From Gemmatimonadales bacterium (GTDB taxonomy: Bacteria > Gemmatimonadota > Gemmatimonadetes > Gemmatimonadales > GWC2-71-9): 64,000 nt of DNA. Where the stretch lies: positions 1 through 64,000 of the forward strand of contig JBFJHJ010000014.1 of assembly GCA_041613315.1 (NCBI GenBank), read 5' to 3'. Positions 1 to 64,000 of the stretch are shown here, piece after piece. How positions within the stretch are numbered: the stretch's first letter is position 1; each line of letters opens with the position of its first letter. The position numbers were made by a program, and so were the translations under genes. Under the pieces are notes generated by a model that did no database searches, was not told where the DNA came from, and worked only from the letters and a program-made list of their open reading frames with translations.

Positions 1-238
1 GTGCAGCGTCACCCGCATCACTCCCGGTGGGTCGTGCGCGGGACCGATCCGTTCGGGAGGCCGAGATGGCGGCCGTAACGCCGCCCGCGCGGCGCAGCGG
101 CCGCTTCCGGTCCGTGAGCTCGAGTGCTTCGGCACCGGAGCGTGGGGTGGACACGCGGTAAGCGTTCTTGGCCAGATGATGCGCGACGAGAGCCGTGATG
201 TCGGGCTCATCATGGACGACCAGCGCGCTTGCCGTCAT
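1..238 (-). pseudogene. Degenerate response-regulator receiver N-terminus (PhoB/OmpR-like); runs off the window edge
   Basis: Minus-strand translation from ATG 238: MTASALVVHDEPDITALVAHHLAKNAYRVSTPRSGAEALELTDRKRP, then unrelated sequence before the phospho-Asp strand. Confidence 0.6.
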
Positions 239-389
239 GTGTGTTCGCGGCGCGCCGCGTCGAATATGACGGGGGTGGCGAGATTGCGCGCTGGCCCCGC
301 GCGATGCAGATTCCCGCGCGCGGCGAACGGAAGGTCGGCCGAATCGCGAGCCACCGTCCCCGTGCCGCGCAGCCTGAGGAGGCGTCGTC

Positions 390-1013
390 GTGCGGCTCCC
401 GAAACTCCTACCCAGAGAAGAATCCTTTTTCGATCTCTTCATCGAGGCAGCAACCCGCGTGCACGAGGCCGCGGGCCACCTGCATGAACTGTTCGCCGGC
501 GGGCCGGACAAGGTGGCCTACTGTGTGGACGTCATCAAGCGGCTGGAGCACGAGGCCGATGAGATCACTCACGAAGTGGTGACGCGGCTCGACCGCACGT
601 TCATCACGCCGATCGACCGGGAAGACATTCACATGCTCGCCTCCGATCTGGACGATGTGATCGACCGGATCGACGGCACCGCGCGGCGGGTGCAGATCTT
701 CCGACTAGGGAACGCCCCCGAGGGCATCGTCGAGCTGTGCGAGATCATCCGCCGGATCACCGGCGAGGTCGCCGTGGCCATCGGCAAGCTCCGCGGCAAG
801 AACGACGTCATGGCCCACTGCATCGAGGCCAAGCGCCTCGAGGAGGAAGGCGACGCCCTGTACCACGAGATGCTCGGCCGCCTGTTCGACCGAGAGACCG
901 ACCCGATCGCGCTCATCAAGTGGAAGGAGATCTACGACAACCTTGAGGACACGATTGACGAGTCCGAGGACGTGGCGAACGACCTCGAATCGATCATCCT
1001 GAAGCACGGGTGA
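390..1013 (+). CDS. DUF47 / PhoU-like phosphate transport regulator
   Basis: IKRLEHEADEI, FITPIDREDI and IKWKEIY motifs; overlaps the PiT gene. Confidence 0.92.
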   Translation: MRLPKLLPREESFFDLFIEAATRVHEAAGHLHELFAGGPDKVAYCVDVIKRLEHEADEITHEVVTRLDRTFITPIDREDIHMLASDLDDVIDRIDGTARRVQIFRLGNAPEGIVELCEIIRRITGEVAVAIGKLRGKNDVMAHCIEAKRLEEEGDALYHEMLGRLFDRETDPIALIKWKEIYDNLEDTIDESEDVANDLESIILKHG

Positions 1014-2047
1014 TGGTCGACGCGGTCTGGTTCGTGCTGGCGATCGTCGGGGTCGCCTTCGTCTTCGACTTCATCAACGGATTTCACGACGCCGCCAACA
1101 GCATCGCGACGATCGTCTCAACGCGCGTGCTCTCTCCGGTCGCCGCCGTCGCGTGGGCGGCCTTTTTCAACTTCGCCGCGGCGTTCGGGTTCGGGACCGC
1201 GGTGGCCAAGACGATCGGCAGTGGACTGATCGATATCTCGATCGTGGATCCGCTGGTGGTCCTCGCCGGATTGCTGGGCGCGATCGCGTGGGATCTCGTC
1301 ACGTGGTACTTCGGCATTCCGTCCAGTTCCTCACATGCCTTGATTGGCGGCTACGGCGGCGCGGCCGTCGCCAAGGCCGGCATCGACGCCCTGATCCTCG
1401 GGGGATGGGTGAAGCCCATCCTTTTCATCGCCGTGGCCCCGGTCCTCGGCATGGCGCTCGGCCTGGGGCTCATGGTCGCGACGGCCTGGATCTTCCGCCG
1501 TGCCACCCCACGGGGCATGGACACGTACTTTCGCGCGCTGCAGCTCGTCTCCTCCGCCGCGTTCAGCCTGAGTCACGGCACCAATGACGCGCAGAAGACT
1601 ATGGGGATCATCGTCGGGCTGTTGGTGTCGTCGCAGCACCTGTTCGTCGACTTCCCCGTCCAGGCGTTCCACCTGACGACCACCGCGGAGATCCCGACCT
1701 GGGTCATTCTCTCCGCCCACGCGGCCATCGCGGCTGGCACGTTTTCCGGCGGGTGGCGTATCGTGAAGACCATGGGCTCGCGTCTCACCAAGCTCACACC
1801 GGTGCACGGCTTCTGCGCGGAGACCGGCGGAGCGATCTCCGTGTTCCTCGCCACGGGGTTGGGGATTCCGGTGAGCACGACGCACACCATCACCGGATCC
1901 ATCGTCGGCGTGGGGTCGGCGCACCGGCTGTCGGCGGTGCGGTGGGGCCTCGCGGGGCGGATCATCTGGGCGTGGTTCCTGACGATTCCCGCGTCGGCCG
2001 GGATCGGGGGGATCGCGTATCTGCTGCTGCACGTATTCGTGCGCTGA
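1010..2047 (+). CDS. pit: Inorganic phosphate transporter, PiT family
   Basis: NGFHDAANSIAT, PSSSSHA, HGTNDAQK and PVSTTH signatures. Confidence 0.95.
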   Translation: MMVDAVWFVLAIVGVAFVFDFINGFHDAANSIATIVSTRVLSPVAAVAWAAFFNFAAAFGFGTAVAKTIGSGLIDISIVDPLVVLAGLLGAIAWDLVTWYFGIPSSSSHALIGGYGGAAVAKAGIDALILGGWVKPILFIAVAPVLGMALGLGLMVATAWIFRRATPRGMDTYFRALQLVSSAAFSLSHGTNDAQKTMGIIVGLLVSSQHLFVDFPVQAFHLTTTAEIPTWVILSAHAAIAAGTFSGGWRIVKTMGSRLTKLTPVHGFCAETGGAISVFLATGLGIPVSTTHTITGSIVGVGSAHRLSAVRWGLAGRIIWAWFLTIPASAGIGGIAYLLLHVFVR

Positions 2048-2182
2048 CGCACGGCGTCGTCGGATTGCGCACGGTCCACCGCCCGGTCAGATTCCGCACG
2101 CCATGCCGACTCGCCCGCTCGTCTCCCGGTACTTGCCGGCGTCCGCTGCGTGCGGAGCCGCTCGTCTGTCCGGGAGCGCGCG

Positions 2183-2425
2183 GTGAGCGGGACGGTCCGC
2201 GCCTTCATCAACGAGAGGGCGGTGACCGTTCCGGGCGGCACCTCGCTGCGCGACGCCGTGGCACAGCGCGATCCCGCCTTGGCGGCGGCCCTCGCGGACG
2301 GCACGGCGTACGCCACCGACGGCGTCGGACGCCGTCTCGATCCTACCACCACGCTCACCGCCGGCGCTATCGTTCGGATCGTCCGCTCAGTTCGCGTGGC
2401 AGGCCCCGCCCGAGACGCGTCGTGA
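2183..2425 (+). CDS. Small ThiS/MoaD-like (beta-grasp) protein
   Basis: FINERAVTVPGGTSLRDAV...LTAGAIVRIV pattern; GTG start preceded by GGGAG; stop overlaps the add start. Confidence 0.55.
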   Translation: MSGTVRAFINERAVTVPGGTSLRDAVAQRDPALAAALADGTAYATDGVGRRLDPTTTLTAGAIVRIVRSVRVAGPARDAS

Positions 2426-3447
2426 CCCTCACCAGAGATCAGGTACGCCGCCTGCCCAAGGCGGAACTCCACGTGCACCTGGACGGGTGCATCCGCCCGG
2501 CCACGATGATCGCGTTGGCCCGGGCCCAGGGGGTGGCGCTCCCCGCCGCCGACCCCGCGGCGCTCGCCCGGGCCATGCTCGTGCGCGACGCCAACAGCCT
2601 CGAGGAGTACCTGGAGCGCTATGAGGTCACCTTGTCGGTGATGCAAACCGCCCAGGCATTGGAACGGATTGCCTACGAGTTCGTGGTGGATTCGGCGTCG
2701 GAGAACGTGCGCTATGTGGAGGCGCGTTACTGTCCGGCCCTCCACACGCCGGCGCTCTCGCTCACGCAGGCGATCGAAGCGCCCCTCGCCGGGCTCGCCC
2801 GCGGCGAGCGCGAGACCGGCACGGCGGCCCGGCTCATCATCTGTGGGCTCCGCACGCTGGCCCCGTCGGTCTCCGCCGACCTGGCGCGCGCGGCGGTGGA
2901 CTATCACGGCGACGGTGTCGTCGCGTTCGACCTCGCCGGCGCCGAGCGCGGGCACCCCGCGCGCGCCCACGCGGCGGCGTTCGAGTACGCCCTGGGCCAT
3001 GGACTCGCCTGCACCTGTCACGCGGGCGAAGGAGATGGCCCCGCCTCCATCCGCGAGGCACTCCACGTCTGCGGGGCGCAGCGCATCGGACACGGTACGC
3101 GCCTCTTCGAGGACCCCGATCTCGAAGCGGAGGTGTGCGATCGAGGCATTCCGCTGGAGGTCTGTCTCACGTCGAACATCCACACCCACACGGTGGAACA
3201 GGTGCGCGACCATCCCGTGCGGCGTTACCTCGACCGGGGATGTACCGTGACGCTCAACTGCGACAGCCGGCTGATGGACGGCATCACGCTCACCGACGAG
3301 TACTGGCTGGCTCACACCCAGCTCGGCTGTGACCGGGCGGAGCTGGAGCGGATCCTCCTCGCGACGTTCAGCAGCGCGTTCCTGCCCGATGCGGAGAAGG
3401 CCGCGCTCGTGGCACAGGTCACGCGCGAACTCAAGGAGACGCCATGA
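2422..3447 (+). CDS. add: Adenosine deaminase
   Basis: LPKAELHVHLDG, HAGE, RIGHG and EVCLTSN motifs. Confidence 0.95.
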   Translation: MTLTRDQVRRLPKAELHVHLDGCIRPATMIALARAQGVALPAADPAALARAMLVRDANSLEEYLERYEVTLSVMQTAQALERIAYEFVVDSASENVRYVEARYCPALHTPALSLTQAIEAPLAGLARGERETGTAARLIICGLRTLAPSVSADLARAAVDYHGDGVVAFDLAGAERGHPARAHAAAFEYALGHGLACTCHAGEGDGPASIREALHVCGAQRIGHGTRLFEDPDLEAEVCDRGIPLEVCLTSNIHTHTVEQVRDHPVRRYLDRGCTVTLNCDSRLMDGITLTDEYWLAHTQLGCDRAELERILLATFSSAFLPDAEKAALVAQVTRELKETP

Positions 3448-4829
3448 CGGTTCTGTTCCTGGCGCAAACGGCCGCCGAGCAGCTCGCGGCCGCCCGGGAG
3501 GGTCTCGACACGCCGTTCCTGGAGCGTCTCGTGGGGCTCGTCGGCATCGCCGTCATGATCAGCATCGCGTGGGCGCTCTCGGTGAGCCGACGAACAGTCA
3601 ACTGGCGACTCGTCGGTATCGGCGTCGCGCTCCAGGGCGTCTTCGGGTTTCTGGTGCTCAAGACGGGCGTGGGTCGCGCGCTCTTCCGCGGCGCCAACGC
3701 CGTGTTCATTCGGCTCCTCGGCTTCACGCAGGAAGGGGCGGCGTTCATCTTCGGCAACATCGTGAACAACAACGTGCCGGTCGGCCCGGTGACGCCCGGC
3801 GGTCCCCCCGCCACGGCGGCGCTCCAGTCGGTCGAGATGTGGGCGAACACCGGCGCGTTCTTCGCCTTCGGCGTGCTCCCCACCATCATTTTCTTCTCGT
3901 CGCTCATGTCGGTGCTGTACTACCTGGGCATCATGCAGTCGATCGTCCGGGGGATCGCGTGGGTGATGCAGCGCATCCTGGGGACCTCGGGGGCGGAGAC
4001 CCTGTCCGTGGCGGGGAACATCTTCGTCGGCCAGACCGAGGCGCCGCTCCTCATCAAGCCGTTCGTCGGCACCATGACGTATTCGGAGCTCAACACGGTG
4101 ATGGTCGGCGGATTTGCCACGATCGCCGGCGGGGTGATGGCGGCGTACGTGGCGATGCTGTCGCCGTTCTTCCCCGACATCGCGGGGCATCTCTTGACCG
4201 CGAGCGTGATGAACGCGCCGGCCGCGCTGGTGATCTCCAAGGTACTGGTGCCCGAGCTGGGCGAGCCCAAGACCAAGGGCACGATCCGCTTGGCGATCGC
4301 CAAGGAAGACGCGAACGTGATCGATGCCGCCGCCGCCGGTGCAGCGCAAGGGCTGCGGCTCGCGCTCAACGTCGCCGCGATGCTCCTCGCCTTCGTCGCC
4401 CTCATCGCCCTCCTCAACGCGCTGATCGGCGGCGGGGGACGGGTGGTCGGGATCGAGAACCTCACCATGGAGCGGATCTTCGGCTGGATCCTGGCGCCAC
4501 TGGCCTGGCTGATGGGGGCGCCGTGGTCGGATGCGGGCCAGGTGGGGGCGCTCATCGGCGTGAAGACGGTCCTCACCGAGTTCATCGCCTACTTGCAGCT
4601 CGCCGGCATTCTGAACGCCGGCAGCGGGCTGTCCCCGCGCGGCACCATCATCGCCACGTACGCCCTACTGGGGTTCGCGAACCTGCCCTCCATCGCGATC
4701 CAGATCGGCGGCATCGGCGGGATCGCCCCCGAGCGACGCAGCGACTTGTCGCGGCTGGGCCTGCGCGCGATGATCGGCGGCAACCTGGCGGCGTTCATGA
4801 GCGCGAGCCTGGCGGGGATGCTGCTGTGA
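3444..4829 (+). CDS. Concentrative nucleoside transporter (NupC/CNT family)
   Basis: NIFVGQTEAP, GFATIAG and GFANLPSIAIQIGG motifs; multi-TM. Confidence 0.93.
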   Translation: MTVLFLAQTAAEQLAAAREGLDTPFLERLVGLVGIAVMISIAWALSVSRRTVNWRLVGIGVALQGVFGFLVLKTGVGRALFRGANAVFIRLLGFTQEGAAFIFGNIVNNNVPVGPVTPGGPPATAALQSVEMWANTGAFFAFGVLPTIIFFSSLMSVLYYLGIMQSIVRGIAWVMQRILGTSGAETLSVAGNIFVGQTEAPLLIKPFVGTMTYSELNTVMVGGFATIAGGVMAAYVAMLSPFFPDIAGHLLTASVMNAPAALVISKVLVPELGEPKTKGTIRLAIAKEDANVIDAAAAGAAQGLRLALNVAAMLLAFVALIALLNALIGGGGRVVGIENLTMERIFGWILAPLAWLMGAPWSDAGQVGALIGVKTVLTEFIAYLQLAGILNAGSGLSPRGTIIATYALLGFANLPSIAIQIGGIGGIAPERRSDLSRLGLRAMIGGNLAAFMSASLAGMLL

Positions 4830-4857
4830 CGGGGGCTCCTCCCCTTCCCCCCGACGC

Positions 4858-4940
4858 AGCGGTCGGACGGACAGGCGGTAGGTGATCGTGCCGAAACGCG
4901 CTCCCATCCGTCCGGCTGTCCATCCGCCTGGTCGCCCGGG
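4858..4940. repeat. GGCGGWCR-type 8-bp-unit inverted repeat element overlapping the PNP 5' end
   Basis: gcggtcggacggacaggcggtagg ... ccatccgtccggctgtccatccgcctggtcgccc. Confidence 0.6.
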
Positions 4941-5775
4941 CGCGGACGGCTTGCCGCGTGCCGTCGCAGCCGTCGGCGAGCGGCTGGGGGACCTCCGGCC
5001 GCGGGTCGCCATCGTCCTAGGCTCCGGGCTCGGGGCACTGGCGCGCGCCGTCGAATCGGCCGTGACCGTGCCGTACGGGGAGATCCCGGGGTTCCCGCCC
5101 AGCGCCGTGGCGGGACACAGCGGGGAGCTCGTGGTGGGCCGGCTCGAGGGCGTGCCGGTCGTCCTGCAGAGCGGCCGGTTTCACCTGTACGAGGGGCATG
5201 CGCCCGAGACCGTGGCGCTGCCCATCCGACTGTTCGCGGCCCTGGGCGTCGAGATCCTGATCGTCACGAATGCCGCCGGCGGACTCCGGCTGACGTTTGC
5301 GCCGCCGGTCCTCATGCTCATCGCCGATCACATCAACCTGCTCTGGCGCAACCCCCTCTTCGGGCCGGTCGCCGAGGGCGAGACGCGGTTCCCGGACATG
5401 TCGGCCCCCTACGATGCGGGGCTCCGCGCCATCGCCCGCCACGTCGCGCGCGACGCAGGCATCGCACTCGAGGAGGGGGTGTACGCCGCCGTGCTCGGCC
5501 CCAGCTTCGAGACGCCCGCCGAAATCCGGATGCTCCAGCGGATCGGCGCGGACGCCGTGGGCATGTCCACGGTGCCGGAAGTCCTGGTGGCCCGCGCCCG
5601 GGGTCTCCGCGTATTGGGCGTGTCCACCATCGCGAACTACGGCGCCGGGATCACGCCCAACCGCCTCACCCACGAGGAGGTGCTCGAGGCGGGCCGGCAG
5701 GCGTCGCACGACTTGGAGACACTGGTCCGCGGCGTGCTGCGAGCGGCCGTGGGACGGGGCGGCGCAACACGCTAG
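4882..5775 (+). CDS. Purine-nucleoside phosphorylase (start uncertain)
   Basis: VLGSGLG, GRFHLYEG, TNAAGG, GPSFETPAE and VGMSTVPE motifs. Confidence 0.93.
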   Translation: MIVPKRAPIRPAVHPPGRPGADGLPRAVAAVGERLGDLRPRVAIVLGSGLGALARAVESAVTVPYGEIPGFPPSAVAGHSGELVVGRLEGVPVVLQSGRFHLYEGHAPETVALPIRLFAALGVEILIVTNAAGGLRLTFAPPVLMLIADHINLLWRNPLFGPVAEGETRFPDMSAPYDAGLRAIARHVARDAGIALEEGVYAAVLGPSFETPAEIRMLQRIGADAVGMSTVPEVLVARARGLRVLGVSTIANYGAGITPNRLTHEEVLEAGRQASHDLETLVRGVLRAAVGRGGATR

Positions 5776-5861
5776 CGCGCGCCCGCAACGGGCAGCCCCC
5801 CTGGGCAGCCCGGCCCTTTCGACCCGTGGTTGCACGCTCCCCTCTCTCTCCGCCCGTTGGT

Positions 5862-5889
5862 GCAACCCTCCTTCCCGACATGGTGTCCA
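5862..5889 (+). promoter_or_regulatory. Candidate ECF-sigma promoter GCAACC-N16-TGTCCA
   Basis: Same spacing as CCAACC-N16-CATCCA upstream of the second ECF gene. Confidence 0.45.
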
Positions 5890-5932
5890 TGAAGTGGAAC
5901 CGCGGAACCCACCCAACGAGCTCGGGGGTCGG

Positions 5933-6316
5933 TTGGACGAGACGGGACTGATCCGCCGGGTCAGGGCGGGCGAACCTGCGGCAGAACGGGCGCTGTACGA
6001 CGCGCACGTGGATCGCGTGTATCGGCTCGCGTACCGGATGACGGGCGATGACGACCTCGCCCGGGACTGCACGCAGGAGACGTTCATCCGCGCGTTCGAC
6101 CGGCTCGACCAGTTCCGTGGGGAGGCGGTGATCGGCACGTGGCTCACGGCGATCGCCACCTCGGTGGTGCTCAACGCGCTCCGCAAAGTGAAGCGGTTCC
6201 GGCGAGAGCACCGCGATCCCCGGGTCCGCAAACAGGCGATCTTTTGGCTCGGGCGCAGCGGCGACCCCCGGGCGCTCGTGCTCCTCGAAGAGCTGCTGAC
6301 GACGCCTACCCCGTAA
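5933..6316 (+). pseudogene. Truncated ECF sigma factor (region 2 only) fused in frame to a HEAT-repeat C-terminal fragment
   Basis: ARDCTQETFIRAF...FRGEAVIGTWL, followed by HRDPRVRKQAIFWLGRSGDPRALVLLEELL; no region 4. Confidence 0.7.
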
Positions 6317-7043
6317 GCCGCTCGCGGCCGTAGACCGTGACGGACGACCCCACCGCGAAGAGCGCCGCCGCCGGCGGCGAGCCGTTCAAGATCTTCCACT
6401 CTTCCCCACACAGCTTCGCGAAGTCGATCTGGTAGTCGACCGTCGTGTGCTCCCGTACGGCCCACGGGGGTCGCGTGAGCCCGAATCGGTAGAGTCGGCC
6501 CCGCCGATCGACGCCGAACCCCCAATGCCGCTCCGCCAAGTGGTGCGCCAGCGAGTCCGCCCCGGGGACGGCGCTCGCCGCCGACCCGACGGCGGATAGG
6601 TGGTACCGCAGCACCCGCGGGCCGAAGTGATGCACGGCAGTCCGTCGGTCGTCCACGTCGGCCGCGCGGCTCACGTGGGCGATCGTCCGGTACGGTTGCC
6701 CCGCGAGCAGACGGGCGGCGTGAGCCACGGGCGCACTGCGCACGAACTGCCGGAGGAACAGCACGCCCAGTGTATGCCGCCACCGCACGTAGGTGCGCAG
6801 GTTGAGCACGGGAAACGCCGCCAGGCCGGGAACGCGGATACCCAGGACGCGCGTCTCGCGGAAGTCGAGAGCCACGAGGGTCACCTGCGCCGTGCCGTTC
6901 CAGCGATCGAGCTCGAGACCGTCGGGGAGTCGAGGACGGAGGAGTCCGTCCGGGACGGTGAACGACAGGAGGATCAGGTCGCTCCACTGGGCGGTGAGGA
7001 GTGGGCGGGCGCGAGGCGTGTCGGGTGCGGGAGGCGCGGGCAT
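6306..7043 (-). CDS. DUF2071 (YqjF-like) protein
   Basis: LTAQWSDLILLSF, LPDGLELD, FPVLNLRTYV and ERHWGF motifs. Confidence 0.85.
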   Translation of the reverse strand: MPAPPAPDTPRARPLLTAQWSDLILLSFTVPDGLLRPRLPDGLELDRWNGTAQVTLVALDFRETRVLGIRVPGLAAFPVLNLRTYVRWRHTLGVLFLRQFVRSAPVAHAARLLAGQPYRTIAHVSRAADVDDRRTAVHHFGPRVLRYHLSAVGSAASAVPGADSLAHHLAERHWGFGVDRRGRLYRFGLTRPPWAVREHTTVDYQIDFAKLCGEEWKILNGSPPAAALFAVGSSVTVYGRERLTG

Positions 7044-7132
7044 GGCGACCAGGGTAGTATATCTTGAACATATCGCGCCTGGCGCCCCGCGCCGCTCATC
7101 CTTGGACGCCCCATCCCGAGGAGTTGGTCCCG

Positions 7133-8569
7133 ATGAATCAGTTGCGTCACGCCCTCGTCGTGGTTCTCGCGTCGTCGCTGGCTGCCTGCGCCACCAACCC
7201 GGCCACCGGCGATCGGCAGCTCATGCTCGTTTCGGAGGGGCAGGAGATCCGAATGGGCCAGCAGGCCGATCCGGAGATCATCGCGCAGTACGGGCTCGCA
7301 CCCGATTCGTCGCTCCAGCGGTACGTGCGCGGCATCGGTGAGCGGCTGAAGGCGGTGGCGGAGCGGCCGAATCTTCCCTGGACGTTTCGCGTCGTCGACG
7401 ATCCCGCCATCAACGCCTTTGCGGTGCCGGGCGGCTTCATCTACATGACGCGCGGCATCCTCGCCCACCTCAATTCGGAAGCCGAACTGGCGTCCGTGAT
7501 GGGCCACGAGCTCGGGCACGTCACGGCGCGGCACTCCGCGAATCAGATGAGCCGGGCCCAGCTCGCGCAGGCCGGCCTCGTGGCGGGGATGATCCTCGCG
7601 CCGGATCTCCAGGACGTCGCGGGGGCCGCGAGCGTCGGCCTCGGACTCATGTTCCTGCGCTTCAGTCGTGACGATGAACGCCAGGCCGACGATCTGGGCC
7701 TCCGCTACATCAACCGGCTCAGCTACGACCTGCGGGAGATGCCGAAGGTGTTCGACATGCTGTCGCAGGTGAGCCGCGCGAGCGGCGGCAGCCGACTTCC
7801 CGGCTGGCTGTCCACGCACCCCGATCCGGAAGATCGCGAGGCACGTCTCCAGCGCCGGATCGACTCGATCCCTCCGCTGACCGGTGCCCTGGTGCGGCGC
7901 GACGAGTTCTTGCGCGCGCTCGACGGCATGACCTACGGCGAAAACCCGCGGGAGGGCTACCTACGCGGGCAGACGTTCATTCATCCGGACCTGGGGTTCT
8001 GGATCGACTTTCCTACGCAGTGGCAGGTGAGCAACCAGCGGCAGGCCGTGGTGGCGCAGAGCCCTCGGCGTGACGCCGTCATGGAGTTGACGATCTCGCC
8101 GCACTCCACGCCGGAGGCCGCGGCCAGCGCCTTCCTGGCGCAGCAGGGAGTGTCGGGCGGACCGGTCCGGTACGGCGACATCAACGGGAACCGCGAGGCG
8201 CACACGACGTTCCGAGCTACCACGCAACAGGGGGCGGTCAGTGGGCTCGTGGTGTTTGTCGTTTTCGACCGGCGCGTGTACCGCCTCCTGGGGATGACGG
8301 AACGGGACGTGTGGCGCGCGTACGAGGCCGAGATCCGAGGGACCTTCGGGACTTTCGATCGCGCGTCCGACCAGAACGCGCTCAGCGTCCAGCCGCTCAC
8401 GCTGGAAATCGTGCGGCTCGATCGTGCGATGACGTTGCGGGAGTTCGCCAGCCGCTCTCCGTCGCAGGTCTCGCTCGAGTCGCTCGCGTTGATCAATCGC
8501 GTGGATCCGGACAACCGGCTGGAGGCGGGCCGCCTGGTCAAGCGCGTCGTCGGCGGTCCGTTGCCGTGA
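7133..8569 (+). CDS. M48-family zinc metalloprotease lipoprotein
   Basis: Lipobox LAAC-ATNPATG; INAFAVPGG, HELGH, ERQAD and STHP motifs. Confidence 0.92.
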   Translation: MNQLRHALVVVLASSLAACATNPATGDRQLMLVSEGQEIRMGQQADPEIIAQYGLAPDSSLQRYVRGIGERLKAVAERPNLPWTFRVVDDPAINAFAVPGGFIYMTRGILAHLNSEAELASVMGHELGHVTARHSANQMSRAQLAQAGLVAGMILAPDLQDVAGAASVGLGLMFLRFSRDDERQADDLGLRYINRLSYDLREMPKVFDMLSQVSRASGGSRLPGWLSTHPDPEDREARLQRRIDSIPPLTGALVRRDEFLRALDGMTYGENPREGYLRGQTFIHPDLGFWIDFPTQWQVSNQRQAVVAQSPRRDAVMELTISPHSTPEAAASAFLAQQGVSGGPVRYGDINGNREAHTTFRATTQQGAVSGLVVFVVFDRRVYRLLGMTERDVWRAYEAEIRGTFGTFDRASDQNALSVQPLTLEIVRLDRAMTLREFASRSPSQVSLESLALINRVDPDNRLEAGRLVKRVVGGPLP

Positions 8570-8626
8570 GGCGGTTGGGGTGCCAGGGGGAGGAGCGGTC
8601 GTCAGGTCTCGCCGCAGGCTGAACCG

Positions 8627-9034
8627 GTGAGCGCCCACCGCGCCATGCGGTTGGTCCACGGCAGTCTCGTCGGGGGCGTCGCGGTCATTATGACGGCGCT
8701 GGCGTTCGTCCGCGAGGTCGCGGCGCCCGCCGCGAGGCCGGACCTGCTCCCGGTCTTTCGCGCCGTCGCGTTCGCGGAGTTGGCCGTGGCGATCGTGGTG
8801 GCGCGGGTCCTGTGGGCGCGGATCCCATCGCGGGCCCGTGCGACCGACGAGGCGGCGTGGTGGCGGGATGCCGCGGGGCCGGCCGTCGTCGTCTGGAGCC
8901 TCGCCGAAGGGTCGGCGTTGCTGGGCGGGGTGCTGTGGTTCCTGACCGGCGATCCGTGGATCCTCATCGGCGTGACGGGGGTGGCGCTCGCGATCCTCGT
9001 GGCCTCCCGGCCGGGCCGGCTGGCGGAGCGCTAA
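8627..9034 (+). CDS. Hypothetical membrane protein
   Basis: About four hydrophobic segments; fills the gap between neighbours. Confidence 0.6.
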   Translation: MSAHRAMRLVHGSLVGGVAVIMTALAFVREVAAPAARPDLLPVFRAVAFAELAVAIVVARVLWARIPSRARATDEAAWWRDAAGPAVVVWSLAEGSALLGGVLWFLTGDPWILIGVTGVALAILVASRPGRLAER

Positions 9035-9041
9035 CGGGCGG

Positions 9042-10523
9042 TCAGCCTTGATCCTCCTCCGGGCCAAGGAGGTGGTCAGGGTCGTGGGGGAGGCTCCCTC
9101 GGGGAGAGCGCAGGTACACGAACGGCGTCTGGTAGAGGAAGTTGGACACCCGCGAGGTGTAGACGTCCGCGTACCGCTCCACCTGTCGCGCCAGATGGCT
9201 CTTGTCGTTGCCCGCCCGCATGAGGAGTCCCCAACGAGGGTTACTCACTTCGCCCGCCGCCGCCGCCAACGGCGCGATCTCCTCATCCAGCGCGAGAATG
9301 CGCTCTCGAAGCGCGCTCAGTTCCTGCTCCAGCCCCTTGGCGGTCCCCGTGGGCTGCGGCCCGTACTTCCCGCGTCGGCGTTGGACGTCGAGGCGGACCT
9401 GGCACACTTCGAATTCCAGCTGTTCCTTACGCCGCATCAGCTCGGAGAGCCGGGCCTGGTTGCGCTCGAACGTCTTGGCCGCCGCCAGGTCCGCCTCGAG
9501 CTCGCGGAGGACCAGCGCGGTACGCCAGCGCAACACGTTCTTCGACACGTGGACGTCGGTGTAGATGTGGTCGCCGACGTAGAGGATGTGATCGCCGTCA
9601 ATGCCGAAGTGCTCCTCGACCATCCCCGCGTGGCCACCGAGGTACACCCCGTCCCGCTCGATCCCCTTGACGGCCGGGCGCAGCAGCCCGTCGTCGTTCA
9701 CGACCTCGAAGATGGGGGCGCGCTCCACGAAGAACGCCGGCTTGCGGGCCGATACGATCACGAGATCAAAGAGGTCGCGCCAGGTCATGTCTCCGGGTAG
9801 GAACTCGTTGAACGCGTAGCTCATCATCGCCCGCGTGTACTCCCACTCGGAGTTGGTGACGAGGAGGATCTTCTTGCCGGCCCTACGCTGATCCAGCAGA
9901 GTGAGGGGCGTGTCGGGGTCGCGTTCGACGAAGCGGTCCGGGTCGGCAACGATTTCGGCCTTCAGCTCGCCCTCCATGTGGGCCTCGTCGATGGACGTGC
10001 GGACCAGCTTGTAGAGGTCGGCATAGCCGACGGCGCCTTGCACCTGGCCGGCGTCCAGCAGGTCCACGAGCTGCGCGTACATGCACGCTTCCGAGACCGC
10101 GAAGAGCGTGTTGAGGAACACGTAGCGTTCCTCGCTGAGATCCACCAGCATGCGGGCGTAGATCTCGCGCTGCCGCTCGTAGGCGAGCAGCTCCGTCCCG
10201 TGGTACGCCCGCTTCACGTACCCGAAGCGGTTGGCCTTCAGGATATTGCCCTGCTCCAAATCGAGTACGAGGCCCCGGATGACCAGATGGGGGTCGAACT
10301 CGAACTTCTCCACGGGCCACCCCATCCCGACGAGCTTCTGCTTCAGGTGCTCGTACGCGCGCCGTTCCCACGCTTCCATCCGGTAATGGATGAGCGTGTA
10401 GTCCATGTCGTAGCCGATGGCCTTGATCGCCCGGAGATTGAGCGTGCGGTTGCAGAACAGGCCGCGCTCTCGCGGGGGCGGCGCGCGCTCCGGAGCGGGC
10501 GAGCGGACGGGCACGGCGCTCAC
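9042..10523 (-). CDS. HAD-IG family (cN-II type) 5'-nucleotidase
   Basis: GYDMDYTL, LVTNS, ARKP, YVGDHIYTD and ERYADVYTS motifs. Confidence 0.93.
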   Translation of the reverse strand: MSAVPVRSPAPERAPPPRERGLFCNRTLNLRAIKAIGYDMDYTLIHYRMEAWERRAYEHLKQKLVGMGWPVEKFEFDPHLVIRGLVLDLEQGNILKANRFGYVKRAYHGTELLAYERQREIYARMLVDLSEERYVFLNTLFAVSEACMYAQLVDLLDAGQVQGAVGYADLYKLVRTSIDEAHMEGELKAEIVADPDRFVERDPDTPLTLLDQRRAGKKILLVTNSEWEYTRAMMSYAFNEFLPGDMTWRDLFDLVIVSARKPAFFVERAPIFEVVNDDGLLRPAVKGIERDGVYLGGHAGMVEEHFGIDGDHILYVGDHIYTDVHVSKNVLRWRTALVLRELEADLAAAKTFERNQARLSELMRRKEQLEFEVCQVRLDVQRRRGKYGPQPTGTAKGLEQELSALRERILALDEEIAPLAAAAGEVSNPRWGLLMRAGNDKSHLARQVERYADVYTSRVSNFLYQTPFVYLRSPRGSLPHDPDHLLGPEEDQG

Positions 10524-11317
10524 GGTAAGCTCACAGGGGCGGCGACGAAGTGGTTGAGGGGCCCGTGTCCACCGCCCAGCCCCGGCGCCTCCGCGATAGC
10601 CCGATGCACGTAGCCGAGCGCGTCCTCCACCGCGTCCTCAACCGAACGGCCCAGCGCCAGCCCCGCCGTGATGGCCGCCGACAGGGTGCACCCGGTCCCG
10701 TGCGTCGAGCTGGTGACGATCCGCGGGTGCGAGAAGCGGCGGACGCCGGCAGGCGTCACGAGCACGTCGGTCACGGTGTCCCCATCGAGGTGGCCCCCCT
10801 TGACCAGCGCGGCGCCGGCCCCGAGCCGCACGAGCGCCCGGCCGGCCCGCTCGAGGTCGTCCACCGAGGCGATCTCGTCCTCCACGAGGATGCGCGCCTC
10901 GTCCACGTTGGGTGTCACCAGCTTCGCGTGCGGCACCAGGAGGCGTGCCACTGAGCGCTCGGCGTCCCGATCGAGCAGCCGGTCGCCCGAGGTGGCCACC
11001 ATGACGGGATCGAGGACGTAGTTGCCGAAGCCGTGCCGCGAGATGCCCCGCGCCACGATCTCCACCAGGGCCGCGGTCGCCAGCATGCCGGTCTTGCACG
11101 CGTCGGGGGCGAGGTCGTCCGCCAGGGCCTGCAGCTGAGCCTCGACGGTCTCGACGGGGACGGCGTGCACGGCCGTCACGCCCCGGGTGTTCTGGGCCGT
11201 GATGGCCACGACCGCACTCGTCCCATAGACCCCGAACTGATGAAAGGTCTTGAGGTCCGCCTGGATCCCGGCGCCGCCTCCCGAGTCGGAGCCGGCAATG
11301 GTGAGGGCGATCTTCAT
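10520..11317 (-). CDS. thiD: Hydroxymethylpyrimidine/phosphomethylpyrimidine kinase
   Basis: [22 protein letters not shown] and THGTGCTLS motifs. Confidence 0.96.
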
Positions 11318-11333
11318 GTGCGATCTTAGCACC

Positions 11334-12104
11334 ATGACCACTAATCTGCTCACGGTGGTACGGGATCTTCAACGGCGAAAGGCCCGCAGGCGCCGCGGCC
11401 TCGGACTTGCGGAGGGGGTCCGTCTGGTGGAAGAAGCCCTGTCGGCGGGGGTCCCGATCCGGGGGGTATTCCATGACGAGACGCTCCGGGCGACCCCTCG
11501 CGGGGAGGCGCTGCTCCGCGCGCTCGCGGACCACGCCGTGATGCTGGAGGAGCTGCCCGTCCGCGAGCTGGTGCGGCTCGCCGATACGGAGACTCCGCAA
11601 GGCATCCTCGCCGTGGTGGAACCGCCCCGGTGGGCCCTCACGGCCATCGGGCCTCGTCCGGGCTCGGCCGTGCTGGTGCTCGATCAAGTGCAGGATCCCG
11701 GCAACGTGGGCACGCTGCTCCGCACCGCGTTCGCCCTCGGCGCCCCTGGGGCGATCCTCCTCAAAGGGACGGCGGACCTCGCGAACCCCAAGGTGATGCG
11801 GGCGGGGATGGGGGCGACCTTCCGGTTACCGGCCGCTCAGGCGGACGAGGGCGAGTTTCGCGCGTGGCTCGTGGAGCGTGACGTGACGTTGTGGGCGGCC
11901 ACGCCGGAAGGGGCTCCCGTGAGTCGGCTCCCGCCACCCGAGCGGCTGGCGCTGGTGGTGGGAAACGAGGGCGCCGGGCTCCGCCCCGGCGTCCTGGCCC
12001 TCGCCCGCCAGCAGGTGGCGGTACCCCTCGCCCGTGGCGCGGAGTCCCTCAACGTCGCGGTGGCCGCCGGGATCGTGCTCCACGAGGTCCAACGTGCCCG
12101 GTGA
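11334..12104 (+). CDS. TrmH/SpoU-family RNA methyltransferase
   Basis: [18 protein letters not shown] and [13 protein letters not shown] motifs. Confidence 0.93.
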
Positions 12105-12864
12105 CGCCTATGCGATCACCGTCGCCGGGCTGTTCGGGGCCGTGATCGGGAGCTTCCTCAACGTCACCATCGTGCGGCTCCCCGCGGACGAGTCGGTGAT
12201 CCGCCCGCGGTCCAAGTGCCCGTACTGCGGGGCGCCGGTCGCCTGGTACGACAACATCCCGATCCTCTCGTGGATTTGGCTGCGGGCGCGGTGCCGGCAG
12301 TGCCGCGCCCCGATCTCGGTGCAATATCCGCTGGTCGAGGCGGCCACGGCCGCGTTGTGGGGTCTCGCCGCGTGGCGCTACGGGATCACGATCGATGCGC
12401 TGGCGGGCGCGGTGTTCGGGACGATGCTCTTGGGTATCGCGGTCACCGATGCCAAGCACTATCTGATCCCCGACGAGTACACGCTGGGCGGGCTCGTGAT
12501 GGGTCTGCTATTCGCGCTTCGGGACGGGCCGGTGGGGGTCGTCACCGCCGTCGTGGGCGCCGCCGTGGGGTTCGGGCTGCTGTTCGCCGTCGCCTGGGCC
12601 GGCGAGAAGGCGTTTCGCAAGGAGGCGATGGGCGGTGGGGACATCAAGATGCTGGCGATGGTCGGAGCATTCGTGGGGTGGAAAGGTGTGCTGCTCACGG
12701 TATTCGGCGGGGCGCTCCTGGGCACGCTGGTCTTCGTGCCGCTCACGATCCGGCGGAGGAAGCTCGTGCCGTTCGGCGTTTTTCTCGCGGCGGCCGCGGG
12801 ACTCACGTTCGTCTGGGGCGAGCGGATTATCGGGTGGTACCTGCGAACGATCGGGGTGGGGTAG
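12094..12864 (+). CDS. pilD: Prepilin peptidase (A24)
   Basis: GSFLNV, CPYC/CRQC, WYDNIP, GGGDIK and PFGVF motifs. Confidence 0.92.
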
Positions 12865-12913
12865 GTGGGCGGAGGAGCCGTGTGCACCTCGCGTCGTGTG
12901 AACGTCCGTTCAT

Positions 12914-12941
12914 CCAACCATTTCCCCCGCCGGCCCATCCA
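12914..12941 (+). promoter_or_regulatory. Candidate ECF autoregulatory promoter CCAACC-N16-CATCCA
   Basis: AAC -35 core and TC -10 core just upstream of the ECF start codon. Confidence 0.45.
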
Positions 12942-12950
12942 ACAAGGTGC

Positions 12951-13529
12951 ATGGAGACGACAGGGACCCCGGGGGTGGATGCCCTGACCGCTGAACGCGA
13001 GACCACACGGGCGGACGGGGACGCGGTGGACGCCACGCTCGCGGCCAGCGGCGACGCCCATGCGTTCGAGCGGCTCTACCGCGGGCAAGTGGCGCGGATC
13101 CACAGCCTCGCTCGGCGGATGTTGGGGCCGGAGGAGGCCGACGAGGCGACGCAGGACGCCTTCGTCCGGGCCTGGGAGAAGCTGGGCACGTTCCGCGGCG
13201 AGGCGGCGTTCGGGACCTGGCTGCATCGGCTGGCGATCAACGTGTTCCTCGGCCGCCGGGGCCAGCAGGGGCGGGAGCGGGCGCGGCTGCAGGACGGCGA
13301 GGCGGTGTTTGAGGCGCTGGCGACCCGCCGGACGAGCCCCGAGCTCCGCATGGATTTCGAGTCGGCGCTGAGCCGGCTTCCGTCAGGGGCCCGCCAGGTG
13401 TTCGTCTTGCACGACGTCGAGGGGTTCAAGCATCGCGAGATCGCACAGATGCTGGGGGTTACGGAGGGGACGTCGAAGGCGCAACTGCACCGGGCGCGAA
13501 TGGCGCTCCGGACCTACATCGAGCGCTGA
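12951..13529 (+). CDS. ECF RNA polymerase sigma factor
   Basis: TQDAFVRAW, FGTWL, LHDVEGFKHREIA and GTSKAQLHRAR motifs. Confidence 0.93.
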   Translation: METTGTPGVDALTAERETTRADGDAVDATLAASGDAHAFERLYRGQVARIHSLARRMLGPEEADEATQDAFVRAWEKLGTFRGEAAFGTWLHRLAINVFLGRRGQQGRERARLQDGEAVFEALATRRTSPELRMDFESALSRLPSGARQVFVLHDVEGFKHREIAQMLGVTEGTSKAQLHRARMALRTYIER

Positions 13530-13539
13530 TGGAGCACAG

Positions 13540-14229
13540 GTGATGAGCGACCTCTGGTTGGACCGGTTGTCCGAATACGTGGACGGCGAGCTCTCGGCCC
13601 ACGAGGCCGGGGAACTCGAGGTCCACCTCAGGGTGTGTGGAATGTGCGTTCGGACGCTGGAAGAGTTGCGCGCCGTGCGGTCGCGGGCGGCGTCGCTCGA
13701 CGACCGGCCGCCGGCGACCGATCTGTGGGCGGGGATCGCCGCCCGGATCCGCGCGGGACGGGCGACCGAGCCGGGCGTGCTCTCGCTCGAGGGTTCCTCC
13801 GCCCGCCGGCGGCTCAGCTTCTCGGTGCCGCAGCTGTTGGCGGCCGGTCTCACCTTGGCGGCGCTCTCTGGCGGTGGGACGTGGTTGGCGTTCCGCGCCG
13901 GGGGCGGCAACGGCGGGCCGACCGTGGCCGCCGCTCCGGCGGCCGCGACCGCGCAGGTGGCGCTGGTGGCGATCGGCGGGGCCGACTACGACCGCGCGGT
14001 GGCGGAGCTCTACGGGCTGCTGGAGCGGCACCGTGGCGATCTGGACACCTCGACGGTGCGGGTGTTGGAGGAGAGCCTCGCGAGCATCGATCGCGCTATC
14101 GCGGATGCCCGGTCCGCCCTCGCGGCCGACCCGGCGAACGGCTATCTCAACATGCACCTGGCCGCGTCGATGCGGCGCAAGCTCGATCTCCTGCGTCGCG
14201 CGGCCGAGATCGCCACGGCCCGGAGCTGA
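13540..14229 (+). CDS. Zinc-binding (zf-HC2) anti-sigma factor
   Basis: LSEYVDGEL...HLRVCGMC, one TM segment; follows the ECF gene. Confidence 0.88.
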   Translation: MMSDLWLDRLSEYVDGELSAHEAGELEVHLRVCGMCVRTLEELRAVRSRAASLDDRPPATDLWAGIAARIRAGRATEPGVLSLEGSSARRRLSFSVPQLLAAGLTLAALSGGGTWLAFRAGGGNGGPTVAAAPAAATAQVALVAIGGADYDRAVAELYGLLERHRGDLDTSTVRVLEESLASIDRAIADARSALAADPANGYLNMHLAASMRRKLDLLRRAAEIATARS

Positions 14230-14230
14230 C

Positions 14231-15109
14231 ATGTTCTCGACCCTCGTCGCGGGTGCGTTGCTGAGCGTCGGCATCGTCCAGCAGACCGACACCACGTTTG
14301 CGGTGCGATCGGGCGCGCGCCTCGATTTCCACAGCATGGGCGGCGATCTCGTGGTCCGGACCTGGAACCGCGACGCCGTTCGCGTCGTCTCGGATCCGGA
14401 CGATCGCGAGCGCATCGAGATCACGACCGTCGGGCAGGTGGTGAAGATCCGGCCGAGGGCGTGGCGTGGCCCGGCCCGCGCCGTGGACGTGCACATCACG
14501 GTGCCGGTCTCGATGAGCGTGGACGTGAACGGCACCTACCTCGAGGTGGACGTCGAGGGTGTGCGGGGGGAGGTAAACGTCGAGACCGTGCAGGGCGACG
14601 TCCGCCTCGTCGGCGGTCGGGGAGTGGTGACGGTCCGGTCGGTGCAGGGCGACGTCGACGTGCGGGACGTGGAGGGGCGGGTCTCGGTCGGCTCGGTGAA
14701 CGGCGACGTGCGGCTGACCGATGCGATGGGGGGGGTGACGGCGGAAACGGTCAACGGGGACATCACGTTGGATCGGGTCCGCTCCTCGAGCGTGGGCGCG
14801 ACCACCACCAACGGCGACGTGCGCTACGAAGGGACGATCGAGCGGAACGGGCGCTACACCTTCAGCACGCACAACGGCGACCTGACCGTATCGGTGCCGG
14901 AACGGGCGAACGCCACCGTGTCGGTGTCCACCTTCAACGGCGAATTCGAGTCGTCGTTTCCCGTGACGCTGACGGAGACGCGGTCGGGCGGCAAACGGTT
15001 CACCTTCGTGCTGGGCGACGGCAGCGCCCGCATCGAGCTCGACTCGTTCGGCGGTACGATTCGCCTGCGCCGGCCGGGCGAGGCGACGCGGCCACGGCGC
15101 CGGCGCTAG
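14231..15109 (+). CDS. DUF4097 beta-strand repeat (adhesin-like) secreted protein
   Basis: Repeated TVxGDV/SVNGD units; signal peptide. Confidence 0.82.
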   Translation: MFSTLVAGALLSVGIVQQTDTTFAVRSGARLDFHSMGGDLVVRTWNRDAVRVVSDPDDRERIEITTVGQVVKIRPRAWRGPARAVDVHITVPVSMSVDVNGTYLEVDVEGVRGEVNVETVQGDVRLVGGRGVVTVRSVQGDVDVRDVEGRVSVGSVNGDVRLTDAMGGVTAETVNGDITLDRVRSSSVGATTTNGDVRYEGTIERNGRYTFSTHNGDLTVSVPERANATVSVSTFNGEFESSFPVTLTETRSGGKRFTFVLGDGSARIELDSFGGTIRLRRPGEATRPRRRR

Positions 15110-15140
15110 CGGCGCGACCATTCACAGCGGAGTCATAGCG

Positions 15141-15953
15141 ATGCGACTGTTTCCGATTCTCGTGGCAACCGGGGTGATCGCCTACGGCGTCTCGGACGTG
15201 GCGGAGCTTCCCGTACTGCCGGCGGCGCGTCAGGAGCGGCAGCAGCCGTTCGAGTGGAAAGGGATGCTCGCCGCGGGCAAGACGATCGAGGTCAAGGGCG
15301 TGAACGGCGCGATCCGGGCGATGCCCAGCAGCGGGCGCGAGGTCGAGGTGTCGGCGACGAAGCGCGAGGGGCGCCGCGGCGACGTCGACGACGTCACGAT
15401 CGAGGTGGTGGAGCACGCGGGCGGGGTCACGATATGTGCGCGCTACCCCGCGCGCCCGCGTGATCAGCGCGAGTGCAAGCCCGGTCACGGCGGGCAGTCG
15501 TCGGAGAACAACGACACCCGGGTGGACTTCACCGTCCGCGTGCCCACCGGGGTCAACTTCGCGGGCCGCACGGTGAACGGTGACGTGGACGCGACGCGCC
15601 TCGGCGCCAACGTCGAGGCGACGACCGTGAACGGGAGTATCGATGCAAGCGGGGCCGGGTTCGTCGAGGCGACGACCGTGAACGGATCGATCCGCGCTGC
15701 GATGGGCCGCGCCGACTGGAGCCGGGGACTCGAGTTCCGAACCGTGAATGGGAGCATCACGCTCGAGCTGCCGGCCGGCGTCGGCGCCGAGGTGTCCGCG
15801 AGCACCGTGAACGGTGACATCACGACGGACTTCCCGCTGACGATCCAAGGACGGTTCGGTCCGCGCCGCATCCAGGGGGTGATCGGCGACGGCGGACGCC
15901 AGTTGCGACTGGAGACGGTGAACGGCGGCATCAGCTTACGCCGGGCGGGTTAG
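15141..15953 (+). CDS. DUF4097 beta-strand repeat secreted protein
   Basis: Repeated TVNGSI/TVNGD units. Confidence 0.82.
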   Translation: MRLFPILVATGVIAYGVSDVAELPVLPAARQERQQPFEWKGMLAAGKTIEVKGVNGAIRAMPSSGREVEVSATKREGRRGDVDDVTIEVVEHAGGVTICARYPARPRDQRECKPGHGGQSSENNDTRVDFTVRVPTGVNFAGRTVNGDVDATRLGANVEATTVNGSIDASGAGFVEATTVNGSIRAAMGRADWSRGLEFRTVNGSITLELPAGVGAEVSASTVNGDITTDFPLTIQGRFGPRRIQGVIGDGGRQLRLETVNGGISLRRAG

Positions 15954-15979
15954 CCGGCGGTACCCTTGCGGCCGCGTGC

Positions 15980-16010
15980 CCGCCGGACGCTCTCACGGGG
16001 CGTCCGGCGG
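15980..16010 (+). terminator. Stem-loop after the ECF operon
   Basis: ccgccggacgctc-tcacg-gggcgtccggcgg followed by ttgcattt. Confidence 0.6.
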
Positions 16011-16177
16011 TTGCATTTCCTTCCAGAGCGTTGTTGCGTCCGGGGACCGTGCCGGCGCTCGGGGGTATAGCCTGAGGCCCACGATTCCACCGTCATCGGG
16101 AGCGACCCCTGTCCCATCACGCCTGCGGTGCCGTCGACCGTCGCCGGGACAGCGCATCCGTCGCCGCCGCCCGACCC

Positions 16178-17365
16178 GTGTGGCTCGCGCTGACCGTGCT
16201 CACCGTGGCGGCCTGCGGGGCCCCCGGCGAGGCGCAGGAGGAGCGGCGGATCCAGGCGATGGCGCAGGAGCTGATGCCGCACATCGAGCGGGTGACCGGG
16301 CTCCGGTTTGCGACGCCTCCCACGATCAAGATCCGCGACGCGTCCCAGGTTCGGCAGTACCTGGCGAGCAAACTGGATGACGAATACCCGGGAGACGATT
16401 TCGATCGGGTGACCCTCGCGTACCGGCTCTTCGGCCTGATTCCGGACACCCTCGACCTTCGGGCGCTCCTACTCGCGCTCTATACCGAGCAGGTGCTGGG
16501 CTACTACGATCCCGACTCCGCCGCGCTGTATGTGGTGCGAGGGGCGCGCGGCGCGGCGTTGGAAGGCACACTGGCGCACGAGCTGGTGCACGCCCTCCAG
16601 GGGCAGCATGTACGGCTGGACTCGCTGCTCTCCCTCGAACGGCAGAACGACCGGCGGCTGGCGGCGCAGGCGGTCATGGAGGGTCAGGCGATGCTCTCGA
16701 CGCTGCTCGCCCTGAATCCGTCTCTCGATCTCGACGTGTTGGGCAATCTGCGGAGCGACCTGGCCGATCGTGTGCGGCGCCAGCAGGAACGGATGCCGGT
16801 CTTCAGCGCCGCGCCACGCGCCATTCGCGAGTCGCTGGTGTTTCCGTATCTGGCGGGGATGGATTTCGTACGCTGGTTCGCGACGCACTACGCGGATACG
16901 GTCCCATTCGGCCCGCGCCTTCCCGTCTCCACCGAGCAGATTCTCCACCCCGACCGGTATCAGGGTCGCGACGCGCCGGTGGAGCTGACCTACGCGGACG
17001 GGGCGGAACCGCTGTACGAGGACAACCTCGGTGAGTTCGAGACACGCCTCTTGCTGACCGAGCTCACCGGCAGTGAGTCCGCGGGTGCGGCCGGCGCCCT
17101 TGGGTGGGGCGGGGACCGGTACGGCGTCTTCGGCACGCTGGACGCCGCGGCGCTGGTGTGGTGGACGGTGTGGGACAGCGAGCGGGCGGCGGATCGGTTC
17201 GCGCGGCTCCTAGAGCACCGCTGGCCGATCTCGGCACGTCCTGCCCGGCGTCACACGTTGGCGCGTGTGGCCGTCGGCGGATATCCGGCGGTCCGGTTGA
17301 TCGACGCGCCGCGGGAGTGGGCGGGGTGGGCGCGCCCGCCATCGGTGGTCGTGACGGGGCGCTGA
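16178..17365 (+). CDS. Putative zinc metallopeptidase lipoprotein
   Basis: Lipobox VAAC; GYYDP, HELVHALQ, EGQA and STEQILHP motifs. Confidence 0.75.
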   Translation: MWLALTVLTVAACGAPGEAQEERRIQAMAQELMPHIERVTGLRFATPPTIKIRDASQVRQYLASKLDDEYPGDDFDRVTLAYRLFGLIPDTLDLRALLLALYTEQVLGYYDPDSAALYVVRGARGAALEGTLAHELVHALQGQHVRLDSLLSLERQNDRRLAAQAVMEGQAMLSTLLALNPSLDLDVLGNLRSDLADRVRRQQERMPVFSAAPRAIRESLVFPYLAGMDFVRWFATHYADTVPFGPRLPVSTEQILHPDRYQGRDAPVELTYADGAEPLYEDNLGEFETRLLLTELTGSESAGAAGALGWGGDRYGVFGTLDAAALVWWTVWDSERAADRFARLLEHRWPISARPARRHTLARVAVGGYPAVRLIDAPREWAGWARPPSVVVTGR

Positions 17366-17497
17366 AGAACACCGCCATCCGGTCCCTCCGCCCGAGTGCC
17401 CCCCGTCGTCCGCACGGCGGCTCCTGCGCGCGATCTCACGACGGGCAGCCACGGTCAATAGGGATACGCAACACGGACAACGCGCCGGATCGCGCCT

Positions 17498-19063
17498 CTA
17501 CGACACCAGCAGCGTCACCACATACGCCACGGCACCGACGAGCGCACCGAGCACGTAGCCCAGTCGCACGATGAGGTCGAGCTCGCGCTGCGTGGTGGCC
17601 CGCACGATCTGCTCCATTCGCTCGAGGGAGAAGCTCAGGATCTTCTGCTCCACCATCGTCTGCACGTCCACACGGGCGACCAGCTCGGGGACCTGATGCT
17701 GGATCCACTGCCAGAGGACCGGTGAGAGGCGCTGCGCCAGCCGGTCGGTGGCGCCGTCCGGGAGCAAGGCGGCGGGCCGCCCGATCGGCCGGTCGAGCAA
17801 CCGGTGGAGTGCGGAGGCGATGCCGTCGCGGACCCAGCCGGTCACCTGTGGGGACCGCGCAGCGTCGGCGAGCCAACCCGCGGCGCGCTCCGGCGGCAGG
17901 CGGCTCAGCAGGTCGCCCCACGTGCGCTGTTCCGCGGCTTGGAGCGCCTGGTCGAGGCGGTCGACAGCATACCCTCGGGTCGTCGGGTCGCGGAGCGCGC
18001 TCACGATGTGCCGGGCCGCGGTGTCGGTGATCCCCGTGAGGCGCTCGGGCCCCAGGCGTTCCGCGTGCTCGGCGAGCGGCCGGCGCAGGAAATTCACGAC
18101 GGCGTCGTTGATGCTTTTCGCCACCTGGTCGCGCATGGCGGGCTCGTCGAGCAGCAGCGAGAGCTGCTCCACGCCCTCACGCTCGACGTTGTCCAACAGC
18201 CGGGCGAACGTTTTCTCGGTGACGACCAGGCGAGCGACGATGCGTTCGTGGAGCAGGAGATCCCGGATGAACCGCTGGAACAGCTCGTGGAGCGCGCGCT
18301 GGATGCGGGCGCGAGCGTCGGGGTCGGCGAGCAGGGCCGCGAGCCGGTCGATCGCGACGGGGAGATAGCCGGCCACCTCCCGCTCGAGGGCCGCGACCAA
18401 GTCGGCCGGAAGCCGCTCGAGCAGGGGGGTCGCATCTGCCGCGAGGCGGCCGACCTGGCGCTCGAGCCAATCCCGGATCGTCTGGTCGAGCTGCGGGCTC
18501 TCGACGGCATCGGTCACCCAGCTCTCGACACGCTCCCGGATCGCCTCGCGCCGCGCGGCCGTGAGCAGATCCCCCACCGGGCGGTCGGCGTACTCGTCCC
18601 GCAGGCGCACCAGGAAGCGCTCAACGGACCCGCGGAACCCGTCGCCGGCGACGTAGTCGGTGACGCGATCCGCGACGCCGCCGGCGACGTCGCGCAGCGA
18701 CCGCTCCAGCTCTTGGACGAGGTCGGCCGGAAGCTCCTCGCGGAGCGACCGACGCTCGGTGTCCAGCAGCTGTTGCGCGAGGGCCCGGACGGCCCGCTCG
18801 AAGGCCTCCCGCATCCCGGGCGCCGCGAGTTGACGGGTGAGGTCTTCCGCGCTAAGTAACCGCTGTCCAACGGTCCGACCGATCGTCGTCGCGAGTCGGG
18901 CCTTGTTCTTGGGGATGGCGCCCTGGAGCCTGAGCGGGGGAATCCCCCGGGGCTCATGGGGGTGGAACAACATCCAGATGGCGACGGCATTCGTCATGCC
19001 TCCGGCCGCCGCGCCGAAGAGGACAGTGACGATGGCCGTGATCGGCGAGAACTCAGCGATCAC
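17498..19063 (-). CDS. DUF445-family membrane-anchored protein
   Basis: TNAVAIWMLFHP, QGAIPKNK and C-terminal ELDLIVRLGYVLG. Confidence 0.88.
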   Translation of the reverse strand: MIAEFSPITAIVTVLFGAAAGGMTNAVAIWMLFHPHEPRGIPPLRLQGAIPKNKARLATTIGRTVGQRLLSAEDLTRQLAAPGMREAFERAVRALAQQLLDTERRSLREELPADLVQELERSLRDVAGGVADRVTDYVAGDGFRGSVERFLVRLRDEYADRPVGDLLTAARREAIRERVESWVTDAVESPQLDQTIRDWLERQVGRLAADATPLLERLPADLVAALEREVAGYLPVAIDRLAALLADPDARARIQRALHELFQRFIRDLLLHERIVARLVVTEKTFARLLDNVEREGVEQLSLLLDEPAMRDQVAKSINDAVVNFLRRPLAEHAERLGPERLTGITDTAARHIVSALRDPTTRGYAVDRLDQALQAAEQRTWGDLLSRLPPERAAGWLADAARSPQVTGWVRDGIASALHRLLDRPIGRPAALLPDGATDRLAQRLSPVLWQWIQHQVPELVARVDVQTMVEQKILSFSLERMEQIVRATTQRELDLIVRLGYVLGALVGAVAYVVTLLVS

Positions 19064-19116
19064 GACCCACCATGGCGGATCGGACGCCCGCGGAGCGGTG
19101 TAACCACAGGCGAGGC

Positions 19117-20409
19117 ATGCAGCTCTATACCAAGATTTCCATCGGCCTAATTGCGGGCGCGATCGTCGGCGTCGGGGTCAACCTCCTCGGCTGGGCGGAC
19201 GGCATCAAGGTGGTGCAAGCGCTCCAGCCTGTCGGCGACGCGTTCATCAAAGCCATCACCATGATTGTGATCCCCTTGGTCGTGGCGAGCCTCATCGTCG
19301 GGGTCGCCAGCCTGGGCGACCTGCGAGCGCTGGGCCGAATGGGCGGCAAGACGATCGCCTATTACCTGTGCACCACGGCCATCGCCGTCACGATCGGGAT
19401 CGTCCTGTCGAACATCATCCGGCCGGGGGCCCGCGTCGCTCAGGAGTCCAAGGACGCGTTGCTCGCCGCGTACGGCGGGCAGGCCGAGGGGAGCATCGAG
19501 CTGGCGCAGAGAGCGCCGAGCATCGTGGACATGCTCTTGAGCATGATCCCATCCAACCCCATCGAGGCGGCGGCACGAGGCGACATGCTCCCGCTGATCA
19601 TCTTCACCATCCTGTTCGGTGCCGCGGCCTCGATGCTGAGCCCGGACAAGAAGCAGGCGTTCGTGGGCTTCTTCGAGGGCGTGAACGAGGTCTCGATGGT
19701 CGTCATCCACTGGATCATGCTGGTCGCGCCCTATGCCGTGTTCGCGCTCATTGCGGCCGTCACCGCCCGGTTCGGCTTCGACATCCTGAAGAGCCTCCTC
19801 GTCTATAGTCTGACGGTGGTGCTGGGCTTACTCTTGCACGCCTACGGAACGTACGCCCTGTCGGTGCGGTTTCTCGGCCGGCTGAATCCCCTGGACTTCT
19901 ATCGCCGCATCCGCGAGGCGCAGATCCTGGCGTTCTCGACGTCGAGCTCGAACGCGACACTCCCCGTCACGATTCAGGTTGCCGAGACCAAGCTGGGTGC
20001 CTCCACCCGGGTCGCGGGCTTCGTGCTCCCACTGGGCGCCACCATCAATATGGACGGGACGGGGCTGTACCAGGGGGTGGCGGTGATGTTCATCGCCCAG
20101 GTGTTCGGGATCGACCTCCACTGGACGGCCCAGCTCACCGTCGTCCTCACCGCCACGCTAGCCTCTGTTGGCGCCGCCGGTGTGCCAAGCGCGGGGATCA
20201 TCACGTTGGCCCTGGTGCTGCAGCAGGCCAACGTGCCGGAAACAGGCATCGCCCTCATCCTGGGCGTGGACCGTATCCTGGACATGCTGCGCACGGCCGT
20301 CAACGTGACGGGCGATCTCTCCGCGGCGGCCTTCGTCGCCCGCAGCGAGAACGAGCTCGTGCTGGAGATCGCGCCGAGCATCGTGCGGGCAGAGAGCACG
20401 GCGGCCTGA
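19117..20409 (+). CDS. Dicarboxylate/amino acid:cation symporter (DAACS)
   Basis: AFSTSSSNATLP, GATINMDG and DRILDMLRT motifs. Confidence 0.94.
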   Translation: MQLYTKISIGLIAGAIVGVGVNLLGWADGIKVVQALQPVGDAFIKAITMIVIPLVVASLIVGVASLGDLRALGRMGGKTIAYYLCTTAIAVTIGIVLSNIIRPGARVAQESKDALLAAYGGQAEGSIELAQRAPSIVDMLLSMIPSNPIEAAARGDMLPLIIFTILFGAAASMLSPDKKQAFVGFFEGVNEVSMVVIHWIMLVAPYAVFALIAAVTARFGFDILKSLLVYSLTVVLGLLLHAYGTYALSVRFLGRLNPLDFYRRIREAQILAFSTSSSNATLPVTIQVAETKLGASTRVAGFVLPLGATINMDGTGLYQGVAVMFIAQVFGIDLHWTAQLTVVLTATLASVGAAGVPSAGIITLALVLQQANVPETGIALILGVDRILDMLRTAVNVTGDLSAAAFVARSENELVLEIAPSIVRAESTAA

Positions 20410-20535
20410 CGGGCGGACAGGCGGTCGGGCGGACGGGCGGTCCGTCAGGCAGTCGGTTCCGGCGAACGCGGCCCACAACCCGCCCTCAGGTCCGCCTCCG
20501 CGATGTCCCCTGTCCGGCCGCCCGTCCGCCGACCA
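20410..20535. repeat. GGCGGWCR-type 8-bp-unit inverted repeat element
   Basis: gggcggacaggcggtcgggcggacgggcggtc ... ctgtccggccgcccgtccgccgacc. Confidence 0.7.
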
Positions 20536-20582
20536 TCGCCACTTGGCGGCGCTTCGTGTAACCGTCTATATTTGAAGGCTAT

Positions 20583-21989
20583 ATGTTTGCCGTCCTGTCC
20601 GAGAACCTCGCGGCGGCGCTCCGGACGCTCACCGGCCGCGGCGTGCTCACGGACGCGGCGATCAAAGACGGGCTGCGCGAGATCCGGCGCGTGCTCCTCG
20701 AGGCCGACGTCAGCTACGAGGTCGCCAAGGCCTTCATGGAGCAGGTGCGCCAGAAGGCGGTGGGACTCGAGACCGTCAAGGCGGTGAACCCCGGCGAGCA
20801 GCTCGTGAAGATCGTGCACGACGAGCTGGTGGCGCTCCTCGGGGAGCGGCGCGCGCCGCTGGCGTTCGCATCGGTGGGACCCACGGTGGTGTTGCTCGTA
20901 GGGCTCCAGGGCTCGGGGAAGACGACCACCGCGGCCAAGGTGGCCGCCCGGCTCAAGAAGGAGCAGAAGGCGCCGTTCCTCGTGGCGGCCGACGTGTACC
21001 GGCCGGCCGCTGAGGTGCAGCTCAAGCAACTGGCGGAACGGGTCGGGGTTGGCTGCTTCGGGCCATCCGACGTCGGCGGACAGGCGGACGGACAGACGGT
21101 CGGTCAGTCAGACCTTCCGGCGGCCCGACCGTCCGACCGCCCGACCGCCGGGCGAGCGGGGGTGGTGGAACTTGTGCGGGAGGGGATCGCGGCAGCGGGG
21201 CGGGCGCGGGCGCGCACCGTGCTCGTGGACACGGCGGGGCGGCTCCAGATCGACGGGGCGATGATGTCCGAGCTCGCCGACCTCAAGGCGGCGGTCGAGC
21301 CCCGGGAGATCCTCCTCGTCGCGGACGCGATGACCGGGCAGGATGCGGTGCGGATCGCGCGCGGGTTCCACGAGGCCCTGGGGATCACGGGGGTCATTCT
21401 CACGAAGCTGGACGGCGACGCGCGTGGCGGCGCAGCGCTCTCGATCCACGAGGTGACGGGCGCGCCGATCAAGTACGTCGGGGTGGGGGAGGGGACGGAC
21501 GCGCTCGAGGCGTTCGACCCGCCGCGCATGGCCGGACGGATTCTGCAGCAGGGGGATCTGGTCGGGCTGGTGGAGCGGGCGCAGGAGGCCGTGAGCGCGG
21601 AGGGTGCGGAGCGGCTCGCGCGCAAGGCGGCCTCCAAGAAGGGCATGGACCTGGAGGACTTTCTCTCGGCCATGCGGCAGATCCAGCGGATGGGGCCGGT
21701 GTCGGGGCTGCTGGGGCTCGTGCCCGGGGTGAACGCGAAAGCGATCAAGCAGGCGAAGGCGGACCCCCGTCGGCTCAAGCACGTCGAGGCGATCATCCTC
21801 TCGATGACGCCCGCGGAGCGACGGCGCCCGGAGCTGCTCAATGGGTCGCGACGGGCGCGCATTGCCCGGGGCGCGGGCCGGCCGGTGCAGGAGGTCAACG
21901 CGCTCCTGAAGCAGTTTCAGCAGATGCGGAAGATGATGAAAGGGATGGGCCGATTCGGCCCGTTCGGAACGCTGCAGTCACCAAGGTAG
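20583..21989 (+). CDS. ffh: Signal recognition particle protein Ffh, with an in-frame repeat insertion
   Basis: GLQGSGKTTT, DTAGR, TKLDGDARGG and M-domain SMTPAER; precedes rpsP. Confidence 0.96.
   Translation: MFAVLSENLAAALRTLTGRGVLTDAAIKDGLREIRRVLLEADVSYEVAKAFMEQVRQKAVGLETVKAVNPGEQLVKIVHDELVALLGERRAPLAFASVGPTVVLLVGLQGSGKTTTAAKVAARLKKEQKAPFLVAADVYRPAAEVQLKQLAERVGVGCFGPSDVGGQADGQTVGQSDLPAARPSDRPTAGRAGVVELVREGIAAAGRARARTVLVDTAGRLQIDGAMMSELADLKAAVEPREILLVADAMTGQDAVRIARGFHEALGITGVILTKLDGDARGGAALSIHEVTGAPIKYVGVGEGTDALEAFDPPRMAGRILQQGDLVGLVERAQEAVSAEGAERLARKAASKKGMDLEDFLSAMRQIQRMGPVSGLLGLVPGVNAKAIKQAKADPRRLKHVEAIILSMTPAERRRPELLNGSRRARIARGAGRPVQEVNALLKQFQQMRKMMKGMGRFGPFGTLQSPR
21074..21150. repeat. 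GGCGGWCR-type palindromic element inside ffh
   Basis: cggcggacaggcggacggacagacggtcgg ... ccgaccgtccgaccgcccgaccgccg. Confidence 0.8.
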
Positions 21990-21993
21990 GGAC

Positions 21994-22269
21994 ATGGCTA
22001 CACGCATTCGTTTGCGCCGCGTCGGCCGCAAGGGGCAGCCGGAGTACCGCATCGTCGTGGCAGAGCGCAGCGACGCTCGCGAAGGGCGATTCATCGAGAC
22101 CCTGGGGCACTACAACCCCCGGGCGACGCCGATGGTGTTGACGGTCGACGCCGAGCGGGCGCGGGCCTGGCTGGCCAAAGGCGCCACGCCGTCGGATACC
22201 GTCCGCTCGCTGCTCAAGAAAGCCGGCGTGTTCAGCGCGGCCGGCGTCGCTCCGCCCGCGTCGGAGTAA
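21994..22269 (+). CDS. rpsP: 30S ribosomal protein S16
   Basis: IRLRRVGRK..YRIVV, GRFIETLGHYNP and GATPSDTV. Confidence 0.97.
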   Translation: MATRIRLRRVGRKGQPEYRIVVAERSDAREGRFIETLGHYNPRATPMVLTVDAERARAWLAKGATPSDTVRSLLKKAGVFSAAGVAPPASE

Positions 22270-22276
22270 GAGTCGG

Positions 22277-22801
22277 GTGGCGGACGCCGCCTACCTCGCG
22301 GTGGCGCGCCTCCGCAAGCCGCACGGCCTCAAAGGTGAGGTCGTCGTGTGGACCCTGACGGACGACCCGGAACGCGTGCTCGTGGCGGGCTGCCGGCTGA
22401 CGCCGGTGGACGACGACGGGCGGCCGCTGGGCCCGGCACTGGAAGTCGAGCGGGGGCGCCCGTACCAGCGGCAGTGGCTGATCAAATTCCGGGACGTGGA
22501 CGATCGGAACGTGCTCGACGGCTGGCGCCAGCGCCTGTTCGGCGTGCCGCTGGCCGAGTTGTCGCCGCTGGGCGAGGAAGAGCTGTACCGCCACGAGATC
22601 TCGGGGGTGCGGGTCCTCGTGCGGGGCGTGGAAGTCGGCGTGGCCAAGGATCTCGTCGAGATCCCAGGCGGGACACTCTTGGTGGTGGATGTCGAGGGGC
22701 GTGAGGTGCTGGTGCCGTTCCAGCGGCCGATCGTCCGGCGGATCGACCGCGAAGCGCGTCGCATCGAGCTGGATCCGCCGCAAGGTCTGCTGGAGCTGTG
22801 A
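22277..22801 (+). CDS. rimM: Ribosome maturation factor RimM
   Basis: KPHGLKGEV and EVLVPF; conserved synteny. Confidence 0.93.
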   Translation: MADAAYLAVARLRKPHGLKGEVVVWTLTDDPERVLVAGCRLTPVDDDGRPLGPALEVERGRPYQRQWLIKFRDVDDRNVLDGWRQRLFGVPLAELSPLGEEELYRHEISGVRVLVRGVEVGVAKDLVEIPGGTLLVVDVEGREVLVPFQRPIVRRIDREARRIELDPPQGLLEL

Positions 22802-23514
22802 AGGTGCTCCGGATCAACGTGGTGACGCTGTTTCCGGAGATCTTTGCGGTGCCGCTCGCCACGAGCATCCCGGGGCGGGCGGCCCGGGCGAGGCGGGTCG
22901 AGTACCGGGTCGTGAACCTGCGCGACTACACGCACGACCGGCACGACACGGTGGACGACTACGCGTACGGCGGCGGGGCCGGCATGGTACTCAAGCCCGA
23001 GCCGTTCTTCGAGGCGCTGGACGACCTGGCGCCGGAGCCGCCGGTCGTGCTGCTGTCGGCCCGAGGTCGGCGGTTCCGACACGAGGAGGCGGTGCGCTAC
23101 AGCCTGGCGCGCGAGCTGACGCTCCTCTGCGGGCACTACAAGGATGTGGACGCGCGTGTGGCGCTGCGTGAGGGGGTCGAGGAGGTCGCCGTCGGCGACT
23201 TCGTGATGAGCGGTGGTGAGGTGGCCGCGCTCGCCGTGATCGACGCCGTCGTCCGGCTCCTGCCGGGCGCGCTGGGCGATCACGAGTCGGCGGCGAGTGA
23301 TTCGTTCTACGAGGGGCTGTTGAGCCCACCTAGCTTCACGCGCCCGCCCGAGTATCGCGGGCTCAAGGTCCCCGAGGTACTGTTGAGCGGGGACCACGAA
23401 CGGATCGCGGCGTGGCGGCGGGCGGAGGCCGAACGATTGACTCGCGAGCGGCGCCCGGATCTCTGGGCACGCTATCAACAGGAACTGGGGGCCGACGGGC
23501 CCGACGCAGAGTGA
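22798..23514 (+). CDS. trmD: tRNA (guanine37-N1)-methyltransferase
   Basis: [25 protein letters not shown] and [10 protein letters not shown]. Confidence 0.96.
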
Positions 23515-23521
23515 GGAAACG

Positions 23522-23869
23522 ATGAACCGGTTGGAAGCGTTGGAGCGCGAGGGCCTGAAGACCGATGTTCCACCGTTCCGGCCCGGCGACACCCTGCGGG
23601 TGGCGGTGCGGGTGCGGGAAGGCGACAAGGAACGGCTCCAAGCGTTCGAGGGCGTCTGCATCGCGCGGCGGGGTGGCGGTGTCAACGAGACGTTCACGGT
23701 GCGGAAGGTCTCAGGCGGGGTCGGTGTCGAGCGGGTATTCCCGCTCCACTCACCCAGCGTCGCGCAGATCGAGGTCGTTCGGCCGGGTCAGGTTCGCCGG
23801 GCGAAGCTCTACTATCTGCGTGAGCTGGCGGGCAAGGCCGCGCGGATCCGGGAGCGGCAAGAGCCCTGA
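23522..23869 (+). CDS. rplS: 50S ribosomal protein L19
   Basis: [16 protein letters not shown] and [10 protein letters not shown]. Confidence 0.97.
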
Positions 23870-23870
23870 C

Positions 23871-24488
23871 GTGCCCCGCCCGACGCTGCGGCGCGAACGC
23901 GCGCTCTGGGCGAAGGGCATCGAGGTCGTCGCCGGTCTGGATGAGGTGGGGCGCGGGCCGCTGGCGGGACCGGTCGTGGCGGCGGTGGTGGTGTTCGCGC
24001 CGGGCCAGCGCGCCATCCGCGGGCTTCGGGACTCGAAGGAGCTGACGGCGCCGGCGCGGGAAGCGATGGCCGACGTCATTCGCGCTCGGGCCCGAGCGTA
24101 CGGGCTGGGTGCGGCGTCGGTCCGCGAGATCAATCGGATCAATATCCGGCGGGCGACCGCGTTGGCCATGCGCCGCGCGCTCGCCCGCCTCCCCGTTGCC
24201 CCTCAGCACATCCTGATCGACGGCACGGCGCTCCCCGAGCTGAACGCGCCCCACGAGCCACTGGTGCACGGGGATGCCCGCTGCCAATCCATCGCCGCCG
24301 CCTCCGTCCTCGCCAAATGCGTCCGCGACCGTCTCATGGTCCTCCTCGCCCGCCGCTATCCGGCGTTCTGCTGGGATCGCAACAAGGGGTACGCGACGCC
24401 CCAACACCTCGACGCCCTGAGCGACGTCGGACTCACGCCGCATCACCGCACCACCTTCCTGCCCGTGGCGCAGTTGTCGTTGTTCTGA
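23871..24488 (+). CDS. rnhB: Ribonuclease HII
   Basis: GLDEVGRGPLAGPV, DSK, IAAASVLAK and KGY. Confidence 0.96.
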   Translation: MPRPTLRRERALWAKGIEVVAGLDEVGRGPLAGPVVAAVVVFAPGQRAIRGLRDSKELTAPAREAMADVIRARARAYGLGAASVREINRINIRRATALAMRRALARLPVAPQHILIDGTALPELNAPHEPLVHGDARCQSIAAASVLAKCVRDRLMVLLARRYPAFCWDRNKGYATPQHLDALSDVGLTPHHRTTFLPVAQLSLF

Positions 24489-24745
24489 GGCTCACCACGC
24501 CACGCTGATCGCGGTACGGAGGTCAGGCCGTAAGCCCGCAAAGGGACGCGGGTGCGCGTTCGCCTCGAACGGTCCCGACCGTTATATCTGGAGTCGACCC
24601 CATCCAGCGAATCGCTCAGAGTCGAGGACGGCGGAATCGCCGCCGCCGATCGGCGGGCTCTCTCGTCAGGGCACGACATCGGGTGTGGCGGGCCACCAGG
24701 TGTGGATCGTCGCCGATGCCGGTCATTCAGAAAGGATGTGCCACC

Positions 24746-25315
24746 ATGAGAATCCGAACACAGGTTTCCGTGTTGGCGGCCGTGGCCGCCATGGGCTGTG
24801 CTCCGGATAGTCCAGTCGCGATCGACCAACAGATGGTCCTGTCGCGGACGGTCAAGATGGTCCCGGCCAAAGGACAGCACACGAACGAGCGGGTACCGGT
24901 AGTTGGTGATCCGTGCCCCGACGGTGCCGTGGCTACCGCGGCCGTCGGCAGCGGTATTGGGAGCCACCTGGGCCGCTATACGCTCGAGTCGTTGAGCTGC
25001 GGCGTAGTGACAGGCCTCGGGACGTTTGCGTTTGTGAGCTCTGAAATCACCTGGACCGCCGCCAACGGTGACAAGATCTCGTGGGGCCTGGATCTCACCG
25101 TTCCCAACGTGGGGGTCGTCGACTTTGGCAGTCTCCCTCTTCTTCCGTTTACCTGGATGGGAGAGTACGACGTTGTGGCCGGGACGGGGAGATTCGAGGG
25201 TGCGACGGGGCATATGGCCCAAGAGGTTACTGGCGACCTGACCCTCCCTCGAGGTGAAGCCAGTTGGGAGGGCACCATCTCCTCCCCCGGATCGATCAAG
25301 TGGGCGAACCCCTAG
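24746..25315 (+). CDS. Hypothetical lipoprotein
   Basis: RBS AAAGGA; lipobox AMGC; GTGRFEGATG motif. Confidence 0.7.
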   Translation: MRIRTQVSVLAAVAAMGCAPDSPVAIDQQMVLSRTVKMVPAKGQHTNERVPVVGDPCPDGAVATAAVGSGIGSHLGRYTLESLSCGVVTGLGTFAFVSSEITWTAANGDKISWGLDLTVPNVGVVDFGSLPLLPFTWMGEYDVVAGTGRFEGATGHMAQEVTGDLTLPRGEASWEGTISSPGSIKWANP

Positions 25316-25321
25316 TCACGT

Positions 25322-25403
25322 TGGCTGCCGACCGACCACGAGCGGACGGGAGCGGAGCGGGACAGGCGGTTGGGCGGACGGGCGGTTGGGCGGACGGGCA
25401 GTC
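25322..25403. repeat. GGCGGWYG 8-bp tandem repeat between convergent genes
   Basis: gacaggcggttgggcggacgggcggttgggcggacgggcagtc. Confidence 0.7.
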
Positions 25404-25439
25404 CATGCTTCCCTTCAGTCCGATGGTCAGCGGCGCGGC

Positions 25440-26453
25440 CTAGGCCCGCCGGAGGGAGTCGGCGCGGGCGCGCATGTCGCTGGCCCGCGTCGTGGAGCCG
25501 AGCGCGTCGAGGGCTTCGGACGCGACGAGAAACTCGCCCGCCGCGTCCTCGGTGCGGTGCATGAGGCGGTACAGTTCTCCCATGTCCCGCCGCGCTTCCG
25601 CCACGAACCACGGGTTCTGGAGTCGCTCGACGATCGCCAGACCCTGACGCCCCAACTCTTCCGCGAGGGGGAACGCCCCTTCGAGGCGGCCGATCACGGC
25701 GAGGATCCGGAGGGCGTCCGCCTCCCCGAGGTCGTCGCCCTCCGCGCGGGCGAGTTCGAGGGCGCGCTGCACCTGGGCGCGCGCCAGGAGGCGGTCGCCT
25801 TCGTACGCCAGCGTCTCGCCCCGGGCGCTGAGGGAGGCGCCGATCAAGCGGTCGTTGGCGTCTCGCTGCGCGATTTCCAACGCGCGATCCGCCGCCTCGC
25901 GGGACGCGGCCAGATCCCCCCGATCACGCCACACGTTCGCCGTGTTGATCCAGCCCATCGCGAGCCCGGGCCAGGAGGGGATCTTCTCGAAGGTGGACGT
26001 CGCCAGCCGGTACAGGCTGAGCGCGGTCGTGTGCTGGGCCAGGTAGTACGCGACGTTCCCCAGGTTGTTGGCACAGTGTCCCGTCATCATGTCGTCGGAG
26101 AGCTCGGTCGCCATTCGCAGTGCGCGACTGAACCCCTGCTCCGCCTCGCGCAGCTCACCCAGGGCAAAGGCGCCCGCCGCCGCCACGTTCTCCGCACGCA
26201 TCTCACCGTCCACGTCGCCCAACGCACGGAAGCGGTCCCGCGCCTGGAGCGCCGCGGCGCGGCTGCGGGCGAACTCGCCGAGCCGCCAGCCGGCCATCGC
26301 CGCGAGCAGCTGGCCTTCGGCCGAGGCGCGCGTCTCGGGCGACACGCGCTCGAGCGCCTGCGACGCCTCCCGGAAGCGCCCGGCCTTCACGGCGCGCCGC
26401 GCATCCCGCAAGGGGTCGTTCAAGTGGGGCGAGCCCGTCTGGGTGATCGTCAT
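25440..26453 (-). CDS. Tetratricopeptide-repeat protein
   Basis: Recurrent helical repeats (NNLGNVAYY, A..RAL.LA); overlaps the activator stop. Confidence 0.8.
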   Translation of the reverse strand: MTITQTGSPHLNDPLRDARRAVKAGRFREASQALERVSPETRASAEGQLLAAMAGWRLGEFARSRAAALQARDRFRALGDVDGEMRAENVAAAGAFALGELREAEQGFSRALRMATELSDDMMTGHCANNLGNVAYYLAQHTTALSLYRLATSTFEKIPSWPGLAMGWINTANVWRDRGDLAASREAADRALEIAQRDANDRLIGASLSARGETLAYEGDRLLARAQVQRALELARAEGDDLGEADALRILAVIGRLEGAFPLAEELGRQGLAIVERLQNPWFVAEARRDMGELYRLMHRTEDAAGEFLVASEALDALGSTTRASDMRARADSLRRA

Positions 26454-27787
26454 GCCTCGTCCCCGTCGGTCCTGTCGAGGAGCCGCTGCAGCCGGGCGCG
26501 CGAGACGCCGAGCTGGCGGGCGGCCGCGCTCTTGTTCCCTTGGTTTCGTTCCAGCGTGGTGCGCGCGGCTGCCGCCTGGATCTCGTCGAGCGTAGCCGGG
26601 AAGGGGATCCCGCCCGTCGTCGTCGTCGCGCCGGGGACGATCTTCGGGATGAGGTGCCGCGGATCGAGCGTTCCCGGCGCGGAGAGCAGGAGCGCCCGCT
26701 CGATCGCGTGCCGTAGCTCTCGCACGTTGCCGGGCCAGGGGTGCCGCCGCAGCGCCGTCTTGACCTCGGGCGTGAGCCCAGGCACCGGGAGCTTGTACCG
26801 CGCGGCCAGCGACGTGGCGAACGCGCTTGCCAACAGCTCCACATCGTCGCCGCGCTCCCGCAAGCCCGGCAGGCGGAGCGTGATGACGTTCAGACGGTAG
26901 TACAGATCCTCGCGGAACTCCCCGCGCCGCACCGCTTCCGCCAGATCGACATGGCTCGCGACGATGATCCGGACGTCCACCTCGCGGGTCTGGGTCGCGC
27001 CCACGCGGCGGATCCGACCCTCTTCCACTGCCCGCAGGAGCTTGCCCTGGAGTGGCAGCGGCAGGTGCCCGATCTCGTCGAGGAACAGCGTGCCGCCGTT
27101 GGCCTCCTCGAAGAGGCCCGGCTTGGCCGCGTGCGCGTCGGTGAACGCTCCTCGTTCGTGCCCGAACAGCTCGCTCTCCATCAGCTCGGACGGGATCGCC
27201 GCGCAGTTGACGGCGAGGAACCGGCTGCCGGCCCGAGGGCTCGCGTCGTGCAGCGCGTGGGCGAGGAGCTCCTTCCCGGTGCCGGTCTCACCTTGGATCA
27301 AGACGGTCACGGCGCCGTGCGGCGCGACGCGCCGCGCTTCGTCGAGCGCGGCGGTGAGCGCGTCGCTCGCGCCCAGGAGCGTGTCGAACGGATCGGCCAC
27401 CGCGCGGCCCGCGCCCGACGAGCGGCGACGCTCGCGGGCGACCTCGGCCCGCGCGCCGATGGTCCGCCGCAGAAGGTCCAGGTCCCCGGGGAGCGCGAAA
27501 TAGTCGTCGGCCCCGCGCCGGACCGCCTCGACGGCGAAGCGGTGCGACGGGCGCGCGCCCACGAGATAGACCGGCGACCCGTCCGGCCGGCGCACCGAGC
27601 GCAGCATGTCCAGCCCGCGATCCTCCTCGCCACCGGCCGCGAGGACGATGGCGAACGTCCCGGGGGCCGGCGGCTCGTCCGGTCCGACCCGGACGTGCTC
27701 GATCGCGAGTTCGTCGGCGAGATCGCTCCACGCCGCTCGGAAGGACTCCGAGAGCTCAATCACGGCGAGCGTCGGCGCGGCGGCCAC
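26450..27787 (-). CDS. Sigma54-dependent activator (NtrC-like) with degenerate receiver domain and Fis HTH
   Basis: GETGTGKE, ESELFGHERGAFTDA, FLDEI, FREDLYYRL, WPGNVREL and GNKSAAARQLG. Confidence 0.93.
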   Translation of the reverse strand: MAAAPTLAVIELSESFRAAWSDLADELAIEHVRVGPDEPPAPGTFAIVLAAGGEEDRGLDMLRSVRRPDGSPVYLVGARPSHRFAVEAVRRGADDYFALPGDLDLLRRTIGARAEVARERRRSSGAGRAVADPFDTLLGASDALTAALDEARRVAPHGAVTVLIQGETGTGKELLAHALHDASPRAGSRFLAVNCAAIPSELMESELFGHERGAFTDAHAAKPGLFEEANGGTLFLDEIGHLPLPLQGKLLRAVEEGRIRRVGATQTREVDVRIIVASHVDLAEAVRRGEFREDLYYRLNVITLRLPGLRERGDDVELLASAFATSLAARYKLPVPGLTPEVKTALRRHPWPGNVRELRHAIERALLLSAPGTLDPRHLIPKIVPGATTTTGGIPFPATLDEIQAAAARTTLERNQGNKSAAARQLGVSRARLQRLLDRTDGDEA

Positions 27788-27822
27788 GTTAGGTCGCGCG
27801 CGGGCGGGCGGCCGTCATCGAT

Positions 27823-28584
27823 CTAATCCCGACCGCCGTCACGGTCCGGATCCTCGAACGCCTCGATGGACCGGATGATGTTGTCGCGGACCAGGTTCTC
27901 GTACATCTCACCCTTGTTGGCCAGCGCCGGATCCACGAGGTCGCCGTCCGCGTCGCGAAACCAGCCGTTGACAGCCACGAACACGGTCACGTTCGTGGTG
28001 GTCTGCTCGCTGATGAGGAGCACCGGGACGAGGGCCAGCTCCTGGCTCGCGTTGAGATCCGTCAGATAGGCGAACGGCGTCCCGTTGTACTTCCCGCGCA
28101 CGCGAATCGAGACGTTGCCGAAATCCGGGTACGCCGCGATGAACGCCTGGTCCCTTGGGTCGCTGTCATCGGGCTTGTGAATATCGAACTCGATCTCGTC
28201 GTACAGGCCCGCGGGCACCAGGACGGCGAACTTGACGTCCGCGCCCGGATCGAGTGGCAGCTCCACCAGCACCGGCCCGAGCTCGACGTCCTCGCAGCCG
28301 GCGGGCTCGGGGTCCACGTTGCACGCGGCGGTCTCGACCCGCTTGAGCTGGATCTCCCGAACCACGATCTCGACGCTCTCGACAATCAATTCATTGGCTT
28401 GCGCGTCGGTCAGGGTGTCGTCCAGCGCCACGACCGGTGCGGTCGTGACCGCCGGTGCCGGGCTCGTCACCGCGCTTCGAGTGGCAAAGGACACCTGCAC
28501 GCCGCCCCGCAGCCCGGGGTTCGCGTCGCCGCACGCTGCGAGTCCTAGCGCGGTCGCGAGGCCCAGTACAGTCCAGAAACGCAT
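27823..28584 (-). CDS. DUF4382-like lipoprotein
   Basis: Lipobox LAAC; paralogous to 29742 and 30867; ends AFEDPDRDGGRD. Confidence 0.75.
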   Translation of the reverse strand: MRFWTVLGLATALGLAACGDANPGLRGGVQVSFATRSAVTSPAPAVTTAPVVALDDTLTDAQANELIVESVEIVVREIQLKRVETAACNVDPEPAGCEDVELGPVLVELPLDPGADVKFAVLVPAGLYDEIEFDIHKPDDSDPRDQAFIAAYPDFGNVSIRVRGKYNGTPFAYLTDLNASQELALVPVLLISEQTTTNVTVFVAVNGWFRDADGDLVDPALANKGEMYENLVRDNIIRSIEAFEDPDRDGGRD

Positions 28585-28702
28585 AGCATCTGCTCCTACC
28601 GTTGGCATGATGAGGCGACCCGGCCGGGCGCCCGAACGGGGGCCGGGTTTGAGTATAACCCGGTCCCCCGCGGGTGCAGTGGTGGTGACGCCTCGCTGTC
28701 CG

Positions 28703-29389
28703 CTACTGCGCGATCACCGGTTCCACGGTGTTGCGGACCTTGAGCTTGAGCCGCGAGCCCAGGAGTCCGCCGGCGATTGAGACTTCGTTGTACCGCCAGA
28801 TGCGAATGCGCTGGTCGGTGCGCGCCGGGTTCTGATTGGCCGGCACCGTGTACGTACCGGCATCGGGGATCCCCTGCGCCGAGAAGTCGCGCGTCTCGAC
28901 GTCGGCCCCCGCGGCCTCGGACGGCCGGTTCCACGTGATGGTGAGCGGCTGGTTGGCCGGCACCGTCGCGTTCTTGACGGGGCTCTGGATCGTGTGGGCG
29001 GCGAGCCCACCGATCACCACGTCCTTCACGTTGTCGGACCCGCGCACCACCTCGAGCCGGAAATCGCCCGAGGGGAACTGGTTCACGGTGGCGATGTAGT
29101 CGCCGGATCCTGCGGCGTCCTCGAGCAGATTGACCGTCCCCAGCGTGCCGTTCCGAATCGTGACCGTGGCGCCGGAGATGGCGGTCCCCTGCACGTCCCG
29201 CAGCGTCACCTCGAAGTCCGTCACGAAACCACCGGGCACGTCCTGCGCGTCGATGTCGGCGGTCACGCGCATCGTGCGCGTGCCCGTGCCCGGGTTGTTG
29301 CGTTCGACCGCGGGTCCCGTTCCGTCGCCGCACGCGGCGGCCAGCAAGAGCGCCAGGGCGGCGACTGAGATGTTCCTCGTCGTGTTCAT
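28703..29389 (-). CDS. Hypothetical lipoprotein (beta-rich, Ig-like)
   Basis: Lipobox AAAC; RBS GAGGAG; sigma54 promoter upstream. Confidence 0.75.
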   Translation of the reverse strand: MNTTRNISVAALALLLAAACGDGTGPAVERNNPGTGTRTMRVTADIDAQDVPGGFVTDFEVTLRDVQGTAISGATVTIRNGTLGTVNLLEDAAGSGDYIATVNQFPSGDFRLEVVRGSDNVKDVVIGGLAAHTIQSPVKNATVPANQPLTITWNRPSEAAGADVETRDFSAQGIPDAGTYTVPANQNPARTDQRIRIWRYNEVSIAGGLLGSRLKLKVRNTVEPVIAQ

Positions 29390-29478
29390 CGCTCCACTCC
29401 TCCTCGATGTCGTGACGTCAGATGCGACCGGACTGGGCGGATGGCACCCGGCCCGGACGGCGCTTCGCCACGTTAATC

Positions 29479-29494
29479 ATCAACAAGCGTGCCA
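29479..29494 (-). promoter_or_regulatory. Sigma54 promoter, near-consensus (TGGCACGCTTGTTGAT)
   Basis: TGGCAC-N5-TTGA; AT-rich IHF-like site and UAS-like motif upstream. Confidence 0.65.
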
Positions 29495-29579
29495 CTCGAG
29501 GAGTATCGCGTAACTGCTTGCTATTATTGATTTTCGAACTTTGCTCGTCGGTGCAGTCGATATGCCGGATCGAGCACAC

Positions 29580-29596
29580 TGTATCGTTTTGATGCG
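29580..29596. promoter_or_regulatory. Candidate activator UAS TGTATC-N5-GATGCG
   Basis: 86 bp from the -24 element; resembles the motif at 30693. Confidence 0.45.
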
Positions 29597-29741
29597 GCAA
29601 AGATCTTCACCTGGGTCGAAGGGGAGTGCCTCGGACGCGGGGGCCGGTGTGACATCGGGCGCCCCCGTTCGATCCGGGAGCGCCCGACTGGAACCCGCGA
29701 GGGGCCGGCGATCTCGTCCGACCCCATGCGCGTGCAGCGCT

Positions 29742-30536
29742 CTAGCTGTCTCGACGACCGTCGTGGTCGTCGTCCTCAAACGCCTCGATCGACGTCTTGA
29801 TGTTGTCCCGCACCAGATTCTCGAACTGCCCGCCCTTGTTCGCGAGGCCGGGGTCCACCAGGCTCGTACCGTTCACGAACCAGGCGCCCACGTCCACCTG
29901 CACCGTTACCGAGACGTCCATCGGCAGGTTGTCGGCATTCGTCAGGTCCAGCAGCACGTTGTGCTCCTGCTTGACGTTCAGGTCCGACAGGAACGAGGAC
30001 TCGGCGCCGCCGTTCCACGAGTATCTGACCCGGATGCTCTGATCCAACGGCCAGCTCGGGAAGCGCGCGCGGAAGTCCGCGAATCCGGGATCGTCGTTAC
30101 TGATCTTGTGGATCTCGAACTCGACCTCGTCGTAGATGTCGGGGTCCACGTTCTGGATCGTGTACGCGACGTCCACCTGGCCCAGCGGCAGCGTGAGCAC
30201 GTCCGCCGGGGTCTGGAACTTCTCGCACAGGTCGTGGCTCGGCGCGAGGTCGTCGCAGGAGTTGTCGTTCAACCGCTCGAGCTCCACCTCCCGCAACACG
30301 ATTTCGACGCGGCGGATCTCGAGCGTGTTGGTCCCGTCGCCGCAGACCAAGAAGGACGTGGTCTGGTCGAGCGCGCACGTGATCGCGCCGCCGGCGTAGC
30401 CGCTGAACGCGGGGGCCGCGGCCGGTCCCACGCCGGACGTGAACGCGAGGGTGACCCGTCCGCCGGCGGGACCGCTGTCGCTACAGGCGCCGAGCGTCGC
30501 CGCCGCGGCGAGCAAGGGGAGCACTTTGGTGCGCAT
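29742..30536 (-). CDS. DUF4382-like lipoprotein
   Basis: RBS GGAGG; lipobox LGAC; ends ENLVRDNIKTSIEAFEDDDHDGRRDS. Confidence 0.78.
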   Translation of the reverse strand: MRTKVLPLLAAAATLGACSDSGPAGGRVTLAFTSGVGPAAAPAFSGYAGGAITCALDQTTSFLVCGDGTNTLEIRRVEIVLREVELERLNDNSCDDLAPSHDLCEKFQTPADVLTLPLGQVDVAYTIQNVDPDIYDEVEFEIHKISNDDPGFADFRARFPSWPLDQSIRVRYSWNGGAESSFLSDLNVKQEHNVLLDLTNADNLPMDVSVTVQVDVGAWFVNGTSLVDPGLANKGGQFENLVRDNIKTSIEAFEDDDHDGRRDS

Positions 30537-30590
30537 CGTCTGCCTCCAGTAATGAGTGTCGTCGGTGTGCCTTCGCTGCCCCGGGAGATA

Positions 30591-30606
30591 CGCAAGGGCG
30601 GTGCCA
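30591..30606 (-). promoter_or_regulatory. Sigma54 promoter (TGGCACCGCCCTTGCG)
   Basis: Canonical TGGCAC-N5-TTGC, 55 bp upstream of the ATG. Confidence 0.8.
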
Positions 30607-30692
30607 GCAACCGGCGCGATTTCAGCGTGCGCGTAACGCCGTTCGTGAGCGTCACTTGCGTCTTGAGGGTGCCGCGTCACGCGGTCTCGCTG

Positions 30693-30709
30693 TGTGTCGA
30701 AACGATCCA
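30693..30709. promoter_or_regulatory. Candidate activator UAS TGTGTC-N5-GATCCA
   Basis: 87 bp from the -24 element. Confidence 0.45.
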
Positions 30710-30866
30710 GCTAGATCGCGGCGGTACGGGTCAGGTGGAGCGCGGTGGTGCGCGCAGAAGCTCGTGGTGTTCGGATTGCCGGGATGTCCTGTCGGCTGCC
30801 ACACGCAAACGGGGCGCCCTCGATGGATGGCGCCCCTGGTGCGGTGAGACGGATGGGCGAGTGGTG

Positions 30867-31679
30867 TTAGTGCTCGATCTCGATCTCGAAGCCGTCTTCG
30901 ATCTCCACCTCCAGCTCAATCAGGCTGTTCTGGAGCGCGGCGAGATTGAGCACGTTGGTGCCGACCTTGAACCAGAGGTCCGGCCGGATATTCACCATGA
31001 TGCTCACCGCGTTGCCGTCGGTCACCTCGAACGGGGTCGGCGGCTCGAGCTCCACCTCGATCTCCGCGCGGATGAAGGTCGTAAAGGCCACCGGTTGGCC
31101 GAGGGTGCCGTTCGCGTCCTTGGGCGTGAAGGTGCCCACCACGGCCATGCTCGCCTTGCTGGGCCAGCTCGGGAAGCCCTCCTGCGTCCGGATCCTGTCC
31201 AGCAGCGCCAGGATAATGTCGGCTTCCGCCAGGTCATCGGCGTCGTCGTCGTCGATCTCGAGCTCGTCGATCTCGAACTCCAACTCCTTGTAGAAGCCCG
31301 CCGGCACCGCCTGGTTGACGACCGTCACTTCCGAGCCGTCGAGCGGGATGTCGATGAAGAGGAACTTCACCTCGAAGTCCTCGCACTCCGGCGGCTCGGG
31401 GGACACGTCGTCACAGTCGGCGACTTCCACGGGCTCGAGCTCGAACTCCTCGACGATGACGGCGATCCGTGAGATGTCGAGGGCGCCATTGTCGCCGTCG
31501 ATCACGAGGCCCTGCTGCGCCTGTCCGGCCACGGCGAACAGCGCTCCGCCGGTCCGCGACGCGGTGATTCCCGGCGCGGTGCCGAACCGGATGGCCACGG
31601 TGCCACCGGGGCCCGTGCCGGAGTCGCACGCGGACAGGAGCGCGGCGGCGGCGAGTAGGGATACGGCTGTGCTGCGCAT
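30867..31679 (-). CDS. Acidic DUF4382-like lipoprotein
   Basis: Lipobox LSAC; same ELE..C-x7-C..F and Y.ELEFEI core as its paralogues; alternative ATG at 31688. Confidence 0.75.
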   Translation of the reverse strand: MRSTAVSLLAAAALLSACDSGTGPGGTVAIRFGTAPGITASRTGGALFAVAGQAQQGLVIDGDNGALDISRIAVIVEEFELEPVEVADCDDVSPEPPECEDFEVKFLFIDIPLDGSEVTVVNQAVPAGFYKELEFEIDELEIDDDDADDLAEADIILALLDRIRTQEGFPSWPSKASMAVVGTFTPKDANGTLGQPVAFTTFIRAEIEVELEPPTPFEVTDGNAVSIMVNIRPDLWFKVGTNVLNLAALQNSLIELEVEIEDGFEIEIEH

Positions 31680-31741
31680 CGAATCCATCCTCCGTCATAC
31701 GTAGATGCGGTGTCGTGAGAGGGCCTGCGTGTCCTACTCCT

Positions 31742-31757
31742 TGCAAGGACGATACCG
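31742..31757 (-). promoter_or_regulatory. Sigma54 promoter (CGGTATCGTCCTTGCA)
   Basis: GG-N10-GC with TTGCA. Confidence 0.65.
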
Positions 31758-31997
31758 GCGCCGCTCGGCGGCCCGGTGCGCCCCTTAAGTGACGCGCTCA
31801 GGCGGGACTGGGTAACGGACGTGCGTCGAGGCGGGGACGCGATTGCTTGTGTCGGATCGTGGAGGGTGATACGGGGCGAGACGGCCTTGTTGGGGGCCGG
31901 CGAGCGCGCCGGCCCCCCAATGCGGGGCTGGTATTACGAACGGTCAGGCAACTGCAGTGTCAGGCGCACGCGCCGTGGCGCGTGCGGGTACGGCGCC

Positions 31998-32534
31998 TCA
32001 GCGTACGTGCTTGCTCACCAACTTGGTCATTTCGAACATGCTCACCTTGGACTTGCCGTTGAACACCGGACGCAGCTTCGCGTCGGCGTTGATCATCCGG
32101 CGGTTCTTGGAATCCTGCAGCCGGTGGCGCTTGATGTACGTCCACAGTTTCTTGGTGAGCTGTGTCCGCGGCAGCGGCCTGCTGCCGACGACCTGCGACA
32201 GCGCGGCGTCCGGTTGCACCGGTTTCATGAACGCCGGGTTCGGTTTGCGCTTGGCTCTCCGCTTTTTCTTCTTCGCGGCGCGGCGCCGCTTCGGTCTCCG
32301 CCGAGCGGCCTTCCGCTTCGTAGCTTTGCGCCGTGGGCGCCGCTTCGTGGTCTTCCGGCGCTTCGCCTTCTTGCGCCGTTTCTTGGCGGCCGTCTTCCGA
32401 CGCCCACGCTTCGCGGTTTTGCGCTTCGCCGCTCGGCGCTTCGGCCGCTTCGCTGCCTTTCGGCGGCGCTTCGCGGCTCCGCGTTTCGCCTTCCGACGCA
32501 CCGTTCTCTTCTTCGCCCTGCGTCTTTTCGCCAT
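31998..32534 (-). CDS. SWIB/MDM2-domain protein with a long Lys/Arg/Ala-rich histone-like N-terminus
   Basis: NPAFMKP...PRTQLTKKLWTYIKRHRLQD...INADAKL...VSMFEM. Confidence 0.9.
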   Translation of the reverse strand: MAKRRRAKKRTVRRKAKRGAAKRRRKAAKRPKRRAAKRKTAKRGRRKTAAKKRRKKAKRRKTTKRRPRRKATKRKAARRRPKRRRAAKKKKRRAKRKPNPAFMKPVQPDAALSQVVGSRPLPRTQLTKKLWTYIKRHRLQDSKNRRMINADAKLRPVFNGKSKVSMFEMTKLVSKHVR

Positions 32535-32700
32535 TGGGGTCCCTCGGACAAGGTGGTGATTGAGTGACAATCAGCCCTGCACGCAGCCCCTGCACGCCCC
32601 CAAAGTAAGGGTTTCTTGCGTTAGGACAAGCTTTTTTCCCTCTGGAAACCCCCCAGGCGCACGGGCGTGGAACGTGGAGCGGGACGCCGGAGAGGCCGAT

Positions 32701-33258
32701 TTAGCCCGTTGGCGCGCTCTGGGAACGCTGCTCCGCGCGCGTTTTGACGAGAATTATCACCGTGGGGTTCCCGGCCGTCGCGTCCCGCGCGTCGACCGTC
32801 GACGCCTGTGTATAACCGTGCCGCTGGAGAAAACGGATGCCCCGACGGTGGTGCGCGACGAGGGCGGTGCGGAAGCGGGCGGCCCCGTGCGCGGCGCTCC
32901 ATGCCTCGTACGCCTCGAGCACGCCACCGCCCAAGCCACGCCCGCGGTGCGGGGGATCGAGCACCAGGCCGCCCATCGTCCACGTGCCCGGCTCAGGCCA
33001 GTCCGTCACCGCGTCGAGCACACCGACGAGCGCGCGCTCGGAGGTGAACACGCCGATTACGCGCTTGTCGGTGACCTGTTTGGTCGGGGGGCCGGCGACG
33101 AAGGCGCGCGCCGCCTCGTCCCGAGCGGGCGGCGCCCCGGTGGCGAGCTCGAAATAGTCGCGCGCGCGCTCGAACAGTGCCTGCAGGTCGCGGAGGTCAG
33201 GCGGCTCGAGCAGACGGGTGTGGTACGCCCCTGCGGGGCCGAGGGAGGGCACGCGCAT
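32701..33258 (-). CDS. GNAT-family acetyltransferase
   Basis: HRGRGLG acetyl-CoA motif; RFLQRHGY. Confidence 0.85.
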   Translation of the reverse strand: MRVPSLGPAGAYHTRLLEPPDLRDLQALFERARDYFELATGAPPARDEAARAFVAGPPTKQVTDKRVIGVFTSERALVGVLDAVTDWPEPGTWTMGGLVLDPPHRGRGLGGGVLEAYEAWSAAHGAARFRTALVAHHRRGIRFLQRHGYTQASTVDARDATAGNPTVIILVKTRAEQRSQSAPTG

Positions 33259-33353
33259 GTCACAGAAGGTAGTCGGGCGTCGCGCCGCCCGGCGGCGGCA
33301 CGGACGCCCAGCGGTGAAACAAGGAGCGAGCGGCCGGCCTTCTCCGGGCCCCG

Positions 33354-34397
33354 CTAGCGCTTTCGCCTCTCGGCAGGGGGCGCGCTGCGAGGTGTCGCTG
33401 GCGTCGGCGATCGGGCGCTGCCGGCGGCGTCGCCACCCGTCACCCGCGTGTCGCCCGCGCCGTGCCGGTCATTCCGTCCGGCAGGCCGGGAACCGTCCGC
33501 GTCGCCCCACGCCCTCCGGCCCCACGCGTGCTGCCCGAAGCCACTGGTGGAGCGTGGCCAGCCCCCGGTACGCCACCGGGAGTCGGCACGCTCGCGCCAC
33601 CGGAGCGGTGTCTGGATCGCCTCGCCGGGCTCGCCCGATCGGTCGCGGGCCATCAACCATGATCCGTCGGCCACGACGGGCGTACGCAGGCGGTCGCGGA
33701 TGCGTGCCGGGGGATCGTCGTCGCCATCGTCGCCGTAGCGCCGGTCGGCGAGCGAGTCACGCGCCGGCGTCACCGCGGTGTCCCGCGGCGTCGACGGCCT
33801 CCGCACCGACGCGACGCCGGCCGGGACGGCGGCCAACAGAATCCGCGGCGGGCGCGGCAGTGGAGAGACGACGAAGTACTCGAGCACGGACATGGCGACG
33901 CCTGGCCCGGAGATGTGGCGTTCGATCGCGTCGAGGACGGACGACTGGCGGAACGTGCCGGTGAGCACCGTATACTCGTTGCCTCCCCATCGTGCGACGG
34001 GGCCGATCCGCCGCAGGGTCCCGCGCAGGCGTAGCGGCTCGCGCGAAGCGATCGCGACCAAGTAGCCGAACCCGAACCCACCGGGCGCGTACCAGTACGG
34101 GCCGCGGAAGCCGCGGACCAACACGGGTCGGATGCCGTCGGCTCCCATCCAGTGGCTCCGGTCGATGTTGAACGGATGCACGACACGGAGCCCGCCGCCG
34201 GGCGTCACGTCCAGGATTGTGAGGTATGCATCCTCGGAGACCTCGACCCAGAGCGGCTCCCTTTGGCCGGGGGCCAGCGCCCCATACACCTCGACATTGG
34301 CAAAGGCGCCGAAGTAGAGCTGGACGGTGAGGTCGGGCGGTCGGCTAGCGGGTGTCCCCTGCAGGGCCACGAGGGAGGCGAGGGCGAGCAACGTCAT
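33354..34397 (-). CDS. Secreted DUF4384-like protein with a low-complexity C-terminus
   Basis: Signal peptide; SEDAYLTILDV..G.LRVVHP and GYLVAIAS; RBS GGAGG. Confidence 0.6.
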   Translation of the reverse strand: MTLLALASLVALQGTPASRPPDLTVQLYFGAFANVEVYGALAPGQREPLWVEVSEDAYLTILDVTPGGGLRVVHPFNIDRSHWMGADGIRPVLVRGFRGPYWYAPGGFGFGYLVAIASREPLRLRGTLRRIGPVARWGGNEYTVLTGTFRQSSVLDAIERHISGPGVAMSVLEYFVVSPLPRPPRILLAAVPAGVASVRRPSTPRDTAVTPARDSLADRRYGDDGDDDPPARIRDRLRTPVVADGSWLMARDRSGEPGEAIQTPLRWRERADSRWRTGGWPRSTSGFGQHAWGRRAWGDADGSRPAGRNDRHGAGDTRVTGGDAAGSARSPTPATPRSAPPAERRKR

Positions 34398-34460
34398 CGT
34401 CGGACCTCCACGGAGGGAGTCGGGCGGTCGCGCATCTACGGGTTACGGCCGAGAAAATGC

Positions 34461-34476
34461 AGCAAGGACTGTACCG
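34461..34476 (-). promoter_or_regulatory. Sigma54 promoter (CGGTACAGTCCTTGCT)
   Basis: GG-N10-GC with TTGCT, 64 bp upstream of the ATG. Confidence 0.65.
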
Positions 34477-34911
34477 TCCAGCGAAGGCGGCGGTGCCTTG
34501 GCCGCGCGTACGGTGTGCGTCCGACCGCGGATCGCATGCGTCCCTCTCGGTGGACAGCGTGTGGCCCCTGGGGGACAGCGGCGCTGCCCCGTGCACTGCG
34601 ACAGCGATCGCCGGACGTGCAGCATCCCGGGGAGCGGTCGGGTCGTCGCGGCGCATAACGTCGAGGTGTCGGCCGATCACGTGACCTGCGCGTGATCATT
34701 TCCACCCATGTGGAGCTATGGGACGGCACGGCGCGCACGTTCGTCCAACCGCGGGAACTGACGCTGACCCAGGAGGACGGGCGCGGGACGGTAACGCATG
34801 ATCAACTGATCTTCCGAAGCTGAGCGGCACGCCGCCCGCGTGCCGACGCCTCTCACTCTCGCGCGATGACGAGGCGTATTAGATTACGTCGCACGCGGTT
34901 CGTGGATCTCC

Positions 34912-34984
<73 letters not shown>

Positions 34985-35163
34985 CTCTCCCTTCCTCGTT
35001 CTGATTCGCCGCGCGGAGCTGATGAGCGCGGGGGCCGCTCCCCGGCCGTCTCTTCTCCTGAAATCACGCGGCCCCTCGCGCGGGGGGATCTTGCGTCCCG
35101 ACCGGCGGTGACCCCAGTGTAGGACTCTCTTTCGTCGGCGCCCCTGGGCGCGGAGGTCCCAGC

Positions 35164-37311
35164 GTGCGCCTCAGGAAATCCCAGCGGCTCAAGAAAGAGC
35201 TCGGGCTCTTCGACGTCTTCGCGATCAGCACCGGCGCGATGTTCAGCTCAGGTTTCTTTCTCCTCCCCGGACTCGCGGCGGCCAAGGCGGGGCCCGCCGT
35301 CGTGCTCGCCTACCTCCTGGCCGGGATCCTGATTATCCCGGCGATGCTGAGCGCGGCCGAGCTGTCGACCGCGATGCCGCGAGCCGGAGGCGCGTACTAC
35401 TTCGTTGATCGCAGCTTGGGACCGCAGATGGGCGCGCTGGCGGGCTTCGGGACCTGGCTGGCGCTGGTGTTCAAGAGCGCCTTCGCGCTGATCGGCATGG
35501 GGGCCTACCTGGCGCTGTTCGTCCATCTGCCGATCGAGCCGCTCGCCGTGGGACTGACGCTGATGTTCGTCGCGCTCAATGTGGTTGGCGCGAAGGAGAC
35601 CACGGGATTCCAGAAGGTGCTGGTGTTCGTCCTGATCGCGGTGCTGGCCTTCTTCCTCATCCAGGGTCTGGCGGCGGTTGCCTCGATGGGGCCGTCCCGG
35701 GTGGCGCGCGAACAGTTCACGCCGTTCGCCCCCTTCGGCCTCACCGGCCTGGTTGCGACCGTGGGCTTCGTGTTCGTGTCCTACGCCGGTCTAACGAAGG
35801 TGGCGAGCGTGTCCGAGGAGGTCAGCAAGCCGGACCGGAACATCCCGCTCGGCATGTTGCTCTCGCTCGCCGTCACCACGGTCATCTACGTCCTCGGCGT
35901 GATGATCATCGTGGCCGTGCTCGAGCCCGAGGCGTTGCATGGCGACCTCACCCCCGTGGCGACCGCGGCCCAGGCGTTCTTCGGTTGGCTCCCGGGCGCC
36001 ACCGGTATCGTGCTCATCGTGATCGCCGCGATCGCCGCGTTCGCCTCTACGGCCAACGCCGGCGTGATGGCGGCGTCGCGCTATTTGCTGGCAATGGCGC
36101 GCGACCGGTTGCTGTGGGGCGCGTTCGCCCGCTTGGGGCGGTTCCACACGCCGACCCTGGCGGTGCTGGCCACCGGCGCGGCGATGGCGCTCATCGTCAT
36201 CGTGATCGATCCCGAGGGCGTGGCGAAGCTGGCCAGCGCGTTCCAACTGCTGATGTTCGCGCTGCTCAACATCGCCGTCGTCGTGATGCGGGAGAGTCAC
36301 ATCGAATCGTATGATCCGGGCTACCGCTCGTTCGGCTACCCCTGGGTGCACCTCGCCGGCATTTTGGTCTACCTCGGCCTCATTGTGATGCTGGGGTGGT
36401 GGCCCATCGTGTTCACCGCCGGGGTCGTGGTGGTGGGGCTGGCGTGGTACGTGTTCTATGCGCGCTCGTCGGTGGTTCGCTCGGGCGCAATCTACCACGT
36501 GTTCGAGCGACTCGGCCGACAGCGGTTCGTCGGCCTCGATCACGAGCTGCGCGAGATCATCCGGGAGAAGGGATTGCGGGACGAAGATCCCTTCGACGAG
36601 GTCGTGGCCAGGGCCTACGTGCTCGACGTACCCGATCGCGAGCGCCTGACCACGCTGATCCGGCAGGCGTCGGCGCGACTCCACTCACGGCTCCCCGTGA
36701 CCGGGGAACAGCTCGTGAAACAATTCATCGCGGGACTGGAAGGTGGCCTCACACCGGTGGCGCACGGCGCCGCCCTGCTCCATACCCGTGTGCCGGGCGT
36801 GCCGACGTCCGAATTGGTCCTGGGACGCGCGCCCCGTGGCGTGGAGTGGGACGCGACCGCGGTGGCCACCGACGGCATGCCGGTGCAGGCCGTGTTCTTC
36901 CTGGTGAGCGGCCAGGACAATCCCGGCTGGCACCTCCGCATCTTGGGCGCCCTCGCCGGGCGAATCGAGGAAGACGATTTCATTCCGAGTTGGCTCGAGG
37001 CGGAAAACGACGAGGCGTTGCGGGCGACACTGCTCCGGGGCGATCGTGTGCTCACACTCGCGATCCAGCGCGACGGCGCCACGGAGGCGCTCGCGGGGCA
37101 CGCGTTGCGCGAGATCACCCTGCCACCGGGCATCCTCGTCGCCCTGATCCGCCGCCACGGTGACAGCATCGTGCCGAGAGGGAGCACGGTGTTACGGGCG
37201 GGGGATCGGCTCACCGTCATCGGCGAGCCGGAGAGTCTCCGGCGGCTGGCGCGACAGTACGCCGATGCCATTCCCCCGGTCGAGGAGAGCGGGCCGGAGG
37301 GGGTCGCCTGA
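35164..37311 (+). CDS. APC amino-acid permease fused to PTS EIIA-like and TrkA-C (RCK-C) domains
   Basis: GAMFSSG, AELSTAMPRAGG and SEEVSKP; TPVAHGAALLH; IRR...IVPRGSTVLRAGDRLTVIG. Confidence 0.87.
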   Translation: MRLRKSQRLKKELGLFDVFAISTGAMFSSGFFLLPGLAAAKAGPAVVLAYLLAGILIIPAMLSAAELSTAMPRAGGAYYFVDRSLGPQMGALAGFGTWLALVFKSAFALIGMGAYLALFVHLPIEPLAVGLTLMFVALNVVGAKETTGFQKVLVFVLIAVLAFFLIQGLAAVASMGPSRVAREQFTPFAPFGLTGLVATVGFVFVSYAGLTKVASVSEEVSKPDRNIPLGMLLSLAVTTVIYVLGVMIIVAVLEPEALHGDLTPVATAAQAFFGWLPGATGIVLIVIAAIAAFASTANAGVMAASRYLLAMARDRLLWGAFARLGRFHTPTLAVLATGAAMALIVIVIDPEGVAKLASAFQLLMFALLNIAVVVMRESHIESYDPGYRSFGYPWVHLAGILVYLGLIVMLGWWPIVFTAGVVVVGLAWYVFYARSSVVRSGAIYHVFERLGRQRFVGLDHELREIIREKGLRDEDPFDEVVARAYVLDVPDRERLTTLIRQASARLHSRLPVTGEQLVKQFIAGLEGGLTPVAHGAALLHTRVPGVPTSELVLGRAPRGVEWDATAVATDGMPVQAVFFLVSGQDNPGWHLRILGALAGRIEEDDFIPSWLEAENDEALRATLLRGDRVLTLAIQRDGATEALAGHALREITLPPGILVALIRRHGDSIVPRGSTVLRAGDRLTVIGEPESLRRLARQYADAIPPVEESGPEGVA

Positions 37312-37469
37312 GCGCGCCGGTGCTGCCCGCCCCGGCGGGCGCACTGCGACCCCACGAGCCGTCGGCGAGTCGGTCAACCGTCGAGCATTCCGGGCTGACG
37401 CTCGGCGTGGGGCACCCGACCGTGGGGTGGGCGGGTCGCCGCTCGATCTCCGCTCCGGACGTGCGGTCC

Positions 37470-38711
37470 TCACCCGCTCGACGGGTTCACCACCTTCCCC
37501 AGGAACAGGATCGTTCCCGAGAGGCGCTCGCGGATCGCCACCAGGAAGGGGCGGTCCACCACGATGCGCTGCGGGGCGCTCGTCGCGCCGATCCCCACCG
37601 ACGTCGCCGCCGCCGCCTCCGTGCCCTCCTCGTCCACGCGCACGAACGTCTTGTGCAAGACTTCGTCGATGTAGAACCGTACCGACGGTGTAACCTGAAA
37701 CATGTTGCTGAGGTCGGCGCGGTCGGGGTCGAAGGCTTCGGCCATGCCAAGCGCCTTGAGCGCCTCGTTGAGCCGGATCGTGTATTCCAGCTCGAACTTG
37801 GGTAGCGAGACGAATAGCGACCGCTCGCTCAGCGCCCCGAGCCACGCGTTCCACCGCTCCTCGGTGAGTTCCCGCGCGAGCGCGGCGGCCCCCGTCGGTT
37901 CGCTCGGCACCACGACCGTCATCACGTACGCCCCGCCGCCGTAGGGGAGCTCGGCCACGGTGACGTCGCTGCTCACCAAGGCGCGGACCGAGTGCTCCTG
38001 CTTCCGGGACATCATCGGTACGCCTACCGTGGATCCGCCCGCCAGGAGGAACGGCTGGTCTCGCGTGAGATCCTTGTCGAACTGTTGGGTCCAGTCGCCC
38101 TTGAAGTAGATCGCGTTGATCAGGTAGGCGATCACCTCGTCCGGGATGGGGTCCGGCACGATCGTCTTGATTCTCCCGCTCGTCTTGCGGCCCACCCAGC
38201 CGTTGATCGTGCCGGGTGTGGTGGGCGCACGGAAGTCGAGCGCGGTGACGTCGGCGTCGAAGTACGTGCGCGTCACGTCGAGAAACGGCGTGAGCGGCGT
38301 GAAGTTCTGGTCGTGCCACACCGAGTTGGCGAGCAGCCAGGTCACACGCGGATCGAGAGTGCGGAGCAGATCGATCACGCTCCGGTACGCGTGATTCACG
38401 TCCTCGATGGAGAGACCCTGCAGCTCAAGGGTTTGCTGCATGGCATCCCGCGTGGTTCCCGCGGCGCCGTTGTAGGCCATGCCCAGCGCCATTCCCACAC
38501 TGAGCGGCGAGATGAAAACGTTGGTATCGGCAACCTGTTGAAGGTTGATCTCACGGAACAGCTTGAACGCGAAGCGGTTGTCGGCGTCGATCAGGCCGCG
38601 CTCGGTGACGGTCAGCTCCCGAGGGAGTTCGGTGATGGGACCGAAGACGTCGCCGCACGCCATGACGAGGAGCACGCCGAACAAGGGGAGCAGACGGAAG
38701 CGCCGGGACAT
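37470..38711 (-). CDS. Serpin (serine protease inhibitor) lipoprotein
   Basis: Lipobox VMAC; NVFISPLS, INAIYFKGDW, EEGTEAAAAT and DRPF. Confidence 0.95.
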   Translation of the reverse strand: MSRRFRLLPLFGVLLVMACGDVFGPITELPRELTVTERGLIDADNRFAFKLFREINLQQVADTNVFISPLSVGMALGMAYNGAAGTTRDAMQQTLELQGLSIEDVNHAYRSVIDLLRTLDPRVTWLLANSVWHDQNFTPLTPFLDVTRTYFDADVTALDFRAPTTPGTINGWVGRKTSGRIKTIVPDPIPDEVIAYLINAIYFKGDWTQQFDKDLTRDQPFLLAGGSTVGVPMMSRKQEHSVRALVSSDVTVAELPYGGGAYVMTVVVPSEPTGAAALARELTEERWNAWLGALSERSLFVSLPKFELEYTIRLNEALKALGMAEAFDPDRADLSNMFQVTPSVRFYIDEVLHKTFVRVDEEGTEAAAATSVGIGATSAPQRIVVDRPFLVAIRERLSGTILFLGKVVNPSSG

Positions 38712-38775
38712 GGTGATGTCTCGCAATTGGGTTCACCTCGGATACCCCGCTCAGGGTGGGGCGAGTCACCGTCGG

Positions 38776-38791
38776 GGCAAATCGGGTGCCG
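38776..38791 (-). promoter_or_regulatory. Sigma54 promoter (CGGCACCCGATTTGCC)
   Basis: GGCAC-N5-TTGC upstream of the serpin. Confidence 0.7.
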
Positions 38792-39009
38792 CCCGGCCGG
38801 GTGCCCGGCGGCGGGCGGCCACTCGCGCGGGGCGCTCCAGCGGAGGCGGCGCGCCGCGGCCCGGCCTCCCGTCGAGACGCTCCTCCATGTGTCGATGCCG
38901 CCACGCTCCGACGTGTCCGCGTTTGACCGGCTCTGTCGTGCGGGTGCACCTTTGGGATGCCACCTGGTGCGTGCGCCCACCCGAACTTCACGACTGATGG
39001 AGGCGTAGC

Positions 39010-41664
39010 GTGACGCGATCGCTCTGGCTGTGCCCGCCGCTTCTCGTGCTGGCCGCGCTCGGTGCCGGCCACGTGTCGGCGCAACAGCTCCCTCGACCCG
39101 AGGACGCCTTCGGCTTCCGTCCGGGTGCCGATTACCAGCTCGCCGACTACGACCAGATGGTCGCCTACTACCGCCGGCTCGACGCCGCGACCGACCGGGT
39201 GCGGATGCTCGAGGTCGGCCGCACGGCTGAGGGGCGGCCGATGTACCTGGTGATCGTCTCCAGTGAAGACAACATGCGTGCCCTGGAGCGCTGGCAGTCC
39301 ACGAGCGCCCGGCTCGCCCGTGCTCGGATCGGCGACGACGAAGCGCGCCGTCTGGCCGCCGAGGGCCGCGCGGTCGTGTGGATCGACGGCGGCCTCGACG
39401 ACCAGGAGTATGCCACCGGCCAGCTGATGCCCGAGCTGATCCACCGCGTCGCCGCCGAGGAAACGGACGAGATGCGGAAGATTCGCCACAATGTCGTGGC
39501 GCTCATGATGCCGCACATGAACCCCGACGCGTCGGCGAAAGACGTCGCCTGGTATCGCGAGCAGCGGGGCACCCCGTTCGAGACGACGCGCAAGCCGCGG
39601 CTGGGCCAGCCGTACGTCGGGACCGACAACAACCGTGATTGGTTCATGATCACGCAGCCGGAGACCTGGGCCGCGTCGCGCATCTTCTACCACGAGTGGT
39701 ACCCGCAGATCGTCTACAACCACCACCAGACGGGGCCCTCGTACACCCGGATCTTCATCCCGCCCTACGCCGACCCCGTGAATCCGGACATCCATCCCGG
39801 CGTCACGGCCGGTGTGAACCTGGTGGGCGCAGCTATGGCGAGCCGCTACGCCGCGAAGCGCATGCCCGGGTACGTCTCCCGCGCCATCTACAGCATGTGG
39901 TGGAACGGCGGCATGCGCTTGGCACCCTACTACCACAACATGATCGGCATCCTCACCGAGACGTCGCACCGCTCGCCCACGCCGTACCGCTACGACACGG
40001 CCCGCTGGCCCGAGACCATCCCGATGCGGCGCGGCGAGGCGCCGCGCACCGATGGGACGAGCATCTTTCATCCGTATCCGTGGATCGGCGCGGAGTCCCG
40101 TTTCCGGGACGCGATCGACTACATGGCGGAGGCGTCGGTCGCGACGCTGAACCTGGCGGCCAACTACCGCGGAGAGCTGCTGTACAACATGTATCGGATG
40201 GGCCGCGACGCGATCGAGTCGGGCGAGGCCGGGCGCCCGTTTGCGTATGTGATGCCGGCCGAGCAGTGGGATGCCGGCGAGGCTCGCGAGCTTCTCGACG
40301 TCCTGCGCCGAGGCGGTGTCGAGGTCCACCGGGCGACGCGGGCGTTCCGGGCCGACGGCCAAGAGTACGCCGCCGGATCGTATGTGCTGTACGCGGCGCA
40401 GCCGTTCCGGCCGCACCTGATGAACCTGCTCGAGCCGCAGCGCTATCCGGAGCGGCGGCAATACCCCGGCGGGCCGCCCGAGACGCCCTACGACCTCGCG
40501 GGCTGGACGCTCCCGATGCAGATGGGCGTCGCCGTGGTCCGCGTGGACGCCACGTTCACGGCGCCGACGGAAGCGGTGGCGGACTTCGTTGCGGCGCCTG
40601 CGGGCGAGATGCGGGGGCGCGCCGACTTCGGGTACGTGCTCTCCCCGCGACTCAACGCCAGCGTCCGAGCCGTGAACCGCCTGCTCGCCGAGGGCGAGCG
40701 CGTGCACCGGGCAAGTGCCCCGGTGCAGGCGGGTCAGCGGCGGTTCGACGCCGGCGCCTTCGTGATCGAGAAAGGCGATCGCACCGAGGAGCGCGTGCGC
40801 ATCGTGGCGCGCGAGCTGGGCGTCGATGCCGCCGGCCTCGCCGGGCGGCCGTCCGTGGAGTTGCGCGCCCTCCAACTTCCGCGCGTGGGACTCTACGCGT
40901 CGTGGATGGCCGAGGACGACATGGGGTGGACCCTGTGGCTCCTCGAAACGTACGGGTTCGTCGTGGACACCCTACGCAACCGGGATATCCGGGAAGGCGA
41001 CCTGTCGCGCTACCATGCGATCATCCTGCCGGACCAGACTCCGGAGGAGCTCCTCGCGGGACACCCACCAGGCACGATGCCGGAGGCGTATGTGGGTGGC
41101 GTCGGCGCCGCGGGTGTGGCGGCGCTGGATCGGTTCGTGCGCGCGGGCGGGACGCTCATCGCCTTCGATGACGCCGCCGATTTCGCGATCGCGCAGCTGG
41201 GGCTCCCCATCCGGAACGCCGTGGCGGACATCCCGCCCGAGCGGTTCTTCATTCCCGGATCGCTGGTCCGCCTCGAGGTGGACGTGGCGCATCCGCTGGC
41301 ACGCGGCATGGAGCGCGAGACGGCGGCCTCGTACCAGCGCAGCCGGGCGTTCGAGATCGTGCGGCTCTCGAAGGCGATGGAAGGCGGGAGGGTCGAGACG
41401 CCCGACCCGCCGGCCGCGCCGGTGCACGTCGTGGCCCGCTACGGCCGCGAGCGCGTGCTCATGAGCGGCTGGGCGATGGGGGAAGACACCTACCTCGCCG
41501 GACGACCGGCGATGGTGCGGGTGGCGCACGGTCAGGGCGCCGCCGTGCTGTTTGCGTTCCGTCCGCAGTTCCGCGGCCAGCCGCGGGGGACGTACAAGCT
41601 GATCTTCAACGCGCTCTTCGCGGCGACGGAGGTCGACCGCGCTGCCGATAGCGACACCCCCTAG
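39010..41664 (+). CDS. M14-like zinc carboxypeptidase with a C-terminal glutamine-amidotransferase-like domain
   Basis: GRTAEGRPM, NPD, DNNRDW, YNHHQ and PYDLAGWTLP; first Zn motif reads DDQE. Confidence 0.85.
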   Translation: MTRSLWLCPPLLVLAALGAGHVSAQQLPRPEDAFGFRPGADYQLADYDQMVAYYRRLDAATDRVRMLEVGRTAEGRPMYLVIVSSEDNMRALERWQSTSARLARARIGDDEARRLAAEGRAVVWIDGGLDDQEYATGQLMPELIHRVAAEETDEMRKIRHNVVALMMPHMNPDASAKDVAWYREQRGTPFETTRKPRLGQPYVGTDNNRDWFMITQPETWAASRIFYHEWYPQIVYNHHQTGPSYTRIFIPPYADPVNPDIHPGVTAGVNLVGAAMASRYAAKRMPGYVSRAIYSMWWNGGMRLAPYYHNMIGILTETSHRSPTPYRYDTARWPETIPMRRGEAPRTDGTSIFHPYPWIGAESRFRDAIDYMAEASVATLNLAANYRGELLYNMYRMGRDAIESGEAGRPFAYVMPAEQWDAGEARELLDVLRRGGVEVHRATRAFRADGQEYAAGSYVLYAAQPFRPHLMNLLEPQRYPERRQYPGGPPETPYDLAGWTLPMQMGVAVVRVDATFTAPTEAVADFVAAPAGEMRGRADFGYVLSPRLNASVRAVNRLLAEGERVHRASAPVQAGQRRFDAGAFVIEKGDRTEERVRIVARELGVDAAGLAGRPSVELRALQLPRVGLYASWMAEDDMGWTLWLLETYGFVVDTLRNRDIREGDLSRYHAIILPDQTPEELLAGHPPGTMPEAYVGGVGAAGVAALDRFVRAGGTLIAFDDAADFAIAQLGLPIRNAVADIPPERFFIPGSLVRLEVDVAHPLARGMERETAASYQRSRAFEIVRLSKAMEGGRVETPDPPAAPVHVVARYGRERVLMSGWAMGEDTYLAGRPAMVRVAHGQGAAVLFAFRPQFRGQPRGTYKLIFNALFAATEVDRAADSDTP

Positions 41665-41881
41665 CCCGGCGAGCGGGCGGCGACGCGCCGGCTCGAGCCC
41701 CGGCGCTCGTCCCCACGCCGCTCGGCGATGCGCTGGTGTCGAGGTCGTGTGAGCATCCGCCGGGATGCCGATCGCGTGCACCACGCGTGAGCCGTGGCAT
41801 CGTGGTCCGGCCGCCGCCCTCCGGCTACATTTCGCTGTCCTCAGCAGACACTTCGCCGATCCGCTCCGGACCCCGGTCACT

Positions 41882-42700
41882 GTGACCTATTCCCTCGCGC
41901 TCCGTTACGCGTTGTGCGATCGTCCGGTCGAACTCGTGACGGACGATCCGGCGCTCGCCGAGCCGCTCCGACGGCTGTTTCCGGCATACGTGACGAACGG
42001 GGCCGCTCCGGCGAACCCGGACGTCGCGATCCGGCGTGCGGGCGACGGCTATCGCGTCGCGATCGGCTCGGGAACGCCGACCCTCTGCCGTACCGTCGTC
42101 GAGGTGATGGAAGTCAGCGAATTCGCGTTGTGCGAGGCCCTTCTCACGTCATGCCGCCGGTACATCCACGTGCACGCAGCCGGCGCGATCATGCACGGCG
42201 GTGCCGTGCTCGCGCTGGGGCGTGCGGGTGCGGGGAAGTCGAGTCTCGCCGTCGCGTGGAGCCGGCGTGGCCACGCGGCCCTGGGTGACGATATCGTGCT
42301 GCTCGACGTCGAGGGACGGGCACTCGCCTTCCGGCGGCTGTTCAAGGTGCACCCCGCGCTCCTGCAGAGGGTCGACGTGGACCTCGACAACACGCCGTTC
42401 TGGGTACCGGGGAGCACGGATGCGTGGTACGACCCCTCGGTGAGCGGCGGTTGGGTGGACGAGGCGCGGATCCGGGCCCTCGTGCTCGCGCGCTATCGCA
42501 CCGGCCGCCCGCTCGCGATCACCGAAGCGTCCTCTGCGGACGCGCTGAACGCGTTGGTGCACAGCGTCCTCCCGTCGGGCGTGCGCCGGCGCGCCGCGTT
42601 CGACACGCTGTGTCGGGTGGTGGCCGGAGCCCGCGCGTGGGAGGTGACGTTCGGCGACGTGGTGGCGGCCGCCCAGGCCCTGGAGGACCTCACCGCGTGA
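41882..42700 (+). CDS. HPr-kinase-like (P-loop) kinase
   Basis: HVHAAG, GRAGAGKSS Walker A and LGDD motif; start uncertain. Confidence 0.82.
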   Translation: MTYSLALRYALCDRPVELVTDDPALAEPLRRLFPAYVTNGAAPANPDVAIRRAGDGYRVAIGSGTPTLCRTVVEVMEVSEFALCEALLTSCRRYIHVHAAGAIMHGGAVLALGRAGAGKSSLAVAWSRRGHAALGDDIVLLDVEGRALAFRRLFKVHPALLQRVDVDLDNTPFWVPGSTDAWYDPSVSGGWVDEARIRALVLARYRTGRPLAITEASSADALNALVHSVLPSGVRRRAAFDTLCRVVAGARAWEVTFGDVVAAAQALEDLTA

Positions 42701-43815
42701 GCGAGCATATCGTCGTGCGGTTCCAGCGCGCGCTGGAAGATGCGGCCGAAGTCCTGGGGATGCCCGAGGAGGCGGGCGCCCGGCAGCTCGCGGTACGGTT
42801 CGGGATCGCCGGCTATCTCGCGCGGCACCGGAAACGGGTGCCCGAGACGCCACCCACGCCTGAGCACGTGGCCCCCCGGCTGTACGCCACGCTGTTTCGG
42901 GAAGCCGCGGGCGAGATCACTCGGCTCTTCAAGCGCCGCGGCGTCCGCCACTTCTTCTTCAAGGGCGTGGCACTCCTCGGCCGCATCTACGACGTGGGCG
43001 ATCGCGAGTTCGCGGACATCGATCTCGTCGTCGATCCCAAGCAGCTCAACACGGCCGTGGCGGCGCTCTACACGCTGGGCTACGTCGCCTACCGCGAGCC
43101 GGATCAGCCCGGGCCCGCGACCCTCCGGCCGGGGATGACCATGTATCTGCCCGGTCGCGGCTCCGACTTCGAGCAAGTCCTGCTCGACGTGCATTGGGGC
43201 TTGGAGCCCGTGACGCACCTGCTCCCGCGCGCCGACCTCGCGGTGCCCCAGGCCATCTGGAGCAACATCCAACTCGAGCGTGGCCTCACCGTGCCGATCG
43301 ACGAACACCACCTCGCGTTGATCGTCCATCACCTGGCGCACCACGACATGTTGCACGTGCGTGGGCTGCTGGACGCGGCACTCCTATGGGAGACACTCCC
43401 CAAGCGCGCCGGCGGCGAGGTCGACCAGGTGGTGAGGGCCATCGGCGTCCAGCGATCCATGCAAGCGGTGGCGCGGGTGCTGGTGGACGACCTCGCGCTG
43501 TATCCGCTCCGTGGGCTCCAGATCGGCGTGGACGGCCTGCGGGGCCGCGCGCTCCAGCGCGTGCTCTCGCTGCGCCGCTGGCTCGTCTGGGCGGCGCGGG
43601 CCAGTGAGCGGGAGCACGTGATGGTGACGCCCCGGCGGGTGTGGCGGCGTCTTCTGCTCGCCGACGACCTGAACGGCACCGCGCTGGGGCTCCTGGGGGA
43701 CGCGGTCAAGCCGCCCGACGAATACCTGCGGTGGCGCTGGCCCGACGCGTCCTCCGCGTTCAACGCGTGGATGCACCACCTGGGACGCGTCGCCGGCAAG
43801 CTCGTGGGTCGGTAG
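42697..43815 (+). CDS. Nucleotidyltransferase (NTP_transf_5-like)
   Basis: FKGVAL...Y...REFADIDL and DVHW. Confidence 0.85.
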   Translation: MSEHIVVRFQRALEDAAEVLGMPEEAGARQLAVRFGIAGYLARHRKRVPETPPTPEHVAPRLYATLFREAAGEITRLFKRRGVRHFFFKGVALLGRIYDVGDREFADIDLVVDPKQLNTAVAALYTLGYVAYREPDQPGPATLRPGMTMYLPGRGSDFEQVLLDVHWGLEPVTHLLPRADLAVPQAIWSNIQLERGLTVPIDEHHLALIVHHLAHHDMLHVRGLLDAALLWETLPKRAGGEVDQVVRAIGVQRSMQAVARVLVDDLALYPLRGLQIGVDGLRGRALQRVLSLRRWLVWAARASEREHVMVTPRRVWRRLLLADDLNGTALGLLGDAVKPPDEYLRWRWPDASSAFNAWMHHLGRVAGKLVGR

Positions 43816-43854
43816 ACGCTTGCCCGCCGTCGGGCGCGCCCTAATCTTGCCGAC

Positions 43855-44136
43855 ATGACGAGCGACGACCGCCGGGGGTCCCCCACCCGCCGCGACGACG
43901 TGGTGTTCCGCCAGCTGGACGACGATTGGGTCATCTTCGATCCCACGACCGATCGCCTGCACTCGCTCAACCTCTCCGCGGCGTTGATCTGGAGTCACCT
44001 CACGGGCGAGATGGATCTCGAGGAGATCGCCGCCGCGGTGGGAGCCACGTTCGATCCGCCCGTCTCCGGCGACCGGATGCTCGGCGATGTCGAAGTGGCC
44101 GTAGCCCGCTTCCGGGCCGAGGGCCTTCTCGCGTGA
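43855..44136 (+). CDS. PqqD-family RiPP recognition element
   Basis: VVFRQLDDDWVIFD..HSLNLSAALIW..L.G...EEI...F....DV......EGLL. Confidence 0.9.
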   Translation: MTSDDRRGSPTRRDDVVFRQLDDDWVIFDPTTDRLHSLNLSAALIWSHLTGEMDLEEIAAAVGATFDPPVSGDRMLGDVEVAVARFRAEGLLA

Positions 44137-45293
44137 GCGCCGCGTACTACCGCGATCTCCTCGCCCAGCGGGAGCGGATCGAAGCGTTCCGCCGGGCGAT
44201 CGCCCGCGTCGTGCGGCCCGGCGACCGCGTGCTGGATGTGGGAACCGGGCTCGGGACGTTCGCCTTCTTCGCGGCGGACGCGGGGGCGACGAAGGTCTGG
44301 GGCGTGGACGGCGATCCGGTCATCGCCACGGCGCGCGCCGTGGCCCGCGCGAACGGCTATGCCGGGCGTGTCGAGCTGATCCGGGGCTGGCTCCCCGAGA
44401 TCGAGCTGCCCGCTCCCGTTGACGTGATCATCTTTGAAGATCTCCCGAACCGGCTGGTCAACACTCGGGTGCACGGCCTGCTCCGGGCCGTCCACGACAG
44501 GTACGCGGTGCCGGGGGCGCGGACGGTGCCGGAGGCGGCCGAGGTATACCTCGCCCCGGTCCGCTCGGACGCCCTCTGGCGCACGGTCATCCCGTTCGGC
44601 GAGGGCACGCCGTACGGGATGGATTGGACGCCGCTCCGCGCGCTCGTCGCCAACCTGCCCCTCGACGGTTCCATTCCTTCCGGAGCGCTGGTGGGCGAGC
44701 CGGCGTCGCTGGGCGTCGTGCGGTTCGACGAGGTGCCGGACGCCGCCGCGCTGGGTGGTGAGACCGTCTGGCGGCTGGCCGGCTCCACGACGATCCACGG
44801 CCTCGCCTACTGGTTCGACTTGGACCTGGGAGGGGGGGAACGGCTGTCCAATGCTCCCGGCGCGTTTCCCGCCTCGTGGGGGCACCTGTTTCTCCCCCTC
44901 GATCCTCCGCTCGAGGCTGTGGGCGAGGTGCGGGCCCGCGTGCACGCGCACCGGTTCGCTGACGGCGCGCCGGGGTGGCTCAGTTGGGAGGTGACGGTGG
45001 GGGGGCGTACGGTGCGCGGGCACGAGTTCGCCGCCGAGCCGGCCTCGCTGGCCGATCTGCAGGCGGCGGCGCCTGATGGCGTGCCCCGGCTGAGTCCCCG
45101 AGGGGCGCTCGAGGGCCGTGTGTTGGCGCTCACGGACGGGCGCCGGACGATTCGCGAGATTGCACGGCAGGTAGCGGCGGAGCATCCCGCCCTCGCCCCG
45201 GCGGCGGCGGAGCGGCTTGTCGCCCGGGTGTTGGCGCATAGAATAGCGAGTGGCGACGTCCTCGCCACGGTGCACGACGGGAGTGCGAGATGA
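44133..45293 (+). CDS. PRMT-fold SAM methyltransferase with a C-terminal RRE/wHTH-like domain
   Basis: R.EAFRRAI, VLDVGTGLG, VDVIIFE, IHGLAYWFD, SNAPG..ASW; tail LTDGRRTIREIA. Confidence 0.82.
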   Translation: MSAAYYRDLLAQRERIEAFRRAIARVVRPGDRVLDVGTGLGTFAFFAADAGATKVWGVDGDPVIATARAVARANGYAGRVELIRGWLPEIELPAPVDVIIFEDLPNRLVNTRVHGLLRAVHDRYAVPGARTVPEAAEVYLAPVRSDALWRTVIPFGEGTPYGMDWTPLRALVANLPLDGSIPSGALVGEPASLGVVRFDEVPDAAALGGETVWRLAGSTTIHGLAYWFDLDLGGGERLSNAPGAFPASWGHLFLPLDPPLEAVGEVRARVHAHRFADGAPGWLSWEVTVGGRTVRGHEFAAEPASLADLQAAAPDGVPRLSPRGALEGRVLALTDGRRTIREIARQVAAEHPALAPAAAERLVARVLAHRIASGDVLATVHDGSAR

Positions 45294-45526
45294 GCGATTC
45301 CGACCGGCGGGAGTTCCTGAAGAAGCTGGCCAAGACGGCCGTCTATTCGGCGCCCGTCATCGCGAGCCTGGCGGCGCCGATCGAGCTGGTGGGCCAGGGA
45401 CAGTCGCCGACCCACAAGCACCATGGAGGCTCGGCGTCGCCGACGTCGCAGGAGCTGCCGCCCAATCCACAGCCCGGCGGGCCGCCCCCGTGGGACCAGC
45501 CGCCTCCGGGGGGGCGCCGGCGGTAA
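45290..45526 (+). CDS. Putative RiPP precursor with a twin-arginine-like leader
   Basis: ATGA overlap and RBS GGGAG; DRREFLK, YSAPVI, Ser/Thr/His/Pro-rich tail. Confidence 0.75.
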   Translation: MSDSDRREFLKKLAKTAVYSAPVIASLAAPIELVGQGQSPTHKHHGGSASPTSQELPPNPQPGGPPPWDQPPPGGRRR

Positions 45527-45558
45527 CCTCGACCTCCGAGCACGGGCGTCGAGTCTGT

Positions 45559-45594
45559 CGAGCGCCCGCGCGCCCTCCGGCGTGCGGGCGCTCG
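45559..45594 (+). terminator. 16-bp stem-loop closing the RiPP-like operon
   Basis: cgagcgcccgcgcgcc-ctcc-ggcgtgcgggcgctcg; no clear U-tract. Confidence 0.55.
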
Positions 45595-45654
45595 TGCCGT
45601 GTGTAGGTTAGCAACGGGAACCTCCTCCTCCTTCCGCGCGTTGAGGCCGGGGAC

Positions 45655-47085
45655 ATGGATCGGTTCGATCTCATCGCGATTGGTGGCGGCACTGCGGGGC
45701 TGGTGACGGCCGCGGGCGGTGCGGCGCTGGGCCTCCGGGTGGCGCTGGTGGAGCGCGCGGCGCTGGGCGGCGATTGCCTGTGGACGGGCTGTGTGCCCAG
45801 CAAGGCGCTCATTGCGTCCGCCCGGCTCGCGCACCAGATGCGCCACGCGGACCGCTTGGGGCTCATTGGCGCGTCGCCAGCGCATGCGTTCCGCTCGGTG
45901 ATGGAGCGGATGCGGGCCGCCCGAGCGCGCGTGGCGCAGCATGACGACCCCGAGCGGTTCCGGCGAATGGGCGTGGAGGTGATCCTGGGCGCCGCTCAAG
46001 TCACGGGAGAGGGACGCGTCGCCGTGGACGGACGGACGATTGCCGGGAAGCATCTCCTGGTCGCGACGGGTGCCGAGCCGTCCGTGCCCCCGATTCCCGG
46101 TCTCGCCGAGGCCGGCTACCTCACGTATCTGGCGGCGTTCGACCAGGACACCCTGCCGCCACGGATCGCCGTGCTGGGCGGCGGGCCCATCGGGCTGGAG
46201 TTCGCGCAGCTCTATCGCCGCTTGGGCGCCGACGTGACGGTGCTGGAGATGCTGCCCCAGTTGCTGCCCCGCGAAGAGGACGAGGCGTCGGCCGTGGTCC
46301 ACGCGGCGCTCGACGCGGAAGGCATCGGTGTGCTCACCGGCGCGCGGGTCGCGGGTGTCGAGACGCAGCCGGACGGTGCAAAGGTCGTGCGCGCGGCGTG
46401 TGCGAGCGGGAATGGTGAGGCGCTGGCGGTGACGGTGGATGAGATCTTCGTCGCCACCGGCCGGCGGGCGATCGCCGATCGGCTGGGACTCGCCAGCGCG
46501 GGCGTCGAGGTCGAGCGCGGCGCGGTGACGGTGGACCCGGCGCTCCGATCGACGCGCCGTGGCGTGTGGGCCGCCGGCGATGCCGCGGGCGGCCCGCAGT
46601 TCACCCACGTGGCGGAGTATCACGCCAAGATCGTGTTACGGAACATCGTCGCGCCGTTCACCGCGAAAGTCGACTACCGCTCGGTGCCGGCCGTGACCTA
46701 TACCGATCCCGAGGTCGCCCGCGTCGGCCTCACCGAGGCCGAGGCCCGCGAGCGCTACGGCACCGTGGAGGTGTACCGCTACGCGTTCGCGGATCTGGAT
46801 CGGGCGATCGTGGACGGCCACACCGATGGGTTCGTGAAGGTGGTAACGCACGGCCGGGGCCGGATCGTGGGGGCGACCGTGGTCGCGAGCGGCGCCGGCG
46901 AGCTGCTTCAGCCGCTCGTGCTGGCGATGGCGCAGGAGATCCCGCTGCCGAAGCTGGCGCGAATGGTCTACCCCTACCCCACGATGGTGGAGGGCGTGAA
47001 GCGGACCGCCGACGGCTACTACCGCTCGAGGTTCACCGGGTGGAGGGCGCGTCTCGTGAAGCGGGTGGCACGGTGGCTGGCGTAG
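45655..47085 (+). CDS. Pyridine nucleotide-disulfide oxidoreductase (Lpd/MerA-like)
   Basis: IGGGTAG, GGDCLWTGCVPSK, GGGPIG and YPYPT. Confidence 0.9.
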   Translation: MDRFDLIAIGGGTAGLVTAAGGAALGLRVALVERAALGGDCLWTGCVPSKALIASARLAHQMRHADRLGLIGASPAHAFRSVMERMRAARARVAQHDDPERFRRMGVEVILGAAQVTGEGRVAVDGRTIAGKHLLVATGAEPSVPPIPGLAEAGYLTYLAAFDQDTLPPRIAVLGGGPIGLEFAQLYRRLGADVTVLEMLPQLLPREEDEASAVVHAALDAEGIGVLTGARVAGVETQPDGAKVVRAACASGNGEALAVTVDEIFVATGRRAIADRLGLASAGVEVERGAVTVDPALRSTRRGVWAAGDAAGGPQFTHVAEYHAKIVLRNIVAPFTAKVDYRSVPAVTYTDPEVARVGLTEAEARERYGTVEVYRYAFADLDRAIVDGHTDGFVKVVTHGRGRIVGATVVASGAGELLQPLVLAMAQEIPLPKLARMVYPYPTMVEGVKRTADGYYRSRFTGWRARLVKRVARWLA

Positions 47086-47783
47086 GCCGGGCGCGTCCGT
47101 GGCTGAAACTCGCGCTGCTCGCGGCGATGCTGGGGGTGGCGGTGATCGTGGTGCGGTTCTCTCCGGCGTCGCGCTACGTGACACAGGAAGGCGTGTTGGA
47201 CCTGCTCCGGGCGGTCAGGGGATCGGGCTGGGCGCCGGTCGTCTTCGTCGCGCTCTACGCGGGCGCCACCGCGCTGGCGTTTCCCGGATCGCTGCTCACG
47301 ATCGGCGGCGGTGCGGTGTTTGGATTCGGGTGGGGAGTGGTGTTCAACACGATCGCCGCGAACATCGGTGCCAACGCCGCCTTCGGCCTGGCGCGTGCGC
47401 TGGGGCGTGACGGGATCGAGCGACTGGTGGGGAAACGCTTGGCGGGCCTCGACCGCGCCACTCAGCGACACGGGTTCACGGGACTCCTGATCCTGCGGCT
47501 CATCCCGCTCGTCCCGTTCAATGCGCTCAACTTCGGTTCGGGGCTCACGGCCATGCGGTGGCGGGATTACGCGCTCGCCACCGTGATCGGTATCTTCCCG
47601 GGGACGCTCATCTACACCTTCTTCGCGGACGCGCTCGTGGCAGGGTCGACGGAAGCCGGCGCCGCGGCGCGGACGCGCCTGTGGATCGCCGGCGGGCTGC
47701 TCGTGGCGCTCTCGCTGGTGCCGATCATCGCGCGGCGCCTGGGGTACAAGCCACCATCGGACCGCACACACGAGGCCGCATGA
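47073..47783 (+). CDS. TVP38/DedA (SNARE-associated) membrane protein
   Basis: FPGSLLTIGGG..FG, LRLIPLVPFNALN and GIFPGT. Confidence 0.88.
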   Translation: MAGVGRARPWLKLALLAAMLGVAVIVVRFSPASRYVTQEGVLDLLRAVRGSGWAPVVFVALYAGATALAFPGSLLTIGGGAVFGFGWGVVFNTIAANIGANAAFGLARALGRDGIERLVGKRLAGLDRATQRHGFTGLLILRLIPLVPFNALNFGSGLTAMRWRDYALATVIGIFPGTLIYTFFADALVAGSTEAGAAARTRLWIAGGLLVALSLVPIIARRLGYKPPSDRTHEAA

Positions 47784-48604
47784 CTGGATGGGTTCACCGC
47801 GTGCTGCTCACCGCTGCCCTGCTCGGCGGGGCGGTGCCCGGCGTGGCGCAAGAGCTGCCCGATCCCGCGGCGTTCACCGCGGTGCTCCAGCGGTACGCAC
47901 ACGGGGACCTCGTGGATTACGCGGCCCTCCGCGCGGACCGGGCGGGGCTCGATGCCTTTGTCGCCAAGCTGGGGCGCACGGATCCCGCGGCGCTGGAGCG
48001 CGCGTCGCGCGAGACGCAGCTCGCCTTCTGGATCAATGCGTACAATGCCTGCGCGCTCACGCTGGTGATCGACCACTACCCCATCAAGCCCGCGGGCTTC
48101 CCGGCGTCGCTGGTTCGCTCGCTGCAGGGCGTGCCGGCGAACTCGATCCGACAGATCCCCGACACGTGGACGCGGACGTTCTGCCCCGTGGCCGGCGCCC
48201 CGCGGGCGCTGGACGAGATCGAGCACGAGATCCTGCGCCCCATGGGCGAGCCTCGCATTCACTTCGCGGTGAACTGCGCCTCGCGCTCGTGCCCGGTCCT
48301 CGCCACCGAGGCGTACACCGGCGAGGCGATCGACCAGCAGCTGGATGCCGCGGTGCGGCGCCTCATCGCCGATCCCCGACAGTATCGCCTGGAGCGCAAC
48401 GGCACCGCCGTCCTGCGCCTCAACAAGGTGCTCGACTGGTACAAGGACGATTTCGGCGGCACGGCCGGCGTGGTGGCGTTCCTCCGCCCGTACTTACCGG
48501 CGGACGACGCGGCGTATATCGCCACACACGGGCCGCCGACCGTGGGGTACCTGCCCTACGACTGGACGCTGAACGACACGGCGGTGTTCACATCCGGCGG
48601 CTAG
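47780..48604 (+). CDS. DUF547 protein
   Basis: VDYAAL, AFWINAYNA, IEHEILR, RIHFAVNCASRSCP and YDWTLN. Confidence 0.92.
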   Translation: MTGWVHRVLLTAALLGGAVPGVAQELPDPAAFTAVLQRYAHGDLVDYAALRADRAGLDAFVAKLGRTDPAALERASRETQLAFWINAYNACALTLVIDHYPIKPAGFPASLVRSLQGVPANSIRQIPDTWTRTFCPVAGAPRALDEIEHEILRPMGEPRIHFAVNCASRSCPVLATEAYTGEAIDQQLDAAVRRLIADPRQYRLERNGTAVLRLNKVLDWYKDDFGGTAGVVAFLRPYLPADDAAYIATHGPPTVGYLPYDWTLNDTAVFTSGG

Positions 48605-48606
48605 CC

Positions 48607-49293
48607 GTGCCCCCGCTCGGCGTCGTCATTCCCACTCTCAACGAGGAGCCTTACCTCCCGGGTCTGTTGGACGATCTCGGCCGGCTCGCCGTGCCGGCGG
48701 ATGTCGTCGTGGTCGATGGCGGCTCGACGGACGGCACCGTCGCCGTCGCCCGGCGACACGGTGCCCGAACGGTGACGGCGGCGCGTGGGCGCGCGACGCA
48801 GATGAACGTCGGCGCACAGATCGTGGCGGGCGATTGGCTGTGCTTTCTTCACGCCGACGTGCGGCTGATCGACGATGCCCGGCGGGAGCTTGCGCTCGCC
48901 GTCGAGGGGGGGGACCTCCAGGTCGGGGTCTGGCGTCTGGCGATCGAGGGGGCCGGTGTGGCGCTCCGCGTGATGGAACTCGGGGCCTGGGTGAGGGACC
49001 GTCTGGGCGGTCTCCCGTACGGCGACCAGGGACTCGTGGTGCGACGGGATCTGTTTGCGGCGGTCGGCGGCTTCGCCGGGATTCCGATCATGGAGGATGT
49101 GGCGATGGTGCGGGCGTTGCGGCGGCGCGCCCGCGTGCACCGGTTCCGCTCCGCGGTGCGGGTGTCGCCTCGGCGGTGGCGGCGGCAGGGCCCGTGGCGC
49201 ACATGGCTGCAGAACATCGCGCTCCTTGCCGGCTACCTCGCCGGCGTCTCACCCCAGCGGTTGTCGCGCTGGTATCCGCCCGAGCCCCGATGA
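48607..49293 (+). CDS. GT2 glycosyltransferase (TIGR04283-like)
   Basis: VIPTLNE, VDGGSTD, GRATQMNVGA, FLHAD, YGDQG and IMED. Confidence 0.9.
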   Translation: MPPLGVVIPTLNEEPYLPGLLDDLGRLAVPADVVVVDGGSTDGTVAVARRHGARTVTAARGRATQMNVGAQIVAGDWLCFLHADVRLIDDARRELALAVEGGDLQVGVWRLAIEGAGVALRVMELGAWVRDRLGGLPYGDQGLVVRRDLFAAVGGFAGIPIMEDVAMVRALRRRARVHRFRSAVRVSPRRWRRQGPWRTWLQNIALLAGYLAGVSPQRLSRWYPPEPR

Positions 49294-49883
49294 CCGCGGT
49301 CCTGTTGTTCGCCAAAGCGCCGCGGCCGGGGCGGGTCAAGACGCGCCTGGCGGCGGAGATCGGAGAGGCCGCGGCGGTCGCGGCGTATCGGGCGGTGGGC
49401 GCGCGTGTGTCGTCACAGGTAGGAGCGCGGTACCCGCTCACAGTCTGGTACGATCCCCCCGACGCACTGGAAGAGATGCGTGACTGGCTCGGCGATTGGG
49501 TGTACCGGCCGCAACGCGGCGCCGACCTCGGCGAGCGGCTCAGGCACGCCTTCGCGGCCCACTTTGCAGACGGGGACGCGCCGGTGCTCGCGATCGGGGC
49601 GGACGCGCCTGACGTCCGCGCCGACACTATCGCGGCGGCCCACGCGGCGCTGGCGACCGCGGATGTGGTTCTGGGACCGGCCGTCGACGGCGGGTACTAC
49701 CTGATCGGCTTGGCGCGGGACCAGCCGGGGGTGTTTGCTGGCGTGCCGTGGGGTGGGGCGGACGTGATGCGGGTCACACTCCATCGCTGCCGGCGTCTCG
49801 GGGTGCGCGTGCGACGACTCCCCGTCCTGCGCGACCTCGATACGGTCGCCGATCTCCGCACATTTGGTGATTTTCTACCTTGA
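49290..49883 (+). CDS. DUF2064 / TIGR04282-like transferase
   Basis: FAKAPRPGRVKTRL, DLGERL, IGAD.P, GPAVDGGYYLIG and DLDT. Confidence 0.9.
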   Translation: MTAVLLFAKAPRPGRVKTRLAAEIGEAAAVAAYRAVGARVSSQVGARYPLTVWYDPPDALEEMRDWLGDWVYRPQRGADLGERLRHAFAAHFADGDAPVLAIGADAPDVRADTIAAAHAALATADVVLGPAVDGGYYLIGLARDQPGVFAGVPWGGADVMRVTLHRCRRLGVRVRRLPVLRDLDTVADLRTFGDFLP

Positions 49884-49954
49884 CCCAACCCGTTGCGGGG
49901 ACGCATATTGCCAAACCCGCCCTAGCGCGACGGACCCGAGCGAGGTGTTGGACG

Positions 49955-50200
49955 ATGGCGTGGAGAGTGATCGAGGCTGGTGAGGAAGTCTGGCATGTGC
50001 AACCCGCCGCCGAAATGCGCCCCGACGTGCGAATGTGGCGGCTGATGCTCTCCTTTCGCGCGCAAGCCAGTTCCCGCGAGCGTGAATCGTTCTGGGCGCC
50101 CTACCCGCTCGAGTCGAGCTCGAAGTCCTCGCTGTTCCAAGCCGCGGACCGTATCTCGAACGACGCCCTGAAGGAAGTCCTCGCACAACATCTCGGCTGA
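49955..50200 (+). CDS. Hypothetical protein
   Basis: RBS GAGGTG; globular-looking 81-aa ORF. Confidence 0.65.
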   Translation: MAWRVIEAGEEVWHVQPAAEMRPDVRMWRLMLSFRAQASSRERESFWAPYPLESSSKSSLFQAADRISNDALKEVLAQHLG

Positions 50201-50215
50201 GCGTCAGGGCGCCGC

Positions 50216-50473
50216 GTGTCCGTCACACCCGTTCAGGATCTGCGACGCATCGCCGAGGCCGTGGAGCAGCTCCACGGGCGCACCGTCCACGACGTCGAGA
50301 TCCGCTCCGACTGTCGGGTGCTGCGGGTGCTGCTCACCGACGGCGAGCAGCTCCTGGTGTCGGTGGTGGTCGACGATACCGGGAAGCCGCGGCTGGACAT
50401 CGATCTACTGCACGCGGTAGACGACGCGGCGGCGCAGGGGCAACTCGAGGTCCGGTTCCAGGACCTCGACTAG
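50216..50473 (+). CDS. Hypothetical protein
   Basis: Operonic spacing; host-like codon usage. Confidence 0.65.
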   Translation: MSVTPVQDLRRIAEAVEQLHGRTVHDVEIRSDCRVLRVLLTDGEQLLVSVVVDDTGKPRLDIDLLHAVDDAAAQGQLEVRFQDLD

Positions 50474-50492
50474 CGGGTGGCACGGAGGCGGC

Positions 50493-50912
50493 ATGACGGT
50501 GGGCGCTCCTCGGCGCGAACGCGTCCGGTTTCTCGAGTTCGAGTTCAACCGTCTTCCGAGCGGGCGCTGCCGGTCACGGGTGGTGCTGGAGCGCCACGCC
50601 GGCGAGAGCTTCGTCGGCACGGCGGAGGGGTTGGGCTCCCAGGCGGGTGAGCTGCGCTGCGCGGCGCAGGCCGCGGCGAAGGCGCTCGAACGCGCGGTGG
50701 ACAACAAGCTCACCTTCGAGCTGCTGGGAGTAAAGGCGGTGCGCGCCTTCGATGCCATGGTGGTGATCGTGTCGCTGTCGTGTCACAACGGGACACCGCC
50801 GACGCGACTCGTGGGGTCCTGCCTCTCGGAGCATGACCACCACCGGTGTGCGGCGCTGGCGGTGCTGAATGCCACGAACCGGCTCCTCGGCAACATGATC
50901 TTCATGCGGTAG
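50493..50912 (+). CDS. Hypothetical protein with an internal twofold beta-beta-alpha repeat
   Basis: RBS GGAGG; FVGTAEG..RCAAQA and LVGSCL..RCAALA. Confidence 0.72.
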   Translation: MTVGAPRRERVRFLEFEFNRLPSGRCRSRVVLERHAGESFVGTAEGLGSQAGELRCAAQAAAKALERAVDNKLTFELLGVKAVRAFDAMVVIVSLSCHNGTPPTRLVGSCLSEHDHHRCAALAVLNATNRLLGNMIFMR

Positions 50913-50917
50913 CGACG

Positions 50918-52465
50918 ATGGCAACCAGGATGTATCGAGACATGTGGCGCATGGTGGTCGCGACGACCGGTGTCGCGGTCGCCGCCGCCTGTGCCGGCGG
51001 GGCCCACGACGCGGCCCTGGCGCCGGCGGGCGGGGGCATGGCCGTGCTCGGCGATTCCATCGGGCTGGACGCCGCCTGGCCCGTCACGCCCGAGGACTCC
51101 GCCGCGGACGAGGCCGCGCTGCTCGCCATCCAGGCGCTCGAGTTCAAGAGCCTCGCCAAGGGTGCAGAGCACGTTCGCGGGATCGTCTCGGCGCCGGCGA
51201 CTCTGTCGCACGATGCCGTCACGGGCGTGCTGCGGCTGGGAGACGGCCCCCGTGGAGGAGCGGCCAGCGCGTCGGGGCCGAACTACGACATCGACGTCGA
51301 GTCGTTCCTCGACCACGACCGCGTTCAGTACTACATCGACTATTTCCTCGACCCCACCCGCGAGCGCTTCGAGATCTGGCTGGGGCGCCTCGTGCGCTAC
51401 GAGGGCATGATTCGCGCGCGGTTCCGGGCGCTGGGCGTCCCCGAGGACATGGTGTATCTCGGGATCATCGAGAGCGGCTACTCGAACACCGCGGTGTCCC
51501 GCGCGAGCGCCGTCGGCATGTGGCAGTTCATTGCGTCTACGGCCCGCCGCTACGGCCTCATCGTCGACCAGTGGGTGGACGAACGCCGCGACCCGTTCAA
51601 GGCGACCGACGCCGCCGGCCGGTATCTGGCGGACCTGAACCGACAGTTCGGGTCGTGGTACCTTGCTGCCGCTGCGTACAACGGCGGGGAGGGCCGGGTG
51701 TCCCGCGGGATTCGCCGCCTCGCCGGCGATCCGGACTCGCTCACCGACGAGACGTTCTTCCACCTCGCGGAGCGGCGCTACCTGCGACGCGAGACGCGGG
51801 ACTATGTGCCGAAGCTGATCGCGGCGGCGCTCATCGCGAAGGACCCGGTCCGCTTCGGTTTCGACAGCGTCCCCGAACTCCAGCCGCTGGTCTTCGACGA
51901 GATCACCGTGCCCGACGCCACGGGGCTCGACGTCATCGCGCGGCTGGCGGACACGACGACCGGGGCGCTCGTGGAGCTGAACCCGCACCTCGTGCGGCGC
52001 GTGTCCCCCCCAGGGCGCCCGTCCATCGTCCGCGTGCCGCGCGGCACCGGGCCCCTCGTGGCCCGACGCTACGTGGACCTCCCGGAGAGCGAGCGCGTGA
52101 ACTTCGTCGAGCACGTGGTGCGGCGGGGTGAGACGCTCTCGGAGATCGGACGGCGCTACCGCGTGGGCGTGATGCTGCTCCGCGCGGCCAACGGGAATGT
52201 CGACCCGCGCCGGTTGCGGATCGGGCAGCGCCTCATCATCCCGCTGAGCGTCGACGGCCGGGAACGGGCGGTGTCGGGGCGTGCCCCGGCGCCCGCTCCG
52301 GGCGTGCCCGGCGTGACGTATCACATCGTGCGCCGCGGGGAGTCGCTCTGGGCGATCTCGCGCCGCTACGGGATCGGTGTCAACGACCTGCAGCGCTGGA
52401 ACGGGATTGGCGCAAGCGAGGTGCTACGGGTCGGCCGGCGGCTACGGGTGGCTCCGCCGGGATAA
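50918..52465 (+). CDS. MltD-like lytic transglycosylase with two LysM domains (lipoprotein)
   Basis: IESGY, GMWQF, DERRDP, AYNGGEG and ETRDYVPK; HVVRRGETL and HIVRRGESL. Confidence 0.93.
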   Translation: MATRMYRDMWRMVVATTGVAVAAACAGGAHDAALAPAGGGMAVLGDSIGLDAAWPVTPEDSAADEAALLAIQALEFKSLAKGAEHVRGIVSAPATLSHDAVTGVLRLGDGPRGGAASASGPNYDIDVESFLDHDRVQYYIDYFLDPTRERFEIWLGRLVRYEGMIRARFRALGVPEDMVYLGIIESGYSNTAVSRASAVGMWQFIASTARRYGLIVDQWVDERRDPFKATDAAGRYLADLNRQFGSWYLAAAAYNGGEGRVSRGIRRLAGDPDSLTDETFFHLAERRYLRRETRDYVPKLIAAALIAKDPVRFGFDSVPELQPLVFDEITVPDATGLDVIARLADTTTGALVELNPHLVRRVSPPGRPSIVRVPRGTGPLVARRYVDLPESERVNFVEHVVRRGETLSEIGRRYRVGVMLLRAANGNVDPRRLRIGQRLIIPLSVDGRERAVSGRAPAPAPGVPGVTYHIVRRGESLWAISRRYGIGVNDLQRWNGIGASEVLRVGRRLRVAPPG

Positions 52466-52469
52466 GCGT

Positions 52470-52511
52470 GACGAAAAGGAGGGGCGCGCCGGGCGCGGCC
52501 CCCCCTTCGTC
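52470..52511. terminator. Imperfect stem-loop between convergent genes
   Basis: gacgaaaaggaggggc...gcccccccttcgtc. Confidence 0.5.
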
Positions 52512-52512
52512 C

Positions 52513-53223
52513 TCACTGCAGTCCCGGATAGTCCTTCATGATCCTCGACGCATAACCATTGCGCGGATCCTTCCCCGCATCCATCAGGTTCTTCAGACGG
52601 GTCGGCCCGCGGTTGTAGGCCAACAGGGCCAGGTTCACGTCGCCGTACACCTCGATCAGATCCCGCAGGTAACGGAACCCGATCTGCAGGTTCGTCGTCG
52701 GATCAAAGAGACGCTCGGGCGTGATACTCGGCTCGTAGAACCGCGCCGTGGCGGGAATGACCTGTGCCAGGCCCAGCGCACCGGCCGAGCTGCGCGCCCG
52801 CGGGTAGAACCGGCTTTCGAGATTCACCAGGCGGAACGCCAACTCCGGCTCGATGCCTTCCCGGAGCGCGACGTCGTAAATCAATCCCGCCAAGTCGCCC
52901 GGGACCTGGTACCGCGCGGAATAGTCGAGCACGGCCTCGGCCCGCTCCAGCTTCATGCGGGTCAACTCGAGCTCGCCCGTGGTGGTGTCCAAGGTCTGCC
53001 GCAACTTGCGGAACTCCGAGCGTACCGCCGTGCCCGTGTACATGGCGGCGTCGGAGGCGGCCACGGCACGGTTCGCCTGGCCGCCCACGAGGCCGGCCAG
53101 GAGCACCACGCCCGTCAGCACGCCCAGACCGCGCAGCGTGAGCTGCTGCGTCGCGGAGAGTCGTTCCCACTGGGCGGTGCCCGCCCCGCGGAGGCTGCTC
53201 ATCAGACGATATAGAGTCATCAT
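52513..53223 (-). CDS. SLT-domain lytic transglycosylase
   Basis: LESRF, GALGLAQV and LAYNRGP; N-terminal TM plus coiled coil. Confidence 0.9.
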   Translation of the reverse strand: MMTLYRLMSSLRGAGTAQWERLSATQQLTLRGLGVLTGVVLLAGLVGGQANRAVAASDAAMYTGTAVRSEFRKLRQTLDTTTGELELTRMKLERAEAVLDYSARYQVPGDLAGLIYDVALREGIEPELAFRLVNLESRFYPRARSSAGALGLAQVIPATARFYEPSITPERLFDPTTNLQIGFRYLRDLIEVYGDVNLALLAYNRGPTRLKNLMDAGKDPRNGYASRIMKDYPGLQ

Positions 53224-53708
53224 GCGCTATGCCCTTCGTTGCGGTTCCAGTTGCCCTTGCTGCCACCGGTCTTCTCTAGCAGCCGGACCGGCCCGATCTC
53301 CATGCCGTGTCCGGCCGCCTTGAGCATGTCGTACACCGTAAGGAGCGCCACGGCGACCGCCGTCAAGGCCTCCATCTCCACCCCCGTGCGGCCCGCCGTC
53401 TTGGCGGCAGCCTCCACCCGGACCCCCGGCAGGCCCTCGTCGAGCGTGGCGGAGACCTCCACGTGGTCGAGGGGGAGGGGGTGGCACAGCGGGATCAGCT
53501 CCGCCGTCCGCTTGGCCCCCATGGTCCCTGCCAGCTCCGCCGTCGTCAAGACGTTCCCCTTGGGTCCGGAGTTTCGCCGAACCGCCTTCACGGCTTCCGG
53601 CCCCAGCCGGATCCACCCCTCGGCCCGCGCCGTGCGCGCCGTGACCGGCTTGCCCCCGACGTCGACCATATGAGGGCGCCCTTCCCGGTCGATGTGTGAA
53701 AGCGTCAC
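53220..53708 (-). CDS. moaC: Cyclic pyranopterin monophosphate synthase
   Basis: LSH..G..MVDV, LIPLCHPL, TGVEMEAL and KTGG. Confidence 0.96.
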   Translation of the reverse strand: MTLSHIDREGRPHMVDVGGKPVTARTARAEGWIRLGPEAVKAVRRNSGPKGNVLTTAELAGTMGAKRTAELIPLCHPLPLDHVEVSATLDEGLPGVRVEAAAKTAGRTGVEMEALTAVAVALLTVYDMLKAAGHGMEIGPVRLLEKTGGSKGNWNRNEGHSA

Positions 53709-54757
53709 AGGACGCGCTCCAGTTCCCGGGCCAGAACCGCGAGCCCCAGTTGTGGGTTCACGTTCCCCTGTGCAGTCGCTCGGGCCTCCTCCACCTGCCG
53801 GAGTCCCTCAACCAGGCCCGGCACCCGCTCGCCGCCCTCAGCCGCGCTCCGCTCGAGCTCGGCCCGCAACCGCACCGCCAGGGCGTCGAGCGTCGCGCTA
53901 TAGTCCCCCCGAGCGGCCCAGGGCCGCTGCGCCAACACCTGCGGGAGCCACGCCGTTGGTCCGGTGCGGATCGCCGCCAACAGCTCGCCCCCGGCGCGGT
54001 CGGCCCCGCTGTCATCGTCCGCCCAGAGCGCCCGGCCGATGCTTCCCTCGGCCAGCAGCACGCGGCGGTCGAGCGCCACGCCCGCGAGCGGCGGCTCCGG
54101 CTCCCGCGAGAGGAACTCCCGCACCGCCTCGTCCGCCACCCGGGGCACCCTGAGGGGCACGACCCGTGACCGGATGGTCGGCAACAGCGCCTGCGCGTCG
54201 GCCGCCGTCAGGATGACCGTGGTGTTGGCCGGCGGTTCCTCCAGGACCTTGAGGAGCGCGTTCGCCGCCTCCGGACTTGCCTCCTGGACGACCAGCCGTT
54301 CGGCGTCACCCACGACGATCACCTTGCGGGACGCGACGAACGGCGTCAGCCCCACCACCCGCTGCAGCCACCGGACGGATGCCAGACCATGGCTCGCCAT
54401 GCCGTCCGGGGGCCGCCAGAACCCGTTACGGCGCTCCGCCAGCGCCTCGCCAAGCGCCTCCCGCGCTTCCTCCACCTGCTTGTCCGAATCCCCCACCTTG
54501 GGCCGCGGGATCGGCACGAACCAATGAAGGTCCGGGTGGCTCAACGTTGCCGTCCGCCCACAGGCTCCACACGAGCCGCACGCGGCGCCGGCGCCCTCAT
54601 CACAGAGCAACCCTTGTGCCACCCACAGCGCCAGGCGCTGCTTCCCTACCCCTGATGGCCCTACAAAGAGGGCCGTTTGCGGGAACCGGCTGGCGGCAAG
54701 GGTGCCGGCCAGCCGGTGCAATACGGTCTCATGACCGTAGATTGCCCGTAAACTCAT
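53705..54757 (-). CDS. holB: DNA polymerase III delta-prime subunit
   Basis: GPSGVGK, CGSCGAC, HPDL, AANALLKVLEEPP and LLPTIRSR. Confidence 0.9.
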   Translation of the reverse strand: MSLRAIYGHETVLHRLAGTLAASRFPQTALFVGPSGVGKQRLALWVAQGLLCDEGAGAACGSCGACGRTATLSHPDLHWFVPIPRPKVGDSDKQVEEAREALGEALAERRNGFWRPPDGMASHGLASVRWLQRVVGLTPFVASRKVIVVGDAERLVVQEASPEAANALLKVLEEPPANTTVILTAADAQALLPTIRSRVVPLRVPRVADEAVREFLSREPEPPLAGVALDRRVLLAEGSIGRALWADDDSGADRAGGELLAAIRTGPTAWLPQVLAQRPWAARGDYSATLDALAVRLRAELERSAAEGGERVPGLVEGLRQVEEARATAQGNVNPQLGLAVLARELERVL

Positions 54758-54873
54758 GATGCCAAATGTACCCCAAGGCCCCGTCAACAGACAATTGGAC
54801 AGTAACAAGTCGTTATACGACATCGAGATACGTACTCGATTTCGGCCGAATTCCATGCCTGTCATCTCCGTGT

Positions 54874-54927
54874 TTGACATATGTGAGTGCTCACTTTGAT
54901 AGCTAGGGCGTGTGAGCAGGGGCTCAC
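54874..54927 (+). promoter_or_regulatory. Sigma70-like -35 (TTGACA) with tandem GTGAG..CTCAC operator-like palindromes
   Basis: TTGACAtatGTGAGTGCTCACttt and GTGAGC-aggg-GCTCAC. Confidence 0.5.
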
Positions 54928-55188
54928 TGCCTCGATGCCGCGTGCTGGCTGTCTCAGCACTGTCATGATGAGAGCTGGTTTGAGTGCGGCTTACGGGCGC
55001 CTCCGGCCGCCACGTTTCGAGACCCGAAGATTCACCGTAGATCGTTAGCGCCGAACGCAAAACGCGGCAGATCGTGGCACCCGCTGCGGAGCCTCTCGAC
55101 ACCGGAATCGGCCTTGCGCAGGGTCACGCCGGGCCGAGAAGTTCCGTCCAATGACGCCGTCTGGCGATCGGTCTCGAGGAGGTGCGTT

Positions 55189-56877
55189 GTGGAACGCAGG
55201 AACCGGCGAGCGCTGCAGAGCTGGGGGACCGTCCTGGCCCTGGGACTCTGGATGCCCGTGACCGCGGCGAGTCAGGTGGCCGAGGTGGTGCTCGTGAGTG
55301 GGCGGGTCTGGACTGGTTCCGCTCCGGGAAAGGGGGTGCGGGCGCCCAGCGCCGTCGCGGTGGCAGGAGGGCGGATCGTGGCGGTCGGGCCGGATCGGGA
55401 GATTCTCCGCCTGGCCGGTCCCCGCACCGAGCGCATCGCGCTCGGCGGCCGGCTCGTCGTGCCGGGGTTCATGGACAACCACACCCACTTCATCGATGGC
55501 GGATTCGAGCTGGCGTCGGTGCAGCTCCGCGACGCCGCGACGCCGGAGGAGTTCGCACGCCGGATCGGCGCATTCGCCCGAGCCCACCCGGGCACCTGGA
55601 TCACGGGAGGCCAGTGGGACCATGAACTGTGGGGTGGAGAGCTGCCCCGCCGGGCGTGGATCGATTCGCTTACGCCGGACACGCCGGTCTTCGTCACGCG
55701 CCTGGACGGGCACATGTCGCTTGCCAACTCGCGGGCGCTCGAGCTTGCGGGCGTCACGCGGGAGATCCCGGACCCGCCGGGCGGCACGATCGTGCGTCTG
55801 CCGGACGGCCAGCCGGCCGGCGTGCTCAAGGACGCGGCGCAGGCACTGGTCTTTCGAGTGATGCCCGAGCCAACCGCGGCGGAGCTGGACGAGGCGCTGG
55901 ATGCGGCCGTCGCGCACGCCGTGGCTCGGGGCGTCACGCTCATCACGGACATGGGTTCCTGGGCGGGGCTCGAGACCTATCGCCGCGCCCGGCGGGACGG
56001 ACGGCTGCTGGTCCGGGTATACGCGGTGGTCCCGATGCGCACGTGGGGGGACCTCACCGAGTACGTCCGTCGGGAGGGCCGTGGTGACGCCCGGCTGTTT
56101 TGGGGTGGGGTGAAAGCCTTCGTGGACGGGTCGCTCGGCTCGACCACGGCCTGGTTCTACGATCCCTACGACGACGCGCCGACGAACCATGGGCTCGTCG
56201 TCACCGACACGGCCGTGCTCCGGCGCGACATCGTGGCGGCCGATGCGGCGGGGCTCCAGGTGATCGTGCACGCCATCGGCGATCGGGCCAACGACTGGTT
56301 GCTCGACGCGTTCGCGGACGCGCGGGCGGCGAACGGCCCGCGGGATCGTCGGTTCCGCATCGAGCATGCCCAGCATCTCCGGCCCGAGACGATCCGGCGG
56401 ATCGCCGCGGATGGGGTGATCCCCTCGATGCAGCCATATCACGCGATCGACGACGGTCGCTGGGCGGAGAAGCGGATCGGGCCGAGGCGCGTCACGACGA
56501 CGTACGCGTTCCGCGACCTGCTGGACGCCCAGGCCCGGCTCACGTTCGGGAGTGACTGGACCGTGGCCCCGCTGGATCCGCTCTTGGGCATCTACGCCGC
56601 CGTGACCCGGCGCACGATCGACGGCGCCACGCCGGACGGCTGGGTACCCGAACAGAAGATCACGGTCGATGAGGCGGTGACCGCGTACACGGCCGCGAAC
56701 GCGTACGCGAGCTATCTCGAAGGCGTCGTCGGGACGATCGAGGCGGGGAAGTACGCGGACTTGGTCGTGCTGTCGGACGACCTCTTCACGATCGACCCGG
56801 TCGCCGTCCAGCGGGTCCGGGTGGACCTCACGATGGTCGAGGGGACCATCGTGTATCGCCGCGAGGCGAGAGACTGA
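55189..56877 (+). CDS. Amidohydrolase (YtcJ-like, amidohydro_3)
   Basis: PGFMDNHTH, HAIGD, RIEHAQ, FGSDW and GKYADLVVL. Confidence 0.9.
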   Translation: MERRNRRALQSWGTVLALGLWMPVTAASQVAEVVLVSGRVWTGSAPGKGVRAPSAVAVAGGRIVAVGPDREILRLAGPRTERIALGGRLVVPGFMDNHTHFIDGGFELASVQLRDAATPEEFARRIGAFARAHPGTWITGGQWDHELWGGELPRRAWIDSLTPDTPVFVTRLDGHMSLANSRALELAGVTREIPDPPGGTIVRLPDGQPAGVLKDAAQALVFRVMPEPTAAELDEALDAAVAHAVARGVTLITDMGSWAGLETYRRARRDGRLLVRVYAVVPMRTWGDLTEYVRREGRGDARLFWGGVKAFVDGSLGSTTAWFYDPYDDAPTNHGLVVTDTAVLRRDIVAADAAGLQVIVHAIGDRANDWLLDAFADARAANGPRDRRFRIEHAQHLRPETIRRIAADGVIPSMQPYHAIDDGRWAEKRIGPRRVTTTYAFRDLLDAQARLTFGSDWTVAPLDPLLGIYAAVTRRTIDGATPDGWVPEQKITVDEAVTAYTAANAYASYLEGVVGTIEAGKYADLVVLSDDLFTIDPVAVQRVRVDLTMVEGTIVYRREARD

Positions 56878-57029
56878 AGCTCAGCCGCATGACGTGTGGT
56901 CGAGCGTTGCGCCCGAAGTGACGCGGGGCACAGCGGGGCGCCCCATCTAGTTGTATTGACTGGGCTTACGAGACTTCTACCGAGCATGCTCACGCGCGTA
57001 CCCTCCCGCCCCCGGCCGGAGCATCGGCC

Positions 57030-58256
57030 GTGCTGATTCCCCGGATCGACCTGGCCGGTGGGAGCGTTGTGCGCCTCACCCCCGACGGCGAGGCCGTTCC
57101 GACGTCCGACCGCGACCCGGCCGAGCTCGCCCGCGAGTTGGGGCGCGTCGGTGAGGTGGCGGTCATCGACGTGGACGCGGCCCGGGGCGAGGGCGACAAC
57201 CTCGTGCTGCTCGAGGAGCTGTGCGGGGTCACGCCCTGTCGCGTGGGGGGCGGGATTCGAGACCTGGAGCGCGCCCGCCGGCTTCTCCGGGCGGGGGCCC
57301 GCCGGCTCATCATTGGCACCGAGGCCAAGCCCGCGCTCCTGGCGAAGCTCCCCCGGTGGCGCGTCCTGGCGGCCGTGGATGTGCGGCGCGGCAACCTGTT
57401 GAGCAATGGCCGGCGGACGGCGGGTGGCGAGTCGCCGCTCGAGCGCGCCAAGCGCCTGGCCCCCTACGTCGCCGGCGTCGTCTACACGAGCGTGGAGCGG
57501 GACGGGACGGAGCAGGGGCCGGACCTCGACGGTATCCGCGCGGTGGCGCGCGGGGTGAAAGTTCCGGTGATCGCATCCGGTGGCATCACGACCGTGGACG
57601 AGGTCGTCGCGCTCGACGGGATCGGCGTGGACGCGCAGGTGCCCGCGCCCACGCTGCAGCGGCAGCTGTCGCCGGCCGAATGCGTCGCCGCGCTCGTGAA
57701 ATTCGCCGGTGATGGCGGCCCCGTTCCCACCGTCGTGCAGGACGCCGGGGACGGCCGCGTCCTCCTGGTCGCCGGCTCGACCTGGGAGACGCTCACCGAG
57801 ACTCTCGACGGGGATGGCGTGGTCGTGCACGTCCGGGGCAAGGGGCGGTGGCGGGTGGGCCAGGACTCCGGTCATCTGATGAAGCTGGTCCGGGTGGAAC
57901 TGGACTGTGACCGCGACGCGGTGATCATCCACGCCGTCCCCACCGGCCCCGTCTGCCGGCATCCTGGCGATTCGTGTTTCGGCGATCGGACCTTTTCGCT
58001 GGGAGAGCTCGAGCGGATCATCGACGAGCGGTCGGCCGCGCCCGACCAGTCCAGCTACACGCGGCGGCTCACCGAGGACGTGATTGAGCGGCGCGCCAAG
58101 ATCCTGGAAGAAGCCCACGAGCTGGTCGACGCTCGGCGGCCCGAGGAGGTGCGGTGGGAAGCGGCCGACCTCCTGTTCCACGTGCTGGTGGACCTGCGAG
58201 CCCGGGGGCTGGGCATCGCAGACGTGCTGGCGGAGCTGGAGGCGAGGCGCAAGTGA
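57030..58256 (+). CDS. Fusion of a HisA-like TIM barrel, divergent HisI and HisE
   Basis: IPRIDL, VIDVDAA, VGGGIR, RDGT and IASGGI; DCDRD...SCF; SYT..L, KILEEA.E and EAADLLFH. Confidence 0.82.
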   Translation: MLIPRIDLAGGSVVRLTPDGEAVPTSDRDPAELARELGRVGEVAVIDVDAARGEGDNLVLLEELCGVTPCRVGGGIRDLERARRLLRAGARRLIIGTEAKPALLAKLPRWRVLAAVDVRRGNLLSNGRRTAGGESPLERAKRLAPYVAGVVYTSVERDGTEQGPDLDGIRAVARGVKVPVIASGGITTVDEVVALDGIGVDAQVPAPTLQRQLSPAECVAALVKFAGDGGPVPTVVQDAGDGRVLLVAGSTWETLTETLDGDGVVVHVRGKGRWRVGQDSGHLMKLVRVELDCDRDAVIIHAVPTGPVCRHPGDSCFGDRTFSLGELERIIDERSAAPDQSSYTRRLTEDVIERRAKILEEAHELVDARRPEEVRWEAADLLFHVLVDLRARGLGIADVLAELEARRK

Positions 58257-58330
58257 CGAAGGGTGAGGAGTGAAGGGTGAAGGGTGAGGGTGAAAAGTGA
58301 AAAGTGAAAGGTGAAAGGTGACGAGTGACG
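58253..58330. repeat. Heptameric GTGANNN tandem repeat (11 GTGA units)
   Basis: gtgagga gtgaagg gtgaagg gtgagg gtgaaaa gtgaaaa gtgaaag gtgaaag gtgacga. Confidence 0.85.
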
Positions 58331-58360
58331 CGCCCGCGCGCCGCTTGTTTCCGTCTCAAC

Positions 58361-59458
58361 TCAGTCTCTCCCGCGCCAGATCTTCCAGCGGTCCACCACC
58401 TGGTCCCCCCGCACCACGACATACTCGTCGAAGCACGCGACAGTGAGGCACGAATGGTTCGGGAGGATCCGCACGAGGGTTCCCACCGGGAGCCGCGCGT
58501 TCACGATCCCATGCTCCTGGCTGAGGGCGGTGAGCCGGATGTCCGACCGGAGCGTTCCCGCTCGGTAGTTCTCGGAGATCGTTCCCATGGTGTGGCGGTC
58601 GCCGTCGCCGCGACCGGCATCTTTCGAGAGCGCGAGGGCGCCCGCATCCACCACGGCGTGGCGGCTTCCGGGTGGTGAGGAGACCACGCTCGCCAGCACG
58701 GTGACCGCGCAGTCGGCCGGCGTGCAGCTTCCGAGCTGCACCTGGCCGTAGTCGTAGAAGACGTAGTTCCCCGGGCGGGCTTCCGTGACCCCCTTCAGGT
58801 GCTCCACGGCGCACAACGCCGGCGTCGATCCGACGCTCACCTCGGGCACCGTCACGCCGGCGCTCCGGAGCCGCTCGGCGAACCGCACCATCACGTCCCG
58901 TTCCTGAGCCGCTGCCCCCGCGATCTCCGCCCGCGTGCGTCCGTGGTAGGCATGGCCCGAATGGGTGAGAATCCCGTCGAAGTGGAGGGTATGGGAGGCG
59001 GCGAGGGCCTGGGCGAGCGCGAGCGCATCGGGGGTCTCCGGGTCGACGCCCGCGCGGTGATAGCCGCAGTCCACCTTGAGCCAGACGTGGAACGGATCGC
59101 CGGTGCCCTCGACGGCCGCCGCCGCCTCAGGCGAGTCGACGACCAGCCGGAGCGTCACCCACGCCGCCAGGGCCCGGGCTTCGCTCAGCCGGCTCAGGAT
59201 CACCGGAAACGCCCAGGTCAGGTCGTCGAACCCGCGCTCGGCGAATGCTCGAGCTTCGTAGAGGGTGGAGACGGTGAGGCCGCGCGCGCCCAGGGCGCGC
59301 TGCCGTTCGCCGATCTCGATGCACTTGTGGGTCTTCACGTGCGGGCGCGCCGCCACACCGAAGCGCCGCAGGCGTTCGGTCATGTGCGCGAGGTTCGCCT
59401 CCACCACGTCGAGGTCGAGCAGCAACGCCGGCGTCGGGAGGTCGGCGATCGTCGGCAC
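58361..59458 (-). CDS. Fold-type III PLP enzyme (D-threonine aldolase / D-serine dehydratase family)
   Basis: TPALLLD, RPHVKTHK, GSTP, RPGNYVFYD, SQEHG and PNHSC. Confidence 0.9.
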   Translation of the reverse strand: MPTIADLPTPALLLDLDVVEANLAHMTERLRRFGVAARPHVKTHKCIEIGERQRALGARGLTVSTLYEARAFAERGFDDLTWAFPVILSRLSEARALAAWVTLRLVVDSPEAAAAVEGTGDPFHVWLKVDCGYHRAGVDPETPDALALAQALAASHTLHFDGILTHSGHAYHGRTRAEIAGAAAQERDVMVRFAERLRSAGVTVPEVSVGSTPALCAVEHLKGVTEARPGNYVFYDYGQVQLGSCTPADCAVTVLASVVSSPPGSRHAVVDAGALALSKDAGRGDGDRHTMGTISENYRAGTLRSDIRLTALSQEHGIVNARLPVGTLVRILPNHSCLTVACFDEYVVVRGDQVVDRWKIWRGRD

Positions 59459-59468
59459 GGCCGGCGGC

Positions 59469-61643
59469 TTATCGCCCTTGGCCGAGGAGCTCGTTCACGA
59501 TCCGGGTGGCGCCGTACACGTGGCGCAGCGCCTCGAGGATCGCGGCGGCGTGCACCGAGACCGCCCGCGCCGTCTCGGTGGTGTAGATGAAGTCGCCCGG
59601 TAGGCTCTCGACGTTCCCGTCGAAGATCAGCCCCACGATTTCTCGGTCGGTATTGATCAGGGGGCTCCCCGAGTTCCCGCCGATGATGTCGTTGGTCGAG
59701 ACGAGGTTGAGCGGCGTGCTCAAGTCGAACCCGCGCGGCGGCGTGCGCCACTGCTCGGGGAGGGCCCACTCTTCTTCGCCACGGTGCGAGTAGTGCCGAT
59801 CGTACAGCCCGTAGAACGTGGTGAACGCCGGCGCGCTGGTGCCGTTGTACTCGTAGCCCGCCACCATGCCGTCGGCGATCCGCAGCGTGAACGTGGCGTC
59901 GGGCGGGATGGCCGTGCCGTAGACGTCGAACAGTGCCCGGGCGAGCCGGGCGGTGCGCGCCTCCTCCGCGCTCTGGAGCTGGCGGATCTGCGACAGCAGT
60001 TCGCGCAGGCGCGGAAGCGCGTCCCGCATGAGCCGGAGCGCGGGATCGGTGCTGCTCATGATGTCCGACGGATTCGCCAGGAGCGCCGCGCGTCGCGCCC
60101 GGTCCGTGACGGCGGCCGACCCAATCACGACGGTGCGCGCCGCGACCGCAGGCGAGCGGCCCGCCAACGCCTGGCGCACGAAGGGGTCGGCGTCGCCGAG
60201 GAGCTCGGCCGCCTCGCCCAGCTGCGCCGCCAGGATTTCCGCGTCGAGTGCGGGGTCGATCGTGGCGGCCTCGAGCTCCTGTCGGAACTCCCGCAGCAGG
60301 CTGTCCGGGGCTTGGCCCGACAGCGCCGCCTGCGCGTACTGGATCATCGACGCCGCGGTCTCGAACGTCTGGGAGCGGAGCAGGCCCCCCTGGTTGAGGC
60401 CGTTGAGCCGCGGGGCGATCTGGGCGATCTGCCGGCGGATATCGGCGATCTCGTCCCACAGCCCCCCGTATTGGCGCGCAAGGCCGGGGTCGCGCTGCAC
60501 CGCTCCCCGGAACTGGCGCTCGAAGCCGACCTTCCGTCCCATCAGCTCCGGAGTGCGCAGGCCACGCAGCTCGCCGCTGAACGCCTTGAGGGCATTCGTG
60601 AGGCTGAAGTAGTCGTTGATGTGCGTGGATCGGCTCTCGGGGTGCTGGCGCATGTACTCCTGGAGGATCGTGGCACGGCTTCCGATCAGCCGGATGGTGA
60701 ACGGATACTGGACGTCGCGCTTGTACTCGAGCTGGGCCACCGTGTTCAGGCGGGAGGTCGAACCGGGGTTGCCGATCACGAATACCGGATCGCCCTCTTT
60801 CGCCCCGGTGCGGCTCCAGCGGAAGTACGACTGCGGCCGGAGCGGCTGGTCGTTCGCGTCGTACACCCGGAAGAACGACACATCGAAGGCGTAGCGCGGA
60901 TAGGTGAAGTTGTCCGGATCGCCGCCAAAGAAGCCCATCTGGAGCTCCGGCACGAACACGAGGCGAACGTCGTCATACCGCCGGTAGCAGTACAGCGAGT
61001 GCCGGCCGCCGTGGTAGAGCGTGGTGACGTCGCATGAGAGTCCCAGCGCGCTGCCGGCCGAGTCGGCGATCGCCTCGATGCGCTGTTGGCGGGCGGCCTG
61101 CTGGGTGGCTTCGTCGGCGGCCGCCGGCGCGGCCGCGTCCACGAGCGGCGTCACGTCCCGCAGCTCGACGAGCTGGTCGATGTAGAGGTCCGGCACCCGG
61201 CGCTCGTCCGACCGCTGGGCGGCGAAGAACCCGCGGTTGAGGAGATCTTCCCCTTCGCGTGTCACCGCCGTGGCGCCCTCGCGCGCGCAATGATGATTGC
61301 TCATGACGAGCCCGTCGGACGAGACGAAGCTGGCGGTGCAGTTCGGGAGCCGCAGCGCGGCCAGCCGGGCCTGCGTCAGCCATTCCTGCGTCGGTCGGAA
61401 GCCGTACGCCTCCTGGAAATACTCCAGCGGTGGGTTCTCGAAGGTCCACATCTTGCCGGTGTCGAACCGGCCCGGCTCGACCGCCGGGGTCCGGGAGACG
61501 CCGCGCTCGACCACCACCGTCTCGGGCACGACGGCGACCGGCGTCGGCATGACGGCGGGCGGCGGCGCGCCGCCCGAGCCGCAGGCGGTGGCGAACAGGA
61601 CCAACGTGGCAAGGATGGATGGGGCGCGTACGTGGACGCTCAT
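59469..61643 (-). CDS. S46-family dipeptidyl peptidase lipoprotein
   Basis: GKMWT, SNHHC, GGDPDNF, DIIGGNSGSP and FDGN. Confidence 0.92.
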   Translation of the reverse strand: MSVHVRAPSILATLVLFATACGSGGAPPPAVMPTPVAVVPETVVVERGVSRTPAVEPGRFDTGKMWTFENPPLEYFQEAYGFRPTQEWLTQARLAALRLPNCTASFVSSDGLVMSNHHCAREGATAVTREGEDLLNRGFFAAQRSDERRVPDLYIDQLVELRDVTPLVDAAAPAAADEATQQAARQQRIEAIADSAGSALGLSCDVTTLYHGGRHSLYCYRRYDDVRLVFVPELQMGFFGGDPDNFTYPRYAFDVSFFRVYDANDQPLRPQSYFRWSRTGAKEGDPVFVIGNPGSTSRLNTVAQLEYKRDVQYPFTIRLIGSRATILQEYMRQHPESRSTHINDYFSLTNALKAFSGELRGLRTPELMGRKVGFERQFRGAVQRDPGLARQYGGLWDEIADIRRQIAQIAPRLNGLNQGGLLRSQTFETAASMIQYAQAALSGQAPDSLLREFRQELEAATIDPALDAEILAAQLGEAAELLGDADPFVRQALAGRSPAVAARTVVIGSAAVTDRARRAALLANPSDIMSSTDPALRLMRDALPRLRELLSQIRQLQSAEEARTARLARALFDVYGTAIPPDATFTLRIADGMVAGYEYNGTSAPAFTTFYGLYDRHYSHRGEEEWALPEQWRTPPRGFDLSTPLNLVSTNDIIGGNSGSPLINTDREIVGLIFDGNVESLPGDFIYTTETARAVSVHAAAILEALRHVYGATRIVNELLGQGR

Positions 61644-61795
61644 CGGATGCCTCGGCGAGGGTGGGATACCACGGGACCGGATACGAACTCTACTGCCGGG
61701 TGGCGGGCGAGGCCACCGACTCGCAGGGAAACGCCCCGCCGCGCGGTGCGCGGCGGGGCGGGGGGTGGAGAACGGGACGGAGTCGCCGGTGGCGG

Positions 61796-62458
61796 CTACG
61801 GCCGGGCCCGGATGACCGGCGATAGCATCACCTTGCCGCTGCCCGTCGCCGTCACGTTCTGGAAGGTCGCGCCCACGTCGAACAAGAGATGCACCTCGGC
61901 ACCTCCCTCGACGGTGAACGTGACGTCGGTCTTGATACCGGACTGGGCCGCCGACGGGCTGGTCACCGGGTGGCCGGGGTCGCCGGCGGCGAATGTGCTC
62001 TGGCCGACGACGATGTCGCGGCTGAAGACGATCGTCGGGACGAGCGCCGCCTCGTCGCTCAGGAACAGGCGAACCCGCCGGTAGTTCCCATCCGCGACGC
62101 CGCCGGACGCGATCACCAAGGGGGACTCGCCCTCGGTGGGGAGGGCCAGCAGATCGATGCGCGCGGGCTGGTCGAACGCGAGCGCCTCCCACGGTGGGTC
62201 GGGGTCGTCCGGCGTGGCGGCCGGCAGAAACTCGATCGCCGTGACGTGCACGATGAGCGACGTGATGTCGTCGCGGCTCAGCTTGCCCAGCGTCGCCGTT
62301 CCCTCGCCCGCGACGGCTGCGGCCGCCGCGGCCGGCGACGTCTGCTGCATGGTCACACGGACCGGCCCCGACCGCGCGGACGTCACCCCGTCCGCGCAGG
62401 CACCGACCGCGAGCGCGGCCACGGCCGCCCCAGTCATTCTGATGAAGCGTGTATGCAT
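61796..62458 (-). CDS. DUF4382 lipoprotein
   Basis: Lipobox VGAC; IDLLAL, G.Y..VRL, PSAAQSGIK, FD and GSGKVMLSPVIR. Confidence 0.8.
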   Translation of the reverse strand: MHTRFIRMTGAAVAALAVGACADGVTSARSGPVRVTMQQTSPAAAAAAVAGEGTATLGKLSRDDITSLIVHVTAIEFLPAATPDDPDPPWEALAFDQPARIDLLALPTEGESPLVIASGGVADGNYRRVRLFLSDEAALVPTIVFSRDIVVGQSTFAAGDPGHPVTSPSAAQSGIKTDVTFTVEGGAEVHLLFDVGATFQNVTATGSGKVMLSPVIRARP

Positions 62459-62572
62459 GATTTCACTCCGTTGGAGGGTCGCGCGGAGGATACTCTCGTC
62501 CGAACATTTCCCGGCCCCACCGCGGGGCGCAGCACGCTACAGGCACCGCCCGCAGCCGCGAGGTCACGCGCG

Positions 62573-63940
62573 TCACCGAACGAGATGGAACTCCGACTGC
62601 CGTCGATGGACCCATCGCATCGTCCCGGCGGGAGTCAGCTCGGCCTCCTCCTCGAGCGCCATGCGCACCCGCTGTCCGTCCCACTCCGGCACCGGGGTCG
62701 TGGCCTGGAGCTCGATGGAGTGCCAGGTGCCGGCGCGGATCGGCACGTCGCCCCGTCCCGGCACGCCGTCCTGGCGATCCCACAGGCCGATGAGCGGGCC
62801 CGCCCCATGCCCGTGGTCGCCGATCGGGTGGGTGTAGATCGTCCCGTCGATCCCCTCGGCGCGCATCCGCGCCTGGGCGGCGAACAGGATCTCGTTCCCC
62901 GTGCGGCCGGGTCGCATCTCCGCGAGCAGGATGTCTTGGAGCCGGTTGGAGTTCCGCAGAGCGCGCTTCAGACCTTCGGGAACATCGGTCTCGCCGTCCC
63001 GGAGCACGTAACCCATGTGTTGCGTGTCGGTGTTCAGCCCCAGCGCGGTGATGCCGAAGTCACAGTGCAGCACGTCGCCCCGCAGGATGACCGGCTGCGT
63101 CGAGTCTGCCATTTCCACACCGCGCCGCTGGATCGAGACGGACGGCTGGAACCACGTGCCCAGCCCCAGATCGTTCACGCGCTGGCGGAACCACCAGACG
63201 ACGTCGCCGGTGGTCGTGACGCCGGGTGTGATCACCCGGTTGGAGAACGCCGTCCCGATGATCGTGTGCACGAGCCGTTCCATCTCGCGGTACACGGAAT
63301 CCATCGCCTCGACGTGGATCGCCAGGTAGTCCACCGCCAGCTCCTCGGCCCGGACCACCCGCTCCCGCAGCGCGGGCCCGAGGGCGGCTTGCAGCTGCTC
63401 CCACTCGCCCGCCGTCAGACCGTCCGCGAAGTTGTGGGTGTGCGAGATATTGACCGCGATGCGCCGCGGGTCCCGCTCCTGAATCACCCGCGCCACCAGC
63501 TGCCACTGCGACGGGCCCCACAGCTCCCGGGGGCGTCCGTCAGGGGCGTGCTCCGTCTCCCGCACGGCGGCGTACAGGCCGCCCTGCGACGTTCCCCCCA
63601 ACGCGATGCGCTCCACTCCCTGCTCCGGCCCACGGTCGAAGAACACGTAGACCGTGCGACGCCGCGCCGCGAAGGTCGTGGGCGAGACCAACGCGCGGAA
63701 CACCGGGTCCTCGTTGTACTCCCGCATCGGGAGCACCCACAGGTCGATCCCGCGCTCCCGCATGAGGCGCGGCAAGACCGTCTCCAGACGCTCGGCGAGC
63801 CAGCTCTGCCGGAGGGCGGCCTGCTCCCGAAGCGTGCCGAAGGGGCGCTCGGGCGCCGGAGCTTGTGCGCGAGTCGGGTCGGGCACCGTGAGGACGGCGA
63901 GGACTGCGAGCGGTACGAACAGCCGGGCGCGTCGGATCAT
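62573..63940 (-). CDS. M24-family (Xaa-Pro) metallopeptidase
   Basis: HCDFGI, TDTQ, THPIGDHGHG, SIEL and LEEE; signal peptide. Confidence 0.88.
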   Translation of the reverse strand: MIRRARLFVPLAVLAVLTVPDPTRAQAPAPERPFGTLREQAALRQSWLAERLETVLPRLMRERGIDLWVLPMREYNEDPVFRALVSPTTFAARRRTVYVFFDRGPEQGVERIALGGTSQGGLYAAVRETEHAPDGRPRELWGPSQWQLVARVIQERDPRRIAVNISHTHNFADGLTAGEWEQLQAALGPALRERVVRAEELAVDYLAIHVEAMDSVYREMERLVHTIIGTAFSNRVITPGVTTTGDVVWWFRQRVNDLGLGTWFQPSVSIQRRGVEMADSTQPVILRGDVLHCDFGITALGLNTDTQHMGYVLRDGETDVPEGLKRALRNSNRLQDILLAEMRPGRTGNEILFAAQARMRAEGIDGTIYTHPIGDHGHGAGPLIGLWDRQDGVPGRGDVPIRAGTWHSIELQATTPVPEWDGQRVRMALEEEAELTPAGTMRWVHRRQSEFHLVR

Positions 63941-64000
63941 GGAATTGGGATGGGTGAGGGTGAATGCGTGCCCGCGTCGCGGGCAGAGGGATTCCCGCGT

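Follow-up and report, generated by a model that had tools for sequence, protein, structure and literature searches.

What becomes of a small peptide encoded behind a peptide kinase, a nucleotidyltransferase, a leader-binding protein, and a methyltransferase, when neither a cyclase nor a protease is encoded alongside? The question is raised by five genes of a Gemmatimonadales bacterium (GCA_041613315.1, contig JBFJHJ010000014.1, positions 1–64,000, forward strand); this 64,000-nucleotide stretch is the window that we analyzed. An earlier note on this DNA described five co-oriented genes, three overlapping start/stop junctions, and a closing 16-bp hairpin, and all are present. Specifically, the genes occupy 41882–45526 of the + strand, four nucleotides are shared at three of the four junctions (GTGA at 42697, GTGA at 44133, and ATGA at 45290), and the remaining junction, between the nucleotidyltransferase and PqqD genes, is a 39-nt gap. 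The features are as follows:

41882–42700, + strand: HPr-kinase-like peptide kinase gene (272 aa, GTG start)
42697–43815, + strand: NTP_transf_5 nucleotidyltransferase-fold gene (372 aa)
43855–44136, + strand: stand-alone PqqD/RRE leader-binding protein gene (93 aa)
44133–45293, + strand: PRMT-fold SAM-dependent methyltransferase (MT) gene (386 aa)
45217–45244, + strand: sigma-70-like site TTGTCG-16-TAGAAT, within the 3' end of the MT gene, 45 nt upstream of the precursor start
45290–45526, + strand: precursor peptide gene (78 aa)
45559–45594, + strand: 16-bp G+C-rich hairpin, 3' of the precursor stop

Our reading, to which we give a probability of roughly 60%, is that the RRE protein presents the precursor, the kinase phosphorylates Ser at core position +4, and export and leader removal fall to the housekeeping Tat machinery and signal peptidase I, in place of a transporter and protease dedicated to the cassette. 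What the analysis establishes directly is the gene content, its co-conservation, the motifs, the fold, and the lack of B2, C, and S26 genes at the loci.

Judged by its sequence, the 78-aa ORF encodes a precursor that is conserved. The leader (residues 1–35) carries RRxFLK, YxxP, Pro at −6, and an L-x-G site, and the core starts at Gln36 and holds a predicted phospho-site, Ser39 (+4), followed by His42/Lys43 (+7/+8) and a Pro-rich tail. We tabulated 125 relatives. Among these, which are kin rather than independent samples and whose conservation is partly built in, since they were gathered for resembling the leader and the first residues of the core, RR, F, Y, P−14, and P−6 are each found in 125/125, G/A−1 in 124, Q+1 in 110, S+4 in 94, and H/K+7 in 108. 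At these fixed positions, S/T+4 and H/K+7 are combined in 92 of the 125 relatives, versus a shuffled mean of 7. Leader codons show many synonymous changes. We also observed that the leader bears Lys residues after RRxFL, that Ser/Thr is missing from +3 to +6 in one precursor (L004), and that in another (L106) the Ser/Thr is more distant.

The precursor accompanies the enzymes. With the MT as query, all five genes were found in the same order at 10/10 Gemmatimonadota loci; homologues lacking co-conservation with a similar small ORF would have refuted the earlier note, and this outcome was not seen. The RRE, MT, precursor, and kinase genes occur together at 7/7 further loci, with MT identities of 37–49%. 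Precursor matches are present in 18 of 401 genomes of the phylum, 16 of the 18 immediately 3' of the MT gene, and in 0/93 genomes of family f2, where a lasso-type MT occurs in 14/93. A metagenome scan with one distant precursor returned seven loci: two with the kinase/RRE/nucleotidyltransferase trio, one with the precursor alone, and four that are ordinary Tat enzymes. At the two trio loci (L110 and L115), an RRxF-YxxP-AxA precursor lies beside the trio, and the kinases group on the cassette side of the kinase tree. Plasmid searches gave no match for the kinase or MT and one weak archaeal match for the nucleotidyltransferase. One genome (G097) has a weak precursor match with no cassette gene nearby, and four MT-like matches (L032, L057, L108, and L109) lie in short or poorly called stretches in which no cassette was seen. 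The proposal that the small terminal ORF is the substrate of the cassette is supported; the ORF is a conserved precursor with a YxxP leader, co-conserved with the enzymes.

The cassette shares its kinase motif, RRE, and NTP_transf_5 protein with the systems for phosphorylated lasso peptides (paeninodin PadeK/ThcoK, pseudomycoidin PsmK/PsmN, and Bsf BsfK/BsfB1) but lacks B2, a cyclase, a ring acceptor, and Thr−2. That no asparagine-synthetase-like cyclase or transglutaminase-like protease is present had been claimed from the first inspection, and searches agree: B2, cyclase, and S26 peptidase gave no match within 33001–54000 of the window, and Transglut_core3 gave none in the genome (G000, 82.9% complete). 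At the cassette loci, B2, cyclase, and S26 were each found at 0/18, the S26 search being tblastn with the two S26 proteins of the genome (LppS was not among the queries); a cyclase match was found at 11/13 distant-MT loci. Could the cassette nonetheless be half of a split lasso cluster, with B2 and C genes elsewhere? Distant MT relatives do sit in complete lasso clusters, the hydrophobic residue at −2 (V/L/I in 98/125 relatives) is compatible also with a Bsf-type B2 protease rule (PMC10368454), and G000 is incomplete. Among the cassette genomes more than 90% complete, a B2-sized match is present in 5/14; in those five, however, the gene lies in a separate cluster with its own PqqD, and the other nine have no such match. 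Likewise, G000 has two Asn_synthase genes (C37 and C40), both on contigs other than that of its sole PqqD, the cassette protein. Moreover, one of the 125 precursors has Thr−2 and four have Asp/Glu within +7 to +9, and cassette kinases separate from 12/13 lasso kinases with 99/98 support. Lasso B2 and C genes, alongside or in a split cluster, were looked for, and the outcome did not refute the earlier proposal. We rejected the split cluster on the grounds of the genome lacking Transglut_core3, the 18/18 loci lacking B2 and cyclase, the B2-sized genes being absent or in separate clusters, the missing ring acceptor and Thr−2, and the kinase tree; it is largely refuted, and we assign it a negligible probability.

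How would the peptide be recognized? The PqqD/RRE protein matches PF05402 (41.5 bits, above cut-off) and has no sequence match in solved structures. The predicted RRE–leader complex, which supports binding weakly, scored 0.57 versus 0.01 for the best control, with at least 95% contact agreement between runs and partner pLDDT of at least 63. The mark used was attained by 116/157 solved pairs and 2/215 mismatched pairs, but values of 0.60 or less include just 18 of the 157 solved pairs and both mismatches that attained the mark, and the score may mirror resemblance to solved RRE–leader complexes. The leader register Tyr−17/Pro−14/−12 is the same as that of BsfA, which has Tyr−17, Pro−14, Leu−12, and a phospho-Ser3 formed with RRE stimulation (PMC10368454).

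The kinase matches TIGR04352 (HprK-related kinase A) at 52.4 bits, below the cut-off of 200. Its motif residues, H98-G113-G116-G118-K119-S120-D136-D137, have the spacing of BsfK H148-G163-G166-G168-K169-S170-D186-D187 (PMC10368454). By this motif, the kinase has the full catalytic residue set of characterized peptide kinases, and phosphorylation, argued by analogy to them, would be the most secure of the proposed steps.

The nucleotidyltransferase matches PF14907 (NTP_transf_5) at 83.3 bits, above the cut-off of 31.2, and at one locus (L001) it is joined to the kinase in a single 628-aa ORF. Because it was not found beside the cassette at 3/18 loci (L044, L049, and L050), it is accessory. Its characterized relative PsmN adds hexose, and LppN shows no activity on its own peptide (PMC13381572). 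The earlier note had envisioned phosphorylation, nucleotidylation, and methylation of the terminal ORF. What stands is a conserved, uncharacterized, RRE-dependent cassette; the nucleotidylation step is not established, given the missing genes and the PsmN and LppN precedents, and arginine methylation is unlikely. LppN inactivity also invites the idea that the enzymes have some other target, be it a small molecule, a polymer of the envelope, or a different protein, and that the small Tat protein is co-regulated with them without being their substrate. Two precursors without a near Ser would fit, and the argument for precursor modification is drawn from sequence. We consider this idea very improbable, as the cassette has an RRE, the YxxP motif that goes with it, and a Ser fixed at the Bsf/LPP distance, and precursor and kinase stay paired even where the MT or nucleotidyltransferase is missing (L102, L104, L105, L110, and L115).

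The earlier note saw no protease, and the absence was borne out. What had been missed is that the leader contains a Tat-type signal and a signal-peptidase site, and these features would, we think with reasonable likelihood, explain both the missing protease and the missing exporter. The leader unites a twin-arginine motif, the RRE-bound YxxP motif, and a signal-peptidase-type site (P−6, G/A−1, and Q+1). The precursor shows the RRxFLK motif, uncharged stretch, and signal peptidase site of a Tat substrate, and 113/125 relatives pass an in-house Tat rule, a lax one that 76 of 2378 genome proteins pass. Across 21 leaders, TIGR02811 weakly matches 11 and TIGR01409 weakly matches 6, none at cut-off (best E 0.002), and Pfam TAT_signal gave no match. 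With respect to cleavage, the first Gln past a hydrophobic N-terminus in G000 is preceded by A/G in 180/266 proteins versus 88/406 controls, and among those A/G-Gln sites Leu often stands at −3 (52/180). TatC was found in G000 and in 16/16 cassette genomes, one match being partial; it is also found in 11/14 control genomes and, being widespread, says little.

The leader could alternatively be an amphipathic docking helix. The hypothesis is that the precursor is modified as proposed, that RRxFLKKLAK is an enzyme recognition helix, and that the product remains in the cytoplasm, either whole or after trimming by a general protease. The subthreshold Tat models, the Lys residues that follow the RRxFL motif, and the extra helical domain of the MT, which could dock a helix, are in keeping with this hypothesis. 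We nevertheless judge it improbable, since the invariant RR/F, P−6, G/A−1, and Q+1 fit the signal peptidase pattern of the genome itself, and distant relatives beyond the phylum retain RRxF, YxxP, and an A-x-A site with another spacer length. For export by Tat, the only precedents that our literature searches on RiPP export turned up are Sec-exported peptides and engineered uses of Tat. Bufferins, which are Sec-exported RiPP metallophores, similarly have a precursor with a general export signal that is removed by signal peptidase, and no dedicated transporter; they differ in using Sec rather than Tat, in MNIO chemistry on Cys, and in that they can be modified without their signal, which here contains the RRE motif (PMC11626156).

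The presence of a PRMT-fold methyltransferase, as first reported, is confirmed by sequence and model alike. Specifically, the MT matches PRMT6 (E 1.7e-23, residues 5–262), and its structure model (pLDDT 91.4) finds PRMT6/1/3 in Foldseek and has VIA Z of 23–30 against 15 PRMT entries, with a next best of 12.5. In common with eukaryotic PRMT1/3/4/6, the model shows a Rossmann plus beta-barrel fold (TM 0.6–0.7), the SAM-binding Arg (R15, invariant), and the first Glu (E102, kept in 57/57 MTs), with an extra D103 in 55/57. By contrast, in the double-E and THW loops, the second Glu is replaced by G/A/S/T and the His is lost, with S-W instead of H-W. Thus, the MT has the full PRMT fold but is without two arginine-binding residues. 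It also has an added C-terminal three-helix domain (approximately residues 320–370), in which BLAST detects no similarity to the RRE. At E 1e-20, the MT family numbers at least 1022 clusters, and our literature search found no published study of it.

What does the MT methylate? One answer is genuine arginine methylation, directed at the leader twin arginines, the only conserved Arg, and so gating Tat export. The full fold, R15, E102, and D103 suit this answer, as do the invariant RR and the scarcity of Arg at core positions 3–12 (just 5/125 relatives). It is nonetheless highly unlikely: the second Glu and THW His are lost, the sister MT clade, with a D-L-R-G pocket, works in lasso systems, whose precursors have no twin-arginine Tat leader, and reversing the methylation for export would be hard. 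Because the two arginine-binding residues are lost and the cores are nearly Arg-free, we tentatively favor His/Lys+7, not Arg. H/K at +7/+8 is found in 19/25 MT-adjacent precursors versus 1/5 without an MT (3 spurious pattern matches removed), a contrast that lineage alone may explain, the MT-less precursors being distant kin. Four MT-linked precursors have Met in place of His/Lys at +7/+8. N-terminal methylation was set aside by reasoning, as the mature N-terminus would form only after export.

In the mechanism that we propose, four proteins would modify the 78-residue precursor in the cytoplasm. First, the RRE would bind the YxxP-x-hydrophobic motif, which is embedded in the hydrophobic stretch of the Tat-type signal, and this binding would also retain the peptide until modification is complete. 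The kinase would then phosphorylate Ser at core +4/+5 (Ser39), perhaps repeatedly. Next, and with more doubt, the PRMT-fold enzyme might N-methylate His or Lys at +7/+8, and the accessory NTP_transf_5 protein could cap the phosphate with a sugar or nucleotide. Finally, Tat export would be followed by cleavage at L-x-G/A\|Q (Gly35\|Gln36), yielding a linear 43-residue peptide, phosphorylated and probably methylated. A role in binding metal in the cell envelope is a guess, and rather an unlikely one, from the Met/His/Lys-rich cores and the phosphate.

The closest known system is that of the linear polyphosphorylated peptides (LPP; LppA/K/B/S/D/N), reported by Popov et al. in 2026 as restricted to Bacillota, in which LppK phosphorylates core Ser3 (PMC13381572). 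Both systems have an HprK-like kinase, a discrete RRE, an NTP transferase, and no cyclase; both precursors have a YxxP leader, a conserved N-terminus and variable C-terminus, signal-peptidase-type cleavage (predicted here), and a Ser near the core start (S3 in LPP, S+4 here). The two differ in that LPP clusters encode a dedicated SipW-like peptidase and an MsbA-like pump, whereas S26 genes are found at 0/18 loci here and an ABC gene at 1/18 (L048, directly 3' of the precursor); in that the LPP consensus YxxPxVLxHQxIxFETxxS diverges from our columns after YxxP; and in the twin-arginine leader and PRMT-fold methyltransferase here. The main text of the LPP paper has 0 mentions of methyltransferase, Tat, or Gemmatimonad (PMC13381572). 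The earlier note called the system undescribed. The variant is uncharacterized, but its type, a cyclase-free kinase + RRE + NTP-transferase RiPP, is the one published in 2026, and the cassette is a variant of it. A RiPP class in its own right, in which the leader is both RRE dock and Tat signal, the RRE proofreads, the PRMT-fold enzyme methylates His/Lys near the phosphoserine, and the same family with another pocket tailors Gemmatimonadota lasso peptides, is conceivable and on balance doubtful.

TIGR04352 being the best kinase model here, the cassette also resembles HPr-rel-A systems. These consist of the same kinase/RRE/nucleotidyltransferase trio without a core RiPP enzyme, a feature that the cassette fits, and the precursors beside such a trio at 2/7 metagenome loci add to the likeness. 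The differences are that both models fall below cut-off (for the RRE, TIGR04353, the HPr-rel-A chaperone, gives 22.7 bits of 35) and that the Gemmatimonadota form adds the MT and the His/Lys+7 core. Our literature search found no paper under the HPr-rel-A names.

Our reading names a substrate and site for orphan kinase/RRE/nucleotidyltransferase cassettes and, if true, would add the Tat pathway to the known routes of RiPP export. It also points to a small, soluble PRMT-fold enzyme from bacteria in which the pocket is altered and for which a candidate substrate is known, and it provides a second setting for working out NTP_transf_5 function, left open for PsmN and LppN.

Regarding expression, the hairpin arms (45559–45574 and 45579–45594, 16 nt each) are 94% complementary around a 4-nt loop; as RNA, 16/16 positions pair, with z −2.66 for the 128-nt spacer. 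With no downstream U-tract and no entry in the terminator scan listing, the hairpin may mark the transcript end or protect the transcript. The sigma-70-like site is unique in 41600–45700, where 0.1 is expected, and recurs in the same register at 8/24 loci, where it covers a CTT codon, seldom used for Leu (3.3% of Leu codons); by its sequence, it is a candidate internal promoter ahead of the precursor gene. By gene calls and families, the cassette is directly flanked upstream by a gene for a peptidase M14 and downstream by one for a flavin oxidoreductase. The second HprK-like gene of the genome (C26:6019) is surrounded by genes that, judged by their sequence starts, read as glycosyltransferases.

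The cassette of kinase, nucleotidyltransferase (NTase), PqqD/RRE protein, PRMT-fold methyltransferase (MT), and precursor is real, conserved, and unstudied; our literature search, with most subscription journals outside its reach, found no study of this combination. ORF calls and a hairpin check bear out the five ORFs, three 4-nt overlaps, and 16-bp hairpin described in the earlier note, and a terminator scan of the window region shows the hairpin to be without a U-tract. Likewise, the proposed nucleotidyltransferase (NTP_transf_5) and PqqD genes each exceed their Pfam cut-offs, and gene 4, called PRMT-like, matches PRMT6 across both domains. The HPr-kinase-like reading of gene 1 holds in part: its best model is HprK-related kinase A, but the score falls under the cut-off. 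Its motif reads H98-G113-G116-G118-K119-S120-D136-D137, with spacing identical to that reported for BsfK (PMC10368454). The cassette also resembles HPr-rel-A (TIGR04352 kinase plus TIGR04353 chaperone), yet lies under both model cut-offs.

We propose, with a probability of about 0.6, a route that builds on observed genes, motifs, fold, co-conservation, and absences, from which we infer the modification and export steps. Specifically, the RRE would bind the leader, the kinase would phosphorylate Ser39, the MT would methylate His42/Lys43, and the NTase may cap the phosphate. The product would be exported through Tat and cleaved at Gly35|Gln36 by signal peptidase I. Our confidence is higher for phosphorylation than for the whole route, and lower for the MT target and any metal-binding role.

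Among 125 listed precursor relatives (37 from a first set plus the new ones among 120 listed of 209), the leader columns RR, F, Y, Pro-14, and Pro-6 are invariant and Gly/Ala-1 occurs in 124, while the core has Gln+1 in 110, Ser+4 in 94, and His/Lys+7 in 108; these counts are partly built in, as the relatives were gathered by similarity. Rare in this set are Thr-2 (once), Asp/Glu at +7 to +9 (four), and Arg at +3 to +12 (five). Leader codons carry many synonymous changes. Across 251 relatives, the first 20 core residues are enriched in Met (5.1x), Lys (4.0x), Ser (2.6x), and His (2.1x), and depleted in Arg (0.2x). Several relatives contain a Cys-pair motif, C-D-Y/W-x-P-x-x-C; a tandem precursor gene pair (L046:7283-7813) has this motif in one member and a Met-Gly repeat in the other.

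By consensus, we take the precursor N-terminus to be a twin-arginine signal; Tat-related models match weakly, in 11/21 and 6/21 leaders. In the host genome, among proteins whose N-terminus is hydrophobic, A/G precedes the first Gln in 180 of 266, versus 88 of 406 controls; the L-x-G/A|Q site is this genome's usual pattern. Set between those weak matches and this site pattern, a cytoplasmic product instead of an exported one is unlikely, though it is the strongest competitor to the exported route. Bufferins set a precedent for RiPPs that carry a general export signal (PMC11626156). Counted from the L-x-G/A|Q site, the leader has Tyr-17, Pro-14, and a hydrophobic -12, the same register as in BsfA, where RRE-aided phosphorylation occurs at Ser3 (PMC10368454). 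The predicted RRE–leader complex scores 0.57 versus 0.01 for the best control, rated weak support by the tool. Beside this register, action of the enzymes on a non-peptide target is quite improbable.

The MT scan gave 10 loci, all with the five genes in unchanged order, and the MT relatives found are Gemmatimonadota. At E 1e-15, 36 of 401 phylum genomes have an MT match. Twenty of 37 MT places were fetched with wide flanks, plus five more afterwards. Seven of the 20 (37-49% identity) have RRE, MT, precursor, and kinase in variable order, three of them (L044, L049, L050) with no NTase match within 12 kb. Most of the remaining 13, at about 30% identity, are lasso clusters: 11 of the 13 have a cyclase match and 9 a match to the B2 protease. 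The same queries found B2, cyclase, or S26 (signal-peptidase type) at 0/18 cassette loci and an ABC gene at 1/18. The leader profile matches 18/401 genomes, and in 16 cases the match follows the MT immediately; in family f2 it matches 0/93 genomes, of which 14 have the lasso-type MT.

Among 14 cassette genomes (>90% complete), five have a B2-sized gene, which by ORF reading always lies in a separate cluster that has a PqqD of its own; eight have only weak B2 matches, in 522-686-aa ORFs, and one has none. In the kinase tree, 16 cassette kinases (94/92) and three other Tat-precursor kinases split from 12 of 13 lasso kinases (99/98); the exception is one long-branch lasso kinase on the cassette side. 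Because cassette loci have neither B2 nor cyclase, B2 clusters are separate, and the kinases split, the cassette is a lineage of its own, not a locally decayed lasso cluster. It is not a lasso cluster, and a split one drawing on B2/C genes elsewhere is extremely improbable. Paeninodin-type Gemmatimonadota lasso clusters do carry a sister PRMT-fold MT (L051-L056, L058-L063; genomes G328, G055, G385, G106, G234, G273, G362, G349, G286, G307, G230, G099), adjoining precursors that mostly end in Lys/Arg then Ser/Thr. A further HprK-like gene lies amid glycosyltransferase-like genes in the host genome (G000:C26:1399-6945), with no PqqD in reach.

The MT model (pLDDT 91.4) has PRMTs as its Foldseek matches and, by VIA-align, Z 23-30 to 15 PRMT entries, the next fold reaching 12.5. 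In 57 close relatives, SAM-binding Arg15, motif I, and Glu102 never vary, and Asp103 occurs in 55; the PRMT6 second-Glu position is G/A/S/T, and the THW-loop His is Ser. Across 62 distant relatives this loop reads D-L-R-G, a different pocket (D-L/I/V-R-G in the lasso clade, D and R kept in 62/62). Because the core has almost no Arg, arginine methylation there is unlikely; methylation of the leader's twin arginines, invariant as they are, is also very improbable. His/Lys occupies +7/+8 in 19/25 MT-adjacent precursors (Met in four more) versus 1/5 without MT, after three spurious pattern matches were dropped and with L102 missed by the pattern. This sole positional lead to the target is confounded by kinship, and His/Lys methylation is a tentative reading, somewhat short of even odds. 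Phosphate methylation is another possible option.

A kinase–NTase fusion at one locus suggests that the NTase acts on the kinase product; this single 628-aa ORF (L001:582-2468) either is naturally fused or has lost a stop. For PsmN, transfer of one or two hexoses onto the phosphate is reported in vivo, and nucleotidylation is not excluded there (PMC8498205, PMC9266682); lppN deletion causes no change (PMC13381572). The linear polyphosphorylated peptides work alike, but the cassette has no dedicated peptidase or pump and a different consensus, and the phyla differ, although Supplementary Data 1-2 and Figure 23 of that source may list non-Bacillota clusters (PMC13381572).

Searching 1.84 billion representatives with a profile yielded 186 matches, the distant precursors retaining RRxF, YxxP, and an A-x-A site. 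One distant precursor led to seven metagenome loci: at L110 and L115, PqqD, a TIGR04352-like kinase, and NTP_transf_5 accompany a Tat-type precursor, without MT; L111 has the precursor alone; the other four are ordinary Tat enzymes. MT-free versions also occur inside the phylum (L102, L104, L105). Thus, RRE, kinase, and Tat-type precursor form the core of the system, with MT and NTase as add-ons. On L115, which is a metagenome contig and lies outside the cassette clade, a PqqD–kinase fusion (6351-7550) has a Tat-YxxP precursor on one side and NTP_transf_5 on the other. L105:6949-9246 is a second, MT-free cassette in one genome (G356): PqqD, Tat-YxxP precursor, kinase, and family 2 glycosyltransferase.

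A sigma-70-like site in the MT gene 3' end recurs in 8/24 loci over a rare Leu codon; best scores reach >=9 in 11/24 upstream stretches versus 0-2 in five control sets. This candidate internal promoter would yield an extra precursor transcript.

Three neighboring features of the window are:
27823-31679, four tandem predicted lipoprotein genes (228-270 aa) with similar starts
31998-32534, a Lys/Arg-rich histone-like protein of 178 aa
45655-49883, a gene run after the cassette, starting with a flavin oxidoreductase

L003-L005 have similar lipoprotein genes upstream of their cassette. The further genes of the run are presumably, by reading of the sequences, TVP38-type membrane, DUF547-type, glycosyltransferase, and DUF2064-type; the run also follows the cassette in L001, L003-L005, and L047 and is absent there in others. 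Finally, TatC is the N-terminal part of a ~1170-aa ORF (G000:C19:31597-35103), of equal length in 9/10 family f1 genomes.

Follow-up and report, generated by a model that had tools for sequence, protein, structure and literature searches.

A conserved peptide gene cassette in Gemmatimonadota with a leader that likely serves as both RRE docking site and Tat-type export signal

The chemistry of the kinase/RRE/nucleotidyltransferase (NTase) set is already known. The closest known system is LPP (linear polyphosphorylated peptides; LppA/K/B/S/D/N) of Bacillota (Popov 2026, PMC13381572), in which LppK phosphorylates Ser3 of its own core, N33 and D70 of LppB bind Pro and Tyr of the YxxP motif, LppA carries its Tyr at -16, and LppN was inactive in its heterologous host. 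BsfK also phosphorylates Ser3 of its own core and is boosted by its RRE, and PsmN is required for the hexose on phospho-Ser (PMC8498205, PMC6993621, PMC10368454). LPP clusters have also been found in capsule loci. Bufferins, which are RiPPs with a signal peptide, bind copper (PMC11626156).

The window analysed here, a stretch of 64,000 nucleotides from a Gemmatimonadales bacterium (contig JBFJHJ010000014.1), contains a five-gene cassette (Table 1) in the order HPr-kinase-like kinase, NTP_transf_5 NTase, PqqD/RRE, PRMT-fold methyltransferase and peptide. LPP (PMC13381572) and this cassette have in common a stand-alone RRE with the Asn/Asp pair, an HprK-like kinase, an NTP transferase, a YxxP leader, a variable core, a Ser just after the cut, the lack of a macrolactam cyclase, and signal-peptidase-type cleavage, which is predicted here. 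The gene order was found in 17 of 18 Gemmatimonadota GTDB loci, and the 18th retains RRE, methyltransferase and peptide. In 14 of 16 further loci, with at least four gene orders, at least one partner lies beside the peptide gene. In a second, methyltransferase-free metagenome set (GC 0.28-0.65) a similar leader is encoded beside a kinase or an RRE in 36 of 43 cases. Two neighbours were rejected as parts of the system: a downstream MerA-like reductase/VTT/arsenosugar-type glycosyltransferase block, the reductase of which is present in only 10 of the 18 loci, and an upstream M14 peptidase, nearby in 2 of 18.

Table 1 Positions of cassette genes and sequence elements in the window
Feature	Position	Strand	Remarks
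HPr-kinase-like peptide kinase, 272 aa	41882..42700	+	PF07475 weak; TIGR04352 51.7 bits vs cut-off 200
NTP_transf_5 nucleotidyltransferase-like enzyme (PsmN/LppN-like), 372 aa	42697..43815	+	PF14907 82.5 bits, over cut-off
Promoter-like element TTGCCC-16-TAATCT	43820..43847	+	7 nt 5' of RRE start codon
Stand-alone PqqD-family RRE (lasso B1/LppB-like), 93 aa	43855..44136	+	PF05402 over cut-off
PRMT-fold SAM-dependent methyltransferase, 386 aa	44133..45293	+	Extra C-terminal helical domain about 300-386
Sigma-70-like element TTGTCG-16-TAGAAT	45217..45244	+	Within methyltransferase gene end, 45 nt 5' of peptide ATG
Precursor peptide gene (putative)	45290..45526	+	78 aa; translation, GC profile, homologues
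Twin-arginine motif RREFLK, residues 6-11	45305..45322	+	RR 222/226, RRxF 206/226
RRE-docking motif YSAPVI (putative), residues 19-24	45344..45361	+	YxxPx[LVIAFY] 212/226
Predicted signal peptidase I site L33-V34-G35/Q36 (cut after G35)	45386..45397	+	Site 207/226, Gln+1 162/226
Ser39 (core position 4), predicted phospho-acceptor	45404..45406	+	Ser at core 2-6 conserved
C-terminal PWDQPPPG motif, residues 67-74	45488..45511	+	PW and PP[PG] enrichment

The peptide ORF is a real conserved gene and no chance ORF. A previous inspection of the window (the sequence-only reading) had described it as precursor-like, and its translation is exactly the 78-aa sequence quoted there; its ATG overlaps the stop codon of the methyltransferase gene (ATGA), and its GC profile is of the coding type, like that of its neighbours (GC3 0.89 versus GC2 0.58). 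The gene is conserved in uncultured Gemmatimonadota bacteria and has more than 200 relatives: of 39 candidates with E<=1, 36 were other proteins of the family, each with E<=2.4e-7, and a profile search yielded 181 matches, with 132 representatives at 50% identity. A phylum-scan match (L050 of genome G369), in fact a Tat signal belonging to a long binding protein, and a repeat protein (P0215) were rejected as false positives. The ESM Atlas returned three unnamed clusters at 0.91-0.92, which are of low recognition value and serve only as a lead. The alignment of homologues revealed both the conserved leader and the variable core that had been expected, and by this alignment the first 35 residues are the conserved leader. 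Leader counts refer to 226 sequences selected with a pattern that required [RK][RK] and [YF]xxP (10 of 236 were dropped). The motif frequencies are to some extent a product of this selection by leader and pattern, and the relatives are also not independent. Core counts refer to 223 sequences and counts of 50%-identity representatives to 122.

The peptide carries RREFLK (6-11), YSAP (19-22), two SPT (39-41 and 50-52), HKHH and GGRRR. The Tat-like motif noticed earlier is well conserved (Table 1), the selecting pattern having allowed K or R at the positions of the Arg pair, and the 122 representatives include 118 with RR, 105 with RRxF, 110 with YxxPx[LVIAFY], 108 with the (-3,-1) site and 82 with Gln at +1. 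The hydrophobic region, with a hydrophobicity of 1.85 and 16 uncharged residues, had been supposed to be weak for a Tat signal, but it is not, because the stretch falls within the range of nine Tat signals from this genome (1.36-2.06 and 12-23). The sequence [AVLI]x[AG] is present at the cleavage offset in 207 leaders, and [AVLI]x[AG]Q occurs 154 times there but no more than 6 times at any other of 31 offsets. As a signal-peptidase (-3,-1) site is thus found at a fixed distance, a cut is predicted at G35/Q36.

The source genome encodes TatC and two LepB-type peptidases, and the cassette has no conserved gene for a cyclase, a leader protease or an exporter. A SipW-type peptidase is lacking in the cassette, and TIGR02228 has no match in the source genome (83% complete) or in any of 5 near-complete relatives. 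No MsbA-like transporter was found in the cassette of the window or among the ORFs scanned from L012-L029, no Asn_synthase or Transglut_core3 among the ORFs scanned around cassettes, and no PF13471 in the source genome (83% complete). Two Asn_synthase genes of the source genome are unlinked to the cassette. The earlier suggestion that Tat export and a general signal peptidase could replace a dedicated protease and transporter is in line with the conserved cleavage site, the TatC and LepB-type genes, and the lack of a protease or exporter conserved in the cassette.

The putative docking motif lies inside the hydrophobic region, with Y at -17 and P at -14 from the predicted cut, and YxxP is absent from all nine ordinary Tat signals of the source genome. 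The sequence-only reading had taken it for the YxxPxL motif of lasso leaders; YxxP itself has held up, with the matching Asn/Asp kept in the RRE, but strict YxxPxL is present in only 5 of 226 leaders, the family form being YxxPxI/V. The best solved relatives of the RRE are TbiB1 (2e-12), TfuB1 (1e-9) and 9x8z (7e-9). Its residues N39 (22 of 22 homologues) and D78 (21 of 22) align with an Asn and an Asp of PDB 9x8z, which, from their 37-residue spacing, we infer to be LppB N33/D70. A complex prediction of the RRE with peptide residues 1-45 scored 0.48, but a control in which the RRE was replaced still reached 0.35. Taken from its sequence, the leader likely doubles as RRE docking site and Tat-type export signal; no description of a leader used in both ways was found in print. 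With a front end in this double role, a phosphorylated and probably methylated peptide would be secreted without a dedicated protease or pump.

In the core, Ser at positions 2-6 is present in 188 of 223 sequences (shuffled: mean 85, maximum 102), most commonly with the first Ser at position 4, and S39 is therefore, by position, the likely phospho-site. This is what remains of the two SPT acceptor sites proposed earlier: the pair occurs in 1 of 223 cores and any SPT in 5, whereas the first Ser is at the conserved position. The GGRRR and HKHH segments fared less well as methyl acceptors. Each occurs as such in 1 of 223 cores, 58 cores are without any Arg, and the enzyme is devoid of the second PRMT double-E Glu; paired SPT, GGRRR and HKHH were thus rejected as family features. 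The methyl acceptor is fixed by no conserved core residue. Lys at core 4-12 is enriched (147 of 223 versus 76 shuffled), and only 6 cores lack Lys, Arg and His altogether. PW is found in 149 cores (shuffled: mean 36, maximum 53) and PP[PG] in 173; beyond the Ser and this Pro-Trp tail the cores have little in common.

The residues required in BsfK and PsmN are retained by the cassette kinase and NTase. The kinase, the length of which is counted from an inferred GTG start (the longest ORF begins at 41765), has H98, the Walker A motif GxxGxGKS and D136-D137 invariant in 17 homologues, and the NTase, for which no close solved relative was found, has G90, D107 and D109 invariant in 17. The methyltransferase profile matches PRMT6 at 2e-41, and a model (pLDDT 87.9) with the whole Rossmann and beta-barrel PRMT fold compares with CARM1 at Z 28.8 and rmsd 3.3 over 296 aligned residues. 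The fold, the SAM-binding motif and the first Glu of the double-E loop (E102, 18 of 18) are common to this enzyme and the eukaryotic PRMTs (PRMT6, CARM1, PRMT5). In contrast to these, the enzyme is bacterial and cassette-bound, has an invariant Asp beside the first Glu but no conserved second Glu (this position is G in 8, A in 6, T in 2, D in 1 and E in 1), carries (G/A)SW in place of the THW loop, and has an extra C-terminal helical domain. The PRMT5 loop reads FSW. Examined as a possible degenerate RRE, the C-terminal domain gave an hhalign probability of 9% (E 0.0035), and the profile match ends before this domain in L057, L061, L062 and L067. Enzymes of the AerE/PoyE type methylate Asn; none was among the best 50 matches of a wide fold search with the methyltransferase.

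Two promoter-like elements were detected. An element like the one upstream of the RRE gene occurs in 13 of 19 loci, a raw count with no background figure, and its position suggests that the RRE transcript is possibly leaderless. The second is the sole such site in 4.3 kb; its pattern recurs in 13 of 19 loci versus 3 of 162 control windows, and the rare Leu codon CTT is used there in 13 of 15 cases versus a background of 4%, the highest of 25 Leu columns. It is likely, judging by these patterns, an internal promoter for the peptide gene.

It is on balance likely that the peptide is the precursor of a linear modified peptide, the 35-residue leader of which combines RRE docking site and Tat export signal. 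Export, binding and chemistry are predicted from what was observed, namely the conservation and linkage of the genes, the positions of the motifs, catalytic motifs that are intact, and the fold. The PqqD-type RRE would very probably bind Y19-x-x-P22-x-I24 in the cytoplasm, and the kinase, aided by the RRE, would probably phosphorylate Ser39, possibly several times. The NTase, which is missing from some cassettes, might add a sugar or a nucleotide to the Ser39 phosphate, with a chance a little short of even. There is a good chance that the methyltransferase acts on the peptide; the methylated nitrogen would most plausibly belong to the Lys/His after the Ser (K43 here) and not to the C-terminal Arg run, Lys/His being a tentative choice. 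After release from the RRE, the unfolded peptide would fairly likely exit via Tat and be cut at G35/Q36 by the housekeeping signal peptidase I, to give a 43-residue periplasmic peptide that starts with Gln, probably cyclised to pyroglutamate. More tentatively, the system may represent a RiPP class that spans phyla and uses the Tat signal as the leader to which the RRE binds. The RRE would then cover the hydrophobic region while the kinase, the NTase and, in Gemmatimonadota, the PRMT-fold enzyme complete their work, and would in this way act as a Tat proofreading chaperone. The methyltransferase, its active site rebuilt within the PRMT fold, would modify Lys, His or some other RiPP nitrogen that is not from Arg, and the general Tat machinery and signal peptidase I of the cell would export the product and process it to its mature form.

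Tyr at -17 is the spacing of lasso leaders, and therefore an RRE-presented peptidase may act in trans. It is thus conceivable, albeit rather unlikely, that the precursor remains cytoplasmic or is exported by a different path, with RRxFLKKLA as an amphipathic enzyme-docking helix and with an unlinked, RRE-presented peptidase removing the leader, as in LPP and lasso systems. The Tyr spacing is indeed similar to that of cleavage measured from the RRE (Y is at -16 in LppA), the Tat profile TIGR01409 misses the peptide in a scan of the source genome and recognises only 3 of the 37 members of the family, with 0.12 as the best E-value, PF13471 has matches elsewhere in all 5 near-complete relatives, and an ABC transporter gene directly follows the peptide gene in L061. 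However, the leaders carry Arg-Arg and not any basic pair (222 of 226), small residues at -3/-1 and Gln at +1, with Thr at -2 in only 6 of 226; in the second metagenome set, with AxA-type sites in 36 of 42, the Tyr-to-AxA distance varies (mostly 18 or 20), which fits a membrane signal peptidase better than a ruler; no SipW-type gene was found in the 6 genomes scanned; and the sole B2-sized PF13471 gene inspected, 81 kb away, has its own RRE. That the peptide is simply a small protein secreted by Tat whose gene happens to follow those of unrelated enzymes, or that the ORF is spurious, is extremely improbable, since gene linkage holds across gene orders and phyla and YxxP, absent from the ordinary Tat signals, is paired with the matching Asn/Asp in the RRE, even though a profile scan found no Pfam or NCBIfam family, the match to TIGR02811 formate_TAT is weak (13 bits versus a cut-off of 48), and the peptide gene of L059 has no partner within 13.7 kb.

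Two further proposals concern the fate of the exported peptide. It could be a carrier or anchor, with phospho-Ser as the attachment point of a glycan built by the NTase and unlinked glycosyltransferases and with the variable tail as spacer; RRE binding, Ser39 phosphorylation and Tat/signal peptidase export are common to this proposal and the main pathway. The PsmN precedent, Sulfurimonas-type loci adjoining the capsule genes wza/wzc (9 and 7 of 43), the capsule loci of LPP, a GT2 gene directly after the kinase in the Gemmatimonadota locus L063, and cores alike in little but Ser and tail would fit. Nevertheless it is unlikely, as the ORFs scanned in the 18 five-gene loci of Gemmatimonadota include no wza/wzc-type gene, at least three cassettes that retain kinase, RRE and methyltransferase lack the NTase, and the downstream glycosyltransferase block of the window goes with the sporadic reductase gene. 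A periplasmic metal-buffering role like that of bufferins, in which His- and Met-rich cores provide interchangeable ligands and methylation or phosphorylation tunes binding, is a proposal about function, says nothing about the route of biosynthesis and can coexist with the main pathway. It would be in accord with the 210 of 223 cores that have Lys, His or Met within positions 4-12, with the many cores that are runs of His or Gly-Met (Met makes up 5.9% of core residues), and with copper binding by bufferins (PMC11626156). Yet it appears quite improbable, given that no conserved metal-resistance or metal-regulator gene was seen beside the cassette, that many cores lack either run, and that the wider family is mostly not His/Met-rich.

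If the favoured pathway, modification of a linear peptide followed by Tat export, is true, the recognition of RiPP leaders would be connected with quality control in Tat export, a concrete substrate could be named for a PRMT-fold enzyme of bacteria in which the active site differs from that for arginine methylation, and LPP-type chemistry (2026, Bacillota) would extend to Gemmatimonadota and Campylobacterota. This five-gene system would then also offer a portable leader with which any chosen peptide could be modified and secreted.

A literature search found no description of a kinase/NTase/RRE/PRMT-fold/Tat-leader peptide system. From LPP (PMC13381572) the cassette differs in several respects. 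A SipW-like peptidase and an MsbA-like pump are encoded within LPP clusters, and neither of them is conserved here; the LPP leader, YxxPxVLxHQxIxFETxxS, has no twin-arginine or hydrophobic region described there, whereas a full Tat-type signal is predicted here; the leader consensus here, YxAPV[VI]x[ST]LAAPxxLx[GA]Q, has only YxxP and the downstream Ser in common with it; the cassette also includes a PRMT-fold methyltransferase; and its hosts belong to Gemmatimonadota instead of Bacillota. HPr-rel-A (TIGR04352 kinase, TIGR04353 PqqD-family chaperone) is likewise a kinase and PqqD-family pair without lasso enzymes, and TIGR04352 is the best NCBIfam match of the kinase, but both proteins are far under the respective cut-offs (Table 1; 22.7 versus 35 bits for the PqqD-family protein). 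No NCBIfam model covers the precursor, and the literature search found no paper naming the HPr-rel-A system.

The lasso tailoring sets (PadeK; PsmK/PsmN; BsfK/BsfB1/BsfN; PMC8498205, PMC6993621, PMC10368454) have the same three protein families and catalytic motifs, the RRE is nearest to lasso B1 structures, and BsfK acts on Ser3 with the help of its RRE. The product, however, cannot be a lasso peptide, because the cassette has no cyclase or B2 protease, Thr at -2 is found in 6 of 226 leaders, and Asp/Glu at core 7-9 in 23 of 223 cores. As in bufferins (PMC11626156), a RiPP precursor would be exported by a general signal that is cut by signal peptidase, without a dedicated exporter. The bufferin signal, however, is a Sec signal that is dispensable for modification, and the chemistry is of the Cys/MNIO type, whereas here a predicted Tat-type signal with the RRE motif inside is combined with a kinase, an NTase and a methyltransferase.

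The peptide gene described by the sequence-only reading is real: translation of the frame reproduces the quoted 78 residues, and codon composition is of the coding type (GC3 0.89). No family in the Pfam and NCBIfam scans matches the peptide. Searching with the single sequence gave 39 candidates that include 36 proteins besides the query, and profile searches yielded 181 proteins (120 among the matches listed) as well as 132 representatives (50% identity); the named relatives are hypothetical proteins of Gemmatimonadota. Upstream lie four genes on the same strand, with 4-base overlaps at three junctions, and every cassette gene is single-copy in the window genome (2.63 Mb, 83% complete, window on contig C14).

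Features of the peptide cassette and its surroundings (window coordinates)
Feature	Position	Strand	Remark
Amino-acid permease fused with PTS EIIA_2 and TrkA-C domains	35164-37311		
HPr-kinase-like protein	41882-42700	+	Pfam/NCBIfam scans
NTP_transf_5 protein (NTase)	42697-43815	+	
PqqD-family RRE	43855-44136	+	
Methyltransferase (MT)	44133-45293	+	
Conserved ATTGC at 'EIA' codons	~45152-45166		In MT gene
Promoter-like TTGTCG-16-TAGAAT	45217-45244		Inside MT gene; sole site in 4.3 kb (promoter scan)
Precursor peptide	45290-45526	+	78 aa
Perfect 11-bp inverted repeat	45559-45594		14-nt loop, no T-run; 33 nt past peptide stop
MerA-like/dihydrolipoamide-dehydrogenase-like reductase, VTT protein, one further gene, two glycosyltransferases	45655-49883		
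Three small conserved ORFs (~82, 85, 139 aa)	49880-52465		Ahead of SLT-LysM transglycosylase

Judged from the sequences, the most likely course of events would be capture by the RRE, modification, Tat export and cleavage by signal peptidase I. In the cytoplasm the leader would dock on the RRE; the kinase would then phosphorylate S39 (core position 4), and the NTase may add a cap or a sugar to that phosphate. The MT would methylate a nitrogen near S39, before the modified peptide is exported by Tat and cut by the housekeeping signal peptidase I. The Tat pathway is suited to substrates that need completion before export, and it accepts short unfolded hydrophilic peptides. Since the hydrophobic region encloses the YxxP motif, an RRE bound there would also delay export, in the way that dedicated Tat chaperones hold back their substrates.

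The leader was analyzed in 236 pooled proteins, 226 of which fit a leader pattern in which K/R and Y/F were interchangeable; of the ten that were set aside, four have Trp and one has Leu, three are damaged or truncated, and the last two are a fusion and a false positive. The Tat-like motif that had been proposed is borne out (RR in 222/226, RRxF in 206/226), and so is the docking motif in the form YxxPx[LVIAFY] (212/226), the strict YxxPxL being confined to 5/226. As anticipated for a precursor family, the leader motifs are kept in most of the 226 while the cores vary widely. A signal peptidase motif, [AVLI]x[AG], stands at a fixed leader distance in 207/226, followed by Gln in 162/226; here the combined [AVLI]x[AG]Q pattern is counted 154 times, against no more than six at every other offset. 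A looser small-residue rule also matches offsets +9 (185/226) and +18 (154/226), and the assignment therefore rests on the Gln and the strict rule. In the 50%-identity set of 122 representatives, RR is found in 118, RRxF in 105, YxxPx[LVIAFY] in 110, [AVLI]x[AG] in 108 and Gln in 82. The predicted cut is thus at G35|Q36, which would leave a 43-residue core (family median 43).

The hydrophobic region had been considered weak for a Tat signal. Its best 13-residue hydropathy after RR (1.85) and its 16 uncharged residues lie within the ranges of the nine Tat signals that the window genome has above the TIGR01409 cut-off (1.36-2.06 and 12-23), none of which carries YxxP. It should be noted that the TIGR01409 profile gives the query peptide no score, which counts against the Tat reading. 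The window genome encodes TatC and two LepB-type peptidases. A leader protease acting in trans was weighed as the alternative to signal peptidase I. No lasso B2 family match or SipW-type peptidase was found in the 83% complete window genome, no SipW-type peptidase in five near-complete relatives, and no B2 match in three Sulfurimonas-type genomes; the two Asn_synthase genes of the window genome lie on contigs other than that of the cassette. All five relatives do contain PF13471 matches, four of them weak and in 546-686-aa frames (one weak match, when inspected, sits in a 536-aa protein), plus one B2-sized gene, in genome G158, which is 81 kb from the cassette and adjoins its own RRE and NTase-like gene. 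From these searches, a trans-acting protease is unlikely as a general solution. Apart from the precursor cassette, G158 has a small one (L117, G158:C1, 4173-6703) that consists of a 280-aa ORF, an RRE, a lasso-B2-like protein and an NTase-like gene; across 10.5 kb, no cyclase-sized or obvious precursor ORF was seen.

Enrichments in the cores were measured against within-core shuffles, and since relatives are not independent, the shuffle figures are not probabilities. Ser occurs at core positions 2-6 in 188/223 (shuffle mean 85, maximum 102), and in 92/119 of the 50%-identity representatives (44 shuffled); Lys at 4-12 is found in 147/223 (76 shuffled) and Pro-Trp in 149/223 (36 shuffled). Fifty-eight cores lack Arg, and six lack Lys, Arg and His. 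The two SPT repeats proposed as acceptor sites, and GGRRR and HKHH as methyl acceptors, each occur in 1/223 cores, that of the query. Given these counts, they are not family features, and S39 is the candidate phosphorylation site. One cassette (L055, G357:C10, 7783-8310) is followed by two tandem precursor genes, one core containing Cys (CDYFPTIC), the other Gly-Met repeats. Proteins P0111, P0178, P0192, P0211-P0213, P0221 and P0233 include a CxxxPxxC/CDYxPxxC subfamily of cores as well as cores with runs of Gly-Met or His. Protein P0190 (446 aa) joins a full precursor to the C-terminus of the MT with a junction that appears out of frame, possibly a sequencing or frameshift artefact. Near msrA/msrB, locus L059 (G132:C58, 7768-8169) encodes a peptide that resembles the precursors and repeats a CxxNPxHPxC unit; no partner gene of the cassette accompanies it in 13.7 kb.

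The closest solved relatives of the RRE are TbiB1, TfuB1 and 9x8z; N39 (22/22 homologues) and D78 (21/22) align with an Asn and an Asp of 9x8z that are spaced by 37 residues and presumably correspond to LppB N33 and D70. As shown by Popov et al. (PMC13381572), these bind the Pro and Tyr of YxxP, and N33A nearly abolishes the complex. Kinase homologues retain the His, Walker A and Asp-Asp that BsfK requires; the target of BsfK is Ser3 of the core, and its RRE stimulates the phosphorylation (PMC10368454). The NTase retains an Asp-x-Asp like D134/D136 of PsmN, needed there for adding hexose to phospho-Ser (PMC6993621; review PMC8498205). The MT has a complete PRMT fold (profile E 2e-41; model pLDDT 87.9; Foldseek E 4e-26; best Z 28.8 versus 12.9 for the first non-PRMT row). 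The first Glu is retained, with an invariant Asp adjacent; the second Glu is gone, as is the His of THW. Arg methylation is doubtful because Arg-free cores are common; Lys or His is the best guess for its target.

A GTDB scan gave 241 pattern matches and 21 loci, 18 in Gemmatimonadota and three Sulfurimonas-type. The order kinase-NTase-RRE-MT-peptide is found in 17 of the 18; L022 retains RRE-MT-peptide. At L019 (6142-10004), the MT gene is interrupted and enters an unrelated domain, its 3' part returning 2.6 kb on beside an N, which is either an insertion or an assembly artefact. The system is patchy in the phylum, since 19/401 genomes matched (the window genome counted, one match being a false positive). 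Gene order differs among 16 loci extended from this phylum-wide scan: all five genes are present in seven, the NTase is missing in three, and RRE plus kinase only are found in two, kinase only in one, MT only in one (contig edge) and no partner in two, one lying where a contig ends. Among flanking ORFs, Pfam scans (78 proteins; 66/127) detected no cyclase, B2 protease or conserved exporter; an ABC transporter lies behind the peptide gene in L061 alone. The reductase/VTT/glycosyltransferase block is an insertion present in 10/18 loci, with the reductase behind the cassette in 10/18 relatives; its 'arsenosugar' glycosyltransferases (TIGR04283, TIGR04282) are both above the NCBIfam cut-off. The small ORFs beyond it have no Pfam matches, and in most relatives their block shows where on the chromosome the cassette sits.

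Outside this cassette, in the three peptides of Sulfurimonas type and likewise in a second peptide of genome G380, RR and Tyr lie closer together and the sites are AxA. With these as seeds, a metagenome scan found 43 loci from 134 matches, several near-identical and two repeating GTDB loci. Of the 43 loci, 33 have a kinase nearby, 27 an RRE, 36 at least one of the two, nine wza, four an NTase and none an MT; the kinases and RREs fall below all NCBIfam cut-offs. From these counts, kinase, RRE and Tat-type YxxP peptide are the core of the system, and NTase and MT are accessories. The leaders carry [AV]xA sites in 36/42, and 30 of these have Ser/Thr no more than six residues away; no cyclase or B2 match was found among 60 scanned of 110 flanking ORFs (20 loci). 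On metagenome contigs of high GC (L105-L116), RRE, peptide and kinase form a unit directly behind pheST-ihfA-merR, the cores being rich in Lys and Pro.

A pattern matching the promoter-like site precedes the peptide in 13/19 loci and in 3/162 control windows; the Leu codon holding its TTG is the rare CTT in 13/15, against a background of 4% and 18% in the runner-up among 25 Leu columns. A comparable codon bias, with no evident reason, is also present in one Ile column. The site is thus a putative internal promoter, which would raise precursor output. A second promoter-like element occurs in 13/19 loci, mostly 6-8 nt ahead of the RRE start. The ATTGC, ~55 nt upstream of the putative promoter, is a possible second regulatory site; every Ile of its column is ATT/ATA. 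The inverted repeat, found by direct sequence inspection and not reported by the terminator scan, is a possible transcript stabiliser or terminator.

A literature search, with subscription journals largely outside its scope, returned neither an RRE system with a Tat leader nor a RiPP enzyme with the PRMT fold. The main text of the paper on linear polyphosphorylated peptides of Bacillota (PMC13381572) mentions neither Tat, signal peptides, methyltransferases nor Gemmatimonadota. The cassette would work in the manner of that class but lacks three of its defining features, the peptidase, the pump and the leader consensus. Bufferins (PMC11626156) provide a precedent for a general export signal on a RiPP precursor; their signal is Sec-type and dispensable for modification, whereas the leader described here is Tat-type.
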